Part shown: positions 1 through 62,098 of the stretch, in pieces
Position numbering within the stretch: position 1 is the stretch's first letter
How the letters are laid out: each line of letters opens with the position of its first letter
Position numbers and translations under genes: made by a program
Source of the DNA: Candidatus Omnitrophota bacterium
GTDB taxonomy: Bacteria; Omnitrophota; Gorgyraeia; JABMRN01; RBG-13-46-9
Assembly: GCA_024542975.1 (NCBI GenBank)
Contig: JAMXCZ010000002.1
Location: 1 to 62,098, forward strand
Direction of reading: 5' to 3'
Length of the DNA: 62,098 nucleotides
Notes under the pieces: generated by a model
The model's database searches: none
Seen by the model: the letters and a program-made list of their open reading frames with translations, nothing else
What the model was told of the DNA's origin: nothing

Positions 1-2
1 GC

Positions 3-185
3 CGCGCAATAGCCGAGGGCGCTCGCGTCATCGGCTATTTGCACTGGTCGCTTCTTGACAATTTTGAATGGGCTCATGGATTCGGGCCGCGTTTTGGGCT
101 GGTGGAGGTGGATCGTGCGAGCCGAAGACGCATCGCAAAGCCGAGCGCCTATGTTTTTTCGGAACTGATTAAGACAGCGGCCTAA
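3..185 (+). CDS. glycoside hydrolase family 1 (beta-glucosidase-like), C-terminal fragment; 5' end lies outside the window
   Basis: Frame 3 reads ...GYLHWSLLDNFEWAHGFGPRFGLVEVD..., the conserved GH1 C-terminal NFEW/RFG block. Stop TAA at 183-185. Confidence 0.75.
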   Translation, partial: RAIAEGARVIGYLHWSLLDNFEWAHGFGPRFGLVEVDRASRRRIAKPSAYVFSELIKTAA

Positions 186-253
186 CCCGCCAAAAACACT
201 TGTCAATTATCACTCCTTACTGTAATATAATCACAAATACACAGGAGGGGATT

Positions 254-682
254 ATGCAAAATGAAGAATTGAAGAAAAAGATCTTGAAGGTGATCAAGGA
301 ATATCCGGTGGCTTCGATGGCAACTATAAGAGATAGCAAGCCCTGGGTGCGTTACATGGCAATGCAGCTACATGAGGGTGTGAGCCTTTACAGCACGAGT
401 TTTGCTGCTTCCAGAAAAATAGGCCAGATCAAAGAAAATAATAATGTCCACGCTGCTTTCGGCGCAGACCCTAAGAACTGGATGCTTCCGTATGTCAATG
501 TCGAAGGCACCGCTGAAATTTTAACTGATCCGGATACCAAAAAAAAGTGCTGGCATGAAATGCTGGCCCAGTTTTTTAAAGGTCCCGAAGACCCAAACTA
601 TGTTGTCATTAAGATCACGCCCCGGATGATGGAATACTGGGAGCACGGCGCCGGTGCGCCTGAAGTGTATAGAGAAAAATAA
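254..682 (+). CDS. pyridoxamine 5'-phosphate oxidase-like FMN-binding split-barrel family protein
   Basis: ORF track gives 200..682. I prefer ATG 254, preceded by AGGAGG. The N-terminus (YPVASMATI...KPWVRYM) resembles general-stress-protein-26/PNPOx-like proteins. Confidence 0.55.
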   Translation: MQNEELKKKILKVIKEYPVASMATIRDSKPWVRYMAMQLHEGVSLYSTSFAASRKIGQIKENNNVHAAFGADPKNWMLPYVNVEGTAEILTDPDTKKKCWHEMLAQFFKGPEDPNYVVIKITPRMMEYWEHGAGAPEVYREK

Positions 683-752
683 AACATACCCGGAACGGGT
701 CTATTTTCTTGAAGAAAGGATAGGCTATCCCAGGTACTGGAAAGGGTAAAAA

Positions 753-1112
753 ATGAAAGATTGGGTAGGGCGTTTATTTAAAACAATAGATAAAAAAGAT
801 GTTGATCAGTTTATTCTCTTTTTAACCGAAGATGCCTCATTTCGCTTTGCAAATATGCCAGCTGTTGTTGGCAGGGAAAACATACGCAAAACTACTTCGC
901 AGTTCTTCTCAAGCGTAAATGGCCTGAAGCATGCTATTGAAAAAGTGGTAAAATCCGATGATGTTGTAGTTTGTGAAGGAGCGGTGACATACATGCTTAA
1001 GGATAACAGCAAGGCAACGTTTCCATTCGCAAACATATTCCGCATGAAGAACGGGCTTATTGCTGATTACCGTATTTATGCGGATATATCAACGTTGTTT
1101 CAGAAAGCATAA
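753..1112 (+). CDS. SnoaL/NTF2-like fold small protein (hypothetical)
   Basis: 119 aa. The pattern 'D.F..FLTEDA.FRF.N....G...I' is typical of SnoaL-like domains. A terminator follows. Confidence 0.45.
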   Translation: MKDWVGRLFKTIDKKDVDQFILFLTEDASFRFANMPAVVGRENIRKTTSQFFSSVNGLKHAIEKVVKSDDVVVCEGAVTYMLKDNSKATFPFANIFRMKNGLIADYRIYADISTLFQKA

Positions 1113-1155
1113 GTATAAAGACGTTGTCCAATCACGCAGGACATGCTGGTTAAGC

Positions 1156-1189
1156 AAGCCTCAAGATAAAACTTGAGGCTTTTCTTTTT
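1156..1189 (+). terminator. rho-independent terminator
   Basis: AAGCCTCAAG-ataaaa-CTTGAGGCTT followed by a T-rich run. Confidence 0.6.
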
Positions 1190-1249
1190 ACTGGTATAAT
1201 TAAGGAATAAATATAAGAGGGCGCAGTAAATAGAGGCGTTTTTTCGGGG

Positions 1250-1414
1250 TTACTTTCGGGGGATTTTAATGCGGGACGCCGATATTTTTACTACTTTGCC
1301 GTTTCGCCAGACTGCGAGGGGGCGGTTGGCTTTTCTGTGGAGTTCTATGACTTCGCGGACGGCTTCTTTTAACGCAAGCACTGCTTTATCCTGAAGAGAC
1401 AAACGTTTTTTCAT
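1250..1414 (-). CDS. unannotated 54-aa ORF, translationally coupled to the zeta-like kinase gene (candidate partner/antitoxin-like protein)
   Basis: My own translation: MKKRLSLQDKAVLALKEAVREVIELHRKANRPLAVWRNGKVVKISASRIKIPRK. Its ATG overlaps the upstream TGA (ATGA at 1411-1414). It is below the 60-aa cutoff of the ORF track. Confidence 0.45.
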   Translation of the reverse strand: MKKRLSLQDKAVLALKEAVREVIELHRKANRPLAVWRNGKVVKISASRIKIPRK

Positions 1415-2310
1415 TTTTCCCTCACTATTTTTGAGATCTTCGCAAATAGATCTTTATCAATGACTGTACGCTGATTTCCTTTTTCTTTTGCGATCAGGCC
1501 GGGCGTAGTGGATGAATTATTGAGTAGTATCCATGAGTCCAAAAGCGGCATATAAAATTTGAAAAAATTGTGAGTCCCTCTATGAAAACGCCTCCGGACA
1601 TCCTGCCGGGGGACGTCATGGCCGCCGGCAGCTACCCTGTCTTTTATACGCGTTACGGCCAATTTAACGGATGGAATCCATAGGAAAAATAAATGCAGGG
1701 CATAACCGTTTGCTTTTAAGTCTCTCAAACGGTTTATGTAAGACTTACCCGATAGCGTTGTTTCAAAACCGAAATCAAGGCCTTTTCCCGCTAAATCACT
1801 TATTTGTTCAAGCACGAGCCTGCCGGCTTTCATTGCGGCGATCTGGGGAGAAAACGGGGATAATCCACGGGCAATAAGATCGGAATTTACAAAATGCAGG
1901 CACCCGGTATAGTTGGGCAGGAATTTTTTAGCGAATGTAGTTTTTCCGGAACCATTGGAGCCGGCTATGATGTAAATATTTTTATTCCGGGCCCGGTTAG
2001 TAAGATGATTGCCGATCTCCTGTTTAAGCGAGCTTTCTTTTCGGAACATGGGTTTTAATATCCGCCTGACCATGTTGCTCGTGTTATTAAGGCCGTAAAG
2101 ATGCTGCCTTCCGATAATCTTGCGCTTTAATACGTCCTGCCTGTAGAGCTCTTTGAGTGCCGCATGGGCTGTAGGAGCGGTTATACCGGCGAGCGCCGCT
2201 ATTTGGCGGCCGGAGGCCCTGAAATCGTCCTTTCTTAAAGCAAAAAGTTTTATGATCTTCGCTTTTGAGCCTGTATTTAAAATGCTGTCCAATGATCTAT
2301 CCGGTGTCAT
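1411..2310 (-). CDS. winged-HTH domain fused to a zeta-toxin/COG4185-like P-loop kinase domain
   Basis: The N-terminal ~100 aa look MarR/TrmB-like (SGRQIAALAGITAPTAHAALKELY). Walker A GSNGSGKTTFAKKF and a following region resemble zeta-toxin family ATPases. Confidence 0.65.
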   Translation of the reverse strand: MTPDRSLDSILNTGSKAKIIKLFALRKDDFRASGRQIAALAGITAPTAHAALKELYRQDVLKRKIIGRQHLYGLNNTSNMVRRILKPMFRKESSLKQEIGNHLTNRARNKNIYIIAGSNGSGKTTFAKKFLPNYTGCLHFVNSDLIARGLSPFSPQIAAMKAGRLVLEQISDLAGKGLDFGFETTLSGKSYINRLRDLKANGYALHLFFLWIPSVKLAVTRIKDRVAAGGHDVPRQDVRRRFHRGTHNFFKFYMPLLDSWILLNNSSTTPGLIAKEKGNQRTVIDKDLFAKISKIVREK

Positions 2311-2312
2311 AG

Positions 2313-2350
2313 TGTAAACCTTCCTTTACATGTGTAAAGTATACATTACA
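2313..2350. promoter_or_regulatory. two operator-like palindromes just upstream of the wHTH-kinase start
   Basis: TGTAAA-N6-TTTACA (2313-2330) and TGTAAAGTATACATTACA (2333-2350, near-perfect 18-bp palindrome). Confidence 0.4.
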
Positions 2351-2462
2351 TATAAAACGGTGTCAAGTGTAACATTTACTGCAGCACTTATTGGAATCAT
2401 TGAGCATAGCGAGATATTGCTTGAGGCGAGGATAGTTTGGCGGTATAATTAAGTTCATGAAA

Positions 2463-2522
2463 TTAACCAATATCTAACCCGGTTAGTTTAACCAGGTTTG
2501 ATATTGGTTAAATATTGGTTAA
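2463..2522. promoter_or_regulatory. nested palindromes abutting the start codon of the hemerythrin-domain gene
   Basis: TTAACCAATAT (2463-2473) is complementary to ATATTGGTTAA (2501-2511, repeated at 2512-2522). They enclose TCTAACC-C-GGTTAG (2473-2486) and TTTAACC-A-GGTTTG. No SD lies before ATG 2526. Confidence 0.5.
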
Positions 2523-2525
2523 TAA

Positions 2526-3329
2526 ATGGAAGAATATCTAAATACACCGATAAAAGAAATCATAACTAAATTCCCGAAAGTCGGGGAGATCCTCGAAGAA
2601 TACAATATCGGCTGCGTTCCGTGCAAAGTCGGTTCCTGCCTGTTAAAAGACATTATGGAGATACATAATTTGCCTGAAAATGAAGAACGGGAGCTCCTTC
2701 GGCGGATCGCTCAAGTAATTTATCCCGGTAAAAAGATCGAGATACCCAGGATCGAGAGAAAAAATAGAAGAAAAGCCGGAGATCTCACTTATTCCCCTCC
2801 TATGAAGAAGCTGGTGGATGAACATGTATTGATCAAGAAGCTGGTAGCGGCAATACCGAAAATCATCAAAAATCTGGATCCGGAATCAGAAAAAGGCAGG
2901 GAGGTGATCCGTAAGAGCGTTGATTTTATTCGGTTTTATGCGGACAAATACCATCACGCCAAAGAGGAAGAAATACTATTTAAATATTTTGATGAAAATC
3001 TGGATATACTTAAGGTGATTCATGAAGACCATGAGAGTGCCCGCGCCCATGTGCGGGCAATATTGGAAGGATTGGATAAAAAAGATAAGGGGAAAATCGC
3101 CGAACACCTCATGGCATATCACGAGCTTCTTACCGAACACATAAAAAAGGAAGACGAAATACTATATCCGTGGATGGATAGAAACCTTTCGACTGCTCAG
3201 GTGGGTGAGTTATTCTCTAAGTTTAATGAAGCAGATGGGGCAACTGACAAGGAAGTAATAGGTAATTGTAAAAAATTTGTTGAGGAACTGGAAAAAAAAT
3301 ACAAAATTAAAAAGGAGGCCGTAAAATGA
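2526..3329 (+). CDS. DUF1858-like redox-disulfide domain + hemerythrin HHE cation-binding domain protein
   Basis: The N-terminus (FPKVGEILEEYNIGCVPC) is DUF1858-like. The C-terminal half has H/E-rich hemerythrin-like helices (HHAKEEE, HEDHE, HIKKEDE). Confidence 0.6.
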   Translation: MEEYLNTPIKEIITKFPKVGEILEEYNIGCVPCKVGSCLLKDIMEIHNLPENEERELLRRIAQVIYPGKKIEIPRIERKNRRKAGDLTYSPPMKKLVDEHVLIKKLVAAIPKIIKNLDPESEKGREVIRKSVDFIRFYADKYHHAKEEEILFKYFDENLDILKVIHEDHESARAHVRAILEGLDKKDKGKIAEHLMAYHELLTEHIKKEDEILYPWMDRNLSTAQVGELFSKFNEADGATDKEVIGNCKKFVEELEKKYKIKKEAVK

Positions 3330-3805
3330 TGAAACATGGAATGGAAGGATGCCCGGGTTCAAGAATGCAGGATTTTAGCAAAAAAAGCGCGGATGCAAAA
3401 GAAGAAACCGGAAAGAGAGGGTCGCAGTTGGGGCAATGGCCGATTCAGCTGCATCTTGTCTCGCCCATGGCTCCGTATTATCAAAAGAGCGATGTGCTTT
3501 TATCGGCTGATTGCGTGGCTTACAGCGTAGGAGATTTTCATAAAGATTACCTTAAGGGTAAAAGTATTGCTATTGCCTGTCCGAAACTTGATGAAGGGCA
3601 GGATATATATGTCGAGAAGATAAAGTCCCTGATCGACGATGCCCAGATAAACACCTTAACGGTTATGACCATGCAAGTTCCTTGCTGTGCGGGGCTTGTT
3701 GCTGTAGCGCAAAAGGGCCTTCAGTCGGCGAAAAGGAAGATACCCATTAAGTCTATCGTAGTAAGTCTTCAAGGGGATATTATTTCCGAGGAGTGGGTAC
3801 AGTAA
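3326..3805 (+). CDS. conserved Cys-containing redox-associated protein of unknown function
   Basis: ATGA overlap with the upstream gene. The motif WPIQLHLV...ADCVAY...IACPKLD...QVPCCAGL is one I recall from proteins annotated as Fe-S-associated. Function is not established. Confidence 0.5.
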   Translation: MMKHGMEGCPGSRMQDFSKKSADAKEETGKRGSQLGQWPIQLHLVSPMAPYYQKSDVLLSADCVAYSVGDFHKDYLKGKSIAIACPKLDEGQDIYVEKIKSLIDDAQINTLTVMTMQVPCCAGLVAVAQKGLQSAKRKIPIKSIVVSLQGDIISEEWVQ

Positions 3806-3894
3806 ATAGCGTAATCGAAAATCTTAAATGTGAGCGGTACGCGTCTCACCCGAGATAAAAGCTTTGTAACTCACCCGGCGGGTTAGGAGGAAAA

Positions 3895-4221
3895 ATGGAA
3901 GGAACAAACATTATCGGGCAGGCAGGGAACTTGACTGATTTGGTCGAATATCAGGAGGGTTCGGTCGTAAGCAAAGAGGTTATTAAACAGCCCAAAGGGT
4001 CGGTTACTCTTTTTGCTTTTGACAAGGGCCAGGGCTTAAGCGAGCATACCGCGCCGTTCGATGCTTTGGTTTACGTTTGTGACGGTGAAGCGGAGATCAC
4101 TATCTCGGGGAAGGTCCACAACTTGAAGGCCGGAGAAACCATCATAATGCCTGCCGGTAAACCGCACGCGCTGAAAGCGCAGGAACGCTTCAAGATGCTT
4201 CTGGTGATGATACGGGCTTGA
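3895..4221 (+). CDS. cupin domain protein
   Basis: 108 aa with SD GGAGG. Cupin motifs are present (G..L.EH.APFDALVYV.DGEAEI...G....L.AGE.I.MPAG.PHAL). Confidence 0.7.
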   Translation: MEGTNIIGQAGNLTDLVEYQEGSVVSKEVIKQPKGSVTLFAFDKGQGLSEHTAPFDALVYVCDGEAEITISGKVHNLKAGETIIMPAGKPHALKAQERFKMLLVMIRA

Positions 4222-4327
4222 AGGTGGGAAACCGCTCTTTCGATAATTAATACGATTTTTTTGAAATTTTCGTTGTTTTTGTGTATTATATATAGTAGAG
4301 AGTAGACTATAAGAAGGAGTGTGCAAT

Positions 4328-4867
4328 ATGAGTAAAAAGTTGATCGGGATCGTGGCTGTTGTTGCGTTGGTTTTTGGTGCCCTGGCGCTTACTGCTTTTG
4401 CGGATGGTTACGGAAAGGAAGAGGGCTACCACGGTAAGGGTAAAGGGGGAGGCTTTGAAGATAAAGTTTCGTGTAAGGCGTATTTTCTTCTGAAGAATAA
4501 GGAAGAGCTGGGGCTTTCGGATAAGCAGATAGACAAGATAAAGAAGCTTAAGCTCAGCGTCAAAAAAGACGCGATCAAGAAAAGCGCGGAAATCGAAGTG
4601 TTGGCGCTTGATATAAAAGCGGGGCTCTGGAAGGATAAGGCTAACAGCGCTGCGTTAGGTAAATTGATTGACAAGAAATACAAGCTTAAAGCGGAAAAAG
4701 CAAAGGCCGCGATTGGCGCTTATGTTGCGCTTAAGAAGGTTCTTACGAAGCCGCAGAAGGCGAAGATGAAGGGACTTTTTAAGAAATGTAAGGTGTCTGA
4801 GAAGTCTAAGAAATGTAAGGTGCCTAAGAAGTCTAAGGTGCCTAAGAAGTGTAATTTGCCGAGGTAA
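4328..4867 (+). CDS. periplasmic Spy/CpxP-like (LTxxQ-type) protein with a Lys/Cys-rich repeat tail
   Basis: Signal peptide MSKKLIGIVAVVALVFGALALTAFA. LSDKQIDKIKKLK is an LTxxQ-like motif. The C-terminal tail is KCKVSEKSKKCKVPKKSKVPKKCNLPR. ATG 4328 is preferred over GTG 4319 because of the SD AAGGAG. Confidence 0.5.
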   Translation: MSKKLIGIVAVVALVFGALALTAFADGYGKEEGYHGKGKGGGFEDKVSCKAYFLLKNKEELGLSDKQIDKIKKLKLSVKKDAIKKSAEIEVLALDIKAGLWKDKANSAALGKLIDKKYKLKAEKAKAAIGAYVALKKVLTKPQKAKMKGLFKKCKVSEKSKKCKVPKKSKVPKKCNLPR

Positions 4868-4887
4868 GACCGGTTTTACTTTAGAAA

Positions 4888-4941
4888 ACAGGGACACATT
4901 TTATTTTTCTTCCGAAAAATAAGATATGTCCCTGTTTTTTT
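4888..4941 (+). terminator. rho-independent terminator (long two-part hairpin)
   Basis: ACAGGGACA...TTATTTTTC-ttcc-GAAAAATAA...TGTCCCTGT followed by T7. Confidence 0.75.
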
Positions 4942-5004
4942 ATGGATTCCCATTAAAATGCAACTTTACTTGTCTATATTAGTGGAAGGATATATAATAA
5001 GAAA

Positions 5005-6816
5005 ATGCAGCAGAGAATGTATGATGTGCTGAAAAAATATTGGGGATATGAATCATTTCGGCCTTTGCAGAAGGAGGCGATTTTATCCATACTGGAAGAA
5101 AGGGAGAGCCTTACGGTGCTTCCTACGGGAGGGGGGAAATCTTTATGTTTCCAGCTTCCCGCGCTTTTAAAAGACGGGATGGCTTGCGTTATTTCGCCGC
5201 TCATTGCCCTTATGAAAGACCAGGTAGATGGCCTTAAGGATATGGGGATTTCTGCTGCGTATCTCAACTCCAGTATTTCGCTTACCGAAGAGCGCGCCGT
5301 AATAGATTCGATTCGAATGGGGAAGATCAAACTTTTATATATCTCACCCGAACGCCTGCAAAAAGAAACGATGATACGTCTTCTTAAGTCGGCCGGGGTT
5401 TCTTTCTTTGTTATTGATGAAGCGCACTGCATAAGCCACTGGGGGCATGACTTCAGGGAGGATTACCGGAATCTTGGTATTATCAAAGAAACGTTTGAGG
5501 GGATCAGGATACACGCCTTTACGGCTACGGCTACCGTAGAAGTCCGGAAAGATATTATAGAGCAGTTGGCATTCAATGATCCTGAGACGCAGATAGGTTC
5601 GGTGGATCGTCCAAATCTGATTTACCGCGTAATGCTGCGCACAAATATCATAAAACAGATAACCGATGTCCTGATGAGGCATCCCGATGAAGCCGGCATT
5701 ATATATTGCCTTCGCCGGGACGATGTTGAAAATGTATCGGCCAAACTAAATGACCTCGGCTTTAAAAACATCCCCTACCATGCCGGCATGACAGACAGCG
5801 CGCGGCATCTCCACCAGGACAGGTTTGTTCGCGAGGAAGTGGATATCATCGTGGCTACGGTGGCTTTTGGTTTGGGGATAGACCGCTCCAATATCCGCTT
5901 TGTTATACACGCTGCCATGCCCAAGACGATCGAGCACTATCATCAGGAGACGGGGCGCGCCGGGCGCGACGGACTCGCGTCTTATTGCTATATGTTCTAT
6001 GGCGGGATGGACTATCGCACATGGAGTTATTTTCTTAAAAATTCTCCGAGCCGGGAAACGATGAAGGCGAAGCTCGGCGCTATTTATAATTTCTGCACAA
6101 AGCCGGGGTGCCGGCACAGGATTTTTGCAAATTATTTCGGCCAATCTTATAAAAAAACTTCATGTGAGGCCTGCGACTATTGCCTGAATGAGCTCGAGAT
6201 GGTGGAGGATCCTTTGCTTTTGGGCCAGAAGATCCTGTCCTGCGTTGTCAGGGTGAGAGAAAGGCGCGGTTTTGGATTTGGCGCAGATCATATAGCAAAT
6301 GTCCTTAGGGGAAATTCGACAGAGAGAATTACCGGAAGAGGCCACCAGAATCTTTCGACTTTCGGAATAATGCCCGAAGCCTCGATACCGTTTATCCGAT
6401 ACATGATCGAACAGCTGATAGGCCAGGGTTTCCTGCTCCGCGAAGGGGAATTCTCAACGCTTTCGGTAACGCCTTCCGGAAGGGAGCTTCTTTCGGGGGA
6501 CGCCACACCTCTACTGGTCAAGCCCATGATTGCGGCAAAGAAGAAAGAGATACAGAAAAAAGCGAGAGAGAAAAAAGAAAGAGACTGGGCCGGCATGGAT
6601 CAGAAACTCTTTGAGCTTCTTCGGAAAAAAAGAGCGGAACTTGCCGGAAAACATGGTGTTCCCGCATATATCATCTTCGGCGACAAATCCCTGAAAGACA
6701 TGGCCCTCACAAAACCCGTAACCCGCGAAGCATTCGCCGCCGTATTCGGCGTAGGCGAACATAAATTAAAGATCTACGCCGACACCTTCATACAAGTTAT
6801 ATCAAACCATAACTAA
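5005..6816 (+). CDS. recQ: ATP-dependent DNA helicase RecQ
   Basis: GGGKSLCFQLPA (motif I), VIDEAHCISHWGHDFR (DEAH box), Zn-binding C..C..C..C, and a C-terminal HRDC region. Confidence 0.95.
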   Translation: MQQRMYDVLKKYWGYESFRPLQKEAILSILEERESLTVLPTGGGKSLCFQLPALLKDGMACVISPLIALMKDQVDGLKDMGISAAYLNSSISLTEERAVIDSIRMGKIKLLYISPERLQKETMIRLLKSAGVSFFVIDEAHCISHWGHDFREDYRNLGIIKETFEGIRIHAFTATATVEVRKDIIEQLAFNDPETQIGSVDRPNLIYRVMLRTNIIKQITDVLMRHPDEAGIIYCLRRDDVENVSAKLNDLGFKNIPYHAGMTDSARHLHQDRFVREEVDIIVATVAFGLGIDRSNIRFVIHAAMPKTIEHYHQETGRAGRDGLASYCYMFYGGMDYRTWSYFLKNSPSRETMKAKLGAIYNFCTKPGCRHRIFANYFGQSYKKTSCEACDYCLNELEMVEDPLLLGQKILSCVVRVRERRGFGFGADHIANVLRGNSTERITGRGHQNLSTFGIMPEASIPFIRYMIEQLIGQGFLLREGEFSTLSVTPSGRELLSGDATPLLVKPMIAAKKKEIQKKAREKKERDWAGMDQKLFELLRKKRAELAGKHGVPAYIIFGDKSLKDMALTKPVTREAFAAVFGVGEHKLKIYADTFIQVISNHN

Positions 6817-6833
6817 CCAACGCCTGCCCTTTT

Positions 6834-6890
6834 TTTAAAATAATATGCAGCAAAACGGAATATCCTGTGTCTATACATATGAAAGGAGGT
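6834..6890 (+). promoter_or_regulatory. conserved 57-nt element, copy A (ends in the SD of the small ORF)
   Basis: TTTAAAATAATATGCAGCAAAACGGAATATCCTGTGTCTATACATATGAAAGGAGGT. Copy B, about 90% identical, lies at 15708-15764. Confidence 0.6.
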
Positions 6891-6893
6891 TTT

Positions 6894-7085
6894 ATGGGAA
6901 GAATGAAAAAAGAGAAAGGTATTTCACGAAAGGATATTATCGAATTGTGCAGGCTTCTTTTTGACGGTCGGGTATCGCTTGATGCGAAAGAATTTATTAT
7001 CACCAACATCGCCGAGAGTCCCGTAAAAGAAGCGCGGGCAGCGATCGAGAAGTACAGAAGATGCAGTAAGAACGGCAAGTTATAA
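6894..7085 (+). CDS. hypothetical small protein (63 aa)
   Basis: ATG lies 4 nt after AGGAGG (6884-6889) and is in frame with ORF-track entry 6867..7085. No recognisable domain. Confidence 0.45.
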   Translation: MGRMKKEKGISRKDIIELCRLLFDGRVSLDAKEFIITNIAESPVKEARAAIEKYRRCSKNGKL

Positions 7086-7163
7086 TGCATTTACACAAAA
7101 ACATACTTGCACTTGATTTTTAAAAAGAATGTGATATAGTTTATACTTAAAGGGAGGTGGAGG

Positions 7164-7487
7164 ATGATAAAAGTTGTTACGATTACTATAGTTGCACTTT
7201 TTTTGGTTGTAGCTTTTACGTCTGTTTCTTTTGCGGCTGAAGCAAGGCCGATAAACAAGCTCGGCAACGGGCTGAACAACCTGCTGACAAGCTGGATGGA
7301 TATACCGAGGCAGGTGAAAGCGGTAAGCGAAGAGCAGGATGCTTTCGCCGGGATGACGTATGGCGTCGTAAAAGGCATAGGCCTCGCGCTTGCGCGAACT
7401 ATCGCGGGCACATTTGATGTAATTACGTTTCCTTTTGAACCGTATGACCAACCCGCCATGGATCCGATTTATGGCATGGGAGACTAA
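7164..7487 (+). CDS. small secreted protein resembling the exosortase-system-associated TIGR04073 family (paralog 1)
   Basis: Signal peptide, then the motif NKLGNGLNNLLTSWMDIPRQ...G...G......R...G..DV.TFP. The family assignment is from memory. Confidence 0.55.
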   Translation: MIKVVTITIVALFLVVAFTSVSFAAEARPINKLGNGLNNLLTSWMDIPRQVKAVSEEQDAFAGMTYGVVKGIGLALARTIAGTFDVITFPFEPYDQPAMDPIYGMGD

Positions 7488-7522
7488 CCGGTATTTGTAT
7501 TTCTAATTAACACAGAATGTTA

Positions 7523-7553
7523 ACCGCGTTCCGCTTGCCAGGTGGAACGCGGT
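7523..7553 (+). terminator. hairpin, terminator-like (weak T tract)
   Basis: ACCGCGTTCC-11 nt-GGAACGCGGT. Confidence 0.4.
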
Positions 7554-7581
7554 GTCTATTATTTAACAAGGAGGTGGGGAA

Positions 7582-7902
7582 ATGGTAAAAGTTGTTGCGA
7601 TCACTGTGGTCGCGTGCTTTGTGGTTTTGGCCTTTACATCTGCCTGTTTCGCAGGTAGCGGTGAACCCGGGCCGGTAAACAAGCTTGGCAAGGGAATCAA
7701 CAACCTACTAACTGGCTGGCTGGAGTTGCCGAGGCAAATTACGATCTCGTCCAAAGAGGAAGGCGTAAAGGGGCTACCCTACGGATTTATCAATGGGCTG
7801 GCGAATATGATAGTCAGGACAGTAGCGGGAGCGATAGATACAGCCCTGTTCATTGTCCCGCCATTCGATAAGCCCTTAATGGAGCCGTTCTTAGAGTTTT
7901 GA
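7582..7902 (+). CDS. small secreted protein resembling the TIGR04073 family (paralog 2)
   Basis: Same architecture as 7164..7487: NKLGKGINNLLTGWLELPRQ...R.VAGAIDTALF..PPFD. Confidence 0.55.
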   Translation: MVKVVAITVVACFVVLAFTSACFAGSGEPGPVNKLGKGINNLLTGWLELPRQITISSKEEGVKGLPYGFINGLANMIVRTVAGAIDTALFIVPPFDKPLMEPFLEF

Positions 7903-7937
7903 CGCAGGACATAATAAGGATAGTTAGTTGATTTTTC

Positions 7938-7976
7938 CAACCCGGGGGTGGTAATTCCACCCCCGGGTTGCTTTAT
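7938..7976 (+). terminator. rho-independent terminator
   Basis: CAACCCGGGGGTGG-taatt-CCACCCCCGGGTTG followed by CTTTAT. Confidence 0.65.
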
Positions 7977-8139
7977 ATGCTGTTAGGTAATACAAAAGTT
8001 TATTCTGCGCTCTTGTTGCGGTTCTCTATGTAATGTATACTATATTTAGCAGCGCATGAGAGATATGAGCGAGTGGCATTTTTTTTACCCGGTTATATAA
8101 CGTTTTTCAAAAGTTCTGTTTAAACTTGTAAGGTGCGCC

Positions 8140-8997
8140 ATGTCATTAAAAAAGCAAAAAATAGGCGAGATTCTAGTAGCAAACAATTTTATTACCGATA
8201 AGGTTCTGAAAGAGGCGCTTGCTTTTCAACGTAAATCCGGCGTTAGAGTAACCGAATATCTAATCAGAAGGGGCCTCATAAACGAGAAGGACCTTGTCAA
8301 ATCCCTCACGCAACAGTTCGGACTTCCTTTTCTTCCTTTGGGTGCGTACAAGATACCGGACGAAGTAATTAAAATGATATCGCCCGAGCTTGCAAAAAAA
8401 TATTTAGTGGTGCCGATTGACAAAATACAGGATGTTCTAAGCGTTGTCATGGCCAATCCCTTCGATCGGGGCGCGATTAACGCAGTCGAAAAAGCGACAG
8501 GCTGCTGGGTGCAGCGATTTGTCGGCATTTTTTCGGATATCCAGAATGCCCTGCATACGTATTACAAGCTTGCCGCCAAGAAACCGGCGGCATCCAGGGC
8601 AAAAATATCCTCGTATATTTGCGCTGATGGCTATGAAGGCATTGAGCGCCGCAGGACAATCAGGCACGATGTCGAAATAGATATCTATTTCTCCACATCG
8701 ACCTGTTACAAGAAAGCCGAGATGGGAAATTTAAGCGCGAAGGGAATTCTTTTAAAATGCAATTCCGAGCCGTCTACGCCGCATACAATACTCCAGATCG
8801 AACATCCGAGAAAACTATACCCCGATCCCCTCCTGATCCTTGCAAGGATTATCAGAATTATCCCATTGGAAAATCACCGTTTTGAAGTCGGGATAGAGTT
8901 TGCGGAAATAATAAACGGCGATGCCAAATCGATATTCAAATATATAAAAGGGATTAAAGAATACGGGGATAGTAAAAAAATGGCGTATAAATTCTGA
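8140..8997 (+). CDS. T2SSE_N/MshEN-like domain fused to a PilZ domain (putative c-di-GMP receptor)
   Basis: The N-terminus KIGEILVANNFITDKVLKEALAFQ fits the MshEN motif RLGxxLLxxGLIxxxxLxxxLxxQ except for G->N. The C-terminus has the PilZ signatures RRRTIRH and GNLSAKG. Confidence 0.65.
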   Translation: MSLKKQKIGEILVANNFITDKVLKEALAFQRKSGVRVTEYLIRRGLINEKDLVKSLTQQFGLPFLPLGAYKIPDEVIKMISPELAKKYLVVPIDKIQDVLSVVMANPFDRGAINAVEKATGCWVQRFVGIFSDIQNALHTYYKLAAKKPAASRAKISSYICADGYEGIERRRTIRHDVEIDIYFSTSTCYKKAEMGNLSAKGILLKCNSEPSTPHTILQIEHPRKLYPDPLLILARIIRIIPLENHRFEVGIEFAEIINGDAKSIFKYIKGIKEYGDSKKMAYKF

Positions 8998-9006
8998 GGC
9001 GATCAT

Positions 9007-9321
9007 ATGATTCGGGAAAGGCGCTCTGAAAAACGCGTGAAGGCTCAGGTAGCCGTGCGAATACCCGCATTTGGCATGGCGCTGCGGCATCCGGTCAACA
9101 TATGCCCGAGCGGGCTTTCAGTCATATCAAGCGTATTCCTGGATGTCAACCATGAATTCGATATGGAACTTATAGTCCAGGGCAAGGACTCAATATACAC
9201 GAGAGCCAGGGTGATGTGGATAGATCCAAAACGTAAAGGCGCGGGTTGTTACAGAGTCGGCATGAAATTCATGGACCTGGGCCCGGAAGACAAGAAGCGC
9301 CTACAAGCAGACCTTCAGTAA
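9007..9321 (+). CDS. stand-alone PilZ domain protein
   Basis: RERRSEKR ... NICPSGLS (RxxxR and N/DxSxxG motifs), 104 aa. Confidence 0.6.
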   Translation: MIRERRSEKRVKAQVAVRIPAFGMALRHPVNICPSGLSVISSVFLDVNHEFDMELIVQGKDSIYTRARVMWIDPKRKGAGCYRVGMKFMDLGPEDKKRLQADLQ

Positions 9322-9383
9322 AGAATTAGGGACGGGGCATTTGGTGAACTCTGGCCTGTCCCTATATCCCACGCATATTTTGC

Positions 9384-9412
9384 TTGGGATTTATTATTTT
9401 ACGGGGTATAAT
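9384..9412 (+). promoter_or_regulatory. sigma70-type promoter, TTGGGA-17-TATAAT
   Basis: It shares the core CGGGGTATAATTCA with the promoter at 11300-11328. Confidence 0.5.
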
Positions 9413-9432
9413 TCAAAAAAGGAAAAAAGATA

Positions 9433-9990
9433 ATGAATGAAACACACCACTATGTAGTAAATCATTACTTCGAAGAAAATCCCTCGGGCCACTGCGCTAA
9501 ATTATACGATGAGCTGAAGCATAAATATGGCGTGACAGTCATCTTTGAGCCGGGATCCCCTGGTGATAAAGCAGAACTTCTGCCGGATGTCAGGATTCGC
9601 GGAGAGGTTATATACCTATGCGAAAAAAAATGGGTTATTAAACTTAATGGGCTCGAAGACCCCGATATTGACAGGGTTATTTCGCATGAGCTTTTGCATA
9701 TCGCGCTCAGGTATAGAAACCGCCTGCCTTACGCCGACACGGAAAAGCTTACGAAGAACCAGATAATCGCTCTGAATGCGGTAGAAAACAGAATTATCGA
9801 GCCTGCGTTGAATAAAATATACGGCCAAAAAGATCACACTGAGTGGGGAGATGAATACGAGGAAATATTGGGCAAGATGCGCCCGTATTTGAGCGAGATA
9901 AGCGGCGTGATAACGAGGGATAGGTATCTTGAAGTCCTCGGCGAATGCTTGAAAACGTGCGGCGAATCTTTGCCGCCGTTTCTTTTGTAA
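9433..9990 (+). CDS. hypothetical protein with an HExxH (HELLH) motif, possible metallopeptidase
   Basis: ISHELLHIAL is the only recognisable feature. Confidence 0.4.
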   Translation: MNETHHYVVNHYFEENPSGHCAKLYDELKHKYGVTVIFEPGSPGDKAELLPDVRIRGEVIYLCEKKWVIKLNGLEDPDIDRVISHELLHIALRYRNRLPYADTEKLTKNQIIALNAVENRIIEPALNKIYGQKDHTEWGDEYEEILGKMRPYLSEISGVITRDRYLEVLGECLKTCGESLPPFLL

Positions 9991-10054
9991 TGAAGCTCCA
10001 GTACCGGTAGGGCAGGTTTAAACCCCCCCTACCGGTACTGGGGCTTCATTTTTC
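9991..10054 (+). terminator. strong rho-independent terminator (22-bp stem, one mismatch)
   Basis: TGAAGCTCCAGTACCGGTAGGG-14 nt-CCCTACCGGTACTGGGGCTTCA followed by TTTTT. Confidence 0.8.
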
Positions 10055-10092
10055 CTTTGACCTTAATTTTTGCGCGTAGTATAATTGACACC

Positions 10093-10470
10093 ATGAAGAA
10101 GAAAATTTTGATAGTGGATGATGAAGAAGATTTTCTAAATACTACGGGGCCCATACTGAAAAATGCCGGATATGAGATTATCCAGTCTTCAAACGGTAAA
10201 GATGCCGCAAATCTGGCGAGGAAACACAGGCCGGATCTTATCCTTCTTGACATAAACATGCCCGGAATAGACGGCAGCCGTACAACGGATATCCTGAAAA
10301 ATGACGATTCCACCAGAAATATCCCCATAATATACCTCTCGGGCCTTCTTAAAGAAGCAGAGATAGAGGACGGACACATTACGGGAAGCAAGGTAGGGGA
10401 CGTCCATTTCATCTCAAAATCCCAAACGCCAAAGAAGCTCCTGGAAGCAATCAAAAAAAGTATCGGATAA
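10093..10470 (+). CDS. single-domain response regulator (CheY-like receiver)
   Basis: MKKKILIVDDEEDF...PDLILLDINMPGIDG...K. ATG 10093 is preferred over the upstream alternative start in the ORF track. Confidence 0.85.
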   Translation: MKKKILIVDDEEDFLNTTGPILKNAGYEIIQSSNGKDAANLARKHRPDLILLDINMPGIDGSRTTDILKNDDSTRNIPIIYLSGLLKEAEIEDGHITGSKVGDVHFISKSQTPKKLLEAIKKSIG

Positions 10471-10472
10471 AA

Positions 10473-10712
10473 ATGGAAGAGGGGAAAAAAGAAACCAAAT
10501 GGTATTTTAAGACTTCGTGGCTTGTGATTTTATTTCTTTCCATCGGGCCGCTTGCTTTGCCGCTTGTCTGGATCAATCCGGGATTCAGCCGGAATCGAAA
10601 GGTAATCATAAGCGTTATCGCTATTGTTATTACCTATTTCCTGTCCGTAATGTTTGCCGGCGCGGTTAAATCTATAATGAGTTATTATCAGGAGCTCCTT
10701 AAGCTGATTTAA
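10473..10712 (+). CDS. small membrane protein (2 TM), hypothetical
   Basis: 79 aa with two hydrophobic helices, tightly spaced after the receiver gene. Confidence 0.45.
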   Translation: MEEGKKETKWYFKTSWLVILFLSIGPLALPLVWINPGFSRNRKVIISVIAIVITYFLSVMFAGAVKSIMSYYQELLKLI

Positions 10713-10719
10713 CACCGGT

Positions 10720-11211
10720 TCAATAGACACTTATCCCTGAAGCACTTTCTTCCTTTCCTTGCTCAAGGGCCCTCTCTTCCGGCCAGCCGTCATATTCGTT
10801 TTCTTCGGTAGTTTCGCTTGCGGCTTCGTCCGTCTCCGCGCTTTCGGTTTGGGCCGCTATCTCGCTCTTCAGGTTTTCGATCTCTCCACTTAACCCGGTT
10901 ACTTTATTTTCCATTGCTTCAAGGCGGCTTTCCATCTCCTTTAGCCGCCTTGCTGCAAACTCTTCCGTGCTTTCTATAAAATATTGCCCGCCCTGCTCGT
11001 AAACCTTGGCGCCTTCCGGTATCAAAAGGTTGATGCCGCCAATTTTGCGCAACTCCATCCCGGGCTTTACGGATATGTTCTCTTTGCCGCGCCTGTATGT
11101 CTTAAGCGCACTTTTCTCGTAAGTCCGATATTCTTTGCTGCTTTCCGCGCAAACTGTTTGTGCAGTAAATGTGAATGCCAGTATGAAAAACAAACCATAA
11201 AACTTTTTCAT
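10720..11211 (-). CDS. secreted coiled-coil protein with an acidic tail, hypothetical
   Basis: Start at MKKFYGLFFILAFTFTAQTVCA (signal peptide), preceded by GGGGG. The ORF-track start at 11256 was rejected. Confidence 0.5.
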   Translation of the reverse strand: MKKFYGLFFILAFTFTAQTVCAESSKEYRTYEKSALKTYRRGKENISVKPGMELRKIGGINLLIPEGAKVYEQGGQYFIESTEEFAARRLKEMESRLEAMENKVTGLSGEIENLKSEIAAQTESAETDEAASETTEENEYDGWPEERALEQGKEESASGISVY

Positions 11212-11299
11212 AACCCCCACCGCCTTCCAAACCCAATTATACCCCCAAACCCGCAAAATAAAAGCAAAAATGGGTCTGACCCCTTTTTGCTTTTTTAAT

Positions 11300-11328
11300 T
11301 TGAGATTTTGGGATTTACGGGGTATAAT
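11300..11328 (+). promoter_or_regulatory. sigma70-type promoter, TTGAGA-17-TATAAT
   Basis: It shares TTTACGGGGTATAATTCA with the 9397-9415 region. Confidence 0.5.
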
Positions 11329-11350
11329 TCAGGGGAGTGAGGGGTGCGTG

Positions 11351-11464
11351 ATGCCGAGGGAAAGGATTACGCCGAGGCAGAAAAACCTGTCGAGGCTTCT
11401 GAGAGAACGAAAAAAAATATATAAGAGTAAACTTAAAACCGCTAGGAGGAAATCCGCAGAATGA
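11351..11464 (+). CDS. very basic 37-aa ORF (hypothetical)
   Basis: MPRERITPRQKNLSRLLRERKKIYKSKLKTARRKSAE. ATGA overlap with the next gene. Confidence 0.3.
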   Translation: MPRERITPRQKNLSRLLRERKKIYKSKLKTARRKSAE

Positions 11465-11826
11465 AAAAATCCGTGAAAATTATACTGCGAGAGGCGCTTG
11501 TCATACTGGGGTTTCTTGCCGTGAGCGTTTCAATATTGTATGTATCCTTAGCCCATCCTCCGCTACCAAAACCCGTCACATACACGCTTCCGGGGAAGAC
11601 CAGGCTGGATATGCCCCTTGCGGGGTATGATGCGGAAGACCTCGTGCCTGATTTTATAACGGGCGCGGTTTACCGCCGGACGGAAATGGACGCGGTGCAT
11701 AAACAACGCGCCGGGATAAGCGGGTTAGCCGCGTCAATCATTTCTATCGGTTATCCGCTATACCTTCTTCTCTCGCTTATTATGTGGATGCTGAAACGTT
11801 TTCGAAATGGAAAAAATAAGGTATGA
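11461..11826 (+). CDS. membrane protein, hypothetical (2 TM)
   Basis: 121 aa with N- and C-terminal hydrophobic helices. It overlaps the next ORF. Confidence 0.5.
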   Translation: MKKSVKIILREALVILGFLAVSVSILYVSLAHPPLPKPVTYTLPGKTRLDMPLAGYDAEDLVPDFITGAVYRRTEMDAVHKQRAGISGLAASIISIGYPLYLLLSLIMWMLKRFRNGKNKV

Positions 11827-12817
11827 AGTAGACCCGCATAACAGGCTCGTTGTTGTGCGGTCCGGCCGGAGGGCGCGCCTTTCGAGATTCCGAAAAGTCT
11901 TGTCCGGGCGTTTCAGGATCGGCAAAAATAACGCGTTATCCTACCATATAAAATCACCCGTTCATCATGGCGCAAATATTCCCCACCAGGTAAAATTCAA
12001 GGGCAAATGGTCATTGACCAAAAATCACAACTTGCGTCTCACACTTAATAAGTGGGGCCGCCGGACCTTCGGGGACAGCTTGACGATCAAGGGTGACATA
12101 ATATCCGCCAATAAAAATTCCATATTGTTTGCCGTTACGTCAAAGACAAAGGAAAATACACGCTCGATCTATGTCCTGGATCTGAAAGGCGCCTGGCAGG
12201 CCGATAAGTCAAACCGCCTTACCTTCAGGGTAAAAAAAGAAAAAGGAAAACATGATATCCTGACATTTGACGGCGTATGGAAAGTGGATAAAAATTACCG
12301 GGTAACATACAGCTACGAAAGAGCGCATCTTTTGCGCAAATCCAAAAAAATGCATACCATAGTACTCCAAGGGCATTGGGACATAAAAGATAAGTCGCGC
12401 CTATCATATGTATTAGATAGAAATACGAATTCGGCATTCAATTTCAAAACAGGACTTGGCTTCTTCAGTGACAATTACATAAAATACGAGGTAGGGATAA
12501 GATTGTCGGAGAGGCGCCGGCCGGTAAAGCGTAGCATCACGTTATATGGGGTGTGGAAAATCAGAAAAAACACCGGATTAACATTTGAAATAAAATATGG
12601 GGACAAAAAAATCCGCGCAATCACTTTTAGAGCAAATGCTTCCTTTGCAAAGAACGGTGCGGTATTCCTGAGGCTCCGGAACGAACTGGGTAAAGACATG
12701 GGCGTTAGCATTAAACTATCCCGCAAAATTCTAAAAGGGGAAGGCGAAGCATTCCTGAAAGCGCTCCGGTCAAAACGTGAATCCAATTTTTTTGTAGGCG
12801 CCGGCGGCGGTTGGTGA
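11807..12817 (+). CDS. basic repeat protein of unknown function (about 9 degenerate repeats)
   Basis: The block 'h.h.G.W.h...N.L.F.h' recurs. Examples: KFKGKWSLTKNHNLRLTL, LDLKGAWQADKSNRLTFRV, LTFDGVWKVDKNYRVTYSY, VLQGHWDIKDKSRLSYVL, TLYGVWKIRKNTGLTFEI. Confidence 0.6.
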   Translation: MEKIRYEVDPHNRLVVVRSGRRARLSRFRKVLSGRFRIGKNNALSYHIKSPVHHGANIPHQVKFKGKWSLTKNHNLRLTLNKWGRRTFGDSLTIKGDIISANKNSILFAVTSKTKENTRSIYVLDLKGAWQADKSNRLTFRVKKEKGKHDILTFDGVWKVDKNYRVTYSYERAHLLRKSKKMHTIVLQGHWDIKDKSRLSYVLDRNTNSAFNFKTGLGFFSDNYIKYEVGIRLSERRRPVKRSITLYGVWKIRKNTGLTFEIKYGDKKIRAITFRANASFAKNGAVFLRLRNELGKDMGVSIKLSRKILKGEGEAFLKALRSKRESNFFVGAGGGW

Positions 12818-12826
12818 ATTCTGATT

Positions 12827-13378
12827 CTAAGCTGCGGGAGGGGAGCTAACCGTAAGGATGAGCGTATCGATTTTGGCGGTATTGGAAAATGCGTGTTCGA
12901 GCGAAGCATCGAAATAAACACTATCACCTTGTTTGAGGTTGTATTTTTCTTTCCCGATCTTTGCCTCAATCCTGCCTTCGAGGACGTATATGAATTTTTC
13001 AACACCGACCCTGCGCTTATTATCCTTTATCTCGCCGTTTTTTCCTATGCGATTTAAAACCGGCATCATGTGCCTGCCGGAAATTGCGTCCGTAAGCATT
13101 TCGATAGCGTAACCTTCCGAACGGACAAAAGGCTTATTCGAGATTTGCTGTTTTATCAACGACACTGTTTTGGTTTCGTCCTCGACCTCGCGATAAAAAT
13201 CAGCAAGGGATATCTTAAGCGTCTTGCATATACTGATATGCGATTTAAGGGTCCCCGGCATTATATCGTGTTCCATGCGGCTCAAGGTGGCGATTTGCAC
13301 CTCGCTTTTTTCCGAGAGCTCCTTGAGCGTCATTTTTCTTTCTTTGCGCAGCTGTTTTAGGCGTTTTCCGATTTTCAT
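12827..13378 (-). CDS. XRE-family HTH + cupin domain transcriptional regulator
   Basis: N-terminal IGKRLKQLRKERKMTLKELSEKSEVQIATLSRMEH, and a C-terminal cupin (G..K.NLKQGDSVYFDASLEHAF.N). Confidence 0.75.
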   Translation of the reverse strand: MKIGKRLKQLRKERKMTLKELSEKSEVQIATLSRMEHDIMPGTLKSHISICKTLKISLADFYREVEDETKTVSLIKQQISNKPFVRSEGYAIEMLTDAISGRHMMPVLNRIGKNGEIKDNKRRVGVEKFIYVLEGRIEAKIGKEKYNLKQGDSVYFDASLEHAFSNTAKIDTLILTVSSPPAA

Positions 13379-13514
13379 TTTATCCTCTATTAAACCATTA
13401 TAGTATTTATTTCGCCAATGTCAATACCAACTTGACAGAAAATCAAGGCCTCTCTAACTTGACAAAATGTGCGCTACAAGGCATACTCGATTTAGAGGAG
13501 GCTTTGACGCACAA

Positions 13515-13769
13515 ATGGCCGGCAAAAAACTTGTCTTATTATGGGTTTATCTGGTTCTGGTGTACTTTCAAGGCGCGCTCCCGCTGGATTTGGTGTCCGG
13601 CCCTGTAAAGCCCCAAGAGGGGCGTCTAGAGGCTTACGCCGAATTCCAAAAACCCCACAATTCACCCACGCAAACAGCCCTTTCCGAGTTCATAATAAGC
13701 ATCCTCGCGAGTAAAAAAATCGAAGAAATAACCTTCTCAAATCCAACCCCGATTTTCACTTCCCCGTAG
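13515..13769 (+). CDS. possible 84-aa membrane or secreted protein; the locus could instead be a structured RNA
   Basis: MAGKKLVLLWVYLVLVYFQG... has a hydrophobic N-terminus. AGGAGG lies 13 nt upstream, which is long spacing. There is no homology signal. See findings. Confidence 0.3.
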   Translation: MAGKKLVLLWVYLVLVYFQGALPLDLVSGPVKPQEGRLEAYAEFQKPHNSPTQTALSEFIISILASKKIEEITFSNPTPIFTSP

Positions 13770-13789
13770 TTCAAAAGGGGGACGTCCCC

Positions 13790-14344
13790 TTATATTAAAG
13801 TTGCCTTGTGGAGAACGGAATAGATAGGGCCCTTAGGGGTGAGAGTTGATTGAAAAAGCGTGATGTGATTTATTTGAGAGGTTACGGGCCGGACTTCAAG
13901 TGACAGGATTTTTTCTTTTAACGCGTCTTTATTCTTGCCGGATTTTACTCTGCCCAGAGTGAGGTGGGCGCTCATGGGGCGCTTTTCTTTGGGGAAGCCG
14001 ATTTTTTCAAGTTCTTCTTCCGCGGAACTTGCTATTTTTTCTACTTGAGCGCATCCTTTGTCTATCCCTACCCATAAGACGCGCGGACGATCCAGGCCCG
14101 GGAAAGCGCCGGGCCTGAAGAGGCTTATTTCAAATGCCTTCTCACCCGAAGAAATGCGGGTGAGGGCATTCTTGATCTCATCAATTCTACCTTCCTCTAC
14201 GTCCCCGAGAAATTTAAGCGTCAAGTGTATGTTCCTCGGCGCAACCCATTTAACGTCAGCATCCACCTGCCCGAGCTTCCCCTGAAGCCGCTCGAGTTCC
14301 GCTCTGACCGCATCCGACAACTCCAATGCTACAAACGTTCTCAT
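13790..14344 (-). CDS. thpR: RNA 2',3'-cyclic phosphodiesterase (2H family, LigT/ThpR)
   Basis: Two HxTx motifs, HLTLKFLG and HLTLGR, in 184 aa. Confidence 0.8.
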   Translation of the reverse strand: MRTFVALELSDAVRAELERLQGKLGQVDADVKWVAPRNIHLTLKFLGDVEEGRIDEIKNALTRISSGEKAFEISLFRPGAFPGLDRPRVLWVGIDKGCAQVEKIASSAEEELEKIGFPKEKRPMSAHLTLGRVKSGKNKDALKEKILSLEVRPVTSQINHITLFQSTLTPKGPIYSVLHKATLI

Positions 14345-15579
14345 ATTGTGGCGCGAATCAGGTTAAGCGTTGCGGTGGATGCAAGCTGTTTTATGTCTTC
14401 CCGGCTTCCCGCAAATCTGTACTTTTTTACCATCGTTATTTTGTTACCCGCTATCGCGATGTAGACCAGGCCTACGGGTTTTTTCTTTGTTCCGCCTGCT
14501 GGGCCGGCGATTCCCGTTACCGCGGCGCCGATATGCGCTTTCGACAGGCTTTTTACGCCTTTTGCCATGTCGTAAGCAATTTCTTTTGAGACGGCGCCGT
14601 GCTTTTTTATTTTTTCCCGGGATACGCCGAGTAAACAAGCCTTCGCTTCGTTTGAATAGCAGACGGCGCCCATTTTAAAATATGCGGAACTGCCGCTTAC
14701 GTTTGTTATTCTGTTTGCTATAAGCCCGCCGGTACAGGATTCGGCTACGGCGAGCGTTTTCTTCTTTTTCCGGAGCAGAGTTCCCAGCGCTTGTTCAAGG
14801 GTATCGGAATCTGCGCCATACACGTGATTCGTGAGCCGGCGCCGTATTTCCCTCTCTATTTTTCGTATCTGGCTGTGGTGAGCTTTTTCATTGCCTGCTT
14901 TAGATGTTATTTTTAGATCAACCTCGCCGAGTCGCGCGTATATCCCGAGAGCCGTGCCTGTCCCTGCGGAAAAGAGGTCTTTCACTATTCTATTTACTTC
15001 TGCCTCGAGAAGGCCGGTCACTTTTATCGTTTTTGTTTTTATCGTCTGCTTTCCGGCGATACTTTTTTCCCTGAGATAGGGTATTATTTTTTCCTCGAAG
15101 ATCGGGATTAATTCCCTGGGCGGGCCCGGGAGCGCTATTACGGGTTTTCTTCCGTAATAGACGAGAATAGCGGGCGCGATGCCTACGTTATTCTTAAACC
15201 AGCGCGCGCCGCGCGGGATTTGCGCCTGCCTCAATGCCTCTTGCGGCATTTTTACGAGGCCTCTATTTTTGAAGTATCGGGTTACGAGCTTCGCTATGTC
15301 GTTATTTACGACGAGCGGCTTTGAGGTTACGCTCCCGATCGCATAAAGGGTGATGTCGTCTACGGTGGGCCCGAGCCCGCCTGTGGTGAGCACGATGTCG
15401 GAACGCGAAAGCGCTTCCTCAAGCGCGGAAACGAGCCTGGCAGGGTTGTCGCCCACGGTGGTGTGGCGGTCGAGTTCGATCCCGAGGAGGGCAAGTTTGC
15501 GTGAAAGATATGCCGTGTTTGTGTCTACGATCTCCCCCTGAAGAATCTCCGTCCCTATCGAGATAATTTCCGCGCGCAT
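14341..15579 (-). CDS. cinA: competence/damage-inducible protein CinA (MoCF + PncC nicotinamide-nucleotide amidase domains)
   Basis: MRAEIISIGTEILQGEIVDTNTAYLS...; C-terminal LAVAESCTGGL. Confidence 0.9.
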   Translation of the reverse strand: MRAEIISIGTEILQGEIVDTNTAYLSRKLALLGIELDRHTTVGDNPARLVSALEEALSRSDIVLTTGGLGPTVDDITLYAIGSVTSKPLVVNNDIAKLVTRYFKNRGLVKMPQEALRQAQIPRGARWFKNNVGIAPAILVYYGRKPVIALPGPPRELIPIFEEKIIPYLREKSIAGKQTIKTKTIKVTGLLEAEVNRIVKDLFSAGTGTALGIYARLGEVDLKITSKAGNEKAHHSQIRKIEREIRRRLTNHVYGADSDTLEQALGTLLRKKKKTLAVAESCTGGLIANRITNVSGSSAYFKMGAVCYSNEAKACLLGVSREKIKKHGAVSKEIAYDMAKGVKSLSKAHIGAAVTGIAGPAGGTKKKPVGLVYIAIAGNKITMVKKYRFAGSREDIKQLASTATLNLIRATI

Positions 15580-15621
15580 GAGAAATATTATAACGCGCGC
15601 CCGAAATAAAGCAAGAGCAAA

Positions 15622-15710
15622 AAAGTTTTCTAACCTGGTTAGATTTGCCGGGTTAGAAGGTTTTAGAAAAGTTTTCTAACCCGGCAAATCTAACCAGGTT
15701 AGAAAACTTT
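15622..15710. repeat. perfect 37-bp inverted repeat with a 15-nt spacer, in the cinA/recA divergent region
   Basis: Arm 15622-15658 (AAAGTTTTCTAACCTGGTTAGATTTGCCGGGTTAGAA) is the exact reverse complement of arm 15674-15710. The repeat contains six TCTAACC-type half-sites. Confidence 0.9.
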
Positions 15711-15764
15711 AAAATAAAATGCAGCAAAACGGGCTTTCCTGTGTCTATACATATGAAGGGAGGT
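15708..15764 (+). promoter_or_regulatory. conserved 57-nt element, copy B, followed by a 6-codon mini-ORF
   Basis: TTTAAAATAAAATGCAGCAAAACGGGCTTTCCTGTGTCTATACATATGAAGGGAGGT, then ATGGGAACGAAATGGGGGTGA (15773-15793). Confidence 0.6.
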
Positions 15765-15790
15765 GGTGAAAAATGGGAACGAAATGGGGG

Positions 15791-15819
15791 TGAAAAGTGT
15801 TTGCAAAAATGGGGTTGCA
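15791..15819 (+). promoter_or_regulatory. recA-proximal sigma70-type promoter, TTGCAA-17-TATAAT
   Basis: Hexamers at 15791-15796 and 15814-15819, about 75 nt upstream of the recA ATG. Confidence 0.55.
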
Positions 15820-15894
15820 TAGGTATAATATATAGCTTATATTATACTAAATGTGTGGTGTGCAGTTTTTTCAAAATAAATAGAGGAGGGCGCT

Positions 15895-16962
15895 ATGAAG
15901 GAAGGTGTAATGGTAAAGACAAAAAAGAAGACTGAAGAATCGGCGAAGGCGGATTTGGGCAAGCCTAAGGTGGATTCGGATAAAATGAAGGCGCTGGAAC
16001 TTGCGTTAAACCAGATCGAGAAGCAATTTGGGAAGGGCGCGATCATGAAGCTGGGGCAGGATTTCAAGATAGACGTTCCCGCGATATCTACGGGATCGAT
16101 CGCCTTAGACATTGCCCTTGGTGTTGGGGGCGTACCGCGCGGCAGGGTAATAGAGGTGTTCGGCCCTGAGTCGAGCGGTAAAACTACGCTTACGCTCAAT
16201 ATAATTGCGAACGTCCAAAAAACAAATGGGCAAGCCGCGTTCATAGATGCTGAGCATGCATTTGACGCCGGCTATGCGAAGAAAATCGGGGTAAATCTTG
16301 ACAGCCTCCTGATCTCCCAGCCCGATACCGGCGAGCAGGCGCTCGAGATCGTGGAGACGCTGGTCAAAACCAACGCTGTCGACGTAATCGTGATAGACTC
16401 CGTAGCCGCACTCACGCCGCGGGCCGAACTCGAAGGCGATATGGGACAATCGTTTATGGGGCTGCAGGCGCGCCTCATGAGCCAGGCCCTGCGGAAGCTT
16501 TCCGGCTCTATTTCCAAGTCGAAGACGTGCGTTATATTCATCAACCAGATACGCGAAAAAATAGCTGTCAGATGGGGGAACCCCGAGACGACTCCGGGCG
16601 GCCGGGCGTTAAAATTTTACTCATCAGTCAGGATTGATCTGAGAAGGATAGCCTCACTTAAAAAAGGCGAGGAAGTCGTGGGGAACAGGGTTCGCGCAAG
16701 CGTCGTTAAAAACAAAGTAGCAGCCCCCTTCCGCAAGGCTGAATTTGACATAATGTACGATGAGGGAATCTCGCGCGCGGCGAACATATTGGATGTTGCA
16801 GAAACGCAGGGCGTCGTAAAGAAAGTCGGCACATGGTACGCCTATGGCGAAGATAAATTGGGCCAGGGGAAGGAAAATGCCAGGCTTTTCCTTAAAGGTA
16901 ATCCCGGGGTCCTCAATAAGATAGAGAAGGAAGTGATGAATGCGTTTACGGAGAAAAAGTAA
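15895..16962 (+). CDS. recA: recombinase RecA
   Basis: [35 protein letters not shown], and [26 protein letters not shown]. Confidence 0.97.
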
Positions 16963-16966
16963 TACA

Positions 16967-18508
16967 ATGAAAAAGAGCTTATTATACGCCACCGTCTTAG
17001 CTGCGATTGTTTTTGTTATAATCGGTATTGCGAAATGCTCAAACCGCGGCAGTATGACACCGGAGGCAGTAAGCAAAAGGGCAGGGTTTAAAATGCCCGG
17101 AGCCGCAAAAATCGAGAAATTGAGCGGCAAAACCGATATCCGGAACGCTTTTGTAAAAGTGTCAGATAAGGTGGGGAAATCCGTTGTTGCCATATCTACG
17201 GAGCGGATGCAAAAGATCGGGCCGACGCCGGGCGCGCGGTTTAGGCGTTTTGGCCGCAAGGGGCAGTTTGATAGCAAAGATCCGATCGAGAGGTTTTTTG
17301 AGGAATTTTTCGGCGGCCTTCCGGAGAGAGAATACAAACAAAGAGGCCTCGGCAGCGGTTTTATCATCGACAAAGAGGGCCACATACTTACCAATTACCA
17401 TGTTGTGGAGGGAGCCGACAAGATCAACATAACGCTTTCCGATGGGAGGAGTTTTTCAGGTCTCCTGAAGGGCGGCGACCCGAGGAGTGACCTTGCTGTT
17501 ATTGAAGTAAAAACGAAAAATCTGCCTGTGGCGGAACTTGGCGATTCGGACCTGATACGGACAGGTGAGTGGGCTGTCGCACTTGGCAATCCGTTTGGCC
17601 ATATACTTCAGAGCGCGGAGCCCACTGTTACTGTAGGCGTTATAAGCGCCCTTCACCGGCGCATTCCCGCGCCCGGCGGCGAAAGAGGTTATCTCGATAT
17701 GATACAGACCGACGCGGCTATAAATCCCGGAAACAGCGGCGGCCCGCTTTGTAATTTTGAAGGAAAGGTAATCGGCATAAATGTTGCCATATTCTCCACA
17801 AGCGGGGGTTATCAGGGAGTAGGATTTGCTATTCCGATAAATGCCGCCAAAGATATTCTTGAGGACTTGATAAAGGGAAAGGAAATCGCCCATGGCTGGT
17901 TTGGAATCGGCATTCAGGACATTACGCCGGAAATAGCGGAATATTTCAAGTTGCCCAATCGTAACGGGGTGCTTGTTTCTGAGATAATGCCCGGGGGGCC
18001 GGCTGAGCAAGCGGGTTTGAAAGAAGGCGATATCATAACATCGCTTGATGGAAAATCCATTAAAGCTGTAAATGGCCTCATGAGGGAAATAGGCGGCAAA
18101 AAAGTCGGTGATCGCGTGCGGGTTGGCATCACACGGGACAAGATCAAGAAAACGATGGACATAATAGTAGGGAAAAGGCCTTCAAGAGCTGAACTTGAAG
18201 AGGAACTCGGCCTTGCGTCCTTCGAGGAGCTCGAGGAGTGGCGCGGCATACAGGCAGTCAAAATTACCGAAGGCATTGCTGCCGAACTTGGTTTGAAAAA
18301 CAGTAAGGGCGTTGTGATAATTGACATGAGCCTGGACGGCCCGGGATACGAAGCGGGACTGAAAATAGGGGACGTGATCAGAGAAATAAACAAAATAAAA
18401 ATAGCTGGCCCGGACGATTACAAAAAGATCACAGGCGAAACAAAGGGCCTCGTGCTCATTAGGACCGATAGGGGCTATTTCACCGTCAAGGATGAAAGTA
18501 AAAGATAA
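16967..18508 (+). CDS. htrA: HtrA/DegP-family periplasmic serine protease with two PDZ domains
   Basis: Catalytic-triad context TNYHVV, D, GNSGGPL, plus two PDZ-like segments. ATG 16967 is preferred because the track start 16940 overlaps recA. Confidence 0.9.
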   Translation: MKKSLLYATVLAAIVFVIIGIAKCSNRGSMTPEAVSKRAGFKMPGAAKIEKLSGKTDIRNAFVKVSDKVGKSVVAISTERMQKIGPTPGARFRRFGRKGQFDSKDPIERFFEEFFGGLPEREYKQRGLGSGFIIDKEGHILTNYHVVEGADKINITLSDGRSFSGLLKGGDPRSDLAVIEVKTKNLPVAELGDSDLIRTGEWAVALGNPFGHILQSAEPTVTVGVISALHRRIPAPGGERGYLDMIQTDAAINPGNSGGPLCNFEGKVIGINVAIFSTSGGYQGVGFAIPINAAKDILEDLIKGKEIAHGWFGIGIQDITPEIAEYFKLPNRNGVLVSEIMPGGPAEQAGLKEGDIITSLDGKSIKAVNGLMREIGGKKVGDRVRVGITRDKIKKTMDIIVGKRPSRAELEEELGLASFEELEEWRGIQAVKITEGIAAELGLKNSKGVVIIDMSLDGPGYEAGLKIGDVIREINKIKIAGPDDYKKITGETKGLVLIRTDRGYFTVKDESKR

Positions 18509-18959
18509 GCGGGAAGAGGCGATCGGCTATACCGGCAGGCTTCTCGGCGTAAGGCCGAGAAGCGAAAAGGAATTGAGAGAGCGTTTACTGGGCAAAAACT
18601 TCGGCCGCGCTGTTATTGACAGCGCCGTTTCATTCTTAAAAGAACGGAACGTGATCGATGATGCCAGGTTCGCCAGGCTCTGGATTGAATCCAGGATGAA
18701 TACAAGGCCCAGTGGCAAAATGCTTCTAAAAAGGGAACTTGAAGAAAAAGGGATATCAGGCGAGATCATAGCGAGCGCCCTGAGAGAGACGGCAGAGAAG
18801 GAAAGCAAAACCGCCAGGGCTCTTGCCGTAGACGTTCTCGGTAAATTGGGAGCGCTTCCGAGAGAAAAAGCCAAAGCTAAACTTTTCGGCCTTCTCGCGC
18901 GCCGCGGTTTTGATCCCGAAGTCATAGAAGAAATAATAGGCGAGTTAAGGCCATGCTAA
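18492..18959 (+). CDS. recX: RecA regulator RecX
   Basis: 155-aa helical-repeat protein (RSEKELRERL..K.F....ID.A...L.E...IDD.RFA) in the classical position before alaS. Confidence 0.8.
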   Translation: MKVKDKREEAIGYTGRLLGVRPRSEKELRERLLGKNFGRAVIDSAVSFLKERNVIDDARFARLWIESRMNTRPSGKMLLKRELEEKGISGEIIASALRETAEKESKTARALAVDVLGKLGALPREKAKAKLFGLLARRGFDPEVIEEIIGELRPC

Positions 18960-21154
18960 GCAGTAACGATATACGGGCTAAGTTTCTCGAGTTTTTCAAA
19001 GCCAAAGGGCATGAGGTTGTGCCGAGCGCGAGCCTCGTTCCCAAGGCCGACCCTACACTTCTTTTTACAAGCGCGGGGATGAACCAATTCAAGGACCAAT
19101 TTTTGGGGCACAACGTGACATACGCGCGGGTCTGTTCGTCGCAGAAGTGCCTGCGGACGGCGGACTTGGATAGGGTTGGCACAACCCCTTCGCACCACAC
19201 GTTCTTTGAGATGCTGGGGAATTTCTCGTTCGGGGATTACTTTAAAAAGGAAGCGATTCTCTGGGCGTGGGAGTTTCTGACGGAGACGCTGGGTTTAAAG
19301 CGGGCGAAACTCTGGGTATCCGTTTACAAGGAAGACAAAGAGTCTTACGGGATATGGCGGGATCTGGTAAAGGTGCCGGCGGGAAAAATTAAGAAAATCG
19401 GCGCGAAGGAAAATTTTTGGCCCTCGAACGCACCGAAAGACGGCCCGAACGGCCCATGCGGGCCGTGCTCGGAAATTTTCTACGACACCGGTGGCGGCAA
19501 ATCAGTCGAGGTGTGGAACCTCGTTTTTACGCAGTTCGAGAGGATTGATGGAGGCAAGCTATCCCCTCTTCCGAACAAGAACATTGATACCGGCATGGGC
19601 CTTGAAAGAATTACGGCCATCATGCAGGGCGTTAAGACGAATTTCGAAACAGACCTTTTCAAACCGATTATTGATGAAATTAAAGTTTATCGTCCAAGCT
19701 TGAAAGCGAAGGACTTGAATACGATAGCCGACCATATAAGAGCGGTTACGTTCGCGATTTCTGACAACGTCGCGCCTTCCAACGAAGAGCGCGGATACGT
19801 CATAAGGAAACTCATACGCCGCGCGTATCTTCGTGGCGGGGGAAAAGAGCCATTTTTATATTGTATAGTGCCGAAGGTTGTGGGAATAATGAAGGATAGT
19901 TACCCCGGACTTCTCCCGAAAAGAGAAGAAATAGTCCTTATCGTAAAGGAAGAGGAAGAAAGGTTTGGAAATACGCTTTCTGCGGCTTTGCCCCTGCTGG
20001 AAGAGGGGTTACGTTCCGCGAAGAGCAAGGTTTTAAAAGGGGATAAGATCTTTAAACTTGCAGATACATACGGGCTTCCGCTTGAGGTTATTGAGGAGCG
20101 AGCGAAGAAAAAGAAGGTCCGGCCGGATATCGCCGGATACATTAAGCTGATGAAAGAACAACGCGCGCGTTCGCGTAAAAAAAGTAAACTCGAAAAAGGC
20201 GTTTTTTGCGGCCTCTCCGAGGAAACGCCGGAAACCGCAAAAAACCATACCGCCACGCACCTTTTACAGGCGGCGCTTCGCAGGGTCCTGGGAGAGCACG
20301 TCCACCAGGCAGGCTCCCTTGTGACGCCGGATCGGCTCAGGTTTGATTTCACGCACGTGAGAAAACTCACAGAAAGAGAGCTCGAGAAAGTGGAATTGCT
20401 CGTAAACGAATGCATAAAAAACAGCATACCGGTCACGAAGGAAGAAAAGACCCTGGATGAGGCGAAGAAGGAAGGCGCCATTGCCCTTTTCGATGAGAAA
20501 TACCAAAAGATGGTGACGGTCGTGACTGCCGGCGACTTCTCGAAGGAAGTCTGCGGAGGAATACACATAGATAATACCAAGGACATCGAATTTTTTAAAA
20601 TCGTGCGCGAAAGCTCTGTCGCTTCGGGCGTAAGAAGGATAGAGGTGGTTACGGCCGGCAGGGCGCGGGAGTGGATGGAAGAAAGCAAAAAGCGGAAAGC
20701 GAAAAACGAAAAACTGGAAAAGAAAAAAGAAGAAGAAAAAGCGTTCGAGAAGGAGAAGTTGAAAGCGGCTTTCGGGAACCTCGATTTATTAATTAAAAAA
20801 GCCGAAGTAAAAAACGGCGTAAAAATCATAATCGAAAAAGTGCCGGGCGCCAATATGGGTATCCTGCGTAATCTTGCGGACAAAATAAAAGCGGCGGAAA
20901 AAAATTCTTTTGTCATGCTTGCCGCAGACGATGGAGGCAAGGTGAGCCTGGTCCTCACTTTAGCGAAGGGCCTTGTGTCCGGCGGCGCAAACGCATCGGA
21001 AGAAATAAAATCCCTCGCAAAAATAATTCACGGCTCGGGCGGTGGCAGGGCGGATTTTGCGCAGGCCGGCGGCAAAGACGCGTCGAAGCTGGAAGTTGCG
21101 CTGTTGGCCGCAAAAAAGATGGCCTCACATATTATTGAAGGAGTATCGAAATGA
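18953..21154 (+). CDS. alaS: alanine--tRNA ligase, short form (733 aa)
   Basis: FLEFFKAKGHEVVPSASLVP..DPTLLFTSAGMNQFK; editing core HTATHLL...CGGIH; C-terminal DHHA1-like GGGRADFAQAGG. See finding on the missing subdomain. Confidence 0.9.
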   Translation: MLSSNDIRAKFLEFFKAKGHEVVPSASLVPKADPTLLFTSAGMNQFKDQFLGHNVTYARVCSSQKCLRTADLDRVGTTPSHHTFFEMLGNFSFGDYFKKEAILWAWEFLTETLGLKRAKLWVSVYKEDKESYGIWRDLVKVPAGKIKKIGAKENFWPSNAPKDGPNGPCGPCSEIFYDTGGGKSVEVWNLVFTQFERIDGGKLSPLPNKNIDTGMGLERITAIMQGVKTNFETDLFKPIIDEIKVYRPSLKAKDLNTIADHIRAVTFAISDNVAPSNEERGYVIRKLIRRAYLRGGGKEPFLYCIVPKVVGIMKDSYPGLLPKREEIVLIVKEEEERFGNTLSAALPLLEEGLRSAKSKVLKGDKIFKLADTYGLPLEVIEERAKKKKVRPDIAGYIKLMKEQRARSRKKSKLEKGVFCGLSEETPETAKNHTATHLLQAALRRVLGEHVHQAGSLVTPDRLRFDFTHVRKLTERELEKVELLVNECIKNSIPVTKEEKTLDEAKKEGAIALFDEKYQKMVTVVTAGDFSKEVCGGIHIDNTKDIEFFKIVRESSVASGVRRIEVVTAGRAREWMEESKKRKAKNEKLEKKKEEEKAFEKEKLKAAFGNLDLLIKKAEVKNGVKIIIEKVPGANMGILRNLADKIKAAEKNSFVMLAADDGGKVSLVLTLAKGLVSGGANASEEIKSLAKIIHGSGGGRADFAQAGGKDASKLEVALLAAKKMASHIIEGVSK

Positions 21155-22371
21155 AGCTTGTAAAAAGAGGAAGCGCTAATTTTGAAAAGCTCGTAAACCG
21201 CAACTCGCATTTCAGAAAGAGGGTTACGGAGAGCGTGAAGAAAATACTCGATAACGTGCGCCTTAACGGGGACGAAGCGATCTTGAAGTATACCCGAAAA
21301 TTCGACAAGATAAAGATCAAGCCTAAGGATATAAGGGTGACGGAGTGCGAGACCTCGGGGGCATATCAGAACATAAAACCGGAAATAGTAACGACGATCA
21401 AAGCCGTTATGGATAATGTGGATAGATTTTACAGGAGAGAAATACGGAAGTCGTGGAAGACAAAAACCAAAGACGGCGTTGTGCTGGGGAAAAAGATCAC
21501 CCCTATCGACAGCGTAGGGGTTTATGTGCCGAGCGGCACCGTCCCGCTTGTTTCGAGCGTCTACATGACGGTAATGCCTGCGCGGATCGCGGGTGTCAAA
21601 AAAATCGTTCTTGTTTCACCGCCGAACGAGTACGGATCCATAAACCCTTACATACTGGTCGTTGCCAACCTCCTCGAAGTTGACGAGATCTACAAGGCGG
21701 GTGGCGCGCAGGCGATCGGCGCTTTGGCATTCGGGACACGGACGATACCGAAAGTCGACAAAATCGTCGGCCCGGGGAACGTGTATGTTACGGAGGCCAA
21801 GCGGCAGGTGTTCGGATACTGCGATATTGACATGCTCGCCGGCCCGAGTGAGGTTGTAATTCTCGCTAATAACTATGCCGATAGTGAATACGTGAAAGTG
21901 GATCTCAGGGCGCAGGCAGAGCACCATAGGGGTTTTGCGGTGCTTGTCACGCCGTCAAAGCGTCTTGTCAGGGCCGTAAAGCGGGAAGTCGACAAGGGCT
22001 TTATAGTCTTGACCAAAAACATCAATGAAGCGATAGAGGTTACAAACCTCCTTGCGCCCGAACATTTACAAATTATGGTGAAAAATCCGAAAAATGTCGT
22101 GAAAAAAATAAGAAACGCCGGCGCAATTTTCATAGGCCCCTATACGCCCGTTTCGGTAGGCGATTATATAGCCGGGCCAAGCCATGTCCTGCCTACGGGT
22201 GGCACTGCGAGGTTCTTTTCCGGGTTAGGGGTGGAAGACTTCGTAAAGAGTTCCCATATTATTTCGTATACGAAAAAAGCGTTGGAGGAAGTAAAAGACT
22301 CAATAAGCAAGCTTGCAACCATAGAAGGCTTGCCCAAACACATGGATTCAGTTAACGCGAGGTTTAAGTAA
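21151..22371 (+). CDS. hisD: histidinol dehydrogenase
   Basis: [14 protein letters not shown] and APEHL motifs. ATGA overlap with alaS. Confidence 0.93.
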
Positions 22372-22379
22372 ATGAGGCC

Positions 22380-22455
22380 ACAACTTACGGAGGCCATAGG
22401 CCTACGTAAGTTGTATAGCCGAATTTATCCTGAGGCACTGAAAGTGCCGAAGGAT
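22380..22455 (+). other. two stable hairpins in the hisD-hisB spacer
   Basis: ACAACTTACG...CGTAAGTTGT (22380-22414, with an inner AGGCC/GGCCT helix) and ATCCTGAGGCAC-tgaaa-GTGCCGAAGGAT (22427-22455, tandem G.A in the stem). Confidence 0.6.
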
Positions 22456-22477
22456 CTCATTGTAGGAGGCAAATAAT

Positions 22478-23122
22478 ATGGCAAGGCGGAGCAGTAAGAA
22501 GAGAAGGGCGAAGATTTACAGGAAAACCACTGAGACGAAAATAGTGGGCGAGCTTGTGATTGACGGGGCCGGGAAATCCGACATCAAGACGGGCATAGGG
22601 TTCCTGGACCACATGCTTACACTTTTTGCTTTTCATGGCTTGTTTGACATTAAGCTAAAGGTAAAAGGCGACCTGGAGGTTGATATTCATCACACCAATG
22701 AGGATGTGGCGATATGTGTTGGGCAGGCTTTTAAAAAGGCCCTCGGCGCATGCAAGGGTATACGGAGGTTTGGCTCTGCGGAAGTGCCCATGGATAACGC
22801 ACGCGCTAAGGTCGCGATCGATATAGGCGGCAGGTTTTCCTACGAGGGAATAAAGTTCAAAGACGGCAAGGAGGACGTACCCCTTTCCTCAATAAAAGGC
22901 AATCGCCCAGGTGAAAATTATTCAATGGAAGACGGAAACGATTTTCTGGACACACTTGCGAAGAATTTTGGAATAAATTTGCACGTCGATATTGTATCGA
23001 GGGGCGACATGCATCACATGCTCGAGGCGATATTTAAGACGCTGGGCCTTGCCCTGGACCACGCAACAGAGATTGATCCCAGGCGGAAGAAGGCTGTGCC
23101 GTCCACAAAGGGGATTTTGTAA
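22478..23122 (+). CDS. hisB: imidazoleglycerol-phosphate dehydratase
   Basis: RKTTETKI, IGFLDHML, DIHHTNEDVAI. Confidence 0.9.
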   Translation: MARRSSKKRRAKIYRKTTETKIVGELVIDGAGKSDIKTGIGFLDHMLTLFAFHGLFDIKLKVKGDLEVDIHHTNEDVAICVGQAFKKALGACKGIRRFGSAEVPMDNARAKVAIDIGGRFSYEGIKFKDGKEDVPLSSIKGNRPGENYSMEDGNDFLDTLAKNFGINLHVDIVSRGDMHHMLEAIFKTLGLALDHATEIDPRRKKAVPSTKGIL

Positions 23123-23137
23123 GCCGGAGTGAAGAGA

Positions 23138-23746
23138 ATGAAAGTAACCGTAATTGATTATGGGCTCGGTAATCTGGCGAGCGTTTATAATGCGCTGACT
23201 TTTCTGGGGGTGGACGCTAAGGTGAGCGCTTTGCCGCAGGATATTGATAAAGCGGATAAGCTTGTTCTGCCGGGCGTCGGCGCGTTCGGTAATGCCATGG
23301 CGGGGCTCCACAAGAGAGGGCTCATCGAGCCGATAAAAAACTTTCTCACAAGCGGCAAAGCATATCTCGGCATATGCCTGGGCCTTCAGCTTCTTTTTGA
23401 GCAAAGCGAGGAGGGCGGTGTTAAGGGATTGGGCATATTTAAGGGAGAGGTTAAGCGATTTCAGGCGGCGAGCGGGATCAAAGTGCCGCATATTGGGTGG
23501 AATACTGTAAAGCTTAAAGCTGATAGCTCTAAGCTTACAGCTGATATCAAAGACGGCTCTTACTTCTATTTCGATCACTCATACTACGCCAGCCCCGAGG
23601 ACACAGGGGCCATAGCCGCCAATACCGAATATGGCATAAACTTTGCATCCATGATCCGCAGGGACAATGTATACGCCGTCCAATTTCACCCGGAGCGCAG
23701 TCAGAAGCTGGGGCTTAAGTTCCTGGAAAATTTCATTAAGCTGTAG
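23138..23746 (+). CDS. hisH: imidazole glycerol phosphate synthase, glutamine amidotransferase subunit
   Basis: VIDYGLGNL, LPGVGAFG, GICLGLQ, VQFHPERS. ATG 23138 is preferred over GTG 23129. Confidence 0.9.
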   Translation: MKVTVIDYGLGNLASVYNALTFLGVDAKVSALPQDIDKADKLVLPGVGAFGNAMAGLHKRGLIEPIKNFLTSGKAYLGICLGLQLLFEQSEEGGVKGLGIFKGEVKRFQAASGIKVPHIGWNTVKLKADSSKLTADIKDGSYFYFDHSYYASPEDTGAIAANTEYGINFASMIRRDNVYAVQFHPERSQKLGLKFLENFIKL

Positions 23747-23756
23747 GAGAAAAAGT

Positions 23757-24476
23757 ATGAATATAATTCCTGCGATAGACATAATGGACCAGAGGGTGGT
23801 GAGGCTAAAACGGGGAGAGTTTGGTACGGAGAAGGTCTACTCTGAGAATCCCGTTAAGGTTGCAGAGGGCTGGAAGGATTGCGGCGCGCAACTTTTGCAC
23901 ATAGTTGACCTTGACGGGGCGCGACTCGGGAAGCCGGTCAACCTGGACATTATCCGGGAGATTACGCACAGCGTCAAGATTGACGTAGAGGTAGGAGGAG
24001 GCCTTCGTAGCGAAGCCGACATTGATAAGGCCTTCAGGGCGGCAGCGCATTTTGTCGTAATCGGCACAAGTGCCGTTCAAGACGAGACATTCGTAAAAAG
24101 CCTGGTGCAAAAGTTTAAAGACAAGATAATTTTTGCGGTAGATGCAAAAGACGGGTATGTTGCGATGAAGGGATGGAAGGAAGTTTCTGGAGAAAGCATC
24201 CTTGAGTACGCTCAAAAGCTGGAGAGCCTTGGCGCAAAAAAGATCATATATACCGACATATCGCGCGACGGTATGCTGGAAGGGCCGGATCTGGAAATAT
24301 TGAAATCTATTCTGGAATCAACTTCACTCAAGGTTACGGCATCCGGAGGAATTTCCAGTATAAATGATATAAAGCAGCTTAAAAAACTGGAGGAGTTTGG
24401 GCTTACGGCGGTCATAATAGGCAAGGCCCTGTATGAAGGCCGGATTGATTTTCGGGAGGCGCTCCGTGCTGGCTAA
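23757..24476 (+). CDS. hisA: ProFAR isomerase
   Basis: [20 protein letters not shown]... with SD TAGGAGA. The track start 23667 overlaps hisH and was rejected. Confidence 0.9.
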
Positions 24477-25221
24477 AAGGATCATACCGTGCCTCGATGT
24501 AAAAGAGGGGCGTGTCGTAAAAGGCATAAACTTTGTTAACCTGCGGGACGCAGGAGACCCGGTAGAAAATGCCAAGTTTTACAATGACGAAGGCGCAGAC
24601 GAGCTTGTGTTCCTGGACATAACTGCGAGCGTGGAAAACCGGAAGACGATGCTGGACGTAGTGCGGCGCGTTGCGGAGAAAGTATTTATGCCTTTCACCG
24701 TAGGCGGCGGCGTAAGTTCTCTCGATGACATAAGGAACCTTTTAAATGCAGGTTGCGACAAGGTTTCAATTAATACTCAGGCCGTTAAAAGGCCCGATCT
24801 TATCAGCGAAGCGTCGGATAAGTTTGGCGCGCAGTGCATAGTGGTCGCGATTGACGCGAAACGCGATGCGGACAGGTGGGAGGTTTATGTAAACGGCGGG
24901 CGCAATGCTACGGGGCAGGATGCAATCGAGTGGGCCAAAAAAGCCGCCTCTCTCGGCGCGGGCGAAATTTTGCTTACGAGCATGGATAGAGACGGCACAA
25001 AGGATGGATACGATACGGAGCTTACGAGAAAAATTTCGGAAGCCGTAAACATACCGATTATTGCAAGCGGCGGATGCGGTAAACTCGAACATTTTTGCGT
25101 TGCCCTGAAAGACGGCAAAGCCGACGCGGCGCTGGCGGCAAGTGTCTTTCATTATAAAGAATTCAGCATAAAGGAAGTAAAAGAATATTTGCGCTCCAAA
25201 GGCGTTGAAGTGAGGATTTAA
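24466..25221 (+). CDS. hisF: imidazole glycerol phosphate synthase, cyclase subunit
   Basis: (V)[22 protein letters not shown] 24466 follows GGGAGG. The track start 24433 lies further inside hisA. Confidence 0.9.
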
Positions 25222-25223
25222 GG
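25211..25223 (+). repeat. 13-bp direct repeat TGAGGATTTAAGG, left copy (includes the hisF stop codon)
   Basis: An identical 13-mer lies at 27616-27628. Confidence 0.9.
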
Positions 25224-25345
25224 TTAATAGTGATTTTTAGGGATGAGTTAATAAAATCAAAAAGGAAAAATATATGTTTGGCTCGTAGATCGCACTTGCT
25301 AAAAAGGCAAGTATTTTGATTGAAACCAATGATTAAGTTTTAAAA

Positions 25346-25972
25346 ATGAAAATTTTACCTCTTATTATTTCCGTTTTAATGATATCGACGTATACTTATG
25401 CGAATACTTATGAAAACCAGATAAAAAAAATATCTAATAAAGTAGTTAAGGGTTGCTCAACTGTTGAGGAGAAAATAAGGTTATTAAGGAAGTATGTACA
25501 TGAAAAAATGAAATTTCCAGAACCACGAGTTAAGCCAAATGGAGAACCGCTTAAACCAAGCGATATATATGTTTTGAACACAATTGAAAGACTTGAATCT
25601 GGCCTTGGGGGATGGTGTGATCAACAAGTAGATGTTTTTATGGACCTTGCTAAGAAGCAAGGCATTAATAGTCGAAAGGTTTTCTTACATATTATCAAAG
25701 ACGGTACACGTACTTCGCCGCATACTTTTGCTGAAGCACAAATTGGTAGAAGATGGGTTATTGTTGATACTCTCTATGATCTAGAGCTTGTAAATATGGA
25801 AGGTGAGATGGCATCTCGTTCGGATATAGCCAAAGATGTAAACATATTACGCAATAATCCGACAATTAAAAAATTTGCAAAAAACAATCCGAACATATGG
25901 ACAGATGAAAATTATTTAAGCATGTACTACAACAATCTTGGTGCAGTGGTAAAGAACCAGCTCGGAGAGTAA
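25346..25972 (+). CDS. secreted transglutaminase-like (Cys-His-Asp) superfamily protein
   Basis: Signal peptide MKILPLIISVLMISTYTYA. GGWCDQQVDVF...SPHTFAEA...VIVDT matches the C/H/D arrangement of transglutaminase-like cysteine proteases. Confidence 0.55.
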   Translation: MKILPLIISVLMISTYTYANTYENQIKKISNKVVKGCSTVEEKIRLLRKYVHEKMKFPEPRVKPNGEPLKPSDIYVLNTIERLESGLGGWCDQQVDVFMDLAKKQGINSRKVFLHIIKDGTRTSPHTFAEAQIGRRWVIVDTLYDLELVNMEGEMASRSDIAKDVNILRNNPTIKKFAKNNPNIWTDENYLSMYYNNLGAVVKNQLGE

Positions 25973-26013
25973 TAAAAAATTATTTTTATAAAATTATAAT
26001 AACGGAGGTCAAA

Positions 26014-26721
26014 ATGGTAGCTAAAAATAAGTGGCTTGTAGGTATTGTTATAAGTCTAATTGGAATTGCTTTAGGTGTAGTGGGAATTGTTAAATTTAGC
26101 AGCATATTTTTTCAAAGAACAACAAATGGTGATTCCATTGTAATTAGTACAGGTGATATAATTGGAAATCCAATTTTTAACTTTAGTCGTCCAGCAGGTG
26201 TAGCCGATGTTAGCTCAAGAGAGCTGGGCAAATTAAAAGAAAAAATCGAAGAACTAGAAAGCTATAGAGGCTCTTTTCCAAATAGACCAAAATTGGCCAT
26301 CGCAAATCCTCGAGTAACAATGATAAATTACACAGCAGATGTTGTTCCCGCAGGTCTTGTAAAAGGTGGTTTCGAAATAACGTTTTTTAACATAGGGGGA
26401 GTTGAAGCCAAAGACTTAGTTACTAAATGGACAATAGTTGACAACGGAAGAAGAATTACTGGATTAAATGAGTGGCTTACAGAATACTTAGGACAACGCC
26501 CATTAGTCATTAAGAACATCCCTTCAGAAAATGCAAGAAGTTTAAAATACGTCCCGGATATGACAACTTATGGAAAAGGAAAAATAGCACTCACGCTCGA
26601 TTATAGCTATATCAATGCAAATACAGGCGAAACCTATTCGGAACGATATAAAGGGTTTGTTCTTTATGAAATACCCAAAGATAATAAACCAATAGACTAT
26701 AATTTCTCAAAATTGCAATAG
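26014..26721 (+). CDS. N-terminally membrane-anchored protein of unknown function (island protein B)
   Basis: TM helix WLVGIVISLIGIALGVVGIV. The C-terminal domain has RPKLAI...ITFFNIGGVEAKDL...LDYSY...EI. Confidence 0.5.
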   Translation: MVAKNKWLVGIVISLIGIALGVVGIVKFSSIFFQRTTNGDSIVISTGDIIGNPIFNFSRPAGVADVSSRELGKLKEKIEELESYRGSFPNRPKLAIANPRVTMINYTADVVPAGLVKGGFEITFFNIGGVEAKDLVTKWTIVDNGRRITGLNEWLTEYLGQRPLVIKNIPSENARSLKYVPDMTTYGKGKIALTLDYSYINANTGETYSERYKGFVLYEIPKDNKPIDYNFSKLQ

Positions 26722-26750
26722 TAGGCAAATCCAGTGGGTTTATCAAAAAT

Positions 26751-27524
26751 ATGAAAATAACTTTGACCTTCATAATTGGCTTTTTAATCGGAAGTTTAGT
26801 CATACATAAATTATTTGTAACAAAAAAAGCATTTAGAAATAAAGTACGAATACGAATTAGAGAAATTATAACTGTGGCAAGTATAATAGCTGCTATTTGT
26901 TTTTCTGGTTTTCAGGCGCATTTTTTACGTAGAGATTTCGTAGTGAGGAATAGACCATATATAACAATTAAGAAGAAGAGTGATGAGCATTCTACAAAAG
27001 AACACGAAGATCGATTATTAAACAGTAGAAATAGATATTTAATCGATGTAGGATTAGATGAAGATGAAAAAGCAGAATTTATAAACTCCCCTATTTCCTT
27101 TACAAATGTAGGTAAGACACCCGCTAAAATAGAACTGGTTGAATGTACTATTGGTAAATACGATCCAAACACGCATTATACCAGTGAAATTTTATATTCT
27201 ATAAGATTCCATAAAAATGAATTTGGTGTTGTAAAAAGAAAAAATGTTATTTTTCCAGGAGAGCATTGTTATTATGAAATGAAAATCAAACAAATTCTCG
27301 AACCCAATCCCTTAAAAAAAGATTATAATAAAAGAAGGAAAGAAATATATGAAGAATTAAAGAGAAGCATAGAAGAAAAACATTTATTTCTTGTAGTAAC
27401 AGTTGAATATACTTTTTATGATGAACATAGAATTGGTAAGCCGAGGCCCTATTATACAAGAAAGGTTTGGGAAATATCTCCTCAGTATAAAAATATTGAA
27501 ACATATCATTATGACATGGAATAG
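26751..27524 (+). CDS. 2-TM membrane protein of unknown function, distant paralog of island protein B
   Basis: RPYITI...ISFTNVGKTPAKIEL...VEYTFYD...EI parallels the motifs of 26014..26721. Confidence 0.5.
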   Translation: MKITLTFIIGFLIGSLVIHKLFVTKKAFRNKVRIRIREIITVASIIAAICFSGFQAHFLRRDFVVRNRPYITIKKKSDEHSTKEHEDRLLNSRNRYLIDVGLDEDEKAEFINSPISFTNVGKTPAKIELVECTIGKYDPNTHYTSEILYSIRFHKNEFGVVKRKNVIFPGEHCYYEMKIKQILEPNPLKKDYNKRRKEIYEELKRSIEEKHLFLVVTVEYTFYDEHRIGKPRPYYTRKVWEISPQYKNIETYHYDME

Positions 27525-27615
27525 CTTAGGAGCAGAAATTTATTGTTCTAACCAATACCAAAGTAATGATTGGGGAATTCGAAGGACACAGCACTCAATT
27601 ATTAAAGGCTTAAAA

Positions 27616-27628
27616 TGAGGATTTAAGG
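27616..27628 (+). repeat. 13-bp direct repeat TGAGGATTTAAGG, right copy (supplies the hisI SD)
   Basis: Identical to 25211-25223. Confidence 0.9.
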
Positions 27629-27635
27629 AGATATC

Positions 27636-28013
27636 ATGATTAACAAGTTAAATTTTGGAAAAGATGGGCTTATTCCCGCAATCATACAGGATCATAAAAC
27701 GGGCAAGGTGCTTACGCTTTGCTACATGGACAAAAGCGCTTTGGAGAAAACGCTGGAAGCTGGCAGGATCTATGTTTTCAGGCGCTCAAAGGGAAGGATA
27801 ATGCTTAAAGGCGAAACTTCGGGGTGCACCCAGACCGTAAAAGAGGTCTTTGTAGATTGCGCGGATAACTCGCTGCTTTTCAAGGTCGAACAAAAAAAGG
27901 CTGCCTGTCACAAAGGGTATTTTACCTGTTTCTTCAGGCGGATTAAAAAAGACGATTGCTGTGAGGTTACGGAAAAACGGGTATTTAACCCGGACGAAGT
28001 GTATAAAAAATAA
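27636..28013 (+). CDS. hisI: phosphoribosyl-AMP cyclohydrolase
   Basis: GLIPAIIQDHKTGKVLTLCYMDKSALEKTLE.G...F.RSKGR...KGETSG. Confidence 0.9.
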   Translation: MINKLNFGKDGLIPAIIQDHKTGKVLTLCYMDKSALEKTLEAGRIYVFRRSKGRIMLKGETSGCTQTVKEVFVDCADNSLLFKVEQKKAACHKGYFTCFFRRIKKDDCCEVTEKRVFNPDEVYKK

Positions 28014-28045
28014 AGCGTATAGCGTATAGCTTAAAGCTTATAGCT
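28011..28045 (+). repeat. 5 tandem heptamers, TAAAGCG TATAGCG TATAGCT TAAAGCT TATAGCT (hisI stop to trpE start)
   Basis: Read directly from the sequence. No SD lies before the trpE ATG at 28053. Confidence 0.85.
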
Positions 28046-28052
28046 GGTTATT

Positions 28053-29534
28053 ATGTATTACCCGAGCAAGAAAGAATTTATAAAACTCTCCCGGAAGGGG
28101 AATCTCATCCCTGTCTACAGGGAAGTGCTGGCGGATTTCGAAACGCCGCTTTCGGCTTTTGCGCAGATAGACGAAGGAGAATTTTCCTACCTTCTGGAAT
28201 CTGTGGAAGGCGGCGAGAGAATCGCGCGATACTCCTTCCTTGGGAGCAAGCCCTCCATGATTTTTATGAGCAAAGGGAGGGAAGTTACCATTTTGGACGG
28301 AAAAAGGAAAAAGGTTTTCCGGGCGAAAGTCGGCCCGCTTGCCGAGATTAAAAAGCTGATGGAGAAATTCAAGTATGTGCCCTCAAGCGCCCTTCCGAGA
28401 TTTTGCGGGGGGCTGGTAGGTTACATGGCATACGATACGGTAAGATTTTTTGAAAAATTACCGGACAAAACGAAAGATGATCTGAAAGTGCCGGACTCCA
28501 TATTTATGCTGACAGACACAATACTCATATTTGACCACGTGGACCGCAAGATAAAGATCGTCTCCAACGCCCTTATTGAAAAAGATGCAACTTCGGCGTA
28601 TGAGGCGGCTATCCGAAAAATCGAGAAAATAGTAAAAAGACTCGAGATAAAACATCCCGCGCCTTTGGATACCGCGAGGCAAAAAAAACCATCCCGCAAA
28701 TCGCCGCTTAGATCAAATTTCACAAAGCGGCAGTTCGGGCAAATCGTAGAAAAAGCCAAGAAGTACATAGCAGCAGGTGACATTATACAAGTCGTTCTTT
28801 CGCAGCGGCTTAAGACGGATATCAAGTGCAAGCCTTTTGACATATACAGGGCGCTCCGGAGCATAAATCCGTCTCCTTACATGTTCTATCTTAAATGCGG
28901 GGAAATGTGCCTTGTGGGGTCGTCGCCCGAGATCATGGTACGATGCGAGGACGGGAAGGTGGAGCTCCGGCCGATAGCAGGGACGAGGCCCAGAGGTAAG
29001 AATGATGATGAAGACAGAAGGCTTGCCAGGGAGCTTTTGTGCGACCCGAAGGAAAGAGCGGAGCACATAATGCTCGTTGACCTCGGAAGGAATGATGTGG
29101 GCAGGGTCTGTAAGTTTGATAGCGTAAAGGTGCCGGAATTTATGACAGTCGAAAAATATTCGCACGTTATGCATATCGTGAGCGACGTCTCTGGCACTCT
29201 CGAGCGGGGGAAAGACATATACGACGTTGTGCGGGCCTCGTTTCCGGCAGGCACCGTGACGGGGGCGCCGAAGATACGCGCAATGGAGATAATCGACGAA
29301 CTCGAAAATACGAAAAGGGGCGTATACGCAGGAAGCGTAGGATATTTCAGTTTTTCGGGTAATCTGGATACGGGAATAGCGATTCGCACCATCATGGTCA
29401 AGGGTAAGACAGCCTACATCCAGGCAGGGGCCGGCATCGTAGCTGACTCAAATCCGGCCCGCGAGTATACAGAAACGCTGAATAAAGCCAAAGCAATGCT
29501 TAAAGCCATAGAACAGGCAGAGGCAGGCTTGTAA
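28053..29534 (+). CDS. trpE: anthranilate synthase component I
   Basis: Conserved chorismate-binding C-terminal half: [21 protein letters not shown]. Confidence 0.95.
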
Positions 29535-29563
29535 CGGTCTTGGGGAAGGCGTGGAGGTTTAGG

Positions 29564-30127
29564 GTGGTTTTAGTTATTGATAATTATGATTCGTTTACTT
29601 ACAACCTGGTTCAGTATCTGGGGGAGCTTGGGGCGAAGCCCTATGTTTCGCGGAACGACGTAATTACTCTTCGCGAGATAAGGAAAATGCGGCCGGGGAA
29701 GATTATTATTTCGCCCGGGCCGGGGACGCCCGAGGACGCGGGCATTTCTAACGATGTGATCCGGGAATTTTCCGGTAAGATTCCTATTTTGGGGGTTTGC
29801 CTGGGGCACCAATGCATAGGTGAGGTTTTTGGCGGAAAAATAGTGAGAGCCCGGCGCATAATGCACGGGAAGACCTCACATGTCTACCATAATGGCAAGA
29901 CGATCTTTAAGGATGTTGCAAATCCTTTTGAGGCGACGCGTTACCACTCTCTTATAATAAAGCGCGCCTCTTTACCGAAGGCCCTCGAAGTTACCGCTGA
30001 GACAAAAAGAAGAGAGATCATGGCCGTAAGGCATACAAGCCACCCGACGTGGGGTGTGCAGTTTCATCCGGAGTCAATTCTGACTTCGGAAGGGAAGAAA
30101 ATCTTGTTGAACTTCTTGAAAAATTAG
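29564..30127 (+). CDS. trpG: anthranilate synthase component II (glutamine amidotransferase)
   Basis: (V)[34 protein letters not shown] 29564 lies 6 nt after GGAGG. The track start TTG 29540 was rejected. Confidence 0.9.
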
Positions 30128-30158
30128 CCGTAAGCTTTAAGCTATAAGCTGTAAGCAA
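30124..30158 (+). repeat. 5 tandem heptamers, TTAGCCG TAAGCTT TAAGCTA TAAGCTG TAAGCAA (trpG stop to trpD start)
   Basis: Read directly from the sequence. No SD lies before the trpD ATG at 30158. Confidence 0.85.
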
Positions 30159-31177
30159 TGATTAAAGAAACGATAAAAAAAATAAGAAAGAAAGAAAACC
30201 TTTCCAGAGAGGAAATGCAGGCGGTTTTTGAAGAGATCATGAGAGGGAAGTTGCCGGCCGGGGCAATAGCCGATTTTCTTGTCAGTCTTAAGAGTAAGAA
30301 GGAAACCGTCGAGGAGATAACGGGCGCTGCGCTTATCATGCGAAAGTTTGCCACAAAAATAAACCCAAAAAACAAGGAGCTTCTCGACACATGCGGCACA
30401 GGGGGAGACTCCTCAGGTACGTTCAATATCTCGACAACAAGCGCATTCGTTGCTTGCGGCGCCGGTTGCGTAGTTGCCAAACACGGCAACAAGGCCGTAT
30501 CCTCAAGTTCCGGAAGCGCTGACGTTCTCGAGGCGCTTGGCGTAAACCTGGACGTCGACAATACCACAGTCGAGGAGTGCATTGATAAAATAGGAATAGG
30601 CTTCCTCTTTGCGCCGAAGCTCCATCTTGCGATGAAATACGCAATGCCGGCGCGAAAAATGATAAAGACACGCTCAATATTCAATATTTTAGGCCCGCTT
30701 ACCAATCCGGCCGGCGCAAAGTTCCAGCTTCTGGGGGTTTACGAAGAAGGCCTTGTGGACATTGTGGCGCGAGTCCTTAAAAATTTGGGTTCAAAACGCG
30801 CAATGGTGGTTTGCGGAAAAGACGGCCTGGATGAGATAACAACAACCGATGAAACCGTAGCGGCGGAGCTCAAAGACGGTGAAATCGTAAAGTATATTAT
30901 AAAACCGGAGAAGTTCAAACTGAGGCGAGCACGAAAAAATGATTTAAAAGGCGGTGACGCACGCGACAACGCGAAGATCACGCTTGATGTGCTGAATGGA
31001 GCAAAAGGCCCGAAGCGCGATATCGTTACGCTAAACGCCGGAGCCGCGATCTACGTTGCAGGGCTTGCGGGCACATTAGAGGACGGGATCGGAAAAGCCG
31101 AAAAATCCATTGATTCGGGCGCATCATTAGAAAAATTGAATAAACTAAAGGAGCTAACAAACAATAAAAAAGCTTAA
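30158..31177 (+). CDS. trpD: anthranilate phosphoribosyltransferase
   Basis: DTCGTGGDSSGTFNISTTSAFV...VAKHGN. Confidence 0.93.
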   Translation: MIKETIKKIRKKENLSREEMQAVFEEIMRGKLPAGAIADFLVSLKSKKETVEEITGAALIMRKFATKINPKNKELLDTCGTGGDSSGTFNISTTSAFVACGAGCVVAKHGNKAVSSSSGSADVLEALGVNLDVDNTTVEECIDKIGIGFLFAPKLHLAMKYAMPARKMIKTRSIFNILGPLTNPAGAKFQLLGVYEEGLVDIVARVLKNLGSKRAMVVCGKDGLDEITTTDETVAAELKDGEIVKYIIKPEKFKLRRARKNDLKGGDARDNAKITLDVLNGAKGPKRDIVTLNAGAAIYVAGLAGTLEDGIGKAEKSIDSGASLEKLNKLKELTNNKKA

Positions 31178-31191
31178 AGCTTATAGCTGAT
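31171..31191 (+). repeat. 3 tandem heptamers, AGCTTAA AGCTTAT AGCTGAT (trpD stop to trpC start)
   Basis: The 19-mer AGCTTAAAGCTTATAGCTG (31171-31189) is identical to 28028-28046. No SD lies before the trpC ATG at 31193. Confidence 0.85.
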
Positions 31192-31192
31192 C

Positions 31193-31969
31193 ATGATCCT
31201 ATCAAAAATAATAAACGAAAAACGAAAAACGATCGAAAAGTCCCGGATTAAGATGCCTGAACAGAAGCTTAAGGAACTTGCGGGCAAAATTTATTTAAAA
31301 AGCTCTTTTAAACGAAATATCGCGCGCCCCCACCACATAAATTTAATTGCGGAACTCAAAAAAGCTACGCCCCAGAGGGGGATCATAAGAGGGGATTTCA
31401 ACCCGATAAAAATCGCCCTGACGTATCAGGCAGGCGGCGCGAGCGCGCTTTCGATAATCACCGATGAGAGATTTTTTGAAGGCCGCATAAATACCTTAAA
31501 AGAGCTCAGGGGGAAGGTGACTATTCCCCTTCTCAGGAAGGATTTCATAATCGACGAATATCAGATTTACGAGTCACTCTACTACGGGGCGGACGCTATT
31601 TTACTCATAGCCCAGATATTGACGGATGAAGAGCTCGCGCATTTCTACAAGTTGTCAAAGGAGCTCGGGATGGACGTTTTGATGGAAGTTCATAATGAGG
31701 AGGACGTAGAAAAAGTCCTGAGGACCGGGGCTTCCATAATCGGCATAAACAACAGGGATCTCAATACGTTCAGGGTAGATCTCGCAACTACGCAGAGGCT
31801 GGTAAGGCTTATACCCGAAAGCAAGGTCAAGGTCTCCGAAAGCGGCATAAAGACATACGAGGACGTGATGTTTTTGAAGAGCCTGGGTATAAACGCCGTT
31901 TTAATCGGTGAAGCGTTCATGTTAGCGGACGATATCGCCGCAAAAATGCGCGAAATCATGCGATATTAA
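31193..31969 (+). CDS. trpC: indole-3-glycerol phosphate synthase
   Basis: IAELKKATPQRG.I, LRKDFIIDEYQI, GINNRDL. Confidence 0.92.
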   Translation: MILSKIINEKRKTIEKSRIKMPEQKLKELAGKIYLKSSFKRNIARPHHINLIAELKKATPQRGIIRGDFNPIKIALTYQAGGASALSIITDERFFEGRINTLKELRGKVTIPLLRKDFIIDEYQIYESLYYGADAILLIAQILTDEELAHFYKLSKELGMDVLMEVHNEEDVEKVLRTGASIIGINNRDLNTFRVDLATTQRLVRLIPESKVKVSESGIKTYEDVMFLKSLGINAVLIGEAFMLADDIAAKMREIMRY

Positions 31970-31986
31970 TATGTCATCCCCGCTTC

Positions 31987-32060
31987 CCCTGTCATTCCCG
32001 CGAAAGCGGGAATCCATGGATGCTCTAATCTGGATTCCCGCTTTCGCGGGAATGACAGGG
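31987..32060. repeat. inverted pair of REP-like palindromic units (30-bp perfect arms, 14-nt spacer)
   Basis: CCCTGTCATTCCCGCGAAAGCGGGAATCCA (31987-32016) is complementary to TGGATTCCCGCTTTCGCGGGAATGACAGGG (32031-32060). Each unit is itself a TTCCCGC-GAAA-GCGGGAA hairpin. Confidence 0.9.
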
Positions 32061-32080
32061 ATTCGAGGTTTGGTGCTACT

Positions 32081-32713
32081 ATGGTAAAAGTTAAAATCTG
32101 CGGGATTTGCAATCTAACGGATGCTCTCGAGGCCTATAAGCTGGGGGCTGATTTTCTGGGGTTTGTATTTTTTCAGAATAGCCCGAGGAAGCTCGAACCT
32201 GACGAGGCGCGCCTTATAATACGGGAACTTCCGAAAAATGTCTTAAAGGTGGGGCTCTTTCTTGACCAGGATTTAAACGAGGTGCATGCTGCGGCTTCGA
32301 AGTGCGGCCTTGATTTTCTGCAGCTGCACGGAAATGAGGATCCCGGGTATTGCGCCAGGCTTAAAAAAGATTTCAAAATTATAAAATCGTTCAGGGTAAA
32401 AGATAAAGCGAGCGTAGAGCGCGCAAGCGATTATAACGTTTGCGATCATTATCTGTTTGATACGTATGTGAAAGGCGTGCCCGGGGGGACCGGGGTAAGT
32501 TTTGACTGGGATATTTTAACCGGCAGGACATTCAAAAGGCCTATATTTCTCGCAGGAGGCCTTACGCCAAAAAATGTGGGCGAGGCGGTAACGAAGATAA
32601 AGCCCTACGCGGTGGATGTCGCAAGCGGCGTTGAAGAATCTCCCGGCAAAAAAAACCACAAACTTTTAAAGGAGTTTATAGAAAATGCGAAAAAAGCCGA
32701 GTTTACCCGATAA
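32081..32713 (+). CDS. trpF: phosphoribosylanthranilate isomerase
   Basis: VKICGI...DAL.A...GADFLGFVF...SPR. Confidence 0.9.
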
Positions 32714-33881
32714 AAAGGGATATTTCAACGAATTCGGGGGAAAATTTGTTCCCGAGACGCTTATGTGCGCGCTCTCCGAACTCGAATCCGAGCTAAGAGA
32801 TGCCTTTAAGGACAAAAAATTCCTGCGGGAACTCGACTATTATCTTAAAGAATACGCGGGGCGCCCGACACCTCTATATTTCGCCGAACACCTTACGAAA
32901 AAACTGGGCGGCGCAAAAATTTATCTGAAACGTGAAGACCTCGCCCACACGGGAGCGCACAAAATAAATAACACGCTCGGCCAGGCGCTTCTTGCCAAAA
33001 GAATGGGGAAGCACCGCTTAATCGCCGAAACGGGCGCGGGCCAGCACGGCGTTGCTACCGCAACGGTAGCTGCGATGTTCGGATTTACCTGCGACATATA
33101 TATGGGGACGGAGGATATAACCCGCCAGGCCTTGAATGTCTACAGGATGAAGCTTATGGGCGCGCGCGTAGTCCCTGTGGATTCGGGTTCGCGGACGCTC
33201 AAGGACGCGACAAACGAGGCCATACGCGATTGGGTTACCAACGTGAAAGATACGCACTACGTGCTGGGTTCGGTGGTGGGCCCGCATCCGTATCCCTTCA
33301 TGGTAAGGGAGTTTCAATCGGTTATAGGAAAAGAGGCGAGAGCGCAGATTCTAAAAGCGGAGGGCGCGCTCCCCGATTTTCTCGTAGCGTGCGTTGGGGG
33401 CGGCAGCAATTCGATCGGACTTTTCCATCCGTTTTTCAATGATAAAAAAGTGAAATTTATAGGCGTGGAAGCCGCGGGGAAGGGCCTCAACTCGAAGCAT
33501 CACGCCGCGACCCTGCTTAAAGGCGAAATAGGGGTGCTCCACGGCTCGAAAAGCTATCTCCTGCAGAACACCGACGGCCAGGTGAATATTGCGCACTCGA
33601 TTTCGGCGGGGCTGGATTATCCCGGAGTCGGCCCGGAACATTCGTATTATAAAAAAACAGGCAGGGCAAAATACGAAGCTGTCACCGACAGGGACGCTCT
33701 TAGGGGCTTCAGGCTACTATCCGAATCGGAAGGCATAATACCCGCCATGGAGCCTTCGCATGCGATACATTATGTCTCTAAATTCGCAGCGAAACTAAGC
33801 AGAAAAAAAGTGATTATCCTTTGCCTCTCAGGGCGCGGCGATAAGGATATTGACATAGCAAAGGAGTATATTAAGCTATGA
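32685..33881 (+). CDS. trpB: tryptophan synthase beta chain
   Basis: [34 protein letters not shown]. Confidence 0.96.
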
Positions 33882-34672
33882 ACAGGATAGACATATTATT
33901 CAGGGATCTCAAGAAAAGGCGTAGAAAAGCGCTCATCGTCTATATAGCAGCCGGCGACCCCGGTATCAGTGCTACAGAGCGTTTCATTCATGAATTGGAA
34001 GGGTGCGGGGTTGATTTGATCGAACTTGGCATACCGTTTTCCGACCCATTAGCCGATGGGCCGACTATCCAGCGCGCCTCCGAGCGCGCGCTTTCTAAGG
34101 GTGTGAATATACGTACGATCTTGGCAATGGTGCGGCGCGCGCGAAAAAAAGCGGGGCTTCCAATCGTCTTTATGACTTACTATAACCTTGTGTTGCATTA
34201 CGGCATAAAAAAATTTATAAGTAACGCTAAAAATGCGGGAGCGGACGGCATAATAATCCCGGATTTACCCCCGGAAGAAGGCTCGACGCTTATAGAGGAA
34301 TCGAGAAAGAAGGATTTTGCCGCAATTTTTCTCGCCGCTCCCACAAGCACAAAAGAGAGGCTACGGGCTATAGCAAATAAGACAAGCGGGTTCCTGTATT
34401 ATGTCTCTTTAACGGGCACAACGGGCGCAAGAGCCAGGCTCCCGGGCGAGGTAGCTAAAAAGGTGAAAGCCATAAAGCGCCTTACGAAAAAACCCGTGTG
34501 CGTGGGGTTCGGCATTTCAGGCCCCGAACAGGCGGGAAAAATATCGCGCTCTTCGGACGGAGTGATCGTAGGACGCGCGGTCATAAAAGTTATAGAGAAA
34601 AATTTGGGAAAAAGTGATTTGCATAAGAAGGTAATCAGTTTTGTAAAAAGCCTGGAGAGAGCAGTGCATTGA
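33878..34672 (+). CDS. trpA: tryptophan synthase alpha chain
   Basis: [41 protein letters not shown]. Confidence 0.93.
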
Positions 34673-35703
34673 TGGCAAAAACGGAAAGCGATGTATACGC
34701 AGTATTGTTGGCCGGAGGGAAGGGGACGCGCCTCTGGCCCCTGTCAACGCCGGATCGCTCCAAGTCTTTTATCCGTATAGGAAAGCGCCGGCCCCTCATA
34801 GAGGAAAGCCGGAAGCGGCTTCACGGGCTTATACCTGATAAAAACCTGATAATCGTGGTAGATAAAACCCAGGAAAGATTGGTAAGATCCCTTGTGAGGG
34901 GCGTTCCGAAGAAAAACATCCTGGTTGAGCCGTTCGGAAGGAGTACTGCGAGCGCAGCCGGGCTTGCGGCGATAGAGTTAAAAGATGAAGACATAATGGC
35001 GGTTTTACCGACCGATGCTTTGATAGAAGACGGAAACGCATTCAGGAAAACGTTAAAAGAGGCCATTCGGTTTGTCCGCGCTAAAGACGGGGTTATAATG
35101 TCCGTCGGGATTACGCCGACGGCGCCTTCTACGGCGTACGGTTATGTAAAATTACGGTCGCGGATAAAAGGAAAAATCTATTCAGTAAATAAATTCATTG
35201 AAAAGCCCAGCGGACGCTTGGCTGCCGCGCTCATAAAACGGCGGGATTCGGCCTGGAACGCGGGGATCTTTATTTTTAAAGCGAAAGATTTTCTGAATGC
35301 CTGCCGGTCGCATGCGCCCGTTCTTTACAGAGAACTTTTGCGCATAAAGAAAAATAAGAGAGAGAAACCTGCCTCGTACCGGCGTATGAAGAATATCTCG
35401 ATAGACTACCAGATCATGGAGAAAGCGAAAAACCTTTATTGCGTAAAAGGCACCTTTTGCTGGCGCGATTTAGGCAACTGGAGGAGCGCGATGGAAGTAT
35501 TAAAAAAAGATAAAAATGGAAACGCTGTGTTTGGCAAGGTAAATTTAGTAGATACCCGCAATTCAATAGTGTATAATACGCAAAAATCCACACTCGGTGT
35601 AATCGGCCTTGCGGACACCATAGTGGTATCCACTAAGAATGGCACGCTTGTGTGCGCTAAAAAAGATGCCGAAAAAGTAAAAGAACTCGCGGGCCTCGAA
35701 TAA
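34669..35703 (+). CDS. mannose-1-phosphate guanylyltransferase-like nucleotidyltransferase
   Basis: VLLAGGKGTRLWPLS, N-terminal NTP-transferase fold, 344 aa (no C-terminal cupin/PMI domain). Confidence 0.75.
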   Translation: MMAKTESDVYAVLLAGGKGTRLWPLSTPDRSKSFIRIGKRRPLIEESRKRLHGLIPDKNLIIVVDKTQERLVRSLVRGVPKKNILVEPFGRSTASAAGLAAIELKDEDIMAVLPTDALIEDGNAFRKTLKEAIRFVRAKDGVIMSVGITPTAPSTAYGYVKLRSRIKGKIYSVNKFIEKPSGRLAAALIKRRDSAWNAGIFIFKAKDFLNACRSHAPVLYRELLRIKKNKREKPASYRRMKNISIDYQIMEKAKNLYCVKGTFCWRDLGNWRSAMEVLKKDKNGNAVFGKVNLVDTRNSIVYNTQKSTLGVIGLADTIVVSTKNGTLVCAKKDAEKVKELAGLE

Positions 35704-36125
35704 TGCGGATACTCGGTTTAGATTTAGGCTCAAAGCGGATAGGTGTTGCTATAAGTGATCCTCTTGGTATTACAGCGCAAGGCCTCGATGTAATTGAACA
35801 GGGGGAAGGTGAAGAAGTCATCGAATACATTAAGGGCGTCGTAGCTCGCGAGGGCGTCTCGGAAATTGTAGTGGGCCTTCCGCTTAACATGAACGGCTCC
35901 CACGGCCCAAAGGCGCAGGAAGCCGAAGCCTTTGCGGATGGCCTTAGAGAAAAACTTAAGATCCCCGTAAAGCTGTGGGATGAGAGGCTAAGTACCATGG
36001 AAGTAGAACGCATCATGATTGCCGGCGGCGCTTCGCGAAACAAAAGAAAAAGAAAAAAAGACAAACTTGCCGCTCAGGTTATCCTGCAGAGCTACTTGAG
36101 CGCGCGAAAGACGTGTAATGGATGA
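35703..36125 (+). CDS. ruvX: Holliday-junction-resolvase-like pre-16S rRNA nuclease YqgF/RuvX
   Basis: MRILGLDLGSKRIGVAISD...VVGLPLNMNGS.G. Confidence 0.88.
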   Translation: MRILGLDLGSKRIGVAISDPLGITAQGLDVIEQGEGEEVIEYIKGVVAREGVSEIVVGLPLNMNGSHGPKAQEAEAFADGLREKLKIPVKLWDERLSTMEVERIMIAGGASRNKRKRKKDKLAAQVILQSYLSARKTCNG

Positions 36126-36144
36126 ATTAATGAGGGAGGCTTCT

Positions 36145-36172
36145 CTGTCATTCCCGCGAAAGCGGGAATCCA
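36145..36172 (+). repeat. third copy of the REP-like unit CTGTCATTCCCGCGAAAGCGGGAATCCA
   Basis: Same unit as 31989-32016. It generates the spurious ORF 35988..36173 (...RFRGNDR...). Confidence 0.85.
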
Positions 36173-36208
36173 TTACGAAACTACTTAAAAAATTAACATG
36201 AGGACGAA

Positions 36209-37477
36209 GTGCATAAAAAAACAGTTTTAAAGAACGGTTTAAAGATCATAACTTCACATATGCCGCATATGGAATCGGTTTCGATAGGCGTGTGGATCGG
36301 TGTGGGCGCGAGATACGAGGAAAAAAGGCTGTGCGGCATGAGCCATCTCATAGAGCACATGCTTTTCAAAGGGACACTCACTCGCGCGGCGAATGTGCTG
36401 AAGGAGGCAATAGAAGGTGTCGGCGGCAGCTTCAACGGGTTTACGAGCGAAGAGGCGACGTGTTATCTCGTAAAATTACCTTCGGTTTATACAAAACTGG
36501 GGCTTGACATTTTAAGCGACATGGTGCTTAACTCCAAGCTTGATCCGGCGGAGCTCGAGAAAGAAAAATACGTAATTTGCGAAGAGATAAAGATGTATAT
36601 GGACCATCCCGGGCATCACGTTTTTGACATTTTGGCCGAAACGATGTGGCCGAATCACGCCCTGGGCAGGCCGATTGCCGGCTACAACGATACTATAAAA
36701 AGATTCAAACGCGAAGATCTCACCGGCTTCATGAATAAATACTATGTGCCGGCTAACGTCTCCGTAGTCCTCTGCGGTAAACTGGGGAAAAGTGAAGAAT
36801 GCGTTTCCTTCTTAAAGAATACTTTCCGTAGGCCTTCCCCAAAAAGGAGTTTCTCGTACACTCCGGTGACAGTCGGGAGGAGCGCGCGCATAAAGCCCTG
36901 TTATAAGGACACAAAGCAATCTCATCTTGCCTTCGGGTTTCATAGCGCGCGGAGATCCCACCCCCTTAGATACGCGGTAGCAATTCTCAATATAATCCTG
37001 GGTGGCAACATGTCATCGAGGCTTTTTGAAAGGCTTAGAGAGCAAAATCCGCTTTGCTACGAAATATCTTCAAGCGTGAGAAGATATAAAGAGACGGGCG
37101 CTTTTGTCATACACGCAGGTATAGACAACGCGAAACTCGAGGAGGCAACGGCCGAAATTATCCGGGAACTCACGACGATAAAAGAAAATTGTGTAACGAA
37201 AGACGAACTGAAGCGCGCCAAGGAATACTTAAGCGGCCAGCTTCTTCTCGCGCTTGAGGACACCGCATCCAGAATGCTCTGGCTGGGCGAGAGAATAGTC
37301 CTGGAGGGAAAGGCGCCCGATCTTAAGAAGATCGTATACGGTGTAAACAAAGTTACCACAGAAGACGTAAAGTGCGCCGCAAACATGATTTTTAAAAAGA
37401 AAAATCTAAATTTCGCAACAATCGGCCCTGCCGGGAAAGATATCGGAAAAAAACTTAAAAAGCTGGTTGTCCTATGA
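36209..37477 (+). CDS. M16-family (insulinase/pitrilysin-like) zinc peptidase
   Basis: HLIEHMLFKGT (HxxEH), 422 aa, GTG start after GAGGA. Confidence 0.85.
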   Translation: MHKKTVLKNGLKIITSHMPHMESVSIGVWIGVGARYEEKRLCGMSHLIEHMLFKGTLTRAANVLKEAIEGVGGSFNGFTSEEATCYLVKLPSVYTKLGLDILSDMVLNSKLDPAELEKEKYVICEEIKMYMDHPGHHVFDILAETMWPNHALGRPIAGYNDTIKRFKREDLTGFMNKYYVPANVSVVLCGKLGKSEECVSFLKNTFRRPSPKRSFSYTPVTVGRSARIKPCYKDTKQSHLAFGFHSARRSHPLRYAVAILNIILGGNMSSRLFERLREQNPLCYEISSSVRRYKETGAFVIHAGIDNAKLEEATAEIIRELTTIKENCVTKDELKRAKEYLSGQLLLALEDTASRMLWLGERIVLEGKAPDLKKIVYGVNKVTTEDVKCAANMIFKKKNLNFATIGPAGKDIGKKLKKLVVL

Positions 37478-37501
37478 TATGTATGGCAAAGAGGAGGTAA
37501 G

Positions 37502-38947
37502 ATGTCCCTTATTAAGTTCGGAACGGATGGATGGAGAGCGGTGATAAGCGAGGATTTCACTTTCGAAAATGTAAAAATCGTAGCGCAGGCAATCGCGGAT
37601 TACGTAAAGAGTCAAAAGAAGAAGCTCAAAAAGAAAAACTCCGAAGTCTTCGGCAGAAAGTATGCTTTGGTTGTAGGGTATGATACGCGTTTTTTGTCGG
37701 AAAAATACGGAGAGCTCATCTCCTGCGTGCTTGCCGCGAACGGCATAAAAACGCTTCTCGCGTCCGGCCCTACGCCCACGCCCTCGGTCAGTTTCAGCAT
37801 AAGGAAGAGGCGCTTTTTTGGGGGCGTCATGGTGACGGCAAGTCATAACCCGGCCCGCTATAACGGAATAAAATATAAATGCCATTTTGGCGCTTCTGCC
37901 GGCAAGGACATAACGGATAAGATTGAATTGTTGCTCTACAAGTCAAAAGTGCAATTTATGGACAAAAAGCAGGCTATTGCAAAAAAACTGCTTGAAACCA
38001 CGGATATAGTTCTCCCTCACCTTGCGGCCATAAAAAAGTACGCGCGGCTCGACCTTCTCAAAAAAACCGGTTTCAAAATACTGATAGACAGCATGAACGG
38101 CGCCGGAGCAAAATACATAGAAGGCCTGCTTCAGGGCACGAATAATAAAGTTACAACTATAAATGGCGCGCGGGACGCGTATTTCGGCGGAAGAGCGCCC
38201 GAGCCCAACGAGGGGATCCTCGAGAGCACAGGGAAGATCGTAAAAAAAGGGCGCTTTGCGGTGGGGCTCGCTACCGATGGGGATGCAGACAGGCTTGGCG
38301 TTATGCTTCCGAGCGGCAAGGTTTTGAGCGGGCACAAGGTCATGACACTTCTACTGCTCTATATGCTGGAGGACCGTGGCATGAAAGGCGGCGTAGTTCA
38401 GACCATTTGCGGAACTGCGCTCATTGATAAGATCTCCAGGGCATACAGCCTCAAGACTTACGAAACCTCCGTCGGCTTTAAATACATAGCCGATGTAATA
38501 AATAAAAAAGACATACTGGTAGGGGGAGAGGAAACGGGAGGCATTGCGGTAAAAGGCTGGCTTCCAGAGAGGGACGGCATACTGTCTGCGATTCTCATCT
38601 TAGAGATGATGGCAAAGAGGAAGCAGAGCCTGACAGAGATCCTGAAAAAGATAGATGCCTCTTACGGGACGTATGTGTATAAGCGCCTGGATCTTCGCCT
38701 CCGCAGGGACAAAAAGAAAAGGCTTCTTTCGGCATTAAAGAAAAAGCCATTCAGGAAAATACTGGAGAAGAGTGTAGTCACGATCAAGTCATACGATGGT
38801 TTTAAGTTTATACGCTCGGACGGAAGTTGGCTTATGCTGCGCCCCTCCGGCACTGAGCCGAAGTTACGCATATATTCGGAGGCGCGGAACGAGAAAGAGG
38901 CGCTTCGGCTCGTAGAATTCGGCAAGAAATTCGCATTAAAAATATGA
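37502..38947 (+). CDS. alpha-D-phosphohexomutase (phosphoglucomutase/phosphomannomutase family)
   Basis: TASHNPARYNGIK (active-site Ser loop), ATDGDADR (Mg loop), GGEETGG (sugar loop). Confidence 0.88.
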   Translation: MSLIKFGTDGWRAVISEDFTFENVKIVAQAIADYVKSQKKKLKKKNSEVFGRKYALVVGYDTRFLSEKYGELISCVLAANGIKTLLASGPTPTPSVSFSIRKRRFFGGVMVTASHNPARYNGIKYKCHFGASAGKDITDKIELLLYKSKVQFMDKKQAIAKKLLETTDIVLPHLAAIKKYARLDLLKKTGFKILIDSMNGAGAKYIEGLLQGTNNKVTTINGARDAYFGGRAPEPNEGILESTGKIVKKGRFAVGLATDGDADRLGVMLPSGKVLSGHKVMTLLLLYMLEDRGMKGGVVQTICGTALIDKISRAYSLKTYETSVGFKYIADVINKKDILVGGEETGGIAVKGWLPERDGILSAILILEMMAKRKQSLTEILKKIDASYGTYVYKRLDLRLRRDKKKRLLSALKKKPFRKILEKSVVTIKSYDGFKFIRSDGSWLMLRPSGTEPKLRIYSEARNEKEALRLVEFGKKFALKI

Positions 38948-39504
38948 CAAAACTTATACTTGTAAGGCACGGCGGGACGGATTGGGAGAGGAAGAAGCGT
39001 ATAAGGGGCGCTGTGGACATTCCTCTCGACAATGAAGGCACGATAGAGGCCCAAAAGATTTCGGGCGAGCTTGCAAAAACTAAAATAGACGCTATCTATT
39101 CAAGCTGCGCCTCATGCAGCTTTTCTACGGCGAGTGAAATAGCAAAGTCCCGGAATCTCAAGGTAAAAAAGATTCGCGAACTTAAAGAGTTGGATCTCGG
39201 CCTGTGGCAGGGGTTATGTGTTACCGATGTCAAGAAGCGCTACAGGAAGCAGTATGCCGCCTGGCGAAATTCTCCGACTTCTGTCCAGCCCCCGAAGGGC
39301 GAATCCGCGAAAGACGCTTTCGACAGAACGATAAGCGCGCTCCATAAAATAGTCGACCGGCATAAAGACGGCAACGTATGCGTTGTCTCCGGCAGCATGA
39401 CCCTCTCTATCATGAAATGCTATCTTAAAAACGTTAACATTGAAACAATATGGAAGTCACTTCCTGAGCAGACATGGTGGGAGAAGCTCGAGTTTGAGAG
39501 ATGA
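38944..39504 (+). CDS. histidine phosphatase family protein (phosphoglycerate-mutase-like)
   Basis: [12 protein letters not shown] (RHG motif), 186 aa. Confidence 0.75.
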
Positions 39505-41294
39505 AAAAAGATTTAATAAGAAATTTTTCGATAATAGCGCATATTGACCACGGCAAATCAACCCTTGCGGACCGCATAATGGAATTTACCAACGCCATAT
39601 CAAAAAGGGAGTTTCGCAACCAGATCCTGGATGATATGGACCTGGAAAAAGAGCGCGGCATAACGATAAAGGCGAGCGCCGTAAGAATTGAATATAAGGC
39701 GAAAAACGGCAAAACTTATTGCCTGAACCTCATAGATACGCCCGGGCACGTAGATTTTACGTATGAAGTTTCCAAATCGACAGCTGCATGTGAAGGGGCG
39801 TTGCTTCTTGTGGACGCCTCCCAGGGTGTAGAGGCGCAGACAGTGGCGAACCTCTATTTGGCCATGGAGCACAACCTTACCATTATCCCTGTTATAAATA
39901 AGATAGACCTCGCAAGCGCGGATGTGGACAAGGTGAAGAAGCAGATAGAGGGTATACTGGGCCTCAAAAAAGACGATATACTACTTGCGAGCGCTAAAGA
40001 AGGCCGCGGCACTGAAGACATACTCGAGAAGATCGTAGAAAAGATTCCCTCTCCACGCGGTGATGCTTCAAACCCCCTACAGGCCCTTATCTTTGATTCG
40101 AGATTTGATATATATAAGGGGGCTGTCCTTTTTGTAAGATTGGTAAATGGCGTTGTCAAAAAAGGCATGCACGTTAAGACAATGAATAGCGGCAAGGTTT
40201 ACGAGGTAAAGGAAGTGGGTGTATTCAAGCCGAAACCGAGCGAAATCGGTACCCTTGCCTGCGGTGAAGTCGGATATATCTCTTGCAGCATAAGGGATGC
40301 GCGGGAAGTCATAATCGGTGACACCGTAACGGACAGCAAGAATCCGGCAGCGAGTGCGCTTCCCGGATATAGAAAGGTAACCCCGATGGTGTATTGCGGC
40401 ATATATCCGGTGACGCCGAAAGATTTTCCTGCGTTGAAGGACGCTGTGGCAAAGATGAAACTGCAGGACGCGTCTTTTATATTTGAGCCGGAGTCCTCCA
40501 CTGCCTTAGGGATGGGGTTCAGGTGCGGTTTCCTGGGACTTCTCCACATGGAAATCATCCAGGAGCGGCTTGAGCGGGAATACGACCTAAACCTTGTGAT
40601 CACGACCCCCAGCGTCATATATGAAGTGAAGCTTAAAAACGGTGACATATTGAAAGTCGATAACCCTGCCAAGTTTCCCAAGCCCGACTTGCTCGAATGG
40701 ACACGCGAGCCATTCGCGCACGTTTTCATCATTGTTCCGAAAGAATCGATCGGAGATGTTATGAAGTTGGCGGAGTCAAGGCGCGCGGTTTACAGTAGCA
40801 CGGAATTTCTCGATGAGGAAAGAGTAAAACTGGTTTACGAGATGCCGATAGCGGAGATCATAACAGACTTCTATGATATCATAAAGTCGCTTACCAAAGG
40901 CTACGGGTCTCTTGATTATGAAATGATAGATTACAGGCCCGCCGAGGTGGTTAAGCTCAATATACTCATAAACGGCGACATTGTAGACGCGCTCTCGCTT
41001 CTCGTCAACAAAGAAAAGGTTCATTTCAAAGGAAGATCCATAGTCAAAAAACTAAAGGAAACTATACCGCGGCATCTATTTAAGATCGCTGTCCAGGCTG
41101 CCATAGGAGGCAAGATCATAGCGCGGGAAGACATAAGCGCCCTCGGCAAGCACGTTACGGGCAAGTGTTACGGAGGCGATATAACGCGGAAGAGAAAATT
41201 GTGGGAGAAGCAGAAGGCAGGCAAAAAACGCATGAAGCAATTCGGAAAGATCCAGATCCCGCAGGAGGCGTTCTTTGCTGCCCTTAAAGCATAA
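39501..41294 (+). CDS. lepA: translation elongation factor 4 (LepA)
   Basis: [28 protein letters not shown], and a conserved LepA C-terminus. Confidence 0.96.
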
Positions 41295-41312
41295 CCGAAC
41301 AAGTGAGGATAC

Positions 41313-41897
41313 ATGACCAAATACAAAACCTGGAAATACTGGCTCGAGGAATGGATAAAGCCGGTCCTATACGCGCTTATCATCGCTTTTTTCATAAGGA
41401 CGTTTGTCGCGCAGCCATTCAAAATACCTACCTCGTCCATGGTTCCGACATTCAAGCCCGGAGACAGGATATTTGTCAATAAATTCGTATACGGGACGAA
41501 AATACCTTTTACGGATATAAATATCATGAAGCTTAAGGAGCCCGAGAGGGGGGATATCATAGTATTTACCTCACCTGTGGAGTCGAAGAAATATCTGGTG
41601 AAAAGGCTGATAGGGAAACCGGGAGATACGGTTGAAATAAAAAATCAGCACATAAGAATAAATGGAAAACCCATAGAGGAACCCCTGGTTTTAAAACGGA
41701 ACCTTTATTATAACCGTGGAGAATACGGAAAGGCGGGACATCCCATAACTGTCCCTCGGGGTTTTTACTATACCCTGGGCGACAACAGCCTGAATTCCGT
41801 AGATTCCCGATACTGGGGTTTTGTGCCGGCTAAGAACATTGCGGGAAAGGTTTTTCTCATACACTGGCCGCTTAAAAGGATTCGGGTTATTAAGTAA
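41313..41897 (+). CDS. lepB: signal peptidase I
   Basis: IPTSSMVPTF (Ser box), VKRLIG (Lys box), GDNSLNSVDSRYWGFV. Confidence 0.92.
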   Translation: MTKYKTWKYWLEEWIKPVLYALIIAFFIRTFVAQPFKIPTSSMVPTFKPGDRIFVNKFVYGTKIPFTDINIMKLKEPERGDIIVFTSPVESKKYLVKRLIGKPGDTVEIKNQHIRINGKPIEEPLVLKRNLYYNRGEYGKAGHPITVPRGFYYTLGDNSLNSVDSRYWGFVPAKNIAGKVFLIHWPLKRIRVIK

Positions 41898-41910
41898 GGC
41901 GTAAGAAAAT

Positions 41911-42441
41911 ATGAATATTGCCAACAAAATCACTATTCTCAGGATACTTCTAATACCTCTTTTTATATCGTTTATTCTCTACTCGAAATGGGACCTTGCG
42001 CTTCTCGTGTTTTTCGTGGCGGCGATTTCGGACGCTGTTGACGGCTATGTTGCGCGGGCCCTCTCTCAGAGGACGGAACTCGGCAAGATTCTCGACCCAA
42101 TCGCAGATAAACTTCTCATTTTGAGTGCCTTTATATGTTTTAGTGTTACCACAAACCCGCCGATGCATCTAAAGCTCCCCGTATATGTGCCGATTATAAT
42201 AATCTCAAGGGACGCTATTATTGTTCTCGGTGCGCTCGTCATCTTTTTTGTAAAAAAGGAGCTTGAAGTAAAACCCACGATGATAGGCAAAGTAACGACT
42301 TTTTTTCAGATGGCCACAGTTATAGCTATTCTTCTAAAGACGCCGGTATCACCCGTCTTATGGAACATTGCCGTAGGTCTTACAATTGCCTCAGGCATCG
42401 ATTACATCATAAAGGGAAGTAGGGTCCTCGGTGAGAAATAA
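41911..42441 (+). CDS. pgsA: CDP-diacylglycerol--glycerol-3-phosphate 3-phosphatidyltransferase
   Basis: CDP-alcohol phosphotransferase motif DAVDGYVAR...G..LDPIADK. Confidence 0.85.
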   Translation: MNIANKITILRILLIPLFISFILYSKWDLALLVFFVAAISDAVDGYVARALSQRTELGKILDPIADKLLILSAFICFSVTTNPPMHLKLPVYVPIIIISRDAIIVLGALVIFFVKKELEVKPTMIGKVTTFFQMATVIAILLKTPVSPVLWNIAVGLTIASGIDYIIKGSRVLGEK

Positions 42442-43765
42442 CACAGTCCCTACGGTTTCCATTGTGGGTAGGCCCAATGTGGGCAAGTCCAGCCTTTTTA
42501 ACAGGATTGCCGGGAAGAGGGTTGCTGTGGTTTTCGAGGAAGAGGGCACGACCAGAGACAGGAATGAGCACTGCGTAAAGATAGGGGACAAAAACTTAAA
42601 TCTAGTGGACACCGGAGGCTTTCCCGCCCGCGGCGCAGGCGAAATAGAGGCCTTGATTAAAAAGCAGATCGAGAAGGCCGTAGCGTCCTCGGATGTCCTT
42701 CTCTTTGTCTCGGACGGTGAAAGCGGGCTACTGCCGCTTGACCTTGACCTGGCTGAAGTGCTGCGCAAATCCGGCAAAAAGGTAATATTGGTCGTAAATA
42801 AAGTAGACAATGAAAAAAGGGAAGAAAATCTCACGGATTTTTACGAACTGGGGTTGGGGGACGTTTTTGCGATTTCATGCCTTCATAACATGGGACTTAA
42901 AAAGCTGATCCTGCGGATAAAAGAGTCCGTGCCGGATCATGCAGCCGACGCCGTAGAAAAAAGGCGTCCGATAAAAATCGCAATTGTAGGGAGGCCCAAT
43001 GTCGGTAAATCCTCCTTTCTTAATAAAGTCTTGGACGAGGAAAGGGCACTTGTCCACGAAAAACCCGGAACGACCAGGGACTCCATAGATAGCTACTTTG
43101 AGAAGGACGGGATCCTGTTTTTACTTATCGATACGGCAGGTATGAGGCATAAGAGGAAGGTAAAAAAAGCGGTTGATGCTTACAGCATGATGCGGTCAAA
43201 GGGCGCCATTGCGGATTCGGACGTTGCGCTTCTTTTGATTGACGGGCTCGAAGGCGTAACAGGAGACGACGTAAAGATTTTTGAGTACATTCGGAAAGAG
43301 GGGAAGGGATGCGCAATAATTGTAAACAAGTGGGACCTGGTGAAGGGCATAGAGACGTCAAGGTACGTACGGGCGATATTACGCAGGATACCCGACGCGA
43401 AAAAATTTCCCATCGCGTTTATATCCGCGAAAACCGGAAAACGGGCGCTTGAGGCTTTTAACCTGACTCTGGCTATCAAAACAAATTTAGACCTTTTCAT
43501 AAATGCGGCCACCTTAAAGATGTTTTTGAAACAGGCAAATCCCGCGGGCGTTTCGATTTCCCATCGAAAAAAAATCCCGAAGTTTTTCTATATGACACAG
43601 GCGAACGTTTTTCCCAAGGAATTTTTTGTATTTGTAAATAACACTGAAATTGTAACCCACGCCCACACCGCGTTTATCGAAAACAGGCTGCGGGAAGAAT
43701 TCCCGCTTTCCGGCGTGCCGATTCGGATAAAATACCGAAGGCTTGGAAGAAAAAGGAGTGGTTGA
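42431..43765 (+). CDS. der: ribosome-associated GTPase Der/EngA (two G domains + KH-like domain)
   Basis: Two GRPNVGKSS P-loops (IVGRPNVGKSSLFN and IVGRPNVGKSSFLN). Confidence 0.93.
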   Translation: MRNNTVPTVSIVGRPNVGKSSLFNRIAGKRVAVVFEEEGTTRDRNEHCVKIGDKNLNLVDTGGFPARGAGEIEALIKKQIEKAVASSDVLLFVSDGESGLLPLDLDLAEVLRKSGKKVILVVNKVDNEKREENLTDFYELGLGDVFAISCLHNMGLKKLILRIKESVPDHAADAVEKRRPIKIAIVGRPNVGKSSFLNKVLDEERALVHEKPGTTRDSIDSYFEKDGILFLLIDTAGMRHKRKVKKAVDAYSMMRSKGAIADSDVALLLIDGLEGVTGDDVKIFEYIRKEGKGCAIIVNKWDLVKGIETSRYVRAILRRIPDAKKFPIAFISAKTGKRALEAFNLTLAIKTNLDLFINAATLKMFLKQANPAGVSISHRKKIPKFFYMTQANVFPKEFFVFVNNTEIVTHAHTAFIENRLREEFPLSGVPIRIKYRRLGRKRSG

Positions 43766-43769
43766 TAGT

Positions 43770-44381
43770 ATGATAGCATTTGTGGTATCGCTTTTTTTTG
43801 CGTATCTCGTAGGCTCAATACCGACAAGTTTTATATTCGGAAAATTACTGAAGAAGGTGGACATAACCAAGCACGGTAGCGGCAATGCGGGCGCCACAAA
43901 TGTCTTTCGCGTAGTCGGAAAAATTCCGGCCGTTATCGTCCTTGCGCTCGACATTTTTAAGGGTATTTTCTCGGTTGCATTTTTACCGTATATCTTTTTC
44001 AATAATTATATCGGCATAACCATGGGGTTCGGTGTTTACAAGATACTGTTAGGCGCCGCCGTCATAACCGGGCACGTGTGGAGCGTATTTTTGAAAGGAA
44101 AAGGCGGCAAGGGGGTCGCTACGACGGCGGGTGTGCTCATGGTGCTGGCGCCGAAAGTATTTACGGCCAGTCTGGGTGTCTGGCTTATCACTTTTTCGCT
44201 TTTCAGGGTCATTTCAGTCGCGTCCGTAACAGCGTCCGTATTTCTTCCTATAGCGGCAATACTTTTCCGCTTACCCATGCATAATGTTTTATTTTTCGTA
44301 TTTTTATGCATACTATCGACCTATAAGCACAAAGCCAATATACGGCGCCTGTTGCGGGGAGAGGAAAAGAGATTATTTTGA
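43770..44381 (+). CDS. plsY: glycerol-3-phosphate acyltransferase PlsY
   Basis: YLVGSIPTS..., GSGNAGATNV. ATG 43770 lies after the der stop. Confidence 0.9.
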   Translation: MIAFVVSLFFAYLVGSIPTSFIFGKLLKKVDITKHGSGNAGATNVFRVVGKIPAVIVLALDIFKGIFSVAFLPYIFFNNYIGITMGFGVYKILLGAAVITGHVWSVFLKGKGGKGVATTAGVLMVLAPKVFTASLGVWLITFSLFRVISVASVTASVFLPIAAILFRLPMHNVLFFVFLCILSTYKHKANIRRLLRGEEKRLF

Positions 44382-44392
44382 AGGAACAGGTT

Positions 44393-44571
44393 GCTATGGG
44401 GAAGATTGTAACATGGGAACGTTTCCCTTCGCCATAACCCCTTATCCTACAAACACTTACATGCAATACAATTGCAATTTTCAGCGAGGTTCAGCGCCTG
44501 AAAATTGCAATCGTATCACTCGTAACGGTATATACAGTAATGGGTTACGGCAATGCGAAATGCCCCCATGC
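44393..44571 (+). other. putative multi-stem structured region downstream of plsY
   Basis: Closing helix GCTATGGGG/CCCCATGC. Internal hairpins: GGGAA-cgt-TTCCC (44415-27), a 14-bp stem ATTGCAATTTTCAG/CTGAAAATTGCAAT (44470-44511), and CGTAAC/GTTACG (44521-50). Confidence 0.35.
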
Positions 44572-44623
44572 TAAAAATGGCCGATTTCAACCGATTAGAG
44601 TATAAAAAAGGTAGTTTCACGAT

Positions 44624-44652
44624 TTGACTATCCAGAGTTAGTCAGGTATACT
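44624..44652 (+). promoter_or_regulatory. near-consensus sigma70 promoter, TTGACT-17-TATACT
   Basis: Hexamers at 44624-29 and 44647-52. Confidence 0.6.
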
Positions 44653-44680
44653 ATAGGTAGAAAATTAAACAGTAAGCGTC

Positions 44681-44710
44681 GCAGCTTTCAGCGCTGAAGG
44701 CGCATTTTTT
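44681..44710 (+). terminator. intrinsic-terminator-like hairpin + T6, about 25 nt downstream of the predicted start site
   Basis: GC(A)GCTTTC-agcgct-GAAGGCGC followed by ATTTTTT. Confidence 0.5.
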
Positions 44711-44761
44711 ATCCGATTTAAGTAAAAAGATTTAAAAAGTTTTTGATGGAAGGAACCTGAA

Positions 44762-45124
44762 ATGAGAGAGATTATATTCAAAAACTTAAATACGCCGCGC
44801 GCCAACAAACGTGATATTTCCATGGAGGAGATCGTGGAGAGGGACGGGGTGGTGTCTTCTACGAAAAAACGCTCGATGTATTTCGTGCGTGAAGTCCACC
44901 ACATGAAAACCCACGATGCGCTCCAAAAATGGGTGGCGAACAGACAAAAATCTCCCGGCTTGGGTAAGAAATTTTTCCATATTTTGCATAAATACTCTAC
45001 GAAAGATCACGAGGATAAACTGGTCTGCAAGATGCGCGGATCGTTTTGCATAATTTCAGACAAGGATGTTTACGACATAGTTTTTGTGCATGCGATAAAA
45101 ATCTGCATTCACAAAACGGAATAG
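44762..45124 (+). CDS. hypothetical protein (120 aa, His/Lys-rich), orphan
   Basis: ATG lies after GGAAGGA. I recognise no domain. Confidence 0.45.
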   Translation: MREIIFKNLNTPRANKRDISMEEIVERDGVVSSTKKRSMYFVREVHHMKTHDALQKWVANRQKSPGLGKKFFHILHKYSTKDHEDKLVCKMRGSFCIISDKDVYDIVFVHAIKICIHKTE

Positions 45125-45129
45125 GAAAC

Positions 45130-45255
45130 ATGGAACAACACATCGGAAGTCTTAAGAGCATCTTTCACATGGCAATGGTTGTTATCGTCATGATAAAGGT
45201 TCACATGATCGATAAAAAATTACGCATGCTCGAGAGAAAATTTGTAACGAAATAA
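45130..45255 (+). CDS. possible 41-aa hydrophobic-core peptide
   Basis: MEQHIGSLKSIFHMAMVVIVMIKVHMIDKKLRMLERKFVTK. Weak SD. A terminator follows. Confidence 0.3.
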   Translation: MEQHIGSLKSIFHMAMVVIVMIKVHMIDKKLRMLERKFVTK

Positions 45256-45257
45256 AA

Positions 45258-45287
45258 GTCCGCACCCAAAAAAAATGCGGCTTTTTG
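45258..45287 (+). terminator. terminator-like hairpin, CCGCA-loop-TGCGG + CTTTTT
   Basis: Short 5-bp stem with an A-rich loop and a T tract. Confidence 0.45.
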
Positions 45288-45361
45288 AGAGAGTGTGGGG
45301 ATTTCCCTCTACTCTCTTTTTTTATGCCTTTTTCCATTTGTGATATTCCGCAAGTCATATT

Positions 45362-45526
45362 TACACATCCCGGTAAGGGTAGGGGTGCCCTGCGTGCTGC
45401 GAATTCCGGCCTCAGCTAACTCATACAGGAGAAAATACAATAAGGAAACTCTATACAGTTCTCCTGTATGAGTGGATCTTCGGCCGGAATTTTCGCAATG
45501 CACCCGGGAGCCATACGGATGTGTAT
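45362..45526. repeat. long imperfect-palindrome element, copy 1 (inverted relative to copy 2)
   Basis: Helices TACACATCC/GGATGTGTA, AATTCCGGCC/GGCCGGAATT and CTCATACAGGAGAA/TTCTCCTGTATGAG, with a 25-nt apical loop. Confidence 0.8.
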
Positions 45527-45609
45527 AGAATTACCTCTCACCCTCCCCGGCACTATGCAGAAGCGACATGAAGACGAATCCGTAACTTAAGTGTGAAATC
45601 GCAGAAATG

Positions 45610-45793
45610 TGCGCTCCGGTCCGGTAGGGAAGCTAGTCCTTGGCACATTGCGAAAATTTTACCTCGAGATCCACCCAGACAGGAGAATTATACAGAGTTT
45701 CCTATATTGTGTATTCTCCTGGCTGGGTTAGCTGAAGCCAAAATTCGCGTGCCAAGGGCTAGCTTCCCTACCGGACCGGGGGGATGTAGCGCA
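45610..45793. repeat. long imperfect-palindrome element, copy 2
   Basis: A 31-bp helix (45616-45646 with 45749-45779) has a single T.G pair. An inner 14-bp helix (45674-87 with 45714-27) is also present. Loops are homologous to the reverse complement of copy 1. Confidence 0.8.
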
Positions 45794-45941
45794 ACTTGCG
45801 AAATGTTACATTTCTACACTCGAAAAGATAGGTGGCGGCTATTGCTTCTTGAGTCTGCGGCGGACTACGCGGTGGAGGAATAGGAAGAGGGTGTAGAGGA
45901 GGATGATTTCAGAGATAACAAAGAGCCAGCCGAAGTTTGTA

Positions 45942-47486
45942 TCAGTCAGAATGGTGAAGTCCACGGGCTACCCTCCGCTGTTTATCTCTTTCTACGATAA
46001 GTACTCTTGCTGTAAAATATATGAATCCGCCCCAGAAAAGAATCGCTATTAAGGCCATCATTACGATCGTAATGGGTGTAATTCCGATCGATGTAAACCC
46101 GGCACCTTGCGACACCGGTAAAATGACCGGCATAACACCGTTACTTTGCAGGATCTTTATGAGGGAAAGAATAAACAGGAGCCCCACAAAAATCGGCACA
46201 ACGGCTCGTATCCAGAACCTTATCGGCGTGTGGCTCAGTTTAACCCTCGCATTCTTATTCATCTCGTCAAACCCGCGGTTGCCCATAAAATATCCGACCG
46301 CGATTATGGCAAGTATGCCAAACACAGGGATAGCAAGTTGTCCGATTATTGTGTCCATTTTGGAAAGAAGCGCAAGTTTCGCGCCAATTCCGCCTTTTAC
46401 GAAGCCATTTAAGATAAAAGGAAACCCCATGACCCACAGTATGGCCCCTGTAATTAGTGCACTTTTTTTTCTGGGCCACCCGACTTCATCCTTAAGCCAC
46501 GCAATAGCAGGCTCCTGTATGCTTATGGCGCTCGATATGGCTCCGAACGCAAGCAGAATAAAAAACATCCCTCCAAATAAGTGCCCGCCCGGCATAGCCT
46601 CAAATACCTTAGGCAGTACGAAAAACGTAAGCCCGATCGACTCGGCCTTGCCTATAACGTTCCCAAAGCCAAGCGCAAATGCCGCCGGGAAAATCGCAAA
46701 TCCGGCCAGTATGCTCGCAGAGGTATTCCCAAGCGTCACAGCGAGCGCGTTTTGGGGTATTCCCCACTCGTCCTTCATGTAAGAACCGTAAATAAGCATA
46801 GCGCCCATCCCCAGGCTCAAAGTAAAAAACACCTGTCCCAACGCCGCAATCCACGTTTCAGGGTCAAGGAGCCCTGCCCAGCGCGGCCTCATATAAAACT
46901 CAATACCTTCCCATGCACCAGGCAATGTCACGCTTCTTATTGCAACGATTATGAGAAGCACAAAAAGCGCGGGTATCATGATCTTACACGCCCTCTCTAT
47001 ACCTTTACGGACCCCCAGAGCCAATATCCCGCTCGTCAGGCATACGGCAAGGAAGTGTACAAGAAATATCCACTTGCTCCCCAGAAACAACGCAAAATAT
47101 GCCTCCGTATCCTTCCCGAAATAGAGCCCCTCGAGAGAGGCAAAAACGAAAAATATAACCCAACTTGTTATAACGATGTAATAAGAATACAAAAAAAACG
47201 GCCCGATCACTCCCCATGCCCCTATGTCCCTTCCGAAAGGAAATTTTATCTTTTCAAACGCGCCGAGTGGGTCCCGCTTCGTGTGGCGGCCTAACACCCA
47301 TTCGCACATCATAGCGAAAATAGCAACACCCAACAGCAAAATAATATAAGGGATAAGAAATGAGGCGCCGCCGTATTTTCCGCAAAGGTACGGAAACCGC
47401 CAGATGTTTCCGAGGCCGATGGCCGTGCCGATCATCGCCGCGATCATTCCCCAGTGCGATTCCCAGGTTTCTCTCGCTTTGGCCAT
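45942..47486 (-). CDS. sodium-dependent transporter, neurotransmitter:sodium symporter (SNF/NSS) family
   Basis: GLGNIWRFPYLCGKYGGASFLIPY and about 11-12 hydrophobic helices. Confidence 0.9.
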   Translation of the reverse strand: MAKARETWESHWGMIAAMIGTAIGLGNIWRFPYLCGKYGGASFLIPYIILLLGVAIFAMMCEWVLGRHTKRDPLGAFEKIKFPFGRDIGAWGVIGPFFLYSYYIVITSWVIFFVFASLEGLYFGKDTEAYFALFLGSKWIFLVHFLAVCLTSGILALGVRKGIERACKIMIPALFVLLIIVAIRSVTLPGAWEGIEFYMRPRWAGLLDPETWIAALGQVFFTLSLGMGAMLIYGSYMKDEWGIPQNALAVTLGNTSASILAGFAIFPAAFALGFGNVIGKAESIGLTFFVLPKVFEAMPGGHLFGGMFFILLAFGAISSAISIQEPAIAWLKDEVGWPRKKSALITGAILWVMGFPFILNGFVKGGIGAKLALLSKMDTIIGQLAIPVFGILAIIAVGYFMGNRGFDEMNKNARVKLSHTPIRFWIRAVVPIFVGLLFILSLIKILQSNGVMPVILPVSQGAGFTSIGITPITIVMMALIAILFWGGFIYFTARVLIVERDKQRRVARGLHHSD

Positions 47487-47492
47487 ACTTCC

Positions 47493-47870
47493 TTATTCGT
47501 GTAATAAAATTTTGATTTTAGAAAGAAGTTTTTCCAGCTCGAAATCTTTAAAAATGTAATCATCCGCACCGACGGATTCGTAAAGGCCCGAAACGCGCTC
47601 TTTGGCCTGTGGTTTTGCGGTAAATAAAATGACCGGGATCCGGTGGGTATCCATATTGTCTTTCAATTCCTTGCATATCTCATACCCATTTTTTTCCGGC
47701 ATCATTATGTCGAGTATGATGAGGTCCGGCTTTTCCCTCTTTGCCACCTCGAGCGCCCTCGTACTTGTATTAAGCGGTAGGACCTCGTAATTTTGAAACT
47801 CGAGCCTGAGCTTCATCAGGTACATAAGGTCTTCTTCATCATCAATTATCAGAATTTTTTTCTTGCGCAT
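47493..47870 (-). CDS. single-domain response regulator
   Basis: KKILIIDDEEDL...PDLIILDIMMPEKNGYE...K. Confidence 0.85.
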   Translation of the reverse strand: MRKKKILIIDDEEDLMYLMKLRLEFQNYEVLPLNTSTRALEVAKREKPDLIILDIMMPEKNGYEICKELKDNMDTHRIPVILFTAKPQAKERVSGLYESVGADDYIFKDFELEKLLSKIKILLHE

Positions 47871-47881
47871 TTTGCGAACCT

Positions 47882-48262
47882 TTATTTTTTGCTGCTAAAT
47901 ACCTCGTTAATTTTTGCGATCAGCTTATCGTAGCTGAAAGTCTTTACAATGTAGCCATCCGCATGTACGGCCTTATATTTTTCCTTCAAGTTCTCCTCCG
48001 CATCGGTTTTTGCGGTAAATAAGATCACGGGAATGCCGCGGGTATCCTGATCCGCCTTTAACTCTCGACAGACCTCATAGCCATCCTTATCCGGCATCAC
48101 CACATCAAGAAGTATCAGGTCCGGCCTTTCTCTCTTTGCCACTTCGACGGCCCGCGAGCTCGTATAGAGCGGCAGGACAAAATAATTCTCGGCCTTGAGC
48201 CGCATATCGAGCAATTTTACCAAATCTACTTCGTCGTCTATTATCAGAATTTTTTTCTTCAT
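47882..48262 (-). CDS. single-domain response regulator (paralog of 47493..47870)
   Basis: KKILIIDDEVDL...PDLILLDVVMPDKDGYE...K. Confidence 0.85.
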   Translation of the reverse strand: MKKKILIIDDEVDLVKLLDMRLKAENYFVLPLYTSSRAVEVAKRERPDLILLDVVMPDKDGYEVCRELKADQDTRGIPVILFTAKTDAEENLKEKYKAVHADGYIVKTFSYDKLIAKINEVFSSKK

Positions 48263-48334
48263 CGCCCCTCCTTCTTTTTATTCTTATAAAACCGTTTGTC
48301 GACCAACTCAAACATTTCGGACGCATCCTTGCTA

Positions 48335-48763
48335 TTATTCGAGTTTAAGGATAATTTCTTCGGCGCCGTCTTTCAGAATAACGCGGTCTTTCCTTATTTC
48401 GACTACCCTATATCCGCCTACAACGTCTCCGCGACTTACCATTTCGCTTCCTATTACTGCCTTCGGATTTTTTTCAGTCCACATTATGCCGCCGAGCGCA
48501 GGCCTCTCGGCTATTTTGACCTTTTGGGTGATGAACGGGTTTTTGCCCCAGGAGTCGAATTCCGTGCGTTTTGTGCGACGCTTTGTCGGGATAATTTTTC
48601 CCGCCGGCCTGTAAACTGTTTTATTATCGGCGAAGCCCGGCGTTGGGCCCGGTTTTGTATAAACCCTGCTACTTCTCTTCGGAGGAGCGGTTACCCCATA
48701 AATCAGGCTCACCACTGCCCCTATGCCAAGAATAATTAAAGCTATTACCTTCTTATTTTTCAT
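48335..48763 (-). CDS. PilP/GspC-like pilus assembly protein (membrane anchor + small beta domain)
   Basis: MKNKKVIALIILGIGAVV... and C-terminal AVIGSEMVSRGDVVGGYRVVEIRKDRVILKDG. Position is after pilO. ATG 48763 is preferred. Confidence 0.5.
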   Translation of the reverse strand: MKNKKVIALIILGIGAVVSLIYGVTAPPKRSSRVYTKPGPTPGFADNKTVYRPAGKIIPTKRRTKRTEFDSWGKNPFITQKVKIAERPALGGIMWTEKNPKAVIGSEMVSRGDVVGGYRVVEIRKDRVILKDGAEEIILKLE

Positions 48764-49289
48764 ATCCCCTTCCCGAAAGGTAGAGGTCAACAATGAGATG
48801 CGTCGTAATTTTTCTCGGATCTTTAGCGCTGAGGGACATCTTAAAACTTTTTACTTTTATGAGGCACTTTTCAAGATCGTCAAGCGAGCCTAAAAATGTC
48901 CCGATCTCTTCATACGCAGATTCGATCTCCATCTCTATAGGCAATATCTTGTACCGGGACCCTTTTTCTTTATTTATCTTCCCGGGGTTGATCGAAATAA
49001 AATCAATACCCTTCGTCTTACCGTGCCTTGTCAATTCGTTCATCGCGCGCGAGAGCCCTTTTTCCGTCATAAGAACCCTCTTTCCGTAAACCCTGCCGGA
49101 TACGGCAATAATATTTCGGCACTCTATTACCTCATTTTCGGCTGCCTTGCATTTTAAATATTCTGTTTTCAATTTCATCATCAAAGGCGCAAAAAATATA
49201 AGATATACCGCCAAAGCGATAAGCGCTCCTACCGTAACAATCGCTATGATCAGCCTTTCCTGCGTAAGTTCAATCTTTCCTATCCTCAT
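48753..49289 (-). CDS. pilO: PilO-like pilus biogenesis protein
   Basis: N-terminal TM, coiled coil, and a C-terminal alpha/beta domain. Position is after the pilMN fusion. Confidence 0.55.
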   Translation of the reverse strand: MRIGKIELTQERLIIAIVTVGALIALAVYLIFFAPLMMKLKTEYLKCKAAENEVIECRNIIAVSGRVYGKRVLMTEKGLSRAMNELTRHGKTKGIDFISINPGKINKEKGSRYKILPIEMEIESAYEEIGTFLGSLDDLEKCLIKVKSFKMSLSAKDPRKITTHLIVDLYLSGRGYEK

Positions 49290-49317
49290 TTACACATTCC
49301 CTTTTTTCCTTACGATT

Positions 49318-49337
49318 CACGAACGACGAACGACGAA
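49318..49337. repeat. heptad repeat CAC(GAACGAC)2GAA immediately 3' of the pilMN stop
   Basis: Same orientation and sequence family as 53031-53057. Confidence 0.8.
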
Positions 49338-50927
49338 TTAATCCACCCAACATGCCAGTTCAAACTCGTTACCGGACTTATCTGCGAGATCCCTGGTTTT
49401 TACAAGTTTGACATCCTTAAATATGCCCTCATCAAGTGTAAGTATAAAATCAGAGAGAATGTCTTCCCCGTCACTGGAGGAGACGACCCCTTTCATGTTA
49501 ATAACGTCCTCCCGCATTGTTATACCCGTAAGATGGATGTGTTTTGGAACGCGATGCCCTAATTCCTTAAATATATCTTCCCAGTGCGGCTCATCCACTA
49601 ACACCATATTTGCCGCATGGTGCGCTTCGGCCTTCTTTAAATCAGGGGCTAAACCGGAAAGCTCGAGAGCAGCAACAGATATCCTGGTCTGCAAATTGCC
49701 GAGCTCAATCTTCATACCGACAAAAAGAAGCGCTGAAACGAGAACGACTACAGTCGCAACAATCTCAATGGTTCCGCGCTTGACTGCTCTTTTTGCCTCC
49801 TCCTTCATTTCAAGCGGTAAAAGGTTTATTCCCTTACCAAAGCTTAAAGCCGAGCCAATTGCAGGTGCCATACGATACGAAGTCTTATTCCTTTCCCGCA
49901 CAGCATTCGGGCCCACCTTAAAGCCCTCCAGCGGATCACCGAGCTTCACTTCCACGCCTAATTCTCCGGATAAAAACTTTATAAGCCCTCCCAGGGACGC
50001 GCCACCACCAAATACCACAAGCGTTTCTATTTTTCCGCCTCCGGACTCTTCTCGGTAATAATCGAAGCATCTCTCTATTTCGGTTGCGAGCTGCTCCGCG
50101 GGAACTCTAAGCATCGATAAAATCTCGGTTGTAGATATTTTCCCATCTATAATTTTTGGCTCTGATTCGGCCGGCAGCCCGACCTCGCTTTTTATTTTCT
50201 CCGCCTCATCGAAGCTAAGCTGTGTTTTTCCGCGGTCCGAGTCCAGCACAATTGTCATGCTTTTTGTAAAGTCCTCCCCCGCAACGGGAATCTTTCTGCT
50301 AAATACAAGGGTATTGCCTTTTAAAATTATGAGTTCCGTATGAAGTTTGCCTATTTCAACAACACATACTGCTTTGCCGTCTTTCGACTGCGCAACCTCT
50401 GCTATTTTTTTGAGGGCGTACGGACTGGGCACGAAAGAAACGGGTTTTATCCCCGCTTTTCCGAGTATCGCAAGGTAGCGGCTAACCGTTTCTTTCGGCG
50501 AAACCGATACGGCTACCTCGTATTTTCTTACACCCTTTTCTACAACATCCCCGAATATCTCATAATCAAGGAGCGAATCGTCTATTGGAAACGGAAAATC
50601 GGTTTTTGCCTCCAGTTTCATACCGGCATAAAGCTCTGATTTAGGCATATAGGGCGCGTGAGTGAGTTTTATAGCTGTTTTTGGACAATTGATATGCGCT
50701 ATGACCTTGGACTTCTTTAGGTCGATCCCGGCAAATAAACCCTTTAATGCTTCGGCTATCGCTTTTGTACGAAGGGCCGGATCTGTCGTAGGCTTTATCT
50801 CCCGCAAATCCGCCTTTACAAGATAGAGTCCCTCTTCCGATTTTTTAAATTGGGCAATTTTAACGGAAGATGCGCCTATATCCAAGCCTATGACGAAGTC
50901 TTTTGTAAAAAATTTTTTAATACTCAT
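49338..50927 (-). CDS. pilM: PilM (actin-like ATPase) fused to a PilN-like TM/coiled-coil module
   Basis: FVIGLDIGASSVKIAQF... (PilM N-terminus). The C-terminal third, GINLLPLEMKEEAKR + TM, is PilN-like. ATG 50927 is preferred. Confidence 0.75.
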   Translation of the reverse strand: MSIKKFFTKDFVIGLDIGASSVKIAQFKKSEEGLYLVKADLREIKPTTDPALRTKAIAEALKGLFAGIDLKKSKVIAHINCPKTAIKLTHAPYMPKSELYAGMKLEAKTDFPFPIDDSLLDYEIFGDVVEKGVRKYEVAVSVSPKETVSRYLAILGKAGIKPVSFVPSPYALKKIAEVAQSKDGKAVCVVEIGKLHTELIILKGNTLVFSRKIPVAGEDFTKSMTIVLDSDRGKTQLSFDEAEKIKSEVGLPAESEPKIIDGKISTTEILSMLRVPAEQLATEIERCFDYYREESGGGKIETLVVFGGGASLGGLIKFLSGELGVEVKLGDPLEGFKVGPNAVRERNKTSYRMAPAIGSALSFGKGINLLPLEMKEEAKRAVKRGTIEIVATVVVLVSALLFVGMKIELGNLQTRISVAALELSGLAPDLKKAEAHHAANMVLVDEPHWEDIFKELGHRVPKHIHLTGITMREDVINMKGVVSSSDGEDILSDFILTLDEGIFKDVKLVKTRDLADKSGNEFELACWVD

Positions 50928-50937
50928 TTTTTCTGCC

Positions 50938-51732
50938 TTACCATGATGTAATAAATGTGCCCTGACCGAGGCTTGTGCCACCGCCGGCTATGTCGTAAGT
51001 TTCCAACTCGTTTATTTCCGGCTTATTGCCGTTTACGTTAAACCTAAGGTATTGGACCGAAACCGAATCAAAACTAACCGTTCCTGCGGGCGCTTCGACA
51101 GGGTTTGTTACCGGGTTCCAAGCGATATTGTTAGCGGAGTATTCTATTGAAAATGAATCGATCTTTGTGCCATCATACACAACCCTGTCAAATGTTTTTG
51201 AGCTTCCAAAATCCAATTTTAGCCATGAACTGTTAGCGATTGATGATTTCCATTGAGTACCGCTATCTCCATCGATCGCATTGGCTGCCGTAAAAGTCGC
51301 CTGAGCCGAAGAAGCGGAAGCCGTCGCAGTCAAAGAAAGATTGGACGCAGCCGAAGAAGTACCAATGTTTTCTTCTACCACTCTCCTCTGGGCAAGAGGG
51401 TTAGTATCATCCGGAACGTATCCGGACGAGGTAATCGTATACGTACCATCGCCATTATCAGCGGTGGTAACAGTATATGTGCCTTCTCCTCCTAATTCCA
51501 CATCCGCATCCCCCCACCCAACGGCTTCTTCGCCATCAGTCAATGCCCACCTCGCCTTGGCGAGCCCCGCCTCGGCCAGATAAAAAGCCTGGGCGTTCCA
51601 TAATTCCGTACCGGCGCTTATTATCTCATAGCGAACCAGTGTCATATAAGCAAAGGCCATTCCACTCAAACCGACAATAACAATAAAAACCCATATGAGT
51701 AGGGCCCCTTTTTTATTTTTAAGCGAATACAT
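50938..51732 (-). CDS. PilX/GspK-like minor pseudopilin fused to an F5/8 type C (discoidin/CBM32-like) domain
   Basis: N-terminal hydrophobic helix GALLIWVFIVIVGLSGMAFAY and AFYLAEAGL. The C-terminus, AANAIDGDSGTQWKS...WLKLDFG....FDRV......Y.I.YS.N...W, is discoidin-like. Confidence 0.6.
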   Translation of the reverse strand: MYSLKNKKGALLIWVFIVIVGLSGMAFAYMTLVRYEIISAGTELWNAQAFYLAEAGLAKARWALTDGEEAVGWGDADVELGGEGTYTVTTADNGDGTYTITSSGYVPDDTNPLAQRRVVEENIGTSSAASNLSLTATASASSAQATFTAANAIDGDSGTQWKSSIANSSWLKLDFGSSKTFDRVVYDGTKIDSFSIEYSANNIAWNPVTNPVEAPAGTVSFDSVSVQYLRFNVNGNKPEINELETYDIAGGGTSLGQGTFITSW

Positions 51733-51733
51733 T

Positions 51734-52267
51734 TCACAAACCCTGATTTCTCGTATACACGCTCGATCTCAAGGCAACCGTCTCGCTATCGTTGTTCATA
51801 GTAAGGGCTATGTTTATCAACCTTATATTATCACGCTTTGCCTGGTTTGAAACATCTTGAGGCACGGCCATAAGTGCATTCGTTGTATCGTAATAGGCCA
51901 AAGCGAAAGTTTGCGAATTCTCTGCCAGTTTGACAGCTTTTGCATCCTCTGTTCTATTGAGGGTAGTGCCACTTACATCGAACGTTACGGTTTCATTGAC
52001 TCCGTTATCATCCAAATCCACTACAAACTCTATCCCATCCTCATTCGCATCAGTAATGCTCGTCGTTTGACTAAGCTCCCGCACGATTCTCTCCATAGCC
52101 AAATTTGCCTCCTGCCTGAGATTCGCTCTATTATTTTCCGAACCCCATACTTCCAGGCCTACCAGCAATACCCGCGCCAGAACTCCGGTCAATACAAGGA
52201 AAAGCACCACAACTATCGTAAGCTCTATTAACGTAAAGGCACTTTTCTTTCTAATTCGCAGCGACAT
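51734..52267 (-). CDS. prepilin-type N-terminal methylation-domain pseudopilin
   Basis: MSLRIRKKSAFTLIELTIVVVLFLVL. Confidence 0.75.
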   Translation of the reverse strand: MSLRIRKKSAFTLIELTIVVVLFLVLTGVLARVLLVGLEVWGSENNRANLRQEANLAMERIVRELSQTTSITDANEDGIEFVVDLDDNGVNETVTFDVSGTTLNRTEDAKAVKLAENSQTFALAYYDTTNALMAVPQDVSNQAKRDNIRLINIALTMNNDSETVALRSSVYTRNQGL

Positions 52268-52673
52268 AGCTCACCAGCGGGACTTCTGCTTCCCCGCCTT
52301 TATGCGTCCAATACACCGTAACAGTTACCTGTTTAAGGTTTGTTTCCGGCTCCGTAACTACGACTTCTCTTTGAAATACTGAAAACCCGGTCACGACTGC
52401 TTTGGCCTCATTCACAATGTTTGCGTAAGTGAGATTACGGATTTCTTCCATCCTCTCCTGCGCAAGATTCACAGCAATCGCAGTATTTTCCGCGTCGAGA
52501 GCACCTGCCATACCGCTTGAGAGTAACGAAACCACAGCAACAATCCCAACCCCAAAAAGAACGATCGCGATCATAACCTCCAGTAACGTAAAACCGTCGT
52601 TCGTCGTTCGTCGTTCGTCGTTCGTTGATCGTTTGGATATAGTGCGTTTTTTTTTAGTTACTAATGAAGGCAT
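52251..52673 (-). CDS. PilV/GspI-like pseudopilin with an unusually long 27-aa leader
   Basis: ...TTNDG/FTLLEVMIAIVLFGVGIV. Leader residues STNDERRTTND are encoded by the heptad repeat. Confidence 0.7.
   Translation of the reverse strand: MPSLVTKKKRTISKRSTNDERRTTNDGFTLLEVMIAIVLFGVGIVAVVSLLSSGMAGALDAENTAIAVNLAQERMEEIRNLTYANIVNEAKAVVTGFSVFQREVVVTEPETNLKQVTVTVYWTHKGGEAEVPLVSYVAAN
52596..52630. repeat. (GTCGTTC)4 + GTTGATC heptad array
   Basis: Read directly from the sequence. It is inverted relative to 53034-53057. Confidence 0.9.
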
Positions 52674-53014
52674 TTTATTAAGTTCATTAACATTTTGCTC
52701 TCATGGTTTAGGTCTTCCTCTAATTTTCCCATAGCATCGGAGGTCACGTATTTTCTCTTTTTGCCGATGATCAGCTGCGTTTCGAGCTCCGCGCAAGACC
52801 CTAACGATACATATAAGAACTGCTTATATTCCTTGCTATGATGCCGCACAAATCCCTCGGCAATATTCGAGGGAATACTCACAGCACATCTTCGCATTTG
52901 AGCAACAAGTCCATACTGTTCCTGTCTCGGGAACTTATCAGTAATTACGTATACATTGTCAACAATAGCAATACCTTTTTTCCAAACATTCAAATCTTTA
53001 TAAGACTTAACCAT
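52661..53014 (-). CDS. four-helix-bundle protein ('23S rRNA intervening-sequence protein' family, TIGR02436/PF05635-like)
   Basis: YKDLNVWKKGIAIVDNVYVITDKFPRQEQYGLVAQMRRCAVSIPSNIAEG....SKEYKQFL.VSLGSCAELETQL. Confidence 0.85.
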   Translation of the reverse strand: MVKSYKDLNVWKKGIAIVDNVYVITDKFPRQEQYGLVAQMRRCAVSIPSNIAEGFVRHHSKEYKQFLYVSLGSCAELETQLIIGKKRKYVTSDAMGKLEEDLNHESKMLMNLIKCLH

Positions 53015-53030
53015 ATCAATTTCACCAATT

Positions 53031-53057
53031 CACGAGCGACGAACGACGAACGACGAG
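53031..53057. repeat. CAC GAGCGAC (GAACGAC)2 GAG heptad array immediately 3' of the major pilin stop
   Basis: Its reverse complement matches 20 consecutive nt of the 52596-52630 array. Confidence 0.9.
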
Positions 53058-53513
53058 TTAGGGCTGAGTGTCTGTACTCATGTTGGAGACATAGATACAG
53101 CTTGAGCTGTTTGTTTCAGATACAGCATCAGCCACTATGGAGGCGCTACCATTTCCGTCCGGGCCGGCGGAGTAGATTATATAAAACTTGCTATTGGTCC
53201 CTCCCATTACATACGCGTAATCGGCGCCGGAGGAGCTAAAAGGGTCTGTGGGTACGAAATTTATAATGCTGGGCACAGCGCTGGCCAGGGCAGTCTGTAG
53301 AGCCGCAGCGCCCGTGGCCGGATATGCATTACTATTGTGGATATAATAGCTTTCCACCGCCGTCTGCAAAGTCCTTAATTCGCCCTTCGCTTTTGCGATA
53401 TTACCCTCGTCCTGCATTCCCTTGAAACGCGGAAGCGCTATGCCGATCAGAATTGATATCACCGCTATTACGATTAAAAGTTCAATCAGTGTAAAGCCTT
53501 TTTTCTTCAACAT
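53058..53513 (-). CDS. major type IV pilin / GspG-like pseudopilin
   Basis: MLKKKG/FTLIELLIVIAVISILIGIALPRF...AKAKGELRTLQTAVESYY. Confidence 0.85.
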   Translation of the reverse strand: MLKKKGFTLIELLIVIAVISILIGIALPRFKGMQDEGNIAKAKGELRTLQTAVESYYIHNSNAYPATGAAALQTALASAVPSIINFVPTDPFSSSGADYAYVMGGTNSKFYIIYSAGPDGNGSASIVADAVSETNSSSCIYVSNMSTDTQP

Positions 53514-53549
53514 ACCATCCTCCCTTTTCCGGTTATCCGGTTTCTTATT

Positions 53550-54764
53550 TTAACGTTTCAAGACAGTTATCATATCAAACATCGGCAAAAGCATAGATGC
53601 CATAATAAAGCCCACCATGCTACCCATAACAACTAAAAACAGAGGTTCCAGCACCGTTGTAAGTTTTTTTATAGCATATCCCAGTGACATGTCGTAAAAA
53701 TCCGCAATCTTGTTAAGCATTTTATCCAAACTGCCGGTCTCCTCGCCAACCGAGATCATCTGGATGACATCAGGCGGGAATTCCCCGCTTACCTTGAGTG
53801 GTTCCGATATTTTTTCCCCTTTTTCTACGGCGACTCGCGCGCTTTCAAGAGCAAGCCCTAATACCTCGTTTCCGATAACATTTTTGGTTACATCCAGCGA
53901 CTGCAAAATTGGCACTCCGCTTTCCGTAAGGGTCGCCAGAGTCCTCGCAAATCCGGAAAGCGCAGATGTCCTGTGCAGGTACCCGAATATCGGCACTTTT
54001 AGCTTAAGCCGGTCGAGTTTAAGTTTTCCATTTTTTGTTTTGACATAAAATCGTATTCCGATATAGGTCGCAATAAAAAATAAAAACGCCAAAAACCAAA
54101 AACGCTTAATCCCAACGCCTACCTGGTAAAGAATAAGCGTGGGTAGGGGTAACCTGATCCCGCTCTTTAAGAAAATATCGACAAACTGCGGAATAATAAA
54201 TGTTACTATAAAAAGCGTAACGGCAACCCCCGCGACGAGAAGTATCGCCGGATAAAAGAGCGCGCCTTTGATCTTTTGCTGCAAATCTACCCGGCGTTCA
54301 AAATAGTGCGCGAACCTGAGAGAGACCATGTCGAGTTTTCCGCTCGCCTCGCCGGCTTTTACCATATTTATGAAAAGCTTGGGAAATATGCGCGGATGCC
54401 CCGTGAGAGCCTGCGAAAGGCTATCCCCTCCCTCAATGCTCCGCGCGGCGCTGCCGACAGCTTCCCGCAATCTTTTGTTTGCAACCTGTTTACTTAAGGC
54501 TTCCAGGGCCGCTAGTATGGGTATGCCCGCTCCTATCATGTTTGAAAGCTGGATATAGAAGAGGATCATATCATCCGTACCTACCGGCCGAAAATTCTCA
54601 AACCATGACTCGATTCTAACCCCAGCCCGGGTTTCGGCAATGTTGGTAGTCATATACCCCATTTTATGAAGCTTGTCTATGAGCCCTTCCTTCGTAGCAG
54701 CCTCCATAGTACCGCGGACTGCTTTCCCCGAAGTATCGCGAGCTTTGTACGTAAAAGTCGGCAT
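53550..54764 (-). CDS. pilC: PilC/GspF-family inner-membrane platform protein
   Basis: Two T2SSF repeats, 404 aa, with the N-terminus MPTFTYKARDTSGK typical of the family. Confidence 0.9.
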   Translation of the reverse strand: MPTFTYKARDTSGKAVRGTMEAATKEGLIDKLHKMGYMTTNIAETRAGVRIESWFENFRPVGTDDMILFYIQLSNMIGAGIPILAALEALSKQVANKRLREAVGSAARSIEGGDSLSQALTGHPRIFPKLFINMVKAGEASGKLDMVSLRFAHYFERRVDLQQKIKGALFYPAILLVAGVAVTLFIVTFIIPQFVDIFLKSGIRLPLPTLILYQVGVGIKRFWFLAFLFFIATYIGIRFYVKTKNGKLKLDRLKLKVPIFGYLHRTSALSGFARTLATLTESGVPILQSLDVTKNVIGNEVLGLALESARVAVEKGEKISEPLKVSGEFPPDVIQMISVGEETGSLDKMLNKIADFYDMSLGYAIKKLTTVLEPLFLVVMGSMVGFIMASMLLPMFDMITVLKR

Positions 54765-56464
54765 TATTTTTCCTCCGCTACGCGCAGAACTTCTTCAACC
54801 GTAGTGCGGCCCACCTTGATCTTCTCGATTCCATCCCGAAGGAGTGTGATCATACCTGAACTAAGCGCCTTATTCCTTATCGCCGTAACAGAGGCTTTCC
54901 CTACTATCAGGTTACGCATATCATCATCGACCGGCATAAACTCATAGATGCTAAGCCTGCCTTTATACCCCGTCTTCATACATTTATCACAACCCTTTCC
55001 ACGATAGAATTTGACGTCCTTACGGCTTCCCTCGCTAAACCCTATATCCTTTAATTCCTCCTGTGTCGGAGTATATTCTTCCTTGCAGCTCGGACAAATT
55101 GTTCGAACCAGCCTCTGCGCCAGAACACCTATTACAGAAGATGATACCAAAAAGGGCTCGACTCCCATATCGATCATACGCGTTACGGCGCCGGGCGCGT
55201 CATTGGTGTGAAGCGTAGAAAACACGAGATGACCGGTAAGAGCTGCCTGGATCGCAATTTCGGCAGTCTCAGAATCTCTCATCTCTCCCACCATTATTAC
55301 GTCCGGGTCCTGTCTCAATATCGAGCGCAACCCGTTGGAAAATGTAAGATCGACCTTTGGGTTTATCTGGATCTGCCTTACCCCCTTGAGTTTGTATTCA
55401 ACAGGATCCTCTATCGTTATTATGTTCTTTTCAACCGTATTTATTTTATCGAGCGAAGCATAAAGCGTCGTTGTTTTACCGCTTCCGGTAGGACCTGTCA
55501 CGAGAATTATTCCGTGCGGCCGCGCGATAAGTTTCCGATATTTCTCGAAAACGGATTTGGAAAACCCAAGGTTCTCAAGGGTTAAAAGGGCGCTCGCTAC
55601 ATCCAGGAGACGCATTACGACATTTTCGCCGAATATAGTAGGAACTGACGAAACGCGCACATCTATCGTCCTTCCTTCCATTTTAATGGAAAACCTCCCG
55701 TCCTGGGGCTTTCGTCTTTCCGCGATATCAAGGTTTGCCATTATTTTTATCCTGGATATTATTGCGGACTGAAGATGTTTGGGCGGAGACGGAACCTCGT
55801 GGAGCATTCCATCAACCCTGAACCGTGTCTTGAGAACCGTCTCCTCCGGCTCGATGTGAATGTCACTGGCGCCTTCTTTGGCGGCTTTGAGCACCATCAG
55901 GTTTACAAGTTTAATTATGACCGGCTCCTCGCTCATCCCCTCAAGTTTCTTGGCGTCAATCTCCTCTTCCTCTTTCACGCCAAACCTGTTTTCGTCAATG
56001 TTCTTTATGAGGTCTTCCATAGACCCCTTTGCTCCGTAATATTGATCGAGAGATTTTTTAATCTCGGCAACGGTCGCTACCGCGGGCTCTATAATAAGAT
56101 TTGTTTTCATCCTGAGCTCATCCAGAGCAAAAATATTCCATGGGTCAACCATCGCGCACGTAAGGCGGTTTCCTATTTTCAATATTGGAATCACCTCGTA
56201 TTTCCTTGCCAGCACCTCCGGCACGAGCTCCACTATCTTGGGATCTATCAAGTAGTTGGCAAGCTCAATCCTCGGCACTCCGAGCTTCTCACTTACGAAA
56301 ACAACCAGGTCATCTTCGGCAATAAACCCCAGTTTAACAAGCGCCTGCCTCAAACGCAGCCCCTGCCGTTTCTCCTCGGCCTGCGCCTGCTTAAGTTGTC
56401 CGGATGTTATGATTCCTTCGTCAACCAAGCTTTCACCCAGAGACTTCCTTGTTTTCTTCACCAT
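54764..56464 (-). CDS. pilB: PilB/GspE-family assembly ATPase
   Basis: N-terminal T2SSE_N domain, Walker A GPTGSGKTTTLY, Asp/His boxes, and a tetracysteine CPSC...CDKC. Confidence 0.93.
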   Translation of the reverse strand: MVKKTRKSLGESLVDEGIITSGQLKQAQAEEKRQGLRLRQALVKLGFIAEDDLVVFVSEKLGVPRIELANYLIDPKIVELVPEVLARKYEVIPILKIGNRLTCAMVDPWNIFALDELRMKTNLIIEPAVATVAEIKKSLDQYYGAKGSMEDLIKNIDENRFGVKEEEEIDAKKLEGMSEEPVIIKLVNLMVLKAAKEGASDIHIEPEETVLKTRFRVDGMLHEVPSPPKHLQSAIISRIKIMANLDIAERRKPQDGRFSIKMEGRTIDVRVSSVPTIFGENVVMRLLDVASALLTLENLGFSKSVFEKYRKLIARPHGIILVTGPTGSGKTTTLYASLDKINTVEKNIITIEDPVEYKLKGVRQIQINPKVDLTFSNGLRSILRQDPDVIMVGEMRDSETAEIAIQAALTGHLVFSTLHTNDAPGAVTRMIDMGVEPFLVSSSVIGVLAQRLVRTICPSCKEEYTPTQEELKDIGFSEGSRKDVKFYRGKGCDKCMKTGYKGRLSIYEFMPVDDDMRNLIVGKASVTAIRNKALSSGMITLLRDGIEKIKVGRTTVEEVLRVAEEK

Positions 56465-56466
56465 AT

Positions 56467-56838
56467 CTACTCCTTCAACAATTCTTTAATCTTCCCAAGT
56501 AAAGCTTGCTGCTCAAATGGCTTCGTAATATATGCATCCGCGCCGACTTCTTCACCCAGCTGTTTGTCCGATTCCTGAGCCCGGGCGCTAAATAGAATTA
56601 CAGGAATCGCGGAATATTTTGTATCTTTCTTAAGCAATGCGCATACCTTATATCCGTCCATTTTAGGGAGCATAAGGTCTAAAATAATTAAATCCGGCTT
56701 CTCCTTACGCGCCTTCTTCAAACCCTCCATGCCATCATAAGCGCTTAGGGTTTCGTAATCGGCTTGCTTGAGCCTAATCTCTACTGCCCTGACAATCTCA
56801 ACTTCATCATCAACTACTAATATCCTCTTTTTATCCAT
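56467..56838 (-). CDS. single-domain response regulator
   Basis: KRILVVDDEVEI...PDLIILDLMLPKMDGYK...K. Confidence 0.85.
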   Translation of the reverse strand: MDKKRILVVDDEVEIVRAVEIRLKQADYETLSAYDGMEGLKKARKEKPDLIILDLMLPKMDGYKVCALLKKDTKYSAIPVILFSARAQESDKQLGEEVGADAYITKPFEQQALLGKIKELLKE

Positions 56839-56940
56839 CCCACCCTCTGCTTACAACTTACCGCTTGTGTCTTATCCAGCCTGCCGGGTCGTCATAGGCC
56901 GCCAATATCTCGCAGCCGTTGACTTCGAGGCGTATCTTCA

Positions 56941-57828
56941 TTATTTTTTGGCACCTGTACAGCCAAAAGCATGGCGCCTCTCCGTTCTTGGCAATGTAAA
57001 AATAAACTTACTTCCCTTGCCAGGTTTCGACTCAACCCAAAGCCGCCCCTTGTGAAGTTTTACGATGTCCCTTGCGATCGGAAGGCCAAGCCCGGTTCCT
57101 TCCTGCTTTTCAGCAGTAATACGTTCGAATTTATCGAATATTTTTGTGTGATACTTCTTTGGAATACCGGGCCCATCATCTGAGATTTCAAAAGAAATAC
57201 CTTTGTTGTCCCCCGTAAGCCTGATGTCAATAGTACCCCTCTCAGGCGCATACTTTATTGCATTGTTCAGAAGATTGATCATAACCTCGCTTATCTTATC
57301 TCTGTCAGCCAAAATTACGCCTGCCTCAGGCGCAATATGCTTCTTAAGGGTAATATTTTTCCTGGAAAGCTCGCCTTCGTATACGGAAACTACTTCTTCC
57401 AGAACCGATGCCACATTGATATCCTCTTTTTTAAGCGTCATCTTGCCGGATTCGATTCTGGAAAGATCCAAAAGATCCATAACCAGCCTGAGAAGACGTT
57501 CCACAGTTTTTTTTGCCCTTGCGAGCGTTTCTCTCTGTTGCTGGTTTATGCCACCGACAACTCCCTCAAAGACCAAAGATATACACTCATTGATTATGGC
57601 AAGGGGGTTCTTAAACTCATGGGAAACGTTAGCTACAAAGTGCGATTTTATCTGGTCGAGTCGTTCTAATTTCTTATTTTTCTCTTCGAGCTCTTTATAT
57701 AGAATTTTTATGCCTTCGTTTGTTTTTTTGCTGGCCCACTCTCTGTCCTCGATCTCTTTCTTTAGCTTCGCGATTTCATTCTCGAGTTTATCGAGTTTTG
57801 TACTATTTTTTTGTGTTTTTACGGGCAT
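56941..57828 (-). CDS. cytoplasmic histidine kinase (coiled coil + HisKA + HATPase_c)
   Basis: H-box FVANVSHEFKNPL, N-box NLLNNAIKY, G-boxes DDGPGI and GTGLGL. Confidence 0.88.
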   Translation of the reverse strand: MPVKTQKNSTKLDKLENEIAKLKKEIEDREWASKKTNEGIKILYKELEEKNKKLERLDQIKSHFVANVSHEFKNPLAIINECISLVFEGVVGGINQQQRETLARAKKTVERLLRLVMDLLDLSRIESGKMTLKKEDINVASVLEEVVSVYEGELSRKNITLKKHIAPEAGVILADRDKISEVMINLLNNAIKYAPERGTIDIRLTGDNKGISFEISDDGPGIPKKYHTKIFDKFERITAEKQEGTGLGLPIARDIVKLHKGRLWVESKPGKGSKFIFTLPRTERRHAFGCTGAKK

Positions 57829-57842
57829 CTTTTTACCTTATG

Positions 57843-58211
57843 CTATTTGAGCAGGCTTTTTACCGCTTTTGCCAGATGCGCAAAATCGGAGGTTTTTACC
57901 ACATAGTCATCCGCTCCGGCAGCCCTTGCCTTGCCGGCGTCGACCGCGTCAATAGCGCCTGTGGTAACGATTATTTTCGTTGTTTTCGGGCCCTGGGATT
58001 TTCGTATCCGGCGGCAAGTCTCAAAGCCGTCTATTCCGGGAAGCACGGTATCAAGAACGATGAGCTCCGGTTTTTCTTTCTCCGCCGCCTCTACTCCTTC
58101 CTCGCCTCTTTCAGCCGTGATAATGTCTTTAAAACCGGCCTTACTGAGAACTCTCGTTATAATCTTACGGTCCTGCTCGTTATCATCAACCACAAGTATC
58201 TTCTTATTCAC
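57843..58211 (-). CDS. single-domain response regulator
   Basis: KKILVVDDNEQD...PELIVLDTVLPGIDGFE...K. Confidence 0.85.
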   Translation of the reverse strand: MNKKILVVDDNEQDRKIITRVLSKAGFKDIITAERGEEGVEAAEKEKPELIVLDTVLPGIDGFETCRRIRKSQGPKTTKIIVTTGAIDAVDAGKARAAGADDYVVKTSDFAHLAKAVKSLLK

Positions 58212-58226
58212 GCTATTCTCCTAACT

Positions 58227-60161
58227 CTACCCGCCCGCCGGGTGAGATGCGGTTTGTTTACTCTTTGGTATCGTGAAACGGAACGTTGCGCCTTTGCCGG
58301 ACTCGGATTCGATCCAGATCCTGCCTTCGTGATCGTCGATAATGCGTTTTACGATGGCTAGGCCCGCCCCGGTGCCGTCATAGTCCTGGGCTGTCTGCAG
58401 GCGCCTGAATATCGTAAACACGTCCTTGTGGAACTGTGGAGCGATCCCTATGCCGTTGTCCCTGACGTAAAATTCGTAAGAGTCACCTTCATCCCTGTAA
58501 CCTATTTCTACTTTCGGCCGGGCTTTATTATTTTTTGACGAGAATTTTATGGCGTTCGTTATGAGGTTCACAAATACTTCGCCCATTTTTATCCGGTCGC
58601 AACGAATACGCGGCAAATTCTCTTGTATCTTCAAATCTACGTTGCTTTTTTTAATATCGAATTTAATGCGCTCTACAACCGAATCTATGAGGCTTTTTAT
58701 GTCAACGTCTTCATACGGGTTCTTAATCCTTGTAATGCGTGAAAGGAGAAGCAGGTCTCTTATGAGAGCATCCATCCTGTCGACACCTTTTTGGATCTCA
58801 CCTAAATGTTCCCTGCCTTCCTTGTTGAGTTTGTTTTTTGAATCCTCCTCCAGGAAACCGGAAAACGAAGAAATTGCCCGTAAGGGGGCGCGCAGATCGT
58901 GACTTGCCGTATACACGAAGCTGTCGAGCTCCTTATTCACCTTCTCAAGCATCTTTTTCTGCTCTTCAAGCTGGGACTTCTGCGCCTCTACATGGGATTT
59001 TGCCTCTACGAGGCTATCAGTCATCTGGTTAAACGAGTGGGCCAGCTCCCCTATTTCATCCCCCGTTTTTATCTTCGCCCTTTCTGAGAGGTTACCCTGC
59101 GTAATTATGCCGGAAACCCTTGTAAGATCTGTTACAGGGCCTGAAATGGTCTGCGCCACCACAATGGCCAGGATCACAACGACAACCAAAAGCACTAAAC
59201 CTGTCACCGATAGAATCCTTCTCAATTTGTCTGCGGCAGCGAATATCTCGTCCGTATCCATCTTTACGACTATGCCGAGATTAAAAGACGACAAATAACT
59301 CCAAATCGCGAGCACCTCGTTCCCACGATAGTCGAGATACATCCCTGACCCGTTTCTTCCGCGAACCGCCTCCTGCACCGCAAGCGCCTTAAGAGACCCG
59401 ATGGACACTTTCTTATTGAATGTAGCATCGGGATCAAATCTGAGAGGTACGATATACACGGCATTACTACCCATTTTGGCCGCTATAATCACCTCCCCTG
59501 TTTCGCCTAAGCCTCTATAATCGCCTACGATCTCGGAAATCCCTTTCGTGTCCATGCGGGTAATAAGGGTCCCAATATAATTACCGCTCTCCAATACCGG
59601 CACGCCTATGTAGGCAACCACCTTGCCGTCAACCGGATCATAGCCAAAATCGGAAACCTCTGTTTTAAGAGACGAAAGCCTGGTGGTCTTGGTAAACACA
59701 AGAGGCAGTTCTAAATCCTGATTCGGGGCTCTTTTGTAAAATAGATTCGTAAATCGCTTTTTTTTTGCGGAAAATACCACATTGCCTTCCGCAGAAACAA
59801 GCAGTATATCGCTATAACCGAACGTCCTCTGGTAATAATTGAGAAAAGGGGCATATTCGGTATAGACGGCGTTGTATCCTGCGGAATCCAAGCCGCCTAT
59901 GTCATATTCGCTTTTAAATTTGATAAGGGCGGTTCTAAGATCAGGCATGAGCGATAGTTGGGTTATCTCCTTCTCTTTTTCCCGGAAGTAGGCTTTGATC
60001 TGGCCTGCTTCATTGTCAGCGATTGTAAACAGGCGTTCCCTCGCTTCCCGTTCAATTGCCTTTTGTGAGCTGTCATAGCTTATGTATATCCCTATCGTGA
60101 GAGGCAAGAGCGCTATAAATAAGAACCAAATTATAAGCTTAGTAGATATTCTAAAAGTCAT
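58227..60161 (-). CDS. membrane sensor histidine kinase (Cache-like periplasmic domain + HAMP + HisKA + HATPase_c)
   Basis: Two TM helices flank a ~280-aa sensor domain. HAMP (DEIGELAHSFNQM), H-box ASHDLRAPL, and N/G boxes are present. ATG 60161 is preferred because the track start TTG 60197 coincides with a -35 box. Confidence 0.85.
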   Translation of the reverse strand: MTFRISTKLIIWFLFIALLPLTIGIYISYDSSQKAIEREARERLFTIADNEAGQIKAYFREKEKEITQLSLMPDLRTALIKFKSEYDIGGLDSAGYNAVYTEYAPFLNYYQRTFGYSDILLVSAEGNVVFSAKKKRFTNLFYKRAPNQDLELPLVFTKTTRLSSLKTEVSDFGYDPVDGKVVAYIGVPVLESGNYIGTLITRMDTKGISEIVGDYRGLGETGEVIIAAKMGSNAVYIVPLRFDPDATFNKKVSIGSLKALAVQEAVRGRNGSGMYLDYRGNEVLAIWSYLSSFNLGIVVKMDTDEIFAAADKLRRILSVTGLVLLVVVVILAIVVAQTISGPVTDLTRVSGIITQGNLSERAKIKTGDEIGELAHSFNQMTDSLVEAKSHVEAQKSQLEEQKKMLEKVNKELDSFVYTASHDLRAPLRAISSFSGFLEEDSKNKLNKEGREHLGEIQKGVDRMDALIRDLLLLSRITRIKNPYEDVDIKSLIDSVVERIKFDIKKSNVDLKIQENLPRIRCDRIKMGEVFVNLITNAIKFSSKNNKARPKVEIGYRDEGDSYEFYVRDNGIGIAPQFHKDVFTIFRRLQTAQDYDGTGAGLAIVKRIIDDHEGRIWIESESGKGATFRFTIPKSKQTASHPAGG

Positions 60162-60168
60162 AGTTTTA

Positions 60169-60197
60169 AGTATACATGGAGGAATATTCTTTGTCAA
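60169..60197 (-). promoter_or_regulatory. consensus-like promoter TTGACA-17-TATACT ending 7 nt before ATG 60161 (implies a leaderless or near-leaderless mRNA)
   Basis: The minus strand reads TTGACAaagaatattcctccatgTATACTtaaaactATG. Confidence 0.55.
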
Positions 60198-60224
60198 ATA
60201 GGCGGGCGAAAACCTTCCAAACTG

Positions 60225-60965
60225 TTAATATTTGACTTTTAGAAGAATGAGGCCTTTTGCAGGCGCGGTAGGTCCGGCTTTTCGGCGGTCACGGGCGCGC
60301 AATATGGCCTTTGCGCTGCCTTCGGGGAGGTATCCTCTTCCGATTTCAACGAGCGTGCCAACAATATTTCGGGCCATATTATGCAAAAAGCCGTCGGCTT
60401 CGATCTCTATTTGTACAAAAGCGCCTTTCTTCTTTACTGCCAGCCTCGTTATTGTCCTTACGGTGTTCTTTATGGGAGAATGAGCGCTTTTTCGCTGAAA
60501 TGACTTAAAATCATGCTTTCCCACGAACGTTTTCGCTTCTTTTCTCACTGATTTAAGATCAAGCGCATAAGGGACTCTCCAGTAGAGACGCCTTAAGAAC
60601 AGGTCATGAGCTCTGCCGCCGAGAATTGTGTATCTGTAGATTTTACCCTTAGCAGCGTATTGGGAGTGGAATTTGGGGTAGGTTTTTTTTATTTTGGTAA
60701 TAGAGATCTCATCCGGTAGATTTGCGTTAAGGGCGTTTTGAAGGTTTGTGAGCGGAAATTCCTTCCCTGTCTTAAAGTTGGCTATTTGCGCTTTCGCGTG
60801 GACACCGGAATCTGTCCGCCCTGAGCCTACCAGCCTTACATTTTCCCCGAGCACCTTGCGCAAGGCTTTTTCGATCTCGCCCTGTATGGTTTTAGCGTTT
60901 TTTTGCACCTGCCAACCGGCATACTTCGTGCCCTCATATGCTATGGTAAGGCGAATATTAGGCAT
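60225..60965 (-). CDS. truA: tRNA pseudouridine(38-40) synthase
   Basis: IAYEGTKYAGWQ.Q, and GSGRTDSGVHA (catalytic Asp). Confidence 0.92.
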   Translation of the reverse strand: MPNIRLTIAYEGTKYAGWQVQKNAKTIQGEIEKALRKVLGENVRLVGSGRTDSGVHAKAQIANFKTGKEFPLTNLQNALNANLPDEISITKIKKTYPKFHSQYAAKGKIYRYTILGGRAHDLFLRRLYWRVPYALDLKSVRKEAKTFVGKHDFKSFQRKSAHSPIKNTVRTITRLAVKKKGAFVQIEIEADGFLHNMARNIVGTLVEIGRGYLPEGSAKAILRARDRRKAGPTAPAKGLILLKVKY

Positions 60966-62010
60966 GCTTTATGAGGAGTTCCGCGATCTGGATTGCGTTA
61001 AGCGCCGCGCCCTTGCGAAGATTGTCGCTTACAACCCATAGGTTTAAGCCATTTTCGATCGATTCGTCCTCGCGCACGCGGCCTACGAAGACTTCGTTTT
61101 CGCCTTCTGCGGAGAGAGGCATGGGGTATTTTTGGATGCTCGGATCGTCGATAAGTTGAACGCCCGGCGCATTTTTAAGTATTTTTTTTGCTTCCGTGAC
61201 ACTGAGCTTCTTTTCAGTCTCTATATTTATGCTTTCGGAGTGCGCAAAAAATACCGGGACACGTACGCAGGTTGCGGTAACTTTTAGATTTTCGTCTTTC
61301 ATGATCTTCCGCGTTTCATTTACGAGCTTCATTTCTTCCTTGGTATACGCATTTTCAAGGAAAATGTCGATCTGCGGAATCAGATTATATGCGATCTGAT
61401 AGGGAAATTCCTTTATTAGAAAGTTGTCGACATTGTGGCTTCCCACTGTCCAGTTATCAACTACTTTATCAATTGTTTCGGTTTGTTTTTCCATTTCGAG
61501 GATTTTTTTCTGGCCGGCTCCGGAAACAGACTGATACGTAGAAATAACGATTCTCTTTATCCGGACCTCTTTGTGGAGCGGCCACAGGGCTACTGCAGCC
61601 TGTATGGTAGAGCAATTCGGGTTTGCTATGATCCCTTTATGGCTTCCGATTGCTTCCGGATTCACCTCCGGAATGACGAGTGGCGTCGCCTTATCCATCC
61701 TGAAAGCGCTTGAGTTGTCAATGCACACCGCTCCGGCCCTAACCGCACTCGGTAGAAACTCGAGGCTCCTTTCGGCGCCCGCGCTTGAGAGCACAATATC
61801 TATACCCTTAAATGATTTATGCGTAAGCGCCCCTACCGGACAGGATTTGTTTTTGAATTTTAGTTTTCGGCCCTTGGATTTTTCGGAGGCCAAAAGCCTG
61901 ACCTCCTTGACCGGGAAATTCCTCTCCTCCAGAATAGAGATAAACTTTCCGCCTACAGCGCCCGTCGCGCCCATTATCGCTACGTTATACTTATCTTTTT
62001 TCTTTAGCAT
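60958..62010 (-). CDS. asd: aspartate-semialdehyde dehydrogenase
   Basis: VAIMGATGAVG, ANPNCSTI (active-site Cys), 350 aa. Confidence 0.93.
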   Translation of the reverse strand: MLKKKDKYNVAIMGATGAVGGKFISILEERNFPVKEVRLLASEKSKGRKLKFKNKSCPVGALTHKSFKGIDIVLSSAGAERSLEFLPSAVRAGAVCIDNSSAFRMDKATPLVIPEVNPEAIGSHKGIIANPNCSTIQAAVALWPLHKEVRIKRIVISTYQSVSGAGQKKILEMEKQTETIDKVVDNWTVGSHNVDNFLIKEFPYQIAYNLIPQIDIFLENAYTKEEMKLVNETRKIMKDENLKVTATCVRVPVFFAHSESINIETEKKLSVTEAKKILKNAPGVQLIDDPSIQKYPMPLSAEGENEVFVGRVREDESIENGLNLWVVSDNLRKGAALNAIQIAELLIKHA

Positions 62011-62031
62011 TCCAAACCTCGTTCCGTTACT

Positions 62032-62050
62032 TGTAACCTGGTTAGATTTG
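62032..62050. promoter_or_regulatory. TGTAACC-T-GGTTAGA palindrome upstream of asd
   Basis: The 17-mer TAACCTGGTTAGATTTG (62034-62050) is identical to 15631-15647. Confidence 0.5.
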
Positions 62051-62098
62051 TGGGGGTGTGCGGTGGGGTGTAATCTTAATTTGGAAACAGAAAAAAAT

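Follow-up and report, generated by a model that had tools for sequence, protein, structure and literature searches.

A small horizontally acquired genomic islet between hisF and hisI of an Omnitrophota bacterium is bracketed by a direct repeat of host sequence

The segment at positions 25224-27615, located between the hisF and hisI genes of an Omnitrophota bacterium, was a horizontally acquired genomic islet that combined insertion, foreign origin and duplication of host sequence with no detectable recombinase. It was found in a stretch of 62,098 nt that was analysed as a whole and is called the window here. The initial annotation had considered it a site-specific or target-duplicating insertion whose mobility function acted in trans or had been lost, and this reading was supported by empty sites in relatives, foreign codon usage, the duplicated host sequence and a search that found no recombinase. 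Integrase-less islets with flanking repeats are an already known phenomenon, and this one was a clean and fairly ordinary small islet. It showed at single-nucleotide resolution how foreign genes entered an essential amino-acid operon with both neighbouring genes undamaged: the 13-bp duplication restored a stop codon to hisF and a ribosome-binding site to hisI. Moreover, the host belonged to an uncultivated phylum with small genomes, and the cargo added a rare uncharacterised module composed of a predicted secreted transglutaminase-like enzyme and two membrane-anchored beta-rich proteins. The features of the locus were as follows.

24433..25221, + strand: hisF, imidazole glycerol phosphate synthase cyclase subunit (Pfam His_biosynth, E 1.4e-89); its 3' tail was the target
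25198..25223, + strand: left extended imperfect repeat copy, AAAGGCGTTGAAG plus core; native hisF coding K-G-V-E-V-R-I-stop plus GG
25211..25223, + strand: left 13-bp identical core TGAGGATTTAAGG, attL-like; holds the hisF stop codon
25224..25345, + strand: left non-coding islet end, 122 bp; no homology to any other locus
25346..25972, + strand: ORF1, small transglutaminase-like protein of 208 aa with a hydrophobic signal-like N-terminus (Pfam Transglut_core; GC3 0.29)
26014..26721, + strand: ORF2, 235 aa, N-terminal TM anchor, helix and beta-rich domain; rare family (GC3 0.24)
26751..27524, + strand: ORF3, 257 aa, two N-terminal TM helices and beta-rich domain; near-orphan (GC3 0.19)
27525..27615, + strand: right non-coding islet end, 91 bp; no Rfam hit, no stable structure
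27604..27628, + strand: right extended imperfect repeat copy, AAAGGC-TTAAAA plus core; AT-shifted, frame-broken copy of the hisF tail
27609..27627, no strand: dyad CTTAAA-ATGAGGA-TTTAAG overlapping the core (read from the sequence)
27615..27626, + strand: three-codon mini-ORF ATG AGG ATT TAA (read from the sequence)
27616..27628, + strand: right 13-bp identical core, attR-like; gives the first GG of the hisI Shine-Dalgarno sequence GGAG
27636..28013, + strand: hisI, PRA-CH only (Pfam PRA-CH, E 7.3e-24)

An exact match search of the window returned exactly two copies of the 13-bp core, at a spacing of 2405 bp (13 + 2392 bp). The initial annotation had placed the direct repeat at these same coordinates and had claimed that removal of one copy plus the intervening 2392 bp restored a canonical junction; this deletion indeed yielded ...GTG AGG ATT TAA GGAGATATC ATG. 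The claimed length, however, held for the exact core alone, since ungapped and local alignments extended the repeat leftward, imperfectly, to about 26 nt (25198-25223 versus 27604-27628). The score of this extension was matched by 0.3-0.6% of controls (p about 0.005), a statistic that was post hoc, like that for the dyad described below, and the two features physically overlapped. To the right of the core, the copies shared no similarity (right-side score 2). We also considered whether the duplicate of the hisF 3' end was once longer and had decayed, and rejected this, since the similarity ended at AAAGGC in both types of alignment.

The hisF stop codon (TAA, 25219-25221) lay within the left core copy, while the right core copy terminated in the GG of the hisI Shine-Dalgarno sequence, 5 nt upstream of the hisI ATG. 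The boundary sequences of the islet were GGTTAATA and GCTTAAAA. In relatives, the C-terminus of hisF was conserved as V-(R/K)-(I/L/M)-stop, and the longer K-G...V-R-I-stop end was likewise conserved. Because the left copy was the native hisF tail (V-R-I-stop), the right copy was a real duplicate, namely a displaced hisF tail and not conserved Shine-Dalgarno context. In this distal copy the tail carried two G>A changes and one deleted G, and the reading frame was broken. The replacement of G by A also gave rise to the mini-ORF in front of hisI, to which the initial annotation had correctly drawn attention.

The right junction carried a perfect dyad (CTTAAA-N7-TTTAAG, with 6-bp arms and a 7-nt spacer) over the core, which appeared as a hairpin in the fold. 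A comparable dyad was present in about 1% of the 25-nt control windows of the islet. At the left junction, the counterpart of the dyad arm was GTTGAA, matching at 4/6 positions. We propose that the dyad may represent a putative recombinase-binding architecture.

The position of the islet was next to genes whose order was conserved in relatives, with trpEGDCFBA following hisI in synteny. In all of the 31 Omnitrophota-type relatives that had the hisF-hisI-trpE arrangement, hisF and hisI were adjacent and the cargo was absent, as expected for empty sites; these relatives were of family or phylum level, and the closest were only about 75-80% identical in HisF/HisI. The hisF-hisI gap in them was 3-278 bp by tblastn, and exact spacers, measured in 26 relatives, ranged from -10 to 265 nt. 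Six loci (L105, L107, L094, L019, L011 and L012) had short stop-SD-ATG junctions resembling the reconstructed one. The hisF of the window was 77-80% identical to Omnitrophota hisF, and the nearest HisI in the metagenome collection was 75% identical. At the strain level, exact HisF/HisI look-ups for an empty site matched just two scaffolds from the same sample. An outcome in which all relatives carried the same genes here with native composition, the repeat reflecting a shared SD/stop context, had been named in advance as contrary to an insertion; the relatives showed nothing of this kind.

The composition of the islet was clearly different from that of the host. As had been noted from the sequence, the GC content dropped from 0.51 to 0.28-0.36 between the repeats, and it was about 0.32 within the islet versus about 0.49 outside, with ranges of 0.29-0.35 and 0.45-0.52, respectively. 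The islet was the lone GC trough of the window, and an unbiased trough finder set its bounds at 25220-27640. Moreover, it was the sole case of an exact direct repeat of at least 12 nt flanking a sharp GC trough in a k-mer-based screen of 1.47 Mb (the window plus the fetched loci). Codon usage also marked the cargo as foreign: GC3 was 0.19-0.29 versus 0.50-0.59 in host genes (0.56 in hisF), and the RSCU correlation to the host was -0.05 to -0.28 for the cargo and +0.43 to +0.84 for host genes. The final 26 codons of hisF had a GC3 of 0.38, which placed them at the 4.6th percentile among windows of the host. Taking this as a sign of a foreign hisF tail was not decisive, given a comparable dip within hisF.

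All three cargo genes were on the same strand and had a hydrophobic N-terminus, in agreement with the signal or TM segments claimed for them before. ORF1 belonged to the transglutaminase-like superfamily, with a Transglut_core score of 34.2 bits against a gathering cut-off of 23 and a Cys-His-Asp triad (C91, H126 and D141) that was invariant in 8 homologues. ORF2 was a member of a family with 31 representatives among 1.84 billion proteins. Its AlphaFold2 model (pLDDT 51) was all-beta from residue 93, and Foldseek gave only weak, generic matches to Ig-like beta-sandwiches (E > 1e-3). ORF3, modelled at a pLDDT of 44, had a single homologue (70% identity), which adjoined an ORF2 homologue in locus L083; there, homology to the islet ended at the ORF3 stop codon. 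We rejected assigning a function to ORF2 and ORF3 from structure, since both pLDDT values were too low and the Foldseek matches were generic. The models were consistent with ORF2 and ORF3 being membrane-anchored, beta-rich proteins, and BLASTP detected no significant similarity between the two.

The neighbourhoods of the homologues provided further information on the cargo. ORF1 homologues adjoined genes for an EcoRI-type methylase, GmrSD and TIR proteins, as well as restriction-modification (RM) and toxin-antitoxin (TA) genes, and ORF2 homologues adjoined a type III REase fragment, an XRE regulator and DUF5677 proteins; MjaI RM, RelE/MqsA and HigB-like genes were also found beside one or the other. 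The contigs with these homologues were low-GC and mostly placed them beside restriction, TIR or toxin-antitoxin genes. RM, TIR, TA, XRE or DUF5677 neighbours were seen in six contigs with an ORF1 or ORF2 homologue (L084, L085, L087, L088, L090 and L091), which were few and short, and the downstream neighbour in L088 was identical to the TIR protein of L087. ORF1-3 had no match to PADLOC-DB models at E <= 0.1, a PHROG search of the cargo gave no match, and no cargo relatives were found on phage or plasmid records in IMG/VR, INPHARED and PLSDB. From these neighbourhoods we infer that the cargo may be an accessory envelope or defence-related module from a low-GC pool common to Omnitrophota. It appeared to be a mosaic of separately shuffled rare gene modules and not a unit element seen elsewhere. 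Because its relatives adjoin TIR, restriction and toxin-antitoxin genes, the cargo is a candidate for functional testing.

In line with the initial annotation, Pfam detected no recombinase or transposase in ORF1-3 or among the remaining checked ORFs of at least 150 aa in the window, and no terminal inverted repeats joined the islet ends. The best inverted-repeat pairs in the islet were internal, AT-rich and 70-89% complementary. Rfam gave no match to the islet ends. A search for further copies of the 13-mer and of the island ends had been suggested, but neither these nor second copies of the extended repeat or of the putative att site were present in the window, 171 loci or IMG/VR. The initial annotation had considered the cargo to be probably transcribed together with the his and trp genes; a weak terminator-like hairpin was observed at 25294-25312, inside the left non-coding end of the islet.

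A similar arrangement was found at one other locus, L091, where a toxin-antitoxin cassette directly followed the ftsA stop codon with the same architecture as the hisF islet. This cassette was bracketed by a 109-nt repeat of the ftsA tail with 75% identity, whose copies were identical over 15 nt at one end and 17 nt at the other. The distal copy of the ftsA tail had 13 GC>AT versus 6 AT>GC changes.

For the origin of the hisF islet, we considered the chances about even that it arose by a single crossover of circular DNA at the 13-bp core, which would have served as an att-like site for a recombinase provided in trans. Namely, a small circular DNA would have carried the three genes together with ...AAAGGCTTAAAA-TGAGGATTTAAGG-TTAATAG..., and one reciprocal (Campbell-type) crossover between circle and chromosome would have taken place within the 13-bp identity, which covers the stop codon of hisF and the first bases of the ribosome-binding site of hisI. 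The core would thereby be duplicated, with the native hisF end and the native hisI Shine-Dalgarno sequence both retained, and the insertion would therefore be harmless to both genes. Neither the islet nor the checked ORFs of the window yielded a recombinase, and the catalysis would therefore have been in trans: a site-specific recombinase whose gene lies elsewhere or has since been lost may have acted, or the crossover may have proceeded through short homology with no need for a recombinase. A circular intermediate, an att-like site and catalysis in trans are what the arrangement of the locus suggests. The distal repeat copy was AT-shifted, as expected if that arm came from an AT-rich element. 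The leftward extension of the repeat, the dyad over the core and the lack of terminal inverted repeats also spoke for an att-like site, with L091 as a second locus of this architecture and the H47 island described below as a precedent. On the other hand, the mosaic cargo was unlike a stable unit element, which counts against this crossover, as do the negative searches for a recombinase in the islet and the checked ORFs and for second copies of the ends or the att site. It could also be that AAAGGCTTAAAATG at the right end once served a donor gene as its Shine-Dalgarno sequence and start codon, and the 13-bp match would then be chance microhomology.

Several other explanations were weighed against the crossover of a circle. 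Unlikely, in our judgement, was a target-site duplication, in which a 13-nt staggered cut at the hisF/hisI junction was filled in after a non-autonomous transposon had inserted or a double-strand break had captured a linear foreign fragment, and the additional similarity was coincidental. Such an event would need no recombinase in cis, and it would agree with an exact repeat that was entirely host sequence, abutted foreign DNA at both sides and had no similarity right of the core. However, no terminal inverted repeats, other transposon ends, transposase or second copy were found, and the leftward extension of the repeat was not expected from it. A target-site duplication of 13 bp is also unusually long for the common IS families. 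The imperfect block of about 26 nt with its 13-bp core would fit a crossover at an att-like site or short homology better than it fits a clean target-site duplication. We regarded as more improbable still a homology-facilitated illegitimate recombination, where the islet came from a related donor that already had it downstream of hisF. A homologous crossover within hisF and an illegitimate one just upstream of the recipient hisF end would then have left a 25-nt remnant of the recipient tail before hisI. This would account for homology that ended at the stop codon and started at an arbitrary point, and for the in-frame diverged 109-nt ftsA tail in L091; the rather low GC3 at the end of hisF would also agree with it. 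Nevertheless, the distal copies in both the window and L091 were AT-shifted, opposite to the prediction for a native recipient remnant, and the frame-broken copy in the window could not encode a normal hisF end. Additionally, none of the 31 loci represented a relative with the islet at hisF-hisI, and the model merely relocates the original insertion to another genome.

An assembly or binning chimera was very improbable. The same-sample ENA assembly broke within ORF2, where scaffold_2756 ended at window position 26415 and scaffold_2894 started at 26361, and their 55-nt overlap indicated that the assembly graph branched within the islet. Yet each scaffold independently spanned one junction (hisF, ORF1 and the 5' part of ORF2 in one; the 3' part of ORF2, ORF3 and hisI in the other), the joined ORF2 aligned end to end with full-length homologues, and a 13-bp repeat was far below any assembler k-mer. 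The break in ORF2 was also the sole pointer to an excised circle or an empty-site allele, at which it may hint. Least credible of all was that the three genes were an ancestral feature of this position that the sampled relatives had lost, the repeat being a conserved stop/SD context. The comparison above genus level, with HisF/HisI at 75-80% identity in the closest relatives, left some room for this. Against it stood the many independent precise losses required across 31 loci, the strongly foreign codon usage, the hisF codons that the right copy contained beyond the Shine-Dalgarno sequence, and the location of the nearest cargo homologues in other contexts on low-GC contigs.

Among known systems, the microcin H47 genomic island of E. 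coli (13 kb, with long att repeats) lacks an integrase, is flanked by imperfect direct repeats, and was shown experimentally to excise and integrate via host functions in a RecA-independent manner (PMC3191183, PMC5426353). The present islet was similar in having cargo only, no recombinase gene, imperfect direct repeats with short identity blocks, and a mobility proposed to rely on functions supplied by the cell. In contrast, it was 2.4 kb long, had a 13-bp core within a repeat of about 26 nt, was located in a biosynthetic operon, and had a putative mobility. Islands and prophages with tyrosine integrases target the 3' ends of tRNA or protein genes and bring along a surrogate gene tail, resulting in classical attL and attR. 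They resembled the islet with respect to 3'-end insertion, a repeat holding the gene tail, an identical core with diverged flanks, a dyad over the core, foreign composition and absence from related genomes. However, no integrase, excisionase or arm-type sites were recognised in the islet, which was one to two orders of magnitude smaller, and the entire hisF tail was host sequence, so that a surrogate tail was not needed.

Integron cassettes were comparable in that the cargo was small, promoterless and co-oriented, could be read from an upstream promoter and included no mobility gene. Unlike them, the islet had no attC-type palindrome, as single-strand folds of its ends were no better than those of shuffles (z 0 to -1.4), and the GTTRRRY core was absent from its boundaries as read from the sequence. 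Neither intI, attI nor a tyrosine recombinase was found in the window (checked ORFs of at least 150 aa), and the site was a housekeeping operon instead of an integron platform. Non-autonomous transposons and MITEs shared the short direct repeat of host sequence around a transposase-less element. In comparison to them, the islet had no terminal inverted repeats or other copies, but had three intact genes and a repeat that extended imperfectly past the exact 13 bp. Defence islands were similar since homologues of ORF1 and ORF2 occurred among RM, TA and TIR genes on low-GC contigs, whereas ORF1-3 lacked PADLOC matches and were all predicted to be extracytoplasmic or membrane proteins.

Taking the hisF islet and the ftsA cassette of L091 as two instances, cassettes may have been inserted recurrently and precisely after the stop codons of conserved housekeeping genes in Omnitrophota-type genomes, with no recombinase in cis; we considered this a long shot. 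By this route, AT-rich accessory or defence-like modules may use short att sites that imitate the end of the gene they enter behind. If true, this would amount to an integron-like cassette system embedded in operons. If the tail-mimicking architecture is common, it would suggest that Omnitrophota have a trans-acting integration system that has gone unrecognised, and it would offer a practical route to accessory and defence cassettes in metagenome-assembled genomes. In the 1.47-Mb screen, L091 was the only tail-duplication islet beyond the window. A match at L113 was set aside, as it probably reflected similarity between the paralogous amidotransferases hisH and trpG. The tail-duplication screen also returned a 41-nt repeat at L008.

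The islet between hisF and hisI was a very small, cargo-only element, placed with nucleotide precision inside the his-trp supraoperon.

Features of the hisF-hisI islet and its junctions
24433-25221, + strand: hisF
25211-25223: left copy of the 13-mer TGAGGATTTAAGG
25346-25972, + strand: ORF1, 208 aa; signal-like N-terminus; Transglut_core match of 34.2 bits (cut-off 23)
26014-26721, + strand: ORF2, 235 aa; predicted TM anchor, helix and all-beta domain
26751-27524, + strand: ORF3, 257 aa; predicted two TM helices and beta-rich region; a single homologue (70%)
27616-27628: right copy of the 13-mer
27636-28013, + strand: hisI
Reconstructed empty-site junction: GGCGTTGAAGTGAGGATTTAAGGAGATATCATGATTAAC
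Predicted circle junction of the excised islet: ATTAAAGGCTTAAAATGAGGATTTAAGGTTAATAGTGATT

GC content fell from about 0.51 in the flanks to 0.28-0.36 exactly between the repeats, and this was the sole GC trough in the window, all other 1-kb bins being at 0.41-0.52. Codon usage followed the same pattern: GC3 was 0.29, 0.24 and 0.19 in ORF1, ORF2 and ORF3, respectively, versus 0.50-0.59 in 15 flanking genes, and the RSCU correlation to the host pool ranged from -0.05 to -0.28 for the cargo and from +0.43 to +0.84 for the host genes. Thus, the AT-richness noticed in the initial annotation reflected a foreign composition. A k-mer screen for exact direct repeats of at least 12 nt, located 0.6-9 kb apart and bracketing a sharp GC trough, covered the window and all fetched loci (1.47 Mb) and returned solely the islet repeat. 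Moreover, a trough finder that was blind to repeats placed a trough at 25220-27640, the two edges of which aligned locally at z = 5.6 relative to shuffles. Therefore, the arrangement of repeat and trough was not due to chance.

Nor was the islet an assembly artefact. In the ENA assembly ERZ23499028, which came from the same source sample as the window (SAMN29179945, ZHAO22-1), the region was located on two scaffolds with an exact 55-nt overlap inside ORF2 (window 26361-26415), each scaffold independently crossing one of the host-islet junctions. The joined ORF2 aligned end to end with full-length homologues, and we considered an assembly chimera very improbable. The scaffold break in ORF2 suggested a branch in the assembly graph inside the islet, as would arise from a heterogeneous population (a strain variant) or from a related sequence at another place.

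The window was Omnitrophota DNA. Its HisF protein was 77-80% identical to those of Ca. Aadella gelida, Ca. Makaraimicrobium thalassicum and Omnitrophica RBG_13_46_9, and the hisD-B-H-A-F-I-trpE-G-D synteny was common to the window and its relatives. Among the 58 fetched loci that had both hisF and hisI, 31 possessed the hisF-hisI-trpE arrangement. The two genes were adjacent in all 31, with a gap of 3-278 bp by tblastn (the exact spacer was -10 to 265 nt in the 26 measured loci), and none of these loci contained matches to ORF1, ORF2 or ORF3. The empty sites that the initial annotation had proposed to look for were thus present in related genomes. Ancestral cargo genes that were lost in relatives would have to be reconciled with these empty sites as well as with the foreign composition, and this was the least probable explanation of all.

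In six loci (L097, L096, L109, L006, L103 and L113), the hisF-hisI spacer (100-180 nt) was a long near-perfect palindrome; these palindromes differed from locus to locus (fold z -4.5 to -10.5) and by their sequence looked like MITE/REP-type hairpin elements. In Omnitrophota relatives, elements appeared to land recurrently at the hisF-hisI junction and to be tolerated there. Additionally, a Nitrospiria locus (L008) with hisF and hisI 2.9 kb apart had a 41-nt direct repeat of 97.6% identity (3732-3772 and 10461-10501) spanning 6.7 kb.

The 13-mer had exactly two copies in the 62,098-bp window, at the positions initially reported and with no third one. The left copy overlapped the last codons and the stop of hisF (GTG AGG ATT TAA, stop at 25219-25221), and since the hisF C-terminus (...K-G-x-x-V-(R/K)-(I/L/M)-stop) was conserved among relatives, this copy was native coding sequence. 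A gap of 7 nt separated the right copy from the downstream hisI ATG (27636), and the GGAG Shine-Dalgarno (SD) sequence of hisI took its first two bases from this copy. Because hisF codons occurred here 2.4 kb away from hisF, the right copy was a duplicate rather than a conserved SD context. The insertion would have been called into question by cargo that was native in all relatives and by a repeat explained by the SD/stop context; instead, the sites were empty, the composition was foreign and the hisF codons were duplicated. In-silico deletion of one copy together with the intervening 2392 bp produced ...GTG AGG ATT TAA GGAGATATC ATG, recreating the canonical junction as had been claimed, and compact stop-SD-ATG junctions of hisF and hisI were found in six relatives (L105, L107, L094, L019, L011 and L012).

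The similarity between the two copies extended to the left of the core, where AAAGGCGTTGAAG (K-G-V-E) on the hisF side aligned with AAAGGC-TTAAAA in the right copy: 10 positions matched, two were G>A differences and there was one 1-nt gap. Beyond the right edge of the core, no similarity was detected. The distal copy of the hisF tail, on the far side of the insert, was AT-shifted and out of frame, and a G>A difference in it gave rise to the mini-ORF ATG AGG ATT TAA (27615-27626) previously noticed in front of hisI. Furthermore, the right junction formed a perfect dyad over the core (CTTAAA-ATGAGGA-TTTAAG, 27609-27627), the left counterpart being GTTGAA-GTGAGGA-TTTAAG. Among islet 25-mers, 0.3% extended as well as this, as did 0.6% of random host-by-islet pairs, and a dyad of such kind was present in ~1% of 25-nt islet windows; these statistics were post hoc and on overlapping bases, and the putative att-like signal was suggestive only.

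The islet behaved as an att-flanked genomic island without its own integrase. It shared with genomic islands the absence in relatives, the foreign composition, the target-derived direct repeats and the insertion at the 3' end of a gene, but it had no integrase of its own. It showed none of the features that define integron cassettes (attC, intI) or transposons and MITEs (terminal inverted repeats, copies, transposase). No terminal inverted repeats were found between the islet ends, no attC-like or other stable single-strand structure and no Rfam match at either end, and no second copy of either end in the window, the fetched loci or IMG/VR. In line with the initial annotation of the insert, Pfam detected no recombinase or transposase among the checked ORFs of at least 150 aa in the window. 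The genes upstream were pilZ and response-regulator genes, cinA, ligT, recA, htrA, recX, alaS and his genes, and those downstream were trp genes, sugar-nucleotide genes, lepA, lepB, der, plsY and a type IV pilus cluster.

A single crossover of circular DNA at the att-like core, with the catalyst acting in trans, was in our opinion the most likely mechanism, held with about even confidence. The circle and the hisF-stop/hisI-SD junction would undergo one reciprocal crossover inside the 13-bp identity. Owing to the duplicated core, hisF retained its native stop codon and hisI its native SD. The site would be att-like in three respects: its core is identical, the similarity flanking the core has diverged on the side of the element, and there is a dyad. 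As catalyst, a site-specific recombinase might have acted whose gene is located elsewhere or was lost afterwards; alternatively, the event might proceed by recombinase-independent short-homology recombination. The latter has been documented for the E. coli H47 island, which, like the islet, lacks its own integrase and has imperfect repeats on both flanks (PMC3191183, PMC5426353). The 13-bp repeat could also be a true target-site duplication, which either a non-autonomous transposon or break capture would have made. However, terminal inverted repeats were lacking and the repeat similarity extended past 13 bp, making this origin unlikely. Homology-facilitated illegitimate recombination could have left a remnant of the recipient hisF tail, but it was the distal copies that were AT-shifted and frame-broken, and we regarded this route as rather improbable.

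The architecture of the islet recurred in L091 (Logan SRR22387872_350504), a contig fetched for its 57% ORF1 homologue. It had an AT-rich islet (GC ~0.30 vs 0.47) between ftsA and yggS-proC-yggT, the first kilobase of which contained a HigB/Gp49-XRE toxin-antitoxin pair directly after the ftsA stop. The pair was bracketed by a direct repeat of the ftsA tail (109 nt, 1779-1887 and 2842-2950, 75% identity, z = 21.8) whose termini were identical blocks of 15 and 17 nt, the second running into the stop codon. The distal copy was an in-frame, diverged FtsA C-terminus and was AT-shifted (13 GC>AT vs 6 AT>GC changes). Therefore, the window was not the only case of cargo-only insertion after a stop codon with a far-side copy of the gene tail. 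Screening the fetched loci more widely returned no further clear tail duplication; these loci were mostly conserved his-operon flanks, which gave little power. The two loci would fit a recurrent Omnitrophota integration route in which stop codons are the targets and gene tails are mimicked, a possibility that we regarded as quite improbable. The larger L091 AT-rich islet extended to ~6100 and included the ORF1 homologue and four small TM proteins, and there was no ftsZ between ftsA and yggS.

As initially described, the three cargo genes had N-terminal signal or TM segments and were all in the operon orientation. No terminator-like site was detected between ORF3 and hisI, and a weak hairpin with a T-tract was located downstream of hisF (25294-25312). 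In ORF1, Cys91, His126 and Asp141 were invariant across eight homologues. Its closest homologues (78-80% aa) were on low-GC contigs, with nucleotide homology limited to the gene itself. In two of these contigs (L087:3042-4852 and L088:432-1960), the ORF1 homologue (78% aa, closest) overlapped by 4 nt a downstream TIR-domain gene, assigned by PADLOC to PDC-S66/ThsB-like (E 6e-65); this gene order may represent a transglutaminase-like and TIR two-gene module. In L087, genes for XRE, EcoRI-type methylase and GmrSD preceded the homologue. In an Omnitrophota MAG (L090), the homologue had an MjaI RM system and an M78-XRE gene to one side, with a RelE/MqsA pair to the opposite side.

The ORF2 family was rare (31 representatives among 1.84 billion proteins), one member being annotated from a Ca. 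Omnitrophica MAG. ORF3 came after ORF2 both in the window and in L083 (81% nt identity); the next gene in L083 was not hisI but a convergent one with a beta-lactamase fold. Instead of ORF3, a TM-DUF5677 protein followed the ORF2 homologue in L084:1420-3588, L085:351-1764 and L086:300-939, with a type III REase fragment upstream in L084 and an XRE regulator in L085. Judging from gene order, ORF2 appeared to be the conserved member of pairs whose downstream gene varied. DUF5677 is among the domains enriched near defence-associated recombinases, according to one preprint (PMC12632615). In L086, whose contig had 1.15x coverage, the homologue (36-704) was split between an ORF at 39-239 and another at 300-704, and was either a pseudogene or the product of a sequencing error.

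The structure models were of low confidence (pLDDT 51 for ORF2 and 44 for ORF3), and Foldseek on the cargo models returned weak Ig-like matches and nothing else. No cargo matches were found in PADLOC, PHROG, NCBIfam, or phage or plasmid collections. The islet was mosaic, its gene-sized modules coming from an accessory pool of low GC that Omnitrophota-like genomes share, and the cargo products were predicted to be extracytoplasmic or membrane proteins. From the gene neighbourhood, we infer a putative defence-related or envelope-modifying role.

Elsewhere in the window, a stretch slightly richer in AT (GC 0.41-0.44) included a gene at 1411-2310 (- strand) for a 299-aa protein, in which a Zeta_toxin domain was recognised (E 1.9e-11). 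After this gene came one with a hemerythrin domain and two ORFs without Pfam match. This stretch could be another small accessory patch. The cumulative GC skew peaked at 45000-46000, where the coding strand flipped from + to -.

Follow-up and report, generated by a model that had tools for sequence, protein, structure and literature searches.

Two inverted long fold-back elements at a gene-end junction in Candidatus Omnitrophota

Two units of about 190 nt, here called type A, were found in opposite orientation between two gene clusters of Candidatus Omnitrophota, in a contiguous stretch of 62,098 nt (the window). Type A is non-random and real, and only two copies, adjacent to each other, have been seen. 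On balance, and with modest confidence, we read it as a non-coding fold-back repeat that is specific to the lineage and belongs with REPIN, ERIC and MITE elements. Two copies of it would here face each other at a gene-end junction, and their paired changes would reflect the upkeep of a DNA hairpin. As such, type A is most likely selfish or non-autonomous repetitive DNA. The element itself would be mobile, its hairpin would be the substrate under selection, and further copies would be expected in the same genome. The initial annotation of this region had named three candidates, a structured non-coding RNA, a MITE/ERIC-like palindromic repeat and the ends of a single-strand transposon; the palindromic repeat is the best supported of these and the other two are less so.

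The flanking-protein searches assigned the host to Candidatus Omnitrophota, the homologs of SNF, PlsY and hyp120 all being from this phylum. On the plus strand, the left block contains der, plsY, the conserved hyp120 (44762-45124, 120 aa) and a 41-aa gene. The operon of the last two ends at an intrinsic terminator with stem and T-run, T2 (45288..45325, plus strand), preceded by the hairpin T1 (45260-45280). Both T1 and T2 (45260-45325) are kept in relatives, and the sequence match to these ends at ~45329, about 10 nt short of copy 1. The right block, on the minus strand, comprises pilus genes, two response regulators, the SNF symporter gene and a conserved, hydrophobic small ORF of 41 aa (45839..45964, minus strand), which overlaps the 3′ end of the SNF symporter gene. 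The pilus operon also harbours a gene of the 23S-rRNA-IVP type, bounded by 25-nt inverted repeats. The small ORF, whose stop is 28 nt away from the copy 2 extension, forms the right edge of the intergenic gap. The true gap is thus ~45326-45838, and nearly all of it is occupied by the two type-A units. In each unit the 17-nt extension described below is placed nearest to the gene end running into that unit, and the two copies share one orientation relative to the local gene direction. The absence of RT, TnpA/TnpB and integrase genes nearby, noticed in the initial annotation, holds for the whole window, in which no transposase, integrase, RT or TnpB gene was found anywhere; a RAYT gene was found neither in the window nor in the gene tables of the fetched related loci. 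An origin in Firmicutes, from a plasmid single-strand origin (sso) or in an ICE context was rejected, since the flanking proteins are those of Omnitrophota and no plasmid or phage match was obtained. A 1.27-kb insertion carrying both hyp120 and the hairpins was likewise rejected, as both hyp120 and the 41-aa gene next to it are conserved in Omnitrophota; relatives have the two close to plsY, with a gene of ~185 aa or ~540 bp of DNA between plsY and the pair.

Each type-A unit consists of a 17-nt extension and an imperfect palindrome of 165-185 nt. The copy 1 unit spans 45339-45526 on the plus strand and the copy 2 unit 45610-45810 on the minus strand. The inverted copies are ~78-87% identical (local alignment of copy 1 45339-45509 with the reverse complement of copy 2, 45810-45637), and mean column identity is 87% over the inner 108 nt. 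The hairpins had been annotated at 45362-45526 and 45610-45793, the second as a homolog of the reverse complement of the first. Both were confirmed from the sequence, and the alignment agrees with their homology while making the homologous unit 17 nt longer on one side. The extension common to both units reads TGTRAYATTYCGCAAGT (45339-45355 and 45794-45810). It lies on the 5′ side of each unit and was identified by local alignment and as an inverted-repeat pair (TGTGATATTCCGCAAGT at 45339..45355 on the plus strand in copy 1; TGTAACATTTCGCAAGT at 45794..45810, read on the minus strand, in copy 2). As the extension lies outside the hairpin, the unit is asymmetric.

The copy 1 hairpin (45362..45526, plus strand) was delimited by folding and an inverted-repeat pair, and matched the covariance model at 45395-45504 (plus strand, 128 bits). 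It is built of a closing stem (45362-45370/45517-45525), a lower stem (45399-45411/45482-45496), an internal loop in which TCAGCTA (45412-45418) stands opposite GGATCTTC (45474-45481), a perfect upper stem of 15 bp (45419-45433/45459-45473) and an apical loop of 25 nt (45434-45458). An 11-nt deletion, seen by comparison with copy 2, has degraded the basal stem, in keeping with the decay of an old copy. The copy 2 hairpin (45610..45793, minus strand), delimited by folding and inverted-repeat pairs with a covariance-model match at 45642-45752 (minus strand, 130 bits), is intact. Its inner hairpin (45647-45748) has the loops of copy 1 and an upper stem of 15 bp with one A.G mismatch. The annotated 31-bp basal helix with a single T.G (45616-45646/45749-45779) was recovered as 97% complementary. 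The covariance model scored 128 and 130 bits for the copies in these orientations against 38 and 25 bits in the opposite ones, which makes their orientation unambiguous. The spacer of 83 nt between the units (45527..45609, no strand assigned) contained no repeat, ORF support, coding remnant, promoter-like site or dif-like site. The two ORFs listed across the elements, 45309..45503 on the minus strand and 45593..45883 on the plus strand, are present and have no family or homolog support.

Both copies fold far better than expected from their composition. The folding energy was −76.9 kcal/mol (z = −7.8) for copy 1 (45355-45535) and −114.5 kcal/mol (z = −11.9) for copy 2 (45605-45800), and among 200 dinucleotide shuffles per copy none folded as well. 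In the main hairpin 5 of 33 pairs were compensated and none was broken. Two of the compensated pairs are in the upper stem, where the initial annotation had described the replacement of two T-A pairs by C-G and G-C; these replacements are real, and three compensated pairs in the lower stem can now be added to them. The probability of at least five compensated pairs was ~1e-5 in a simulation in which the arms changed independently (12 substitutions in 66 paired columns), and controls with slid partners gave 0-1 compensated pairs. The paired changes in type A are thereby real. In the RNAalifold consensus, 42 pairs were common to both copies and six of these were compensated, both sides having changed with pairing kept; this level was reached by 11 of 500 shuffles, with n = 2 sequences and with DNA palindromes giving the same signal.

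The conserved loops had been taken, together with the covarying stems, as the mark of a functional RNA or of a DNA hairpin bound by a protein. The apical-loop core AGAGTTTCCT had been quoted correctly, and the internal-loop side TTAGCTGA is indeed identical in 8 of 8 positions. Taken as a whole the loops show no special conservation, the unpaired columns being more diverged (9/33, 27%) than the paired ones (12/66, 18%). The two strands fold equally well (−76.7/−78.5 kcal/mol for copy 1 and −112.5/−111.3 kcal/mol for copy 2), and with G.U counts by strand of 1/4 and 4/4 neither strand has an excess of G.U over A.C. In REPINs, a form of mobile DNA, substitutions compensated on the other side of the hairpin are described as common (PMC3116915). 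Together with the equal folding of the strands, the diverged loops and the lack of an Rfam family, this argues against taking covariation and loop identity as a sign of an RNA gene. A role of the long hairpins as intrinsic terminators was rejected, since no T-run follows either of them on either strand, and no sigma-70-like promoter was found in 45300-45900. The equal strand folding, the position of T2 before copy 1, the lack of a promoter-like site or T-run and the compensation known from REPINs all fit a palindrome maintained at the DNA level.

No further copy of type A was found in GTDB genomes, JGI metagenomes, IMG/VR, plasmids, phages or E. coli genomes, nor in ~150 kb of related Omnitrophota DNA or the rest of the window; the scans of the collections required exact matches of 18-24 specified bases, which diverged copies would escape. 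The GTDB scan with a pattern of apical loop and stem returned 19 matches, none aligning beyond the ~20-30-nt pattern, and the lone Firmicute match, when read directly, was inside a coding sequence. Two patterns gave only chance matches in IMG/VR. In the JGI metagenomes, the strict pattern gave no match and a pattern of the loops alone, which tolerates covariation in the stem, gave 11, all due to chance. The covariance model of the inner hairpin (R1), run with filters off on the window and with default filters on 13 related loci, matched the two known copies and otherwise generic hairpins only. A search of 1.84 billion proteins with the 96-aa ORF over copy 2, intended to catch spurious ORFs lying over other type-A copies, gave five weak matches to long repetitive proteins. 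With Rfam 15 nothing reached a gathering threshold across the whole window, and the E-value scan of 44000-47000 gave a single match at chance level, of 24.9 bits, to a plant miRNA precursor model whose gathering threshold is 130. Reading of the flanks of both type-A units and three copies of a second element, type B (below), identified no target-site duplication and no direct repeat in common. No conventional terminal inverted repeats were recognised on reading the type-A flanks.

Type A was absent from both orthologous sites in the relatives compared. Four relatives have rplM-rpsI-argCJBD after the SNF gene on the same strand, and the SNF-rplM gap measures 128, 227, 572 and 1035 bp and holds different hairpins or none. 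Elsewhere among the relatives, gpsA comes after hyp120, directly in L076 and after a few genes in L072, and in L075 a different palindrome occurs after hyp120. The orthologous sites are thus polymorphic for fold-back elements, being empty or holding other palindromes. The window joins two blocks that are adjacent in no relative compared, and type A is located exactly at the join.

Several unrelated families of dispersed 60-190-nt fold-back repeats are carried at gene ends by the Omnitrophota relatives. One of them, type B, has a decayed copy in the window (44406..44576, no strand assigned), detected by BLAST of the gap region and unrelated in sequence to type A. Its homologs occur at two loci of a close relative (L050 6639-6801 and L067 8173-8336) and are 86% identical to each other. 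In type B 9 of 61 pairs were compensated; the window copy has many broken pairs, as would fit the decay of an old copy. Two further palindrome families, with 94% and 90% identity between copies, were found in L052 and another hairpin of 174 nt in L050, and the window itself contains several near-perfect palindromes of 50-90 nt, mostly at gene ends. Homology of type A to type B or to the other palindrome families was rejected, as BLAST found none. A short motif, GCTCCRGTMCCGGTAGGG, is common to the basal stem of copy 2 and the terminator palindrome at 9989-10050; its shortness allows no conclusion.

In each of the three type-B copies, the strand that is antisense to the gene upstream gives a much more stable fold (−86.0/−56.9, −99.5/−90.0 and −94.5/−77.5 kcal/mol, better versus other strand), with G.U counts of 11, 7 and 6 on the better strand versus 2, 3 and 3 on the other. 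This strand-specific G.U pattern is the most promising lead for a real single-strand function. It is conceivable, if improbable, that type A and type B are not inert repeats and instead serve as single-stranded substrates, RNA or ssDNA, of a hairpin-recognising system peculiar to Omnitrophota. They might then be a new class of 3′-end structured RNAs or elements moved by an unrecognised enzyme. Such an enzyme would also drive genome rearrangement at gene ends; no RAYT, IS200-type or DDE transposase was seen.

In the sole independent assembly of the organism (ENA ERZ23499028), two contigs match the window at 100% identity. Both stop inside copy 1, the left contig at 45419 and the right contig at 45449. 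Measured inward from the unit ends of copy 1 (45339 and 45526), which were set independently by homology, the break points come after 80 and 77 nt. Their symmetry is with respect to the unit, not to the hairpin apex (~45446). Such geometry is what k~80 de Bruijn contigs would produce on entering an exact repeat of unit length, an argument that leans on the k-mer size assumed; low coverage at a strong hairpin could account for the breaks instead. It follows from this geometry that copy 1 probably has at least one further near-identical copy in the sample of that assembly. Contig ends were also found inside type B (L051) and inside a 61-nt palindrome (L074), and L075 is a fold-back chimera turning at the palindrome just after hyp120.

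A single contig (L001) contains copy 2 together with the spacer and the adjacent right arm of a second copy, and the inverted pair is for this reason real. The same cannot be said of the convergent junction, which may have been made by the assembler through a repeat-mediated, chimeric join within copy 1. The real genome would then have one type-A copy after hyp120, followed by gpsA, and another beside copy 2, followed by rplM. The order SNF then rplM-rpsI-argCJBD in all relatives and hyp120 then gpsA, directly or after a few genes, speaks for such a join, as do the two ERZ23499028 contigs that end inside copy 1, the 29 nt between them being supplied by the window alone. A misjoin across 45419-45449 would also explain the broken synteny. 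Nothing contradicts the join directly, and the inverted pair itself stays real under it; we regard it as a serious possibility while leaning slightly towards a genuine junction. If true, at least three copies of type A would be present at two loci, and the repeat reading would be strengthened, the identity of the element not being affected.

The lack of any other copy in the searches permits a reading without mobility, in which one gene-end fold-back gave rise to an inverted duplicate, for example through a template switch when a fork stalled or through the rearrangement that made the junction, and the two copies then diverged in place, its palindromy being kept by quasi-palindrome correction and not by selection. 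That the only two known copies are adjacent, inverted and 83-127 nt apart, at a synteny junction and with no transposase in the window, agrees with this. It leaves unexplained why both contigs stop inside copy 1 equidistant from the unit ends. An identity of ~80% moreover denotes old copies, yet five pairs are compensated and none is broken, which would need very efficient correction, and the neighbouring type-B family is demonstrably dispersed. We consider a purely local duplication unlikely.

The compensated pairs, far above chance, and the identity of the apical-loop core and of one internal-loop side in both copies could also mean that the copies are transcribed, as a 3′-UTR element of the upstream operon or as an independent small RNA, and that the hairpin is a functional RNA, for instance a protein-binding or stabilising one, whose stems covary under selection. 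Each copy has the same orientation to the operon running into it, the SNF/small-ORF operon has no terminator before copy 2, and the strand-specific G.U of 3/3 type-B copies suggests a single-strand function for at least one fold-back family here. Type A itself, however, has no strand asymmetry in folding and is more diverged in its unpaired than in its paired columns. T2 stands between the left operon and copy 1, 45300-45900 has no promoter-like site, no Rfam model matches, and the elements are absent at the orthologous sites of the closest relatives. Covariation tests with n = 2 are powerless beyond the simple null, and mobile DNA shows the same compensation. A structured RNA therefore seems distinctly unlikely. 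The inverted repeats with conserved loop motifs, at a synteny junction where GC skew and gene orientation switch (~45.5-46 kb), bring to mind a site-specific system as well, be it inverted recombinase or invertase sites, orphan ends of an HUH transposon or a fork-trap or terminus element. This we find highly improbable. The skew switch coincides exactly with the change in coding strand and no dif-like site is present, the best matches reaching 17-19 of 28 bases at unrelated places, on which grounds a replication terminus or dif site was rejected. An invertible segment was rejected too, as it would break both copies and the independent assembly breaks in copy 1 alone. The window contains no recombinase, transposase, TnpB or RTP/Tus-like gene, and the end hairpins of IS200/IS605 elements are far shorter than type A.

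For the lineage-specific repeat preferred here, the following course of events may be proposed. Fold-back elements would settle in the short spacers just past gene ends, and the hairpin, extruded as single-stranded DNA or as a cruciform, would be the form that is recognised or copied. A substitution in one arm would then persist only if matched in the other arm, which would explain the compensated pairs without an RNA function. The mobilising enzyme would be encoded elsewhere in the genome. Likely secondary effects would be stable RNA hairpins at the 3′ side of transcripts reading through from the SNF operon, hot spots of recombination and rearrangement, and broken or chimeric metagenome assemblies.

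If the repeat reading is right, type A is novel in sequence and conceptually an ordinary palindromic repeat, and its value is mostly practical and descriptive. New for the phylum is that Omnitrophota genomes hold many long fold-back repeats specific to their lineage; full-text literature searches on palindromic repeats or MITE brought up no description of them in Omnitrophota. The fold-back repeats break or chimerise metagenome assemblies, as seen from the contigs ending within them, from L075 and possibly from a false junction in the window. They also mark differences in gene order between close relatives, which matters when synteny or a terminus is inferred from MAGs. When two copies of a palindrome differ by compensated changes in their stems, this alone does not point to an RNA gene.

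Among the known systems, REPINs mobilised by RAYT resemble type A in being non-coding, extragenic and hairpin-forming, in being derived from inverted repeats, and in being often paired and free of target-site duplications. Compensatory changes keep the hairpin in REPINs (PMC3116915), as do the five compensated and zero broken pairs of type A. In REPINs the enzyme, RAYT, is supplied in trans by a single distant gene; for type A it is proposed to reside elsewhere in the genome. REP units measure ~20-40 nt and REPINs, whose two ends are highly conserved, ~70-110 nt, whereas type A is a near-continuous palindrome of 165-185 nt, along which conservation is spread, the most conserved blocks being the inner stems and the apical loop. 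The REPIN arrangement of two inverted short REPs (~20-40 nt) and a variable spacer was not found in type A.

The ERIC/IRU elements of Enterobacteria are imperfect palindromes of ~127 bp without coding capacity and with no known mechanism of mobilisation. Like type A they are long, intergenic, non-coding imperfect palindromes beside gene ends, in either orientation; they differ in phylum and type A is longer and without sequence similarity to them. E. coli records carry many ERIC copies, and blastn with type A (word 11, E ≤ 0.01) matched none of 5,426 E. coli genomes (20,395 records). Hairpin-forming MITEs, such as Correia/NEMIS of Neisseria and RUP/BOX of Streptococcus, are non-autonomous intergenic elements of 100-400 bp which may affect transcript ends. 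Type A shares with them the form of a non-autonomous-type intergenic element folding into a long hairpin. MITEs have TIRs matching a parent IS and target-site duplications. For type A no target-site duplication and no conventional TIRs were recognised; the whole unit is palindromic, and one end carries the unpaired 17-nt extension. As to the multiple copies of a MITE, two adjacent copies of type A were found and the geometry of the assembly breaks suggests another.

In IS200/IS605 elements and their miniature derivatives (PATEs), an HUH transposase recognises ssDNA hairpins, no target duplication is made and orientation is tied to the direction of replication. The sub-terminal hairpins of such elements are discussed in PMC3116915. 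Type A is similar in that its copies are oriented alike relative to the local gene direction and lack a target duplication. It differs in that IS200/IS605 hairpins are of ~20-30 nt, on the same strand and flank a gene or its remnant, as opposed to 165-185 nt, inverted and without TnpA/TnpB. With the families of Rfam 15 type A has in common a long hairpin, internal loops and compensated pairs, and it reached the threshold of no family; the strand-specific structure expected of structured RNAs is lacking in type A, whereas type B is strongly asymmetric. Having no target duplication as in MITEs, no REP ends or visible RAYT as in REPINs, no homology to ERIC and no Rfam family, type A is thus best described as a family that is new in sequence and whose general kind is already known.

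In the only independent assembly of the same organism, the contigs L055 and L001 both ended within copy 1 of the type A fold-back element (45339-45526, +), at window positions 45419-45449, and the 29 nt separating the two ends have the window as their sole source. Since copy 1 is thus broken from both sides, the convergent junction at type A, where the plus-strand plsY/hyp120 block meets the minus-strand SNF symporter block, together with the break in synteny relative to all relatives, may represent a repeat-mediated misassembly. The public contig L075 (ENA NODE_35682, 9666 bp) is a perfect fold-back chimera centred at approximately 4830, with the order gene, hyp120 (the conserved 120-aa gene left of type A), palindrome, and then hyp120 and the gene reversed; here the assembler reversed direction within the palindrome downstream of hyp120.

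Conserved small ORFs of 41 aa were located on either side of type A. The one immediately after hyp120 (45130-45255, +) was also called in L055 and in three other loci (L072, L073 and L074), and the other (45839-45964, -), which encodes a hydrophobic peptide and overlaps the 3′-terminal part of the SNF symporter gene, is also conserved in L050.

In relatives, a gene of about 185 aa and unknown function immediately follows plsY (L067 7627-8175; L072 6267-6830). This gene is missing from the window, and at 44382-44761 a type B fold-back element (44406-44576) occupies its place. Further type B copies were dispersed at different loci (L050 6639-6801; L067 8173-8336). In all three copies folding was far better on the strand that is antisense relative to the gene upstream, with 11, 7 and 6 G.U pairs versus 2, 3 and 3 on the other strand. 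Type A displayed no such strand-specific signal. We would not expect a simple deamination bias to be the source of the type B signal.

Additional long, near-perfect palindromes were detected in intergenic spacers of the window (15622-15710, 31987-32060, 36150-36169, 9989-10050, 4885-4938 and 2463-2511), the majority at gene ends. Among them were a perfect hairpin with 37-bp arms and a 30-bp-arm hairpin containing the motif ATTCCCGCN4GCGGGAAT, which occurs a second time at 36150. The sequence GCTCCRGTMCCGGTAGGG was common to the 9989-10050 palindrome and the basal stem of copy 2 (45610-45810, -). The palindrome at 2463-2511, with 23-bp arms, lies in the divergent spacer adjoining a Zeta-toxin-like P-loop kinase gene (1411-2310, -). 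Elsewhere, the GC content at 26000-28000 drops to 34% versus approximately 46-50% in the surroundings. This stretch separates the his cluster from the trp cluster, and its two ORFs (235 and 257 aa) had no Pfam match.

Finally, the type IV pilus operon contained a 117-aa gene (52661-53014, -) for a four-helix-bundle protein resembling 23S rRNA intervening sequence proteins and bAvd. Its flanking 25-nt inverted repeats, which consist of TCGTCGT heptamers, are 96% complementary and therefore delimit a hairpin-bounded cassette (52595-53056), in which respect it resembles rRNA intervening sequences.

Follow-up and report, generated by a model that had tools for sequence, protein, structure and literature searches.

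A probable IVS-type four-helix-bundle cassette with inverted heptamer arrays in a type IV pilus operon

The "23S rRNA IVS protein" family consists of four-helix-bundle (4HB) proteins without known function and numbers 20,077 representatives of 50%-identity clusters (E <= 1e-3). In the 62,098-nucleotide stretch of DNA analyzed here (the window), which comes from an uncultured Candidatus Omnitrophota bacterium, a gene of this family lies between the major pilin gene and the first pseudopilin gene (pp1) of a pilus operon, with tandem seven-nucleotide repeats on either side. What is such a gene doing in a protein-coding operon, and do gene and repeats form one unit? Our best explanation, which we consider reasonably probable, is that a promoterless cassette of the intervening-sequence (IVS) type, made up of a PF05635/TIGR02436 gene and inverted heptamer arrays, inserted into the operon, and that the stem formed by its arrays gates or segments the message.

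Layout of the cassette in the pilus operon

The host operon is of the type IV pilus kind (T4aP-like), as indicated by its PilB-PilC-major pilin-minor pilins-PilM/N-PilO order and its G|FTLLE prepilin sites. Along the minus (coding) strand, the major pilin gene is followed by a GTCGTTC-type arm, the 117-aa 4HB ORF, and a (GAACGAC)4 arm (Table 1). The sequence reads exactly as the original prediction described it, with CACGAGCGAC(GAACGAC)2GAG at 53031-53057 and (GTCGTTC)4GTTGATC at 52596-52630 of the plus strand. Tandem Repeats Finder recovered both period-7 arrays (52595-52625, 4.4 copies, 100% matches; 53032-53056, 3.6 copies), and a repeat search joined 52601-52625 to 53032-53056 as 25-nt inverted arms, 96% complementary and with 406 nt between them. 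Only one more inverted pair over 100 nt apart in the 62-kb window is equally good. With up to two mismatches, the 14-mer GTCGTTCGTCGTTC occurs 7 times in the window vs 0.31 expected, a count reached in 0 of 100 shuffles.

Table 1. Coordinates of the cassette, its neighbors, and related repeats in the window
Feature	Coordinates	Strand	Remarks
Major pilin gene, 151 aa	53058..53513	-	PF07963 N_methyl + PF08334 T2SSG
5' arm, ~3.6 heptads of GTCGYTC type	53031..53057	-	Sense RNA CUCGUCGUUCGUCGUUCGUCGCUCGUG
Loop leader, weak Shine-Dalgarno-like GGUGA (53026-53022), 7 nt 5' of the 4HB ATG	53015..53030	-	Read from sequence
4HB gene, 117 aa, PF05635/TIGR02436 ("23S rRNA IVS protein", "S23p")	52661..53014	-	
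First pseudopilin (pp1), N_methyl	52251..52673	-	ATG 52673-52671 overlaps last 4HB codons
3' arm, (GAACGAC)4 + one degenerate unit	52596..52632	-	Sense RNA ACGAUCAACGAACGACGAACGACGAACGACGAACGAC
Solo 5'-type array, GTCGTTC x2.7 then GTGAATCGTAAGGA	49319..49337	-	Directly after PilM-N stop, upstream of pilO
Other inverted pair as good	45616-45646/45749-45779		31 nt, 97%

The 5' arm is untranslated, its first base directly following the pilin stop codon (53060-53058). The 3' arm is coding: it specifies approximately residues 15-26 (STNDERRTTND-G|FTLLE) of a pp1 leader that runs to 26 aa (MPSLVTKKKRTISKRSTNDERRTTND) before G|FTLLE, and pp1 leaders in relatives without the cassette have 4-8 aa. The only in-frame pp1 start codon lies inside the stem loop, and gain or loss of one 7-nt unit in the 3' array destroys the pp1 frame.

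When the sense RNA (52585-53070, minus strand) was folded, the predicted closing stem comprised 20 consecutive pairs, a mismatch, and then 4+4 pairs; it was found in the MFE structure as well as in the centroid (z = -4.0 vs dinucleotide shuffles). The original prediction of 20 consecutive complementary nucleotides is thus matched by 20 uninterrupted base pairs. Its statement that the stem encloses exactly this ORF does not hold, the pp1 ATG (52673) being in the loop and the 3' arm coding.

Between the pilin and pp1, no promoter or terminator rose above background when the coding strand was compared with shuffles. Rfam gave no match for the region at a permissive E-value or for the whole window at the gathering threshold, and tblastn found no second 4HB gene in the window. 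No rRNA occurs anywhere in the window, and the element sits between pilin and pseudopilin genes; because its host is a pilin/pseudopilin operon, it resembles the IVSs of rRNA without being one, and we call it an IVS-like cassette.

Elsewhere in this genome, heptad arrays, some of them complementary, occupy intercistronic spacers that lack a 4HB gene, so the arrays may function independently of the stem. The solo array upstream of pilO pairs with the cassette 3' arm at a predicted -40.3 kcal/mol vs -44.8 kcal/mol for the cognate 5' arm. Both in the window and in relatives, solo arrays stand immediately 5' of start codons, and ORF-less arrays at the same junctions form tight hairpins. A spacer-wide complementarity screen of the window was dominated by an unrelated palindromic repeat family.

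Comparison with relatives and with other 4HB loci

The pilin operons of relatives bear on the proposal that a portable cassette has landed in this operon. In the closest relative (L189/L190; PilB 86% and PilC 79% identical), pilin and pp1 overlap as TAATG with no insert. Alignment with L189 delimits a 462-nt insert (53057..52596) that stands in place of an 11-nt leader, between the major pilin stop codon and the pp1 codon for Gly(-1), and whose boundaries are exactly the outer ends of both arms; the major pilin itself shares 88-90% identity with its counterparts in L189, L191, and L001. Among operons selected by pilC, 36 allowed both pilin and pp1 to be identified, and none of these has the insert; the cassette occupies the pilin-pp1 site in one further genome only, L001. 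Another genome, L196, has a 4HB gene of 66% identity between pilB and pilC, flanked by arms of the same type, GTCGYTC/(GAACGAC)4.5. Taken together, L189 and the 36 related operons without the block, the coincidence of the boundaries with the arm ends, and the pilB-pilC copy bear out the portable cassette.

The cassette distribution departs from the PilB/PilC tree; there are no cluster names for the nearest 4HB homologues, and taxonomy was taken from PilB matches. The 5' arm is kept between the window and L001 despite saturated synonymous sites. Elsewhere, of L015 and L016 only one has a 4HB pseudogene, and a heptad hairpin stands at that position in the other. The pilin-pp1 junction is occupied repeatedly by different inserts. 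A transposon, MITE, or integron cassette was considered and rejected, given the lack of a junction duplication, the 146 different heptads found upstream of 4HB genes across loci, and the lack of an adjacent recombinase gene.

We surveyed 85 non-redundant 4HB loci from several phyla and found complementary arms in 71 of them (median arm, 28 nt; 82% Watson-Crick). Both flanks of the 85 loci show an identity of 0.42 at lag 7 and of ~0.26 at other lags, and the heptads have conserved cores, CGT upstream and ACG downstream, with four variable positions and a strict 7-nt period. Arrays typically contain 4-5 units, and the median distance from the 5' arm to the start codon is 29 nt. Heptad sequences vary from locus to locus and agree inside one locus, and arm complementarity within a locus exceeds that between loci (median score 12 vs 7, p = 3e-23). 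This cross-locus control is conservative because heptad flavors are common to many loci; a heptad-level test and an unbiased pil-selected census were added. The former showed that variable heptad bases reappear in the opposing arm in 33% vs 7% of cases. In the latter, a set of 542 kb, inverted arrays bracket 4 of 4 4HB genes, and all inverted array pairs 380-400 nt apart enclose a 4HB gene. Eight of nine cultured-strain examples have the same architecture.

The core is not universal: CGT/ACG here gives way to G-rich purine in cyanobacteria and Azospirillum and to GGTT in Riemerella, and in one cyanobacterial cassette, from Pseudanabaena, the arrays are direct, not inverted. The 23S rRNA IVS of Azospirillum lipoferum 4B plasmid AZO_p2 (L185) contains a TIGR02436 ORF (110 bits) between (AGAGGAC)n and (GTCCTCT)n; this element and the Coxiella IVS (PMC4990558) sustain the kinship with 23S rRNA IVSs that had been suggested for the pilus locus. 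Judged from these sequences, the inverted-heptad architecture is a hallmark of the 4HB family.

Family-wide covariation and an excess of G.U on the sense strand both speak for pairing of the arms. Array lengths and registers vary, and the covariation evidence consists of the within- vs cross-locus statistics and a series of A-U, G.U, and G-C pairs in Nitrospira, whose orthologues trace a compensatory path from GTCGTTC:GAACGAC (L101) through U.G (L099) to GTCGCTC:GAGCGAC (L077). Non-Watson-Crick arm positions on the sense strand comprise 87 G.U vs 50 A.C; by locus, the balance is 33 vs 14 (sign test p = 0.008; bootstrap CI 0.54-0.73). Pairing is not uniform, the arms of L001 pairing in 6-bp blocks only, with a mismatch in each heptad (fold z = -1.2), and several loci, such as the dnaJ-upstream set, pairing mainly through the CGT/ACG cores.

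Cassettes occur in pilus, V-ATPase, hyp, dnaJ, efp, cas, par, and nrd operons, as well as in rRNA, and are kept at orthologous positions across genera. In cas operons the orders are cas6-4HB-cas4 and cmr2-4HB-cmr3. Neighbors lie on the same strand upstream in 78 of 85 loci and downstream in 70 of 85, with gaps of ~57 and ~42 nt, and a Shine-Dalgarno sequence precedes 41% of 4HB starts vs 30% of downstream gene starts, an uninformative difference. The arrays are non-coding in nearly all loci other than the one in the window and are identical across samples (10 each at two cassettes, L005-L014 and L015-L024, and 4 for L001-L004).

The encoded protein and possible roles of the arrays

The 117-aa ORF matches PF05635 (E = 7e-37) and TIGR02436 (116 bits vs a cut-off of 24), and an exact look-up of the protein returned no record. 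Its AlphaFold model (pLDDT 86) has a TM score of 0.91 to PDB 2GSC. The closest solved homologues are deposited as five chains, Avd within an RNA-protein complex (2GSC, 2RLD, 4DWL, 8UB7), and by homology to the RNA-binding Avd pentamers the 4HB protein probably acts on the repeat RNA. Identity as Avd was rejected (NF033474, 22.1 bits vs an equivalog cut-off of 80; PF22296, 24.7 vs 40), as was a diversity-generating retroelement, there being pilus genes only within ~4 kb, no reverse transcriptase, template repeat, or variable repeat among the neighbors, and no long direct repeat near the ORF. Against L001/L002, pN is 0.16 vs a pS of 0.76, and between 4HB positional orthologues elsewhere dN/dS is at most 0.05-0.15, with saturated synonymous sites. 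By these substitution measures the ORF is under strong purifying selection, and it is therefore not a mere passenger. Viral contigs gave one weak match only to this 4HB subfamily, which is thus not obviously phage-borne.

How might such a cassette act? Read-through transcription would carry it within the polycistronic RNA, where the GUCGUUC-type 5' arm and the (GAACGAC)4 3' arm would pair over at least 20 bp (~28 bp with interruptions) and loop out the 4HB cistron. The stem would have the geometry of the 23S rRNA elements in which RNase III cuts, and by analogy with the Coxiella IVS and H. influenzae hmw we infer that RNase III cleaves it; no rnc gene or RNase III signature motif is present in the window, a 62-kb part of the genome. 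The original prediction had cleavage simply uncoupling the major-pilin message from the genes that follow. That idea did not stand, as the pp1 start lies in the loop and a cut would decapitate pp1. Cutting the duplex would yield a pilB-pilC-pilin message with a base-paired 3' end and sever pp1 from its start codon; pp1, and probably the translationally linked pp2, would therefore be lost if cutting were constitutively efficient. Alternatively, ribosomes leaving the 4HB cistron would open the duplex, and the overlap of the pp1 ATG with the 4HB stop region may couple pseudopilin synthesis to 4HB translation. Most likely, the genes that follow the major pilin would be expressed at a lower level or only conditionally, and cleavage may alter the ratio of pilin to minor pilins; the prediction for this organism is a post-transcriptional step that sets the major/minor pilin ratio. 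More generally, gene-sized RNase III stems are a testable mechanism by which operon messages may be segmented or gated, and RNA of the heptamer repeats can be proposed as a ligand of the 4HB protein.

A wider proposal, which we advance only as speculation and would expect to be wrong, is that 4HB proteins and heptamer arrays are two halves of one RNA-level system. A pentamer would read the 7-nt register, at about one heptad per subunit, and control both pairing and RNase III cutting, while cassettes would seed arrays and hairpins in operons and rRNA. If true, this would explain the origin of ORF-bearing rRNA IVSs, the role of the ~20,000 "four helix bundle proteins" clusters, and the excess of heptamers (STRR, TAACTGA, GGGAATC) in bacterial intergenic DNA.

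The alternative that survives best, although we think it unlikely, treats the arrays primarily as periodic protein-binding sites, most plausibly for a ring-shaped 4HB oligomer and otherwise for a Csp/S1-type protein, with pairing and RNase III secondary. Each subunit would read a CGU/ACG triplet plus four variable nucleotides, and the 4HB protein would regulate translation or stability in trans at all intercistronic junctions that bear heptads. HutP, which binds UAG-N4 repeats, counts toward this possibility, as do the 3-nt cores with four variable positions at a strict 7-nt period, the homologues deposited as five chains, the presence of Avd in an RNA-protein complex, the many loci whose arms match in cores only, and the direct arrays of Pseudanabaena. 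So do the typical array length of 4-5 units, mostly 4 in Xanthomonas (PMC4692102), and the position of solo arrays just upstream of start codons, as with TAACTGA (PMC4679880). However, pairing is favored by the G.U excess on the sense strand and by variable positions whose complementarity is specific to each locus, the ORF-less arrays at the same junctions are tight hairpins, and the core is not universal among groups.

Could the arms instead act as DNA? A non-autonomous mobile element might use them as terminal inverted repeats or, folded into a cruciform or hairpin, as a substrate for recombination, with the RNA stem a by-product. Insertion polymorphism, the occurrence of one cassette flavor at different junctions, the recurrence of different inserts at the pilin-pp1 junction, and the departure from the PilB/PilC tree would all fit. 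We nonetheless judge this very unlikely: there is no transposase or integrase nearby and no target-site duplication, and arm sequences differ so greatly between copies that one enzyme could not read them all. Moreover, the G.U bias is strand-specific, co-orientation with host transcription is strong, cassettes sit at orthologous positions across genera with an ORF under purifying selection, and the arrays are identical across population samples.

The loss of the pp1 frame on gain or loss of one unit would also suit a phase-variation switch, in which one-heptad slippage in the 3' array frameshifts pp1 and turns minor-pilin expression off or on. Heptamer copy number does vary among Coxiella strains (PMC4990558) and controls the hmw adhesin of H. 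influenzae (PMC12721329). Yet repeat number does not differ in L001-L004 or in ten samples each of two other cassettes, nearly all other loci have non-coding arrays, and four units are short for a high slippage rate, leaving this possibility remote. That the arrays arose neutrally by slippage and are complementary by accident, the 4HB gene being an ordinary small gene unrelated to them, is scarcely credible: heptamer simple sequence repeats (SSRs) are over-represented generally in bacterial intergenic DNA according to work cited in PMC4692102, but chance is rejected by the shuffle and cross-locus controls, inverted arrays bracket 4/4 4HB genes in the unbiased set and 8/9 cultured-strain examples, and the 5' arm shared by the window and L001 has outlasted synonymous saturation.

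Relation to known systems

The preferred reading, an IVS-type cassette whose stem acts on the message, has its closest counterpart in the 23S rRNA IVSs of Coxiella, Leptospira, and Azospirillum, which likewise combine a TIGR02436 protein, heptamer terminal inverted repeats, and a 20-30-bp stem around the ORF, and which share a sporadic, non-tree-like distribution. The Coxiella IVS, with S23p, tandem heptamers, and a 28-bp stem, is cleaved by RNase III, as determined in vitro and by RACE (PMC4990558); cleavage is thus demonstrated for the rRNA IVS and proposed by analogy only here. The host there is an rRNA helix, whereas here it is a protein-coding operon, and the heptads of rRNA IVSs are purine-rich in place of the CGT/ACG flavor. 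In Coxiella the ORF is decaying and is probably not translated, while the ORF here is intact and under purifying selection; unlike in the 23S rRNA IVSs, the 3' arm is translated as a prepilin leader.

Avd of diversity-generating retroelements resembles the 4HB protein in fold (TM 0.73-0.78 to 4DWL and the 8UB7-8UBE RNP structures) and through weak PF22296/NF033474 similarity, and it is a pentamer contacting structured RNA; sequence identity, however, is only 12-15%. RNase III stems that bracket whole genes are familiar from pre-16S/23S rRNA and from sites in phage T7 early mRNA. There too, distant flanking sequences pair so that a whole functional unit is looped out, and cutting sets it free, but those stems have no tandem heptamers, are not mobile, and come without a 4HB protein.

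In the 5'-UTR of H. influenzae hmw1A, an (ATCTTTC)n hairpin is processed by RNase III (Rapun-Araiz et al. 2025, PMC12721329). As proposed here, a transcribed 7-nt array forms one arm of a long RNase III-processed hairpin that sets expression of an adhesin/fiber gene. Its repeats are hypervariable and have many more units than the cassette, and its single array pairs with a non-repeat G-rich arm around a loop without an ORF or a 4HB protein. Zhang & Ye (2013, PMC3936711) described 23S_rRNA_IVP genes inside cas operons and read them as having a possible CRISPR-associated function; these, too, are PF05635 genes wedged co-directionally into an unrelated operon, although flanking repeats and mobility went unremarked.

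Tandem heptamers have been catalogued for decades in cyanobacteria, Xanthomonas, Beggiatoa, and Bacteroidota without explanation. The cassette arrays are intergenic heptamer SSRs in form, with two or more 7-nt units in tandem within a short spacer separating co-directional genes. Like them, TAACTGA, which is placed immediately upstream of start codons (MacGregor 2015, PMC4679880), GGGAATC/GGGGAYT, mostly of 4 units in Xanthomonas (Rehm 2015, PMC4692102), and the cyanobacterial STRR are 2-6, mostly ~4, tandem 7-mers in short spacers, often ending a few nucleotides before a start codon, and convergent inverted pairs have been noted for the Xanthomonas heptamers. The cassette differs in having a complementary array pair around a specific gene. 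The heptamer papers proposed G-quadruplexes or unspecified RNA-binding regulators and drew no link to PF05635, yet phyla with intergenic heptamers (cyanobacteria, Bacteroidota, Xanthomonas) carry 4HB genes as well. A family-wide link of PF05635/TIGR02436 proteins with heptamer arrays appears to be unreported, and with it the rRNA IVS would become one particular instance of an element that invades operons in general.

The pilus operon and the anatomy of the junction

The 117-aa ORF is surrounded by a type IV pilus operon on the minus strand (Table); PilB homologues that carry names are all from Candidatus Omnitrophota. PilM and PilN form a single fused 547-aa protein, and an F5/8 type C (discoidin) domain is present in the third pseudopilin; related Omnitrophota operons keep both features. 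The 117-aa protein clearly belongs to the four-helix-bundle (4HB) family, a huge one (20,077 representatives of clusters at E ≤ 1e-3): it matches PF05635 (E = 7e-37), scores 116 bits against TIGR02436 (cut-off 24), and yields an AlphaFold model (pLDDT 86) with TM scores of 0.91 to 2GSC, 0.80 to 2RLD, and ~0.75 to phage Avd (4DWL and DGR ribonucleoprotein structures). As an Avd equivalog it was rejected, scoring 22 bits where 80 are required.

Features of the window and their coordinates
Feature	Position	Strand
Response regulator	56838-56467	minus
PilB ATPase	56464-54764	minus
PilC	54764-53550	minus
Major pilin	53513-53058	minus
117-aa 4HB ORF	53014-52661	minus
First pseudopilin (pp1)	52673-52251	minus
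Second pseudopilin	52267-51734	minus
Third pseudopilin, F5/8 type C domain	51732-50938	minus
PilM-PilN fusion	50981-49338	minus
PilO	49289-48753	minus
Solo GTCGTTC array after pilMN	49337-49319	
his/trp array, hisI to trpE spacer	28014-28045	plus
his/trp array, trpG to trpD spacer	30128-30157	plus
his/trp array, trpD to trpC spacer	31165-31190	plus
HisH-like amidotransferase ORF	23129-23746	
In-frame period-7 array in this ORF	23508-23542	plus
Intergenic palindrome family	31987-32060, 15622-15710, 2463-2511, 4885-4938, 9989-10050	
Further palindromes in spacers	3806, 4868, 9322, 27525, 36126	
Inverted-repeat stretch of ~1.5 kb	44406-44576, 45443-45779	

Read directly, the sequence contains the inverted heptad arrays where the original prediction had placed them and as it had spelled them. 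Both arms are tandem arrays of period 7, 25 nt each and 96% complementary, and their motif greatly exceeds chance, with 7 matches in the window versus 0.31 expected. The predicted stem of at least 20 bp was recovered on folding the sense RNA as a closing helix with 20 uninterrupted pairs and further extensions, present in both the MFE and centroid structures (fold z = -4.0). The 5′ arm is untranslated, its first base directly following the pilin stop codon, and is almost identical in the window and the comparison locus L001 despite synonymous saturation. The 3′ arm is coding sequence. The sole in-frame start of pp1, ATG 52673, overlaps the final 4HB codons, and the 26-residue leader (MPSLVTKKKRTISKRSTNDERRTTND-G|FTLLE) is read through the (GAACGAC)4 array; the stem, predicted to enclose exactly the 4HB ORF, thus surrounds the pp1 start as well as the 4HB cistron. 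L001 has a like arrangement, with a pp1 leader of MMTSRITNHESRITNH-G|FTLLE and a stop/start overlap of ATGA.

Insertion and portability of the cassette

The nearest relative found, L189/L190 (identity 86% in PilB, 79% in PilC, and 88.5% in pilin), has the operon as in the window, but pilin and pseudopilin overlap at TAATG and the pp1 leader is only 4 aa long. In the alignment, homology is clean on both sides of a 462-nt insert (53057..52596) whose ends coincide exactly with the outer ends of the two arms. Among operons selected through pilC, all 36 that allowed both pilin and pp1 to be placed likewise lacked a 4HB gene at the pilin-pp1 junction. In another organism, L196, a 66%-identical 4HB homologue lies between pilB and pilC, with arms of the same flavour (GTCGYTC ... 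(GAACGAC)4.5). Together, the insert and the similar cassette in L196 bear out the original view of a portable cassette that landed in an operon. Portability is also indicated by a divergent family member at the pilB-pilC junction of three further loci (L169, L135, L176).

Only L001/L002, the most distant organism of the set, shares the cassette at the pilin-pp1 junction, and its distribution thus does not track the tree. The major pilin of L001 (3507-3956) is 90% identical to that of the window, compared with 68% for PilB, 61% for PilC, and 37% for pp1, a pattern that points to recombination at, or exchange of, the pilin gene; the cassette was possibly exchanged with it. Among positional orthologues of the 4HB gene, synonymous sites are saturated (pS ~0.75), pN is 0.12-0.18, and dN/dS, where estimable, is 0.05-0.15; by these measures the protein is no decaying passenger. 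A V-ATPase operon adds evidence of portability through strain-level polymorphism: between its A and B genes, some population samples have a 4HB pseudogene, frameshifted and with heptad arms (L015 6605-7075), where others have a short hairpin built from these heptads around a 13-nt loop (L016 6609-6650).

Family-wide architecture and pairing of the arms

Across 85 non-redundant loci with 4HB homologues (Planctomycetota, Omnitrophota, Nitrospirota, Atribacterota, Verrucomicrobiota, and others), identity in both flanks is 0.42 at lag 7 versus ~0.26 at other lags, with ~4-5 units per arm and conserved cores of CGT upstream and ACG downstream. Complementary arms were found in 71 of these loci (median 28 nt, 82% Watson-Crick). 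Although the loci use 146 distinct upstream heptads, arms match within loci better than between them (median score 12 versus 7, p = 3e-23), and variable bases recur in 33% versus 7% of cases. Neighbors lie on the same strand upstream in 78/85 loci and downstream in 70/85, across gaps of ~57 and ~42 nt that are essentially the arms alone; the cassettes lie within operons in the sense orientation. A rare opposite-orientation case is the Nostoc edaphicum plasmid pNe_5 (L186 1495-1863), where a cassette with arms (GTAGGGA)8 ... (TCCCTAC)5 lies between nrdB and nrdA, antisense to both.

In 542 kb of loci picked via pilus genes, and thus unbiased for the 4HB gene, inverted arrays bracket 4 of 4 4HB genes, and each inverted heptad pair at 380-400 nt spacing holds one. 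Annotated records of cultured strains show this layout in 8 of 9 examples: Nostoc (two), Calothrix, Geminocystis, Leptolyngbya, Riemerella, Azospirillum, and Picosynechococcus, the last between cmr2 and cmr3. The one clear exception, between cas6 and cas4 on the Pseudanabaena galeata plasmid pPg_01 (L200), has direct arrays, (AAAAGCT)15 upstream (890-1000) and (AAAAGCC)9 plus variants downstream (1361-1465). The 4HB gene with inverted heptads is a hallmark package of the family.

A long duplex of the two arms in the RNA is not only feasible but under selection. Non-Watson-Crick positions are G.U on the sense strand in 87 cases versus 50 A.C, equivalent to G.U in the antisense RNA (by locus, 33 versus 14, sign test p = 0.008; bootstrap CI of the G.U fraction 0.54-0.73). 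The outer heptad of Nitrospira positional orthologues, GTCGTTC:GAACGAC (L101), U.G (L099), and GTCGCTC:GAGCGAC (L077), reads as a textbook compensatory series. ORF-less heptad elements in the pilin-pseudopilin spacer of relatives are tight hairpins (L132, -36 kcal/mol; L120, -41 kcal/mol).

Heptad arrays also occur in the window apart from any 4HB gene. The solo array after pilMN is predicted to pair with the cassette 3′ arm at -40.3 kcal/mol, versus -44.8 kcal/mol for the cognate arm. Three AGCT-type arrays, (AGCKTAT)n, (TAAGCTN)n, and (AAAGCTT)n, nearly fill spacers of the his/trp cluster; the middle one pairs with both outer arrays (-39.7 and -24.8 kcal/mol; outer-outer -17.3, not complementary), so that trpE-trpG and trpD are each bracketed by complementary arrays. 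Such arrays may punctuate operons more generally. Because they fill these other spacers, a rival reading of heptad arrays as protein-binding sites stays alive beside that of duplex-forming arms.

Period-7 arrays also occur in frame, as five TAAAGCT-like units in the HisH-like ORF and as (GTCAGAA)4, encoding GQKSEVRSQKSE, within pilB of L169 (261-294). Strong palindromes of another family, such as the 30-nt perfect arms CCCTGTCATTCCCGCGAAAGCGGGAATCCA, lie between genes; they are complementary from one spacer to another (as low as -70 kcal/mol), look REP-like, and have no relation to the heptads. In the ~1.5-kb stretch the ORFs are all small, and the inverted repeats, long but imperfect, measure 79 nt (72%), 67 nt (76%), and 31 nt (97%); there is no Rfam match. 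A motif of this stretch, GGGAACGTTTCCCTTCGCCATAACCC, resembles an unrelated insert of ~190 nt that L191 carries between pilin and pseudopilin. L191, a relative with a PilB 81% identical to that of the window, has an AbiEii toxin-antitoxin pair between pilB and pilC (6244-7153) and a Fic gene directly upstream of pilB (3352-4497); foreign genes often land in this pilus operon.

A possible processing mechanism and known systems

The cassette is promoterless and transcribed within the operon. By analogy, RNase III probably recognizes the arm duplex: in the Coxiella 23S IVS, tandem heptamers precede the S23p ORF, a 28-bp stem encloses it, and cleavage by RNase III was mapped in vitro to the first repeat, with ends confirmed by RACE (PMC4990558), while an (ATCTTTC)n array in H. 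influenzae forms an RNase III-processed mRNA hairpin that sets adhesin expression (PMC12721329). Cleavage at the arms would decapitate pp1 and give the pilB-pilC-pilin RNA a base-paired 3′ end, and the stem would therefore be expected to hold minor-pilin expression back. Ribosomes ending the 4HB cistron could lift this brake by re-initiating at the overlapping pp1 start and unwinding the 3′ arm. Three things count against a simple, efficient cut: the loss of the pp1 start codon that it would entail, a stem that is weaker in L001, and loci that pair mainly at CGT/ACG cores.

Heptamer SSRs, apart from the 4HB family (PMC4679880, PMC4692102), PF05635 genes within cas operons (PMC3936711), and ORF-bearing rRNA IVSs have each been noticed separately. 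A full-text literature search found no paper linking the 4HB family to flanking inverted heptamer arrays or describing 4HB cassettes as operon invaders. The most important case for the predicted likeness to 23S rRNA IVSs is Azospirillum lipoferum 4B, whose complete 23S rRNA gene contains a 4HB ORF between arrays of (AGAGGAC/GGATGAC)n and of (GTCCTCT/GTCTTCT)n. Unlike an rRNA IVS, the window cassette sits outside rRNA, in a pilus operon, and we therefore class it as IVS-like.
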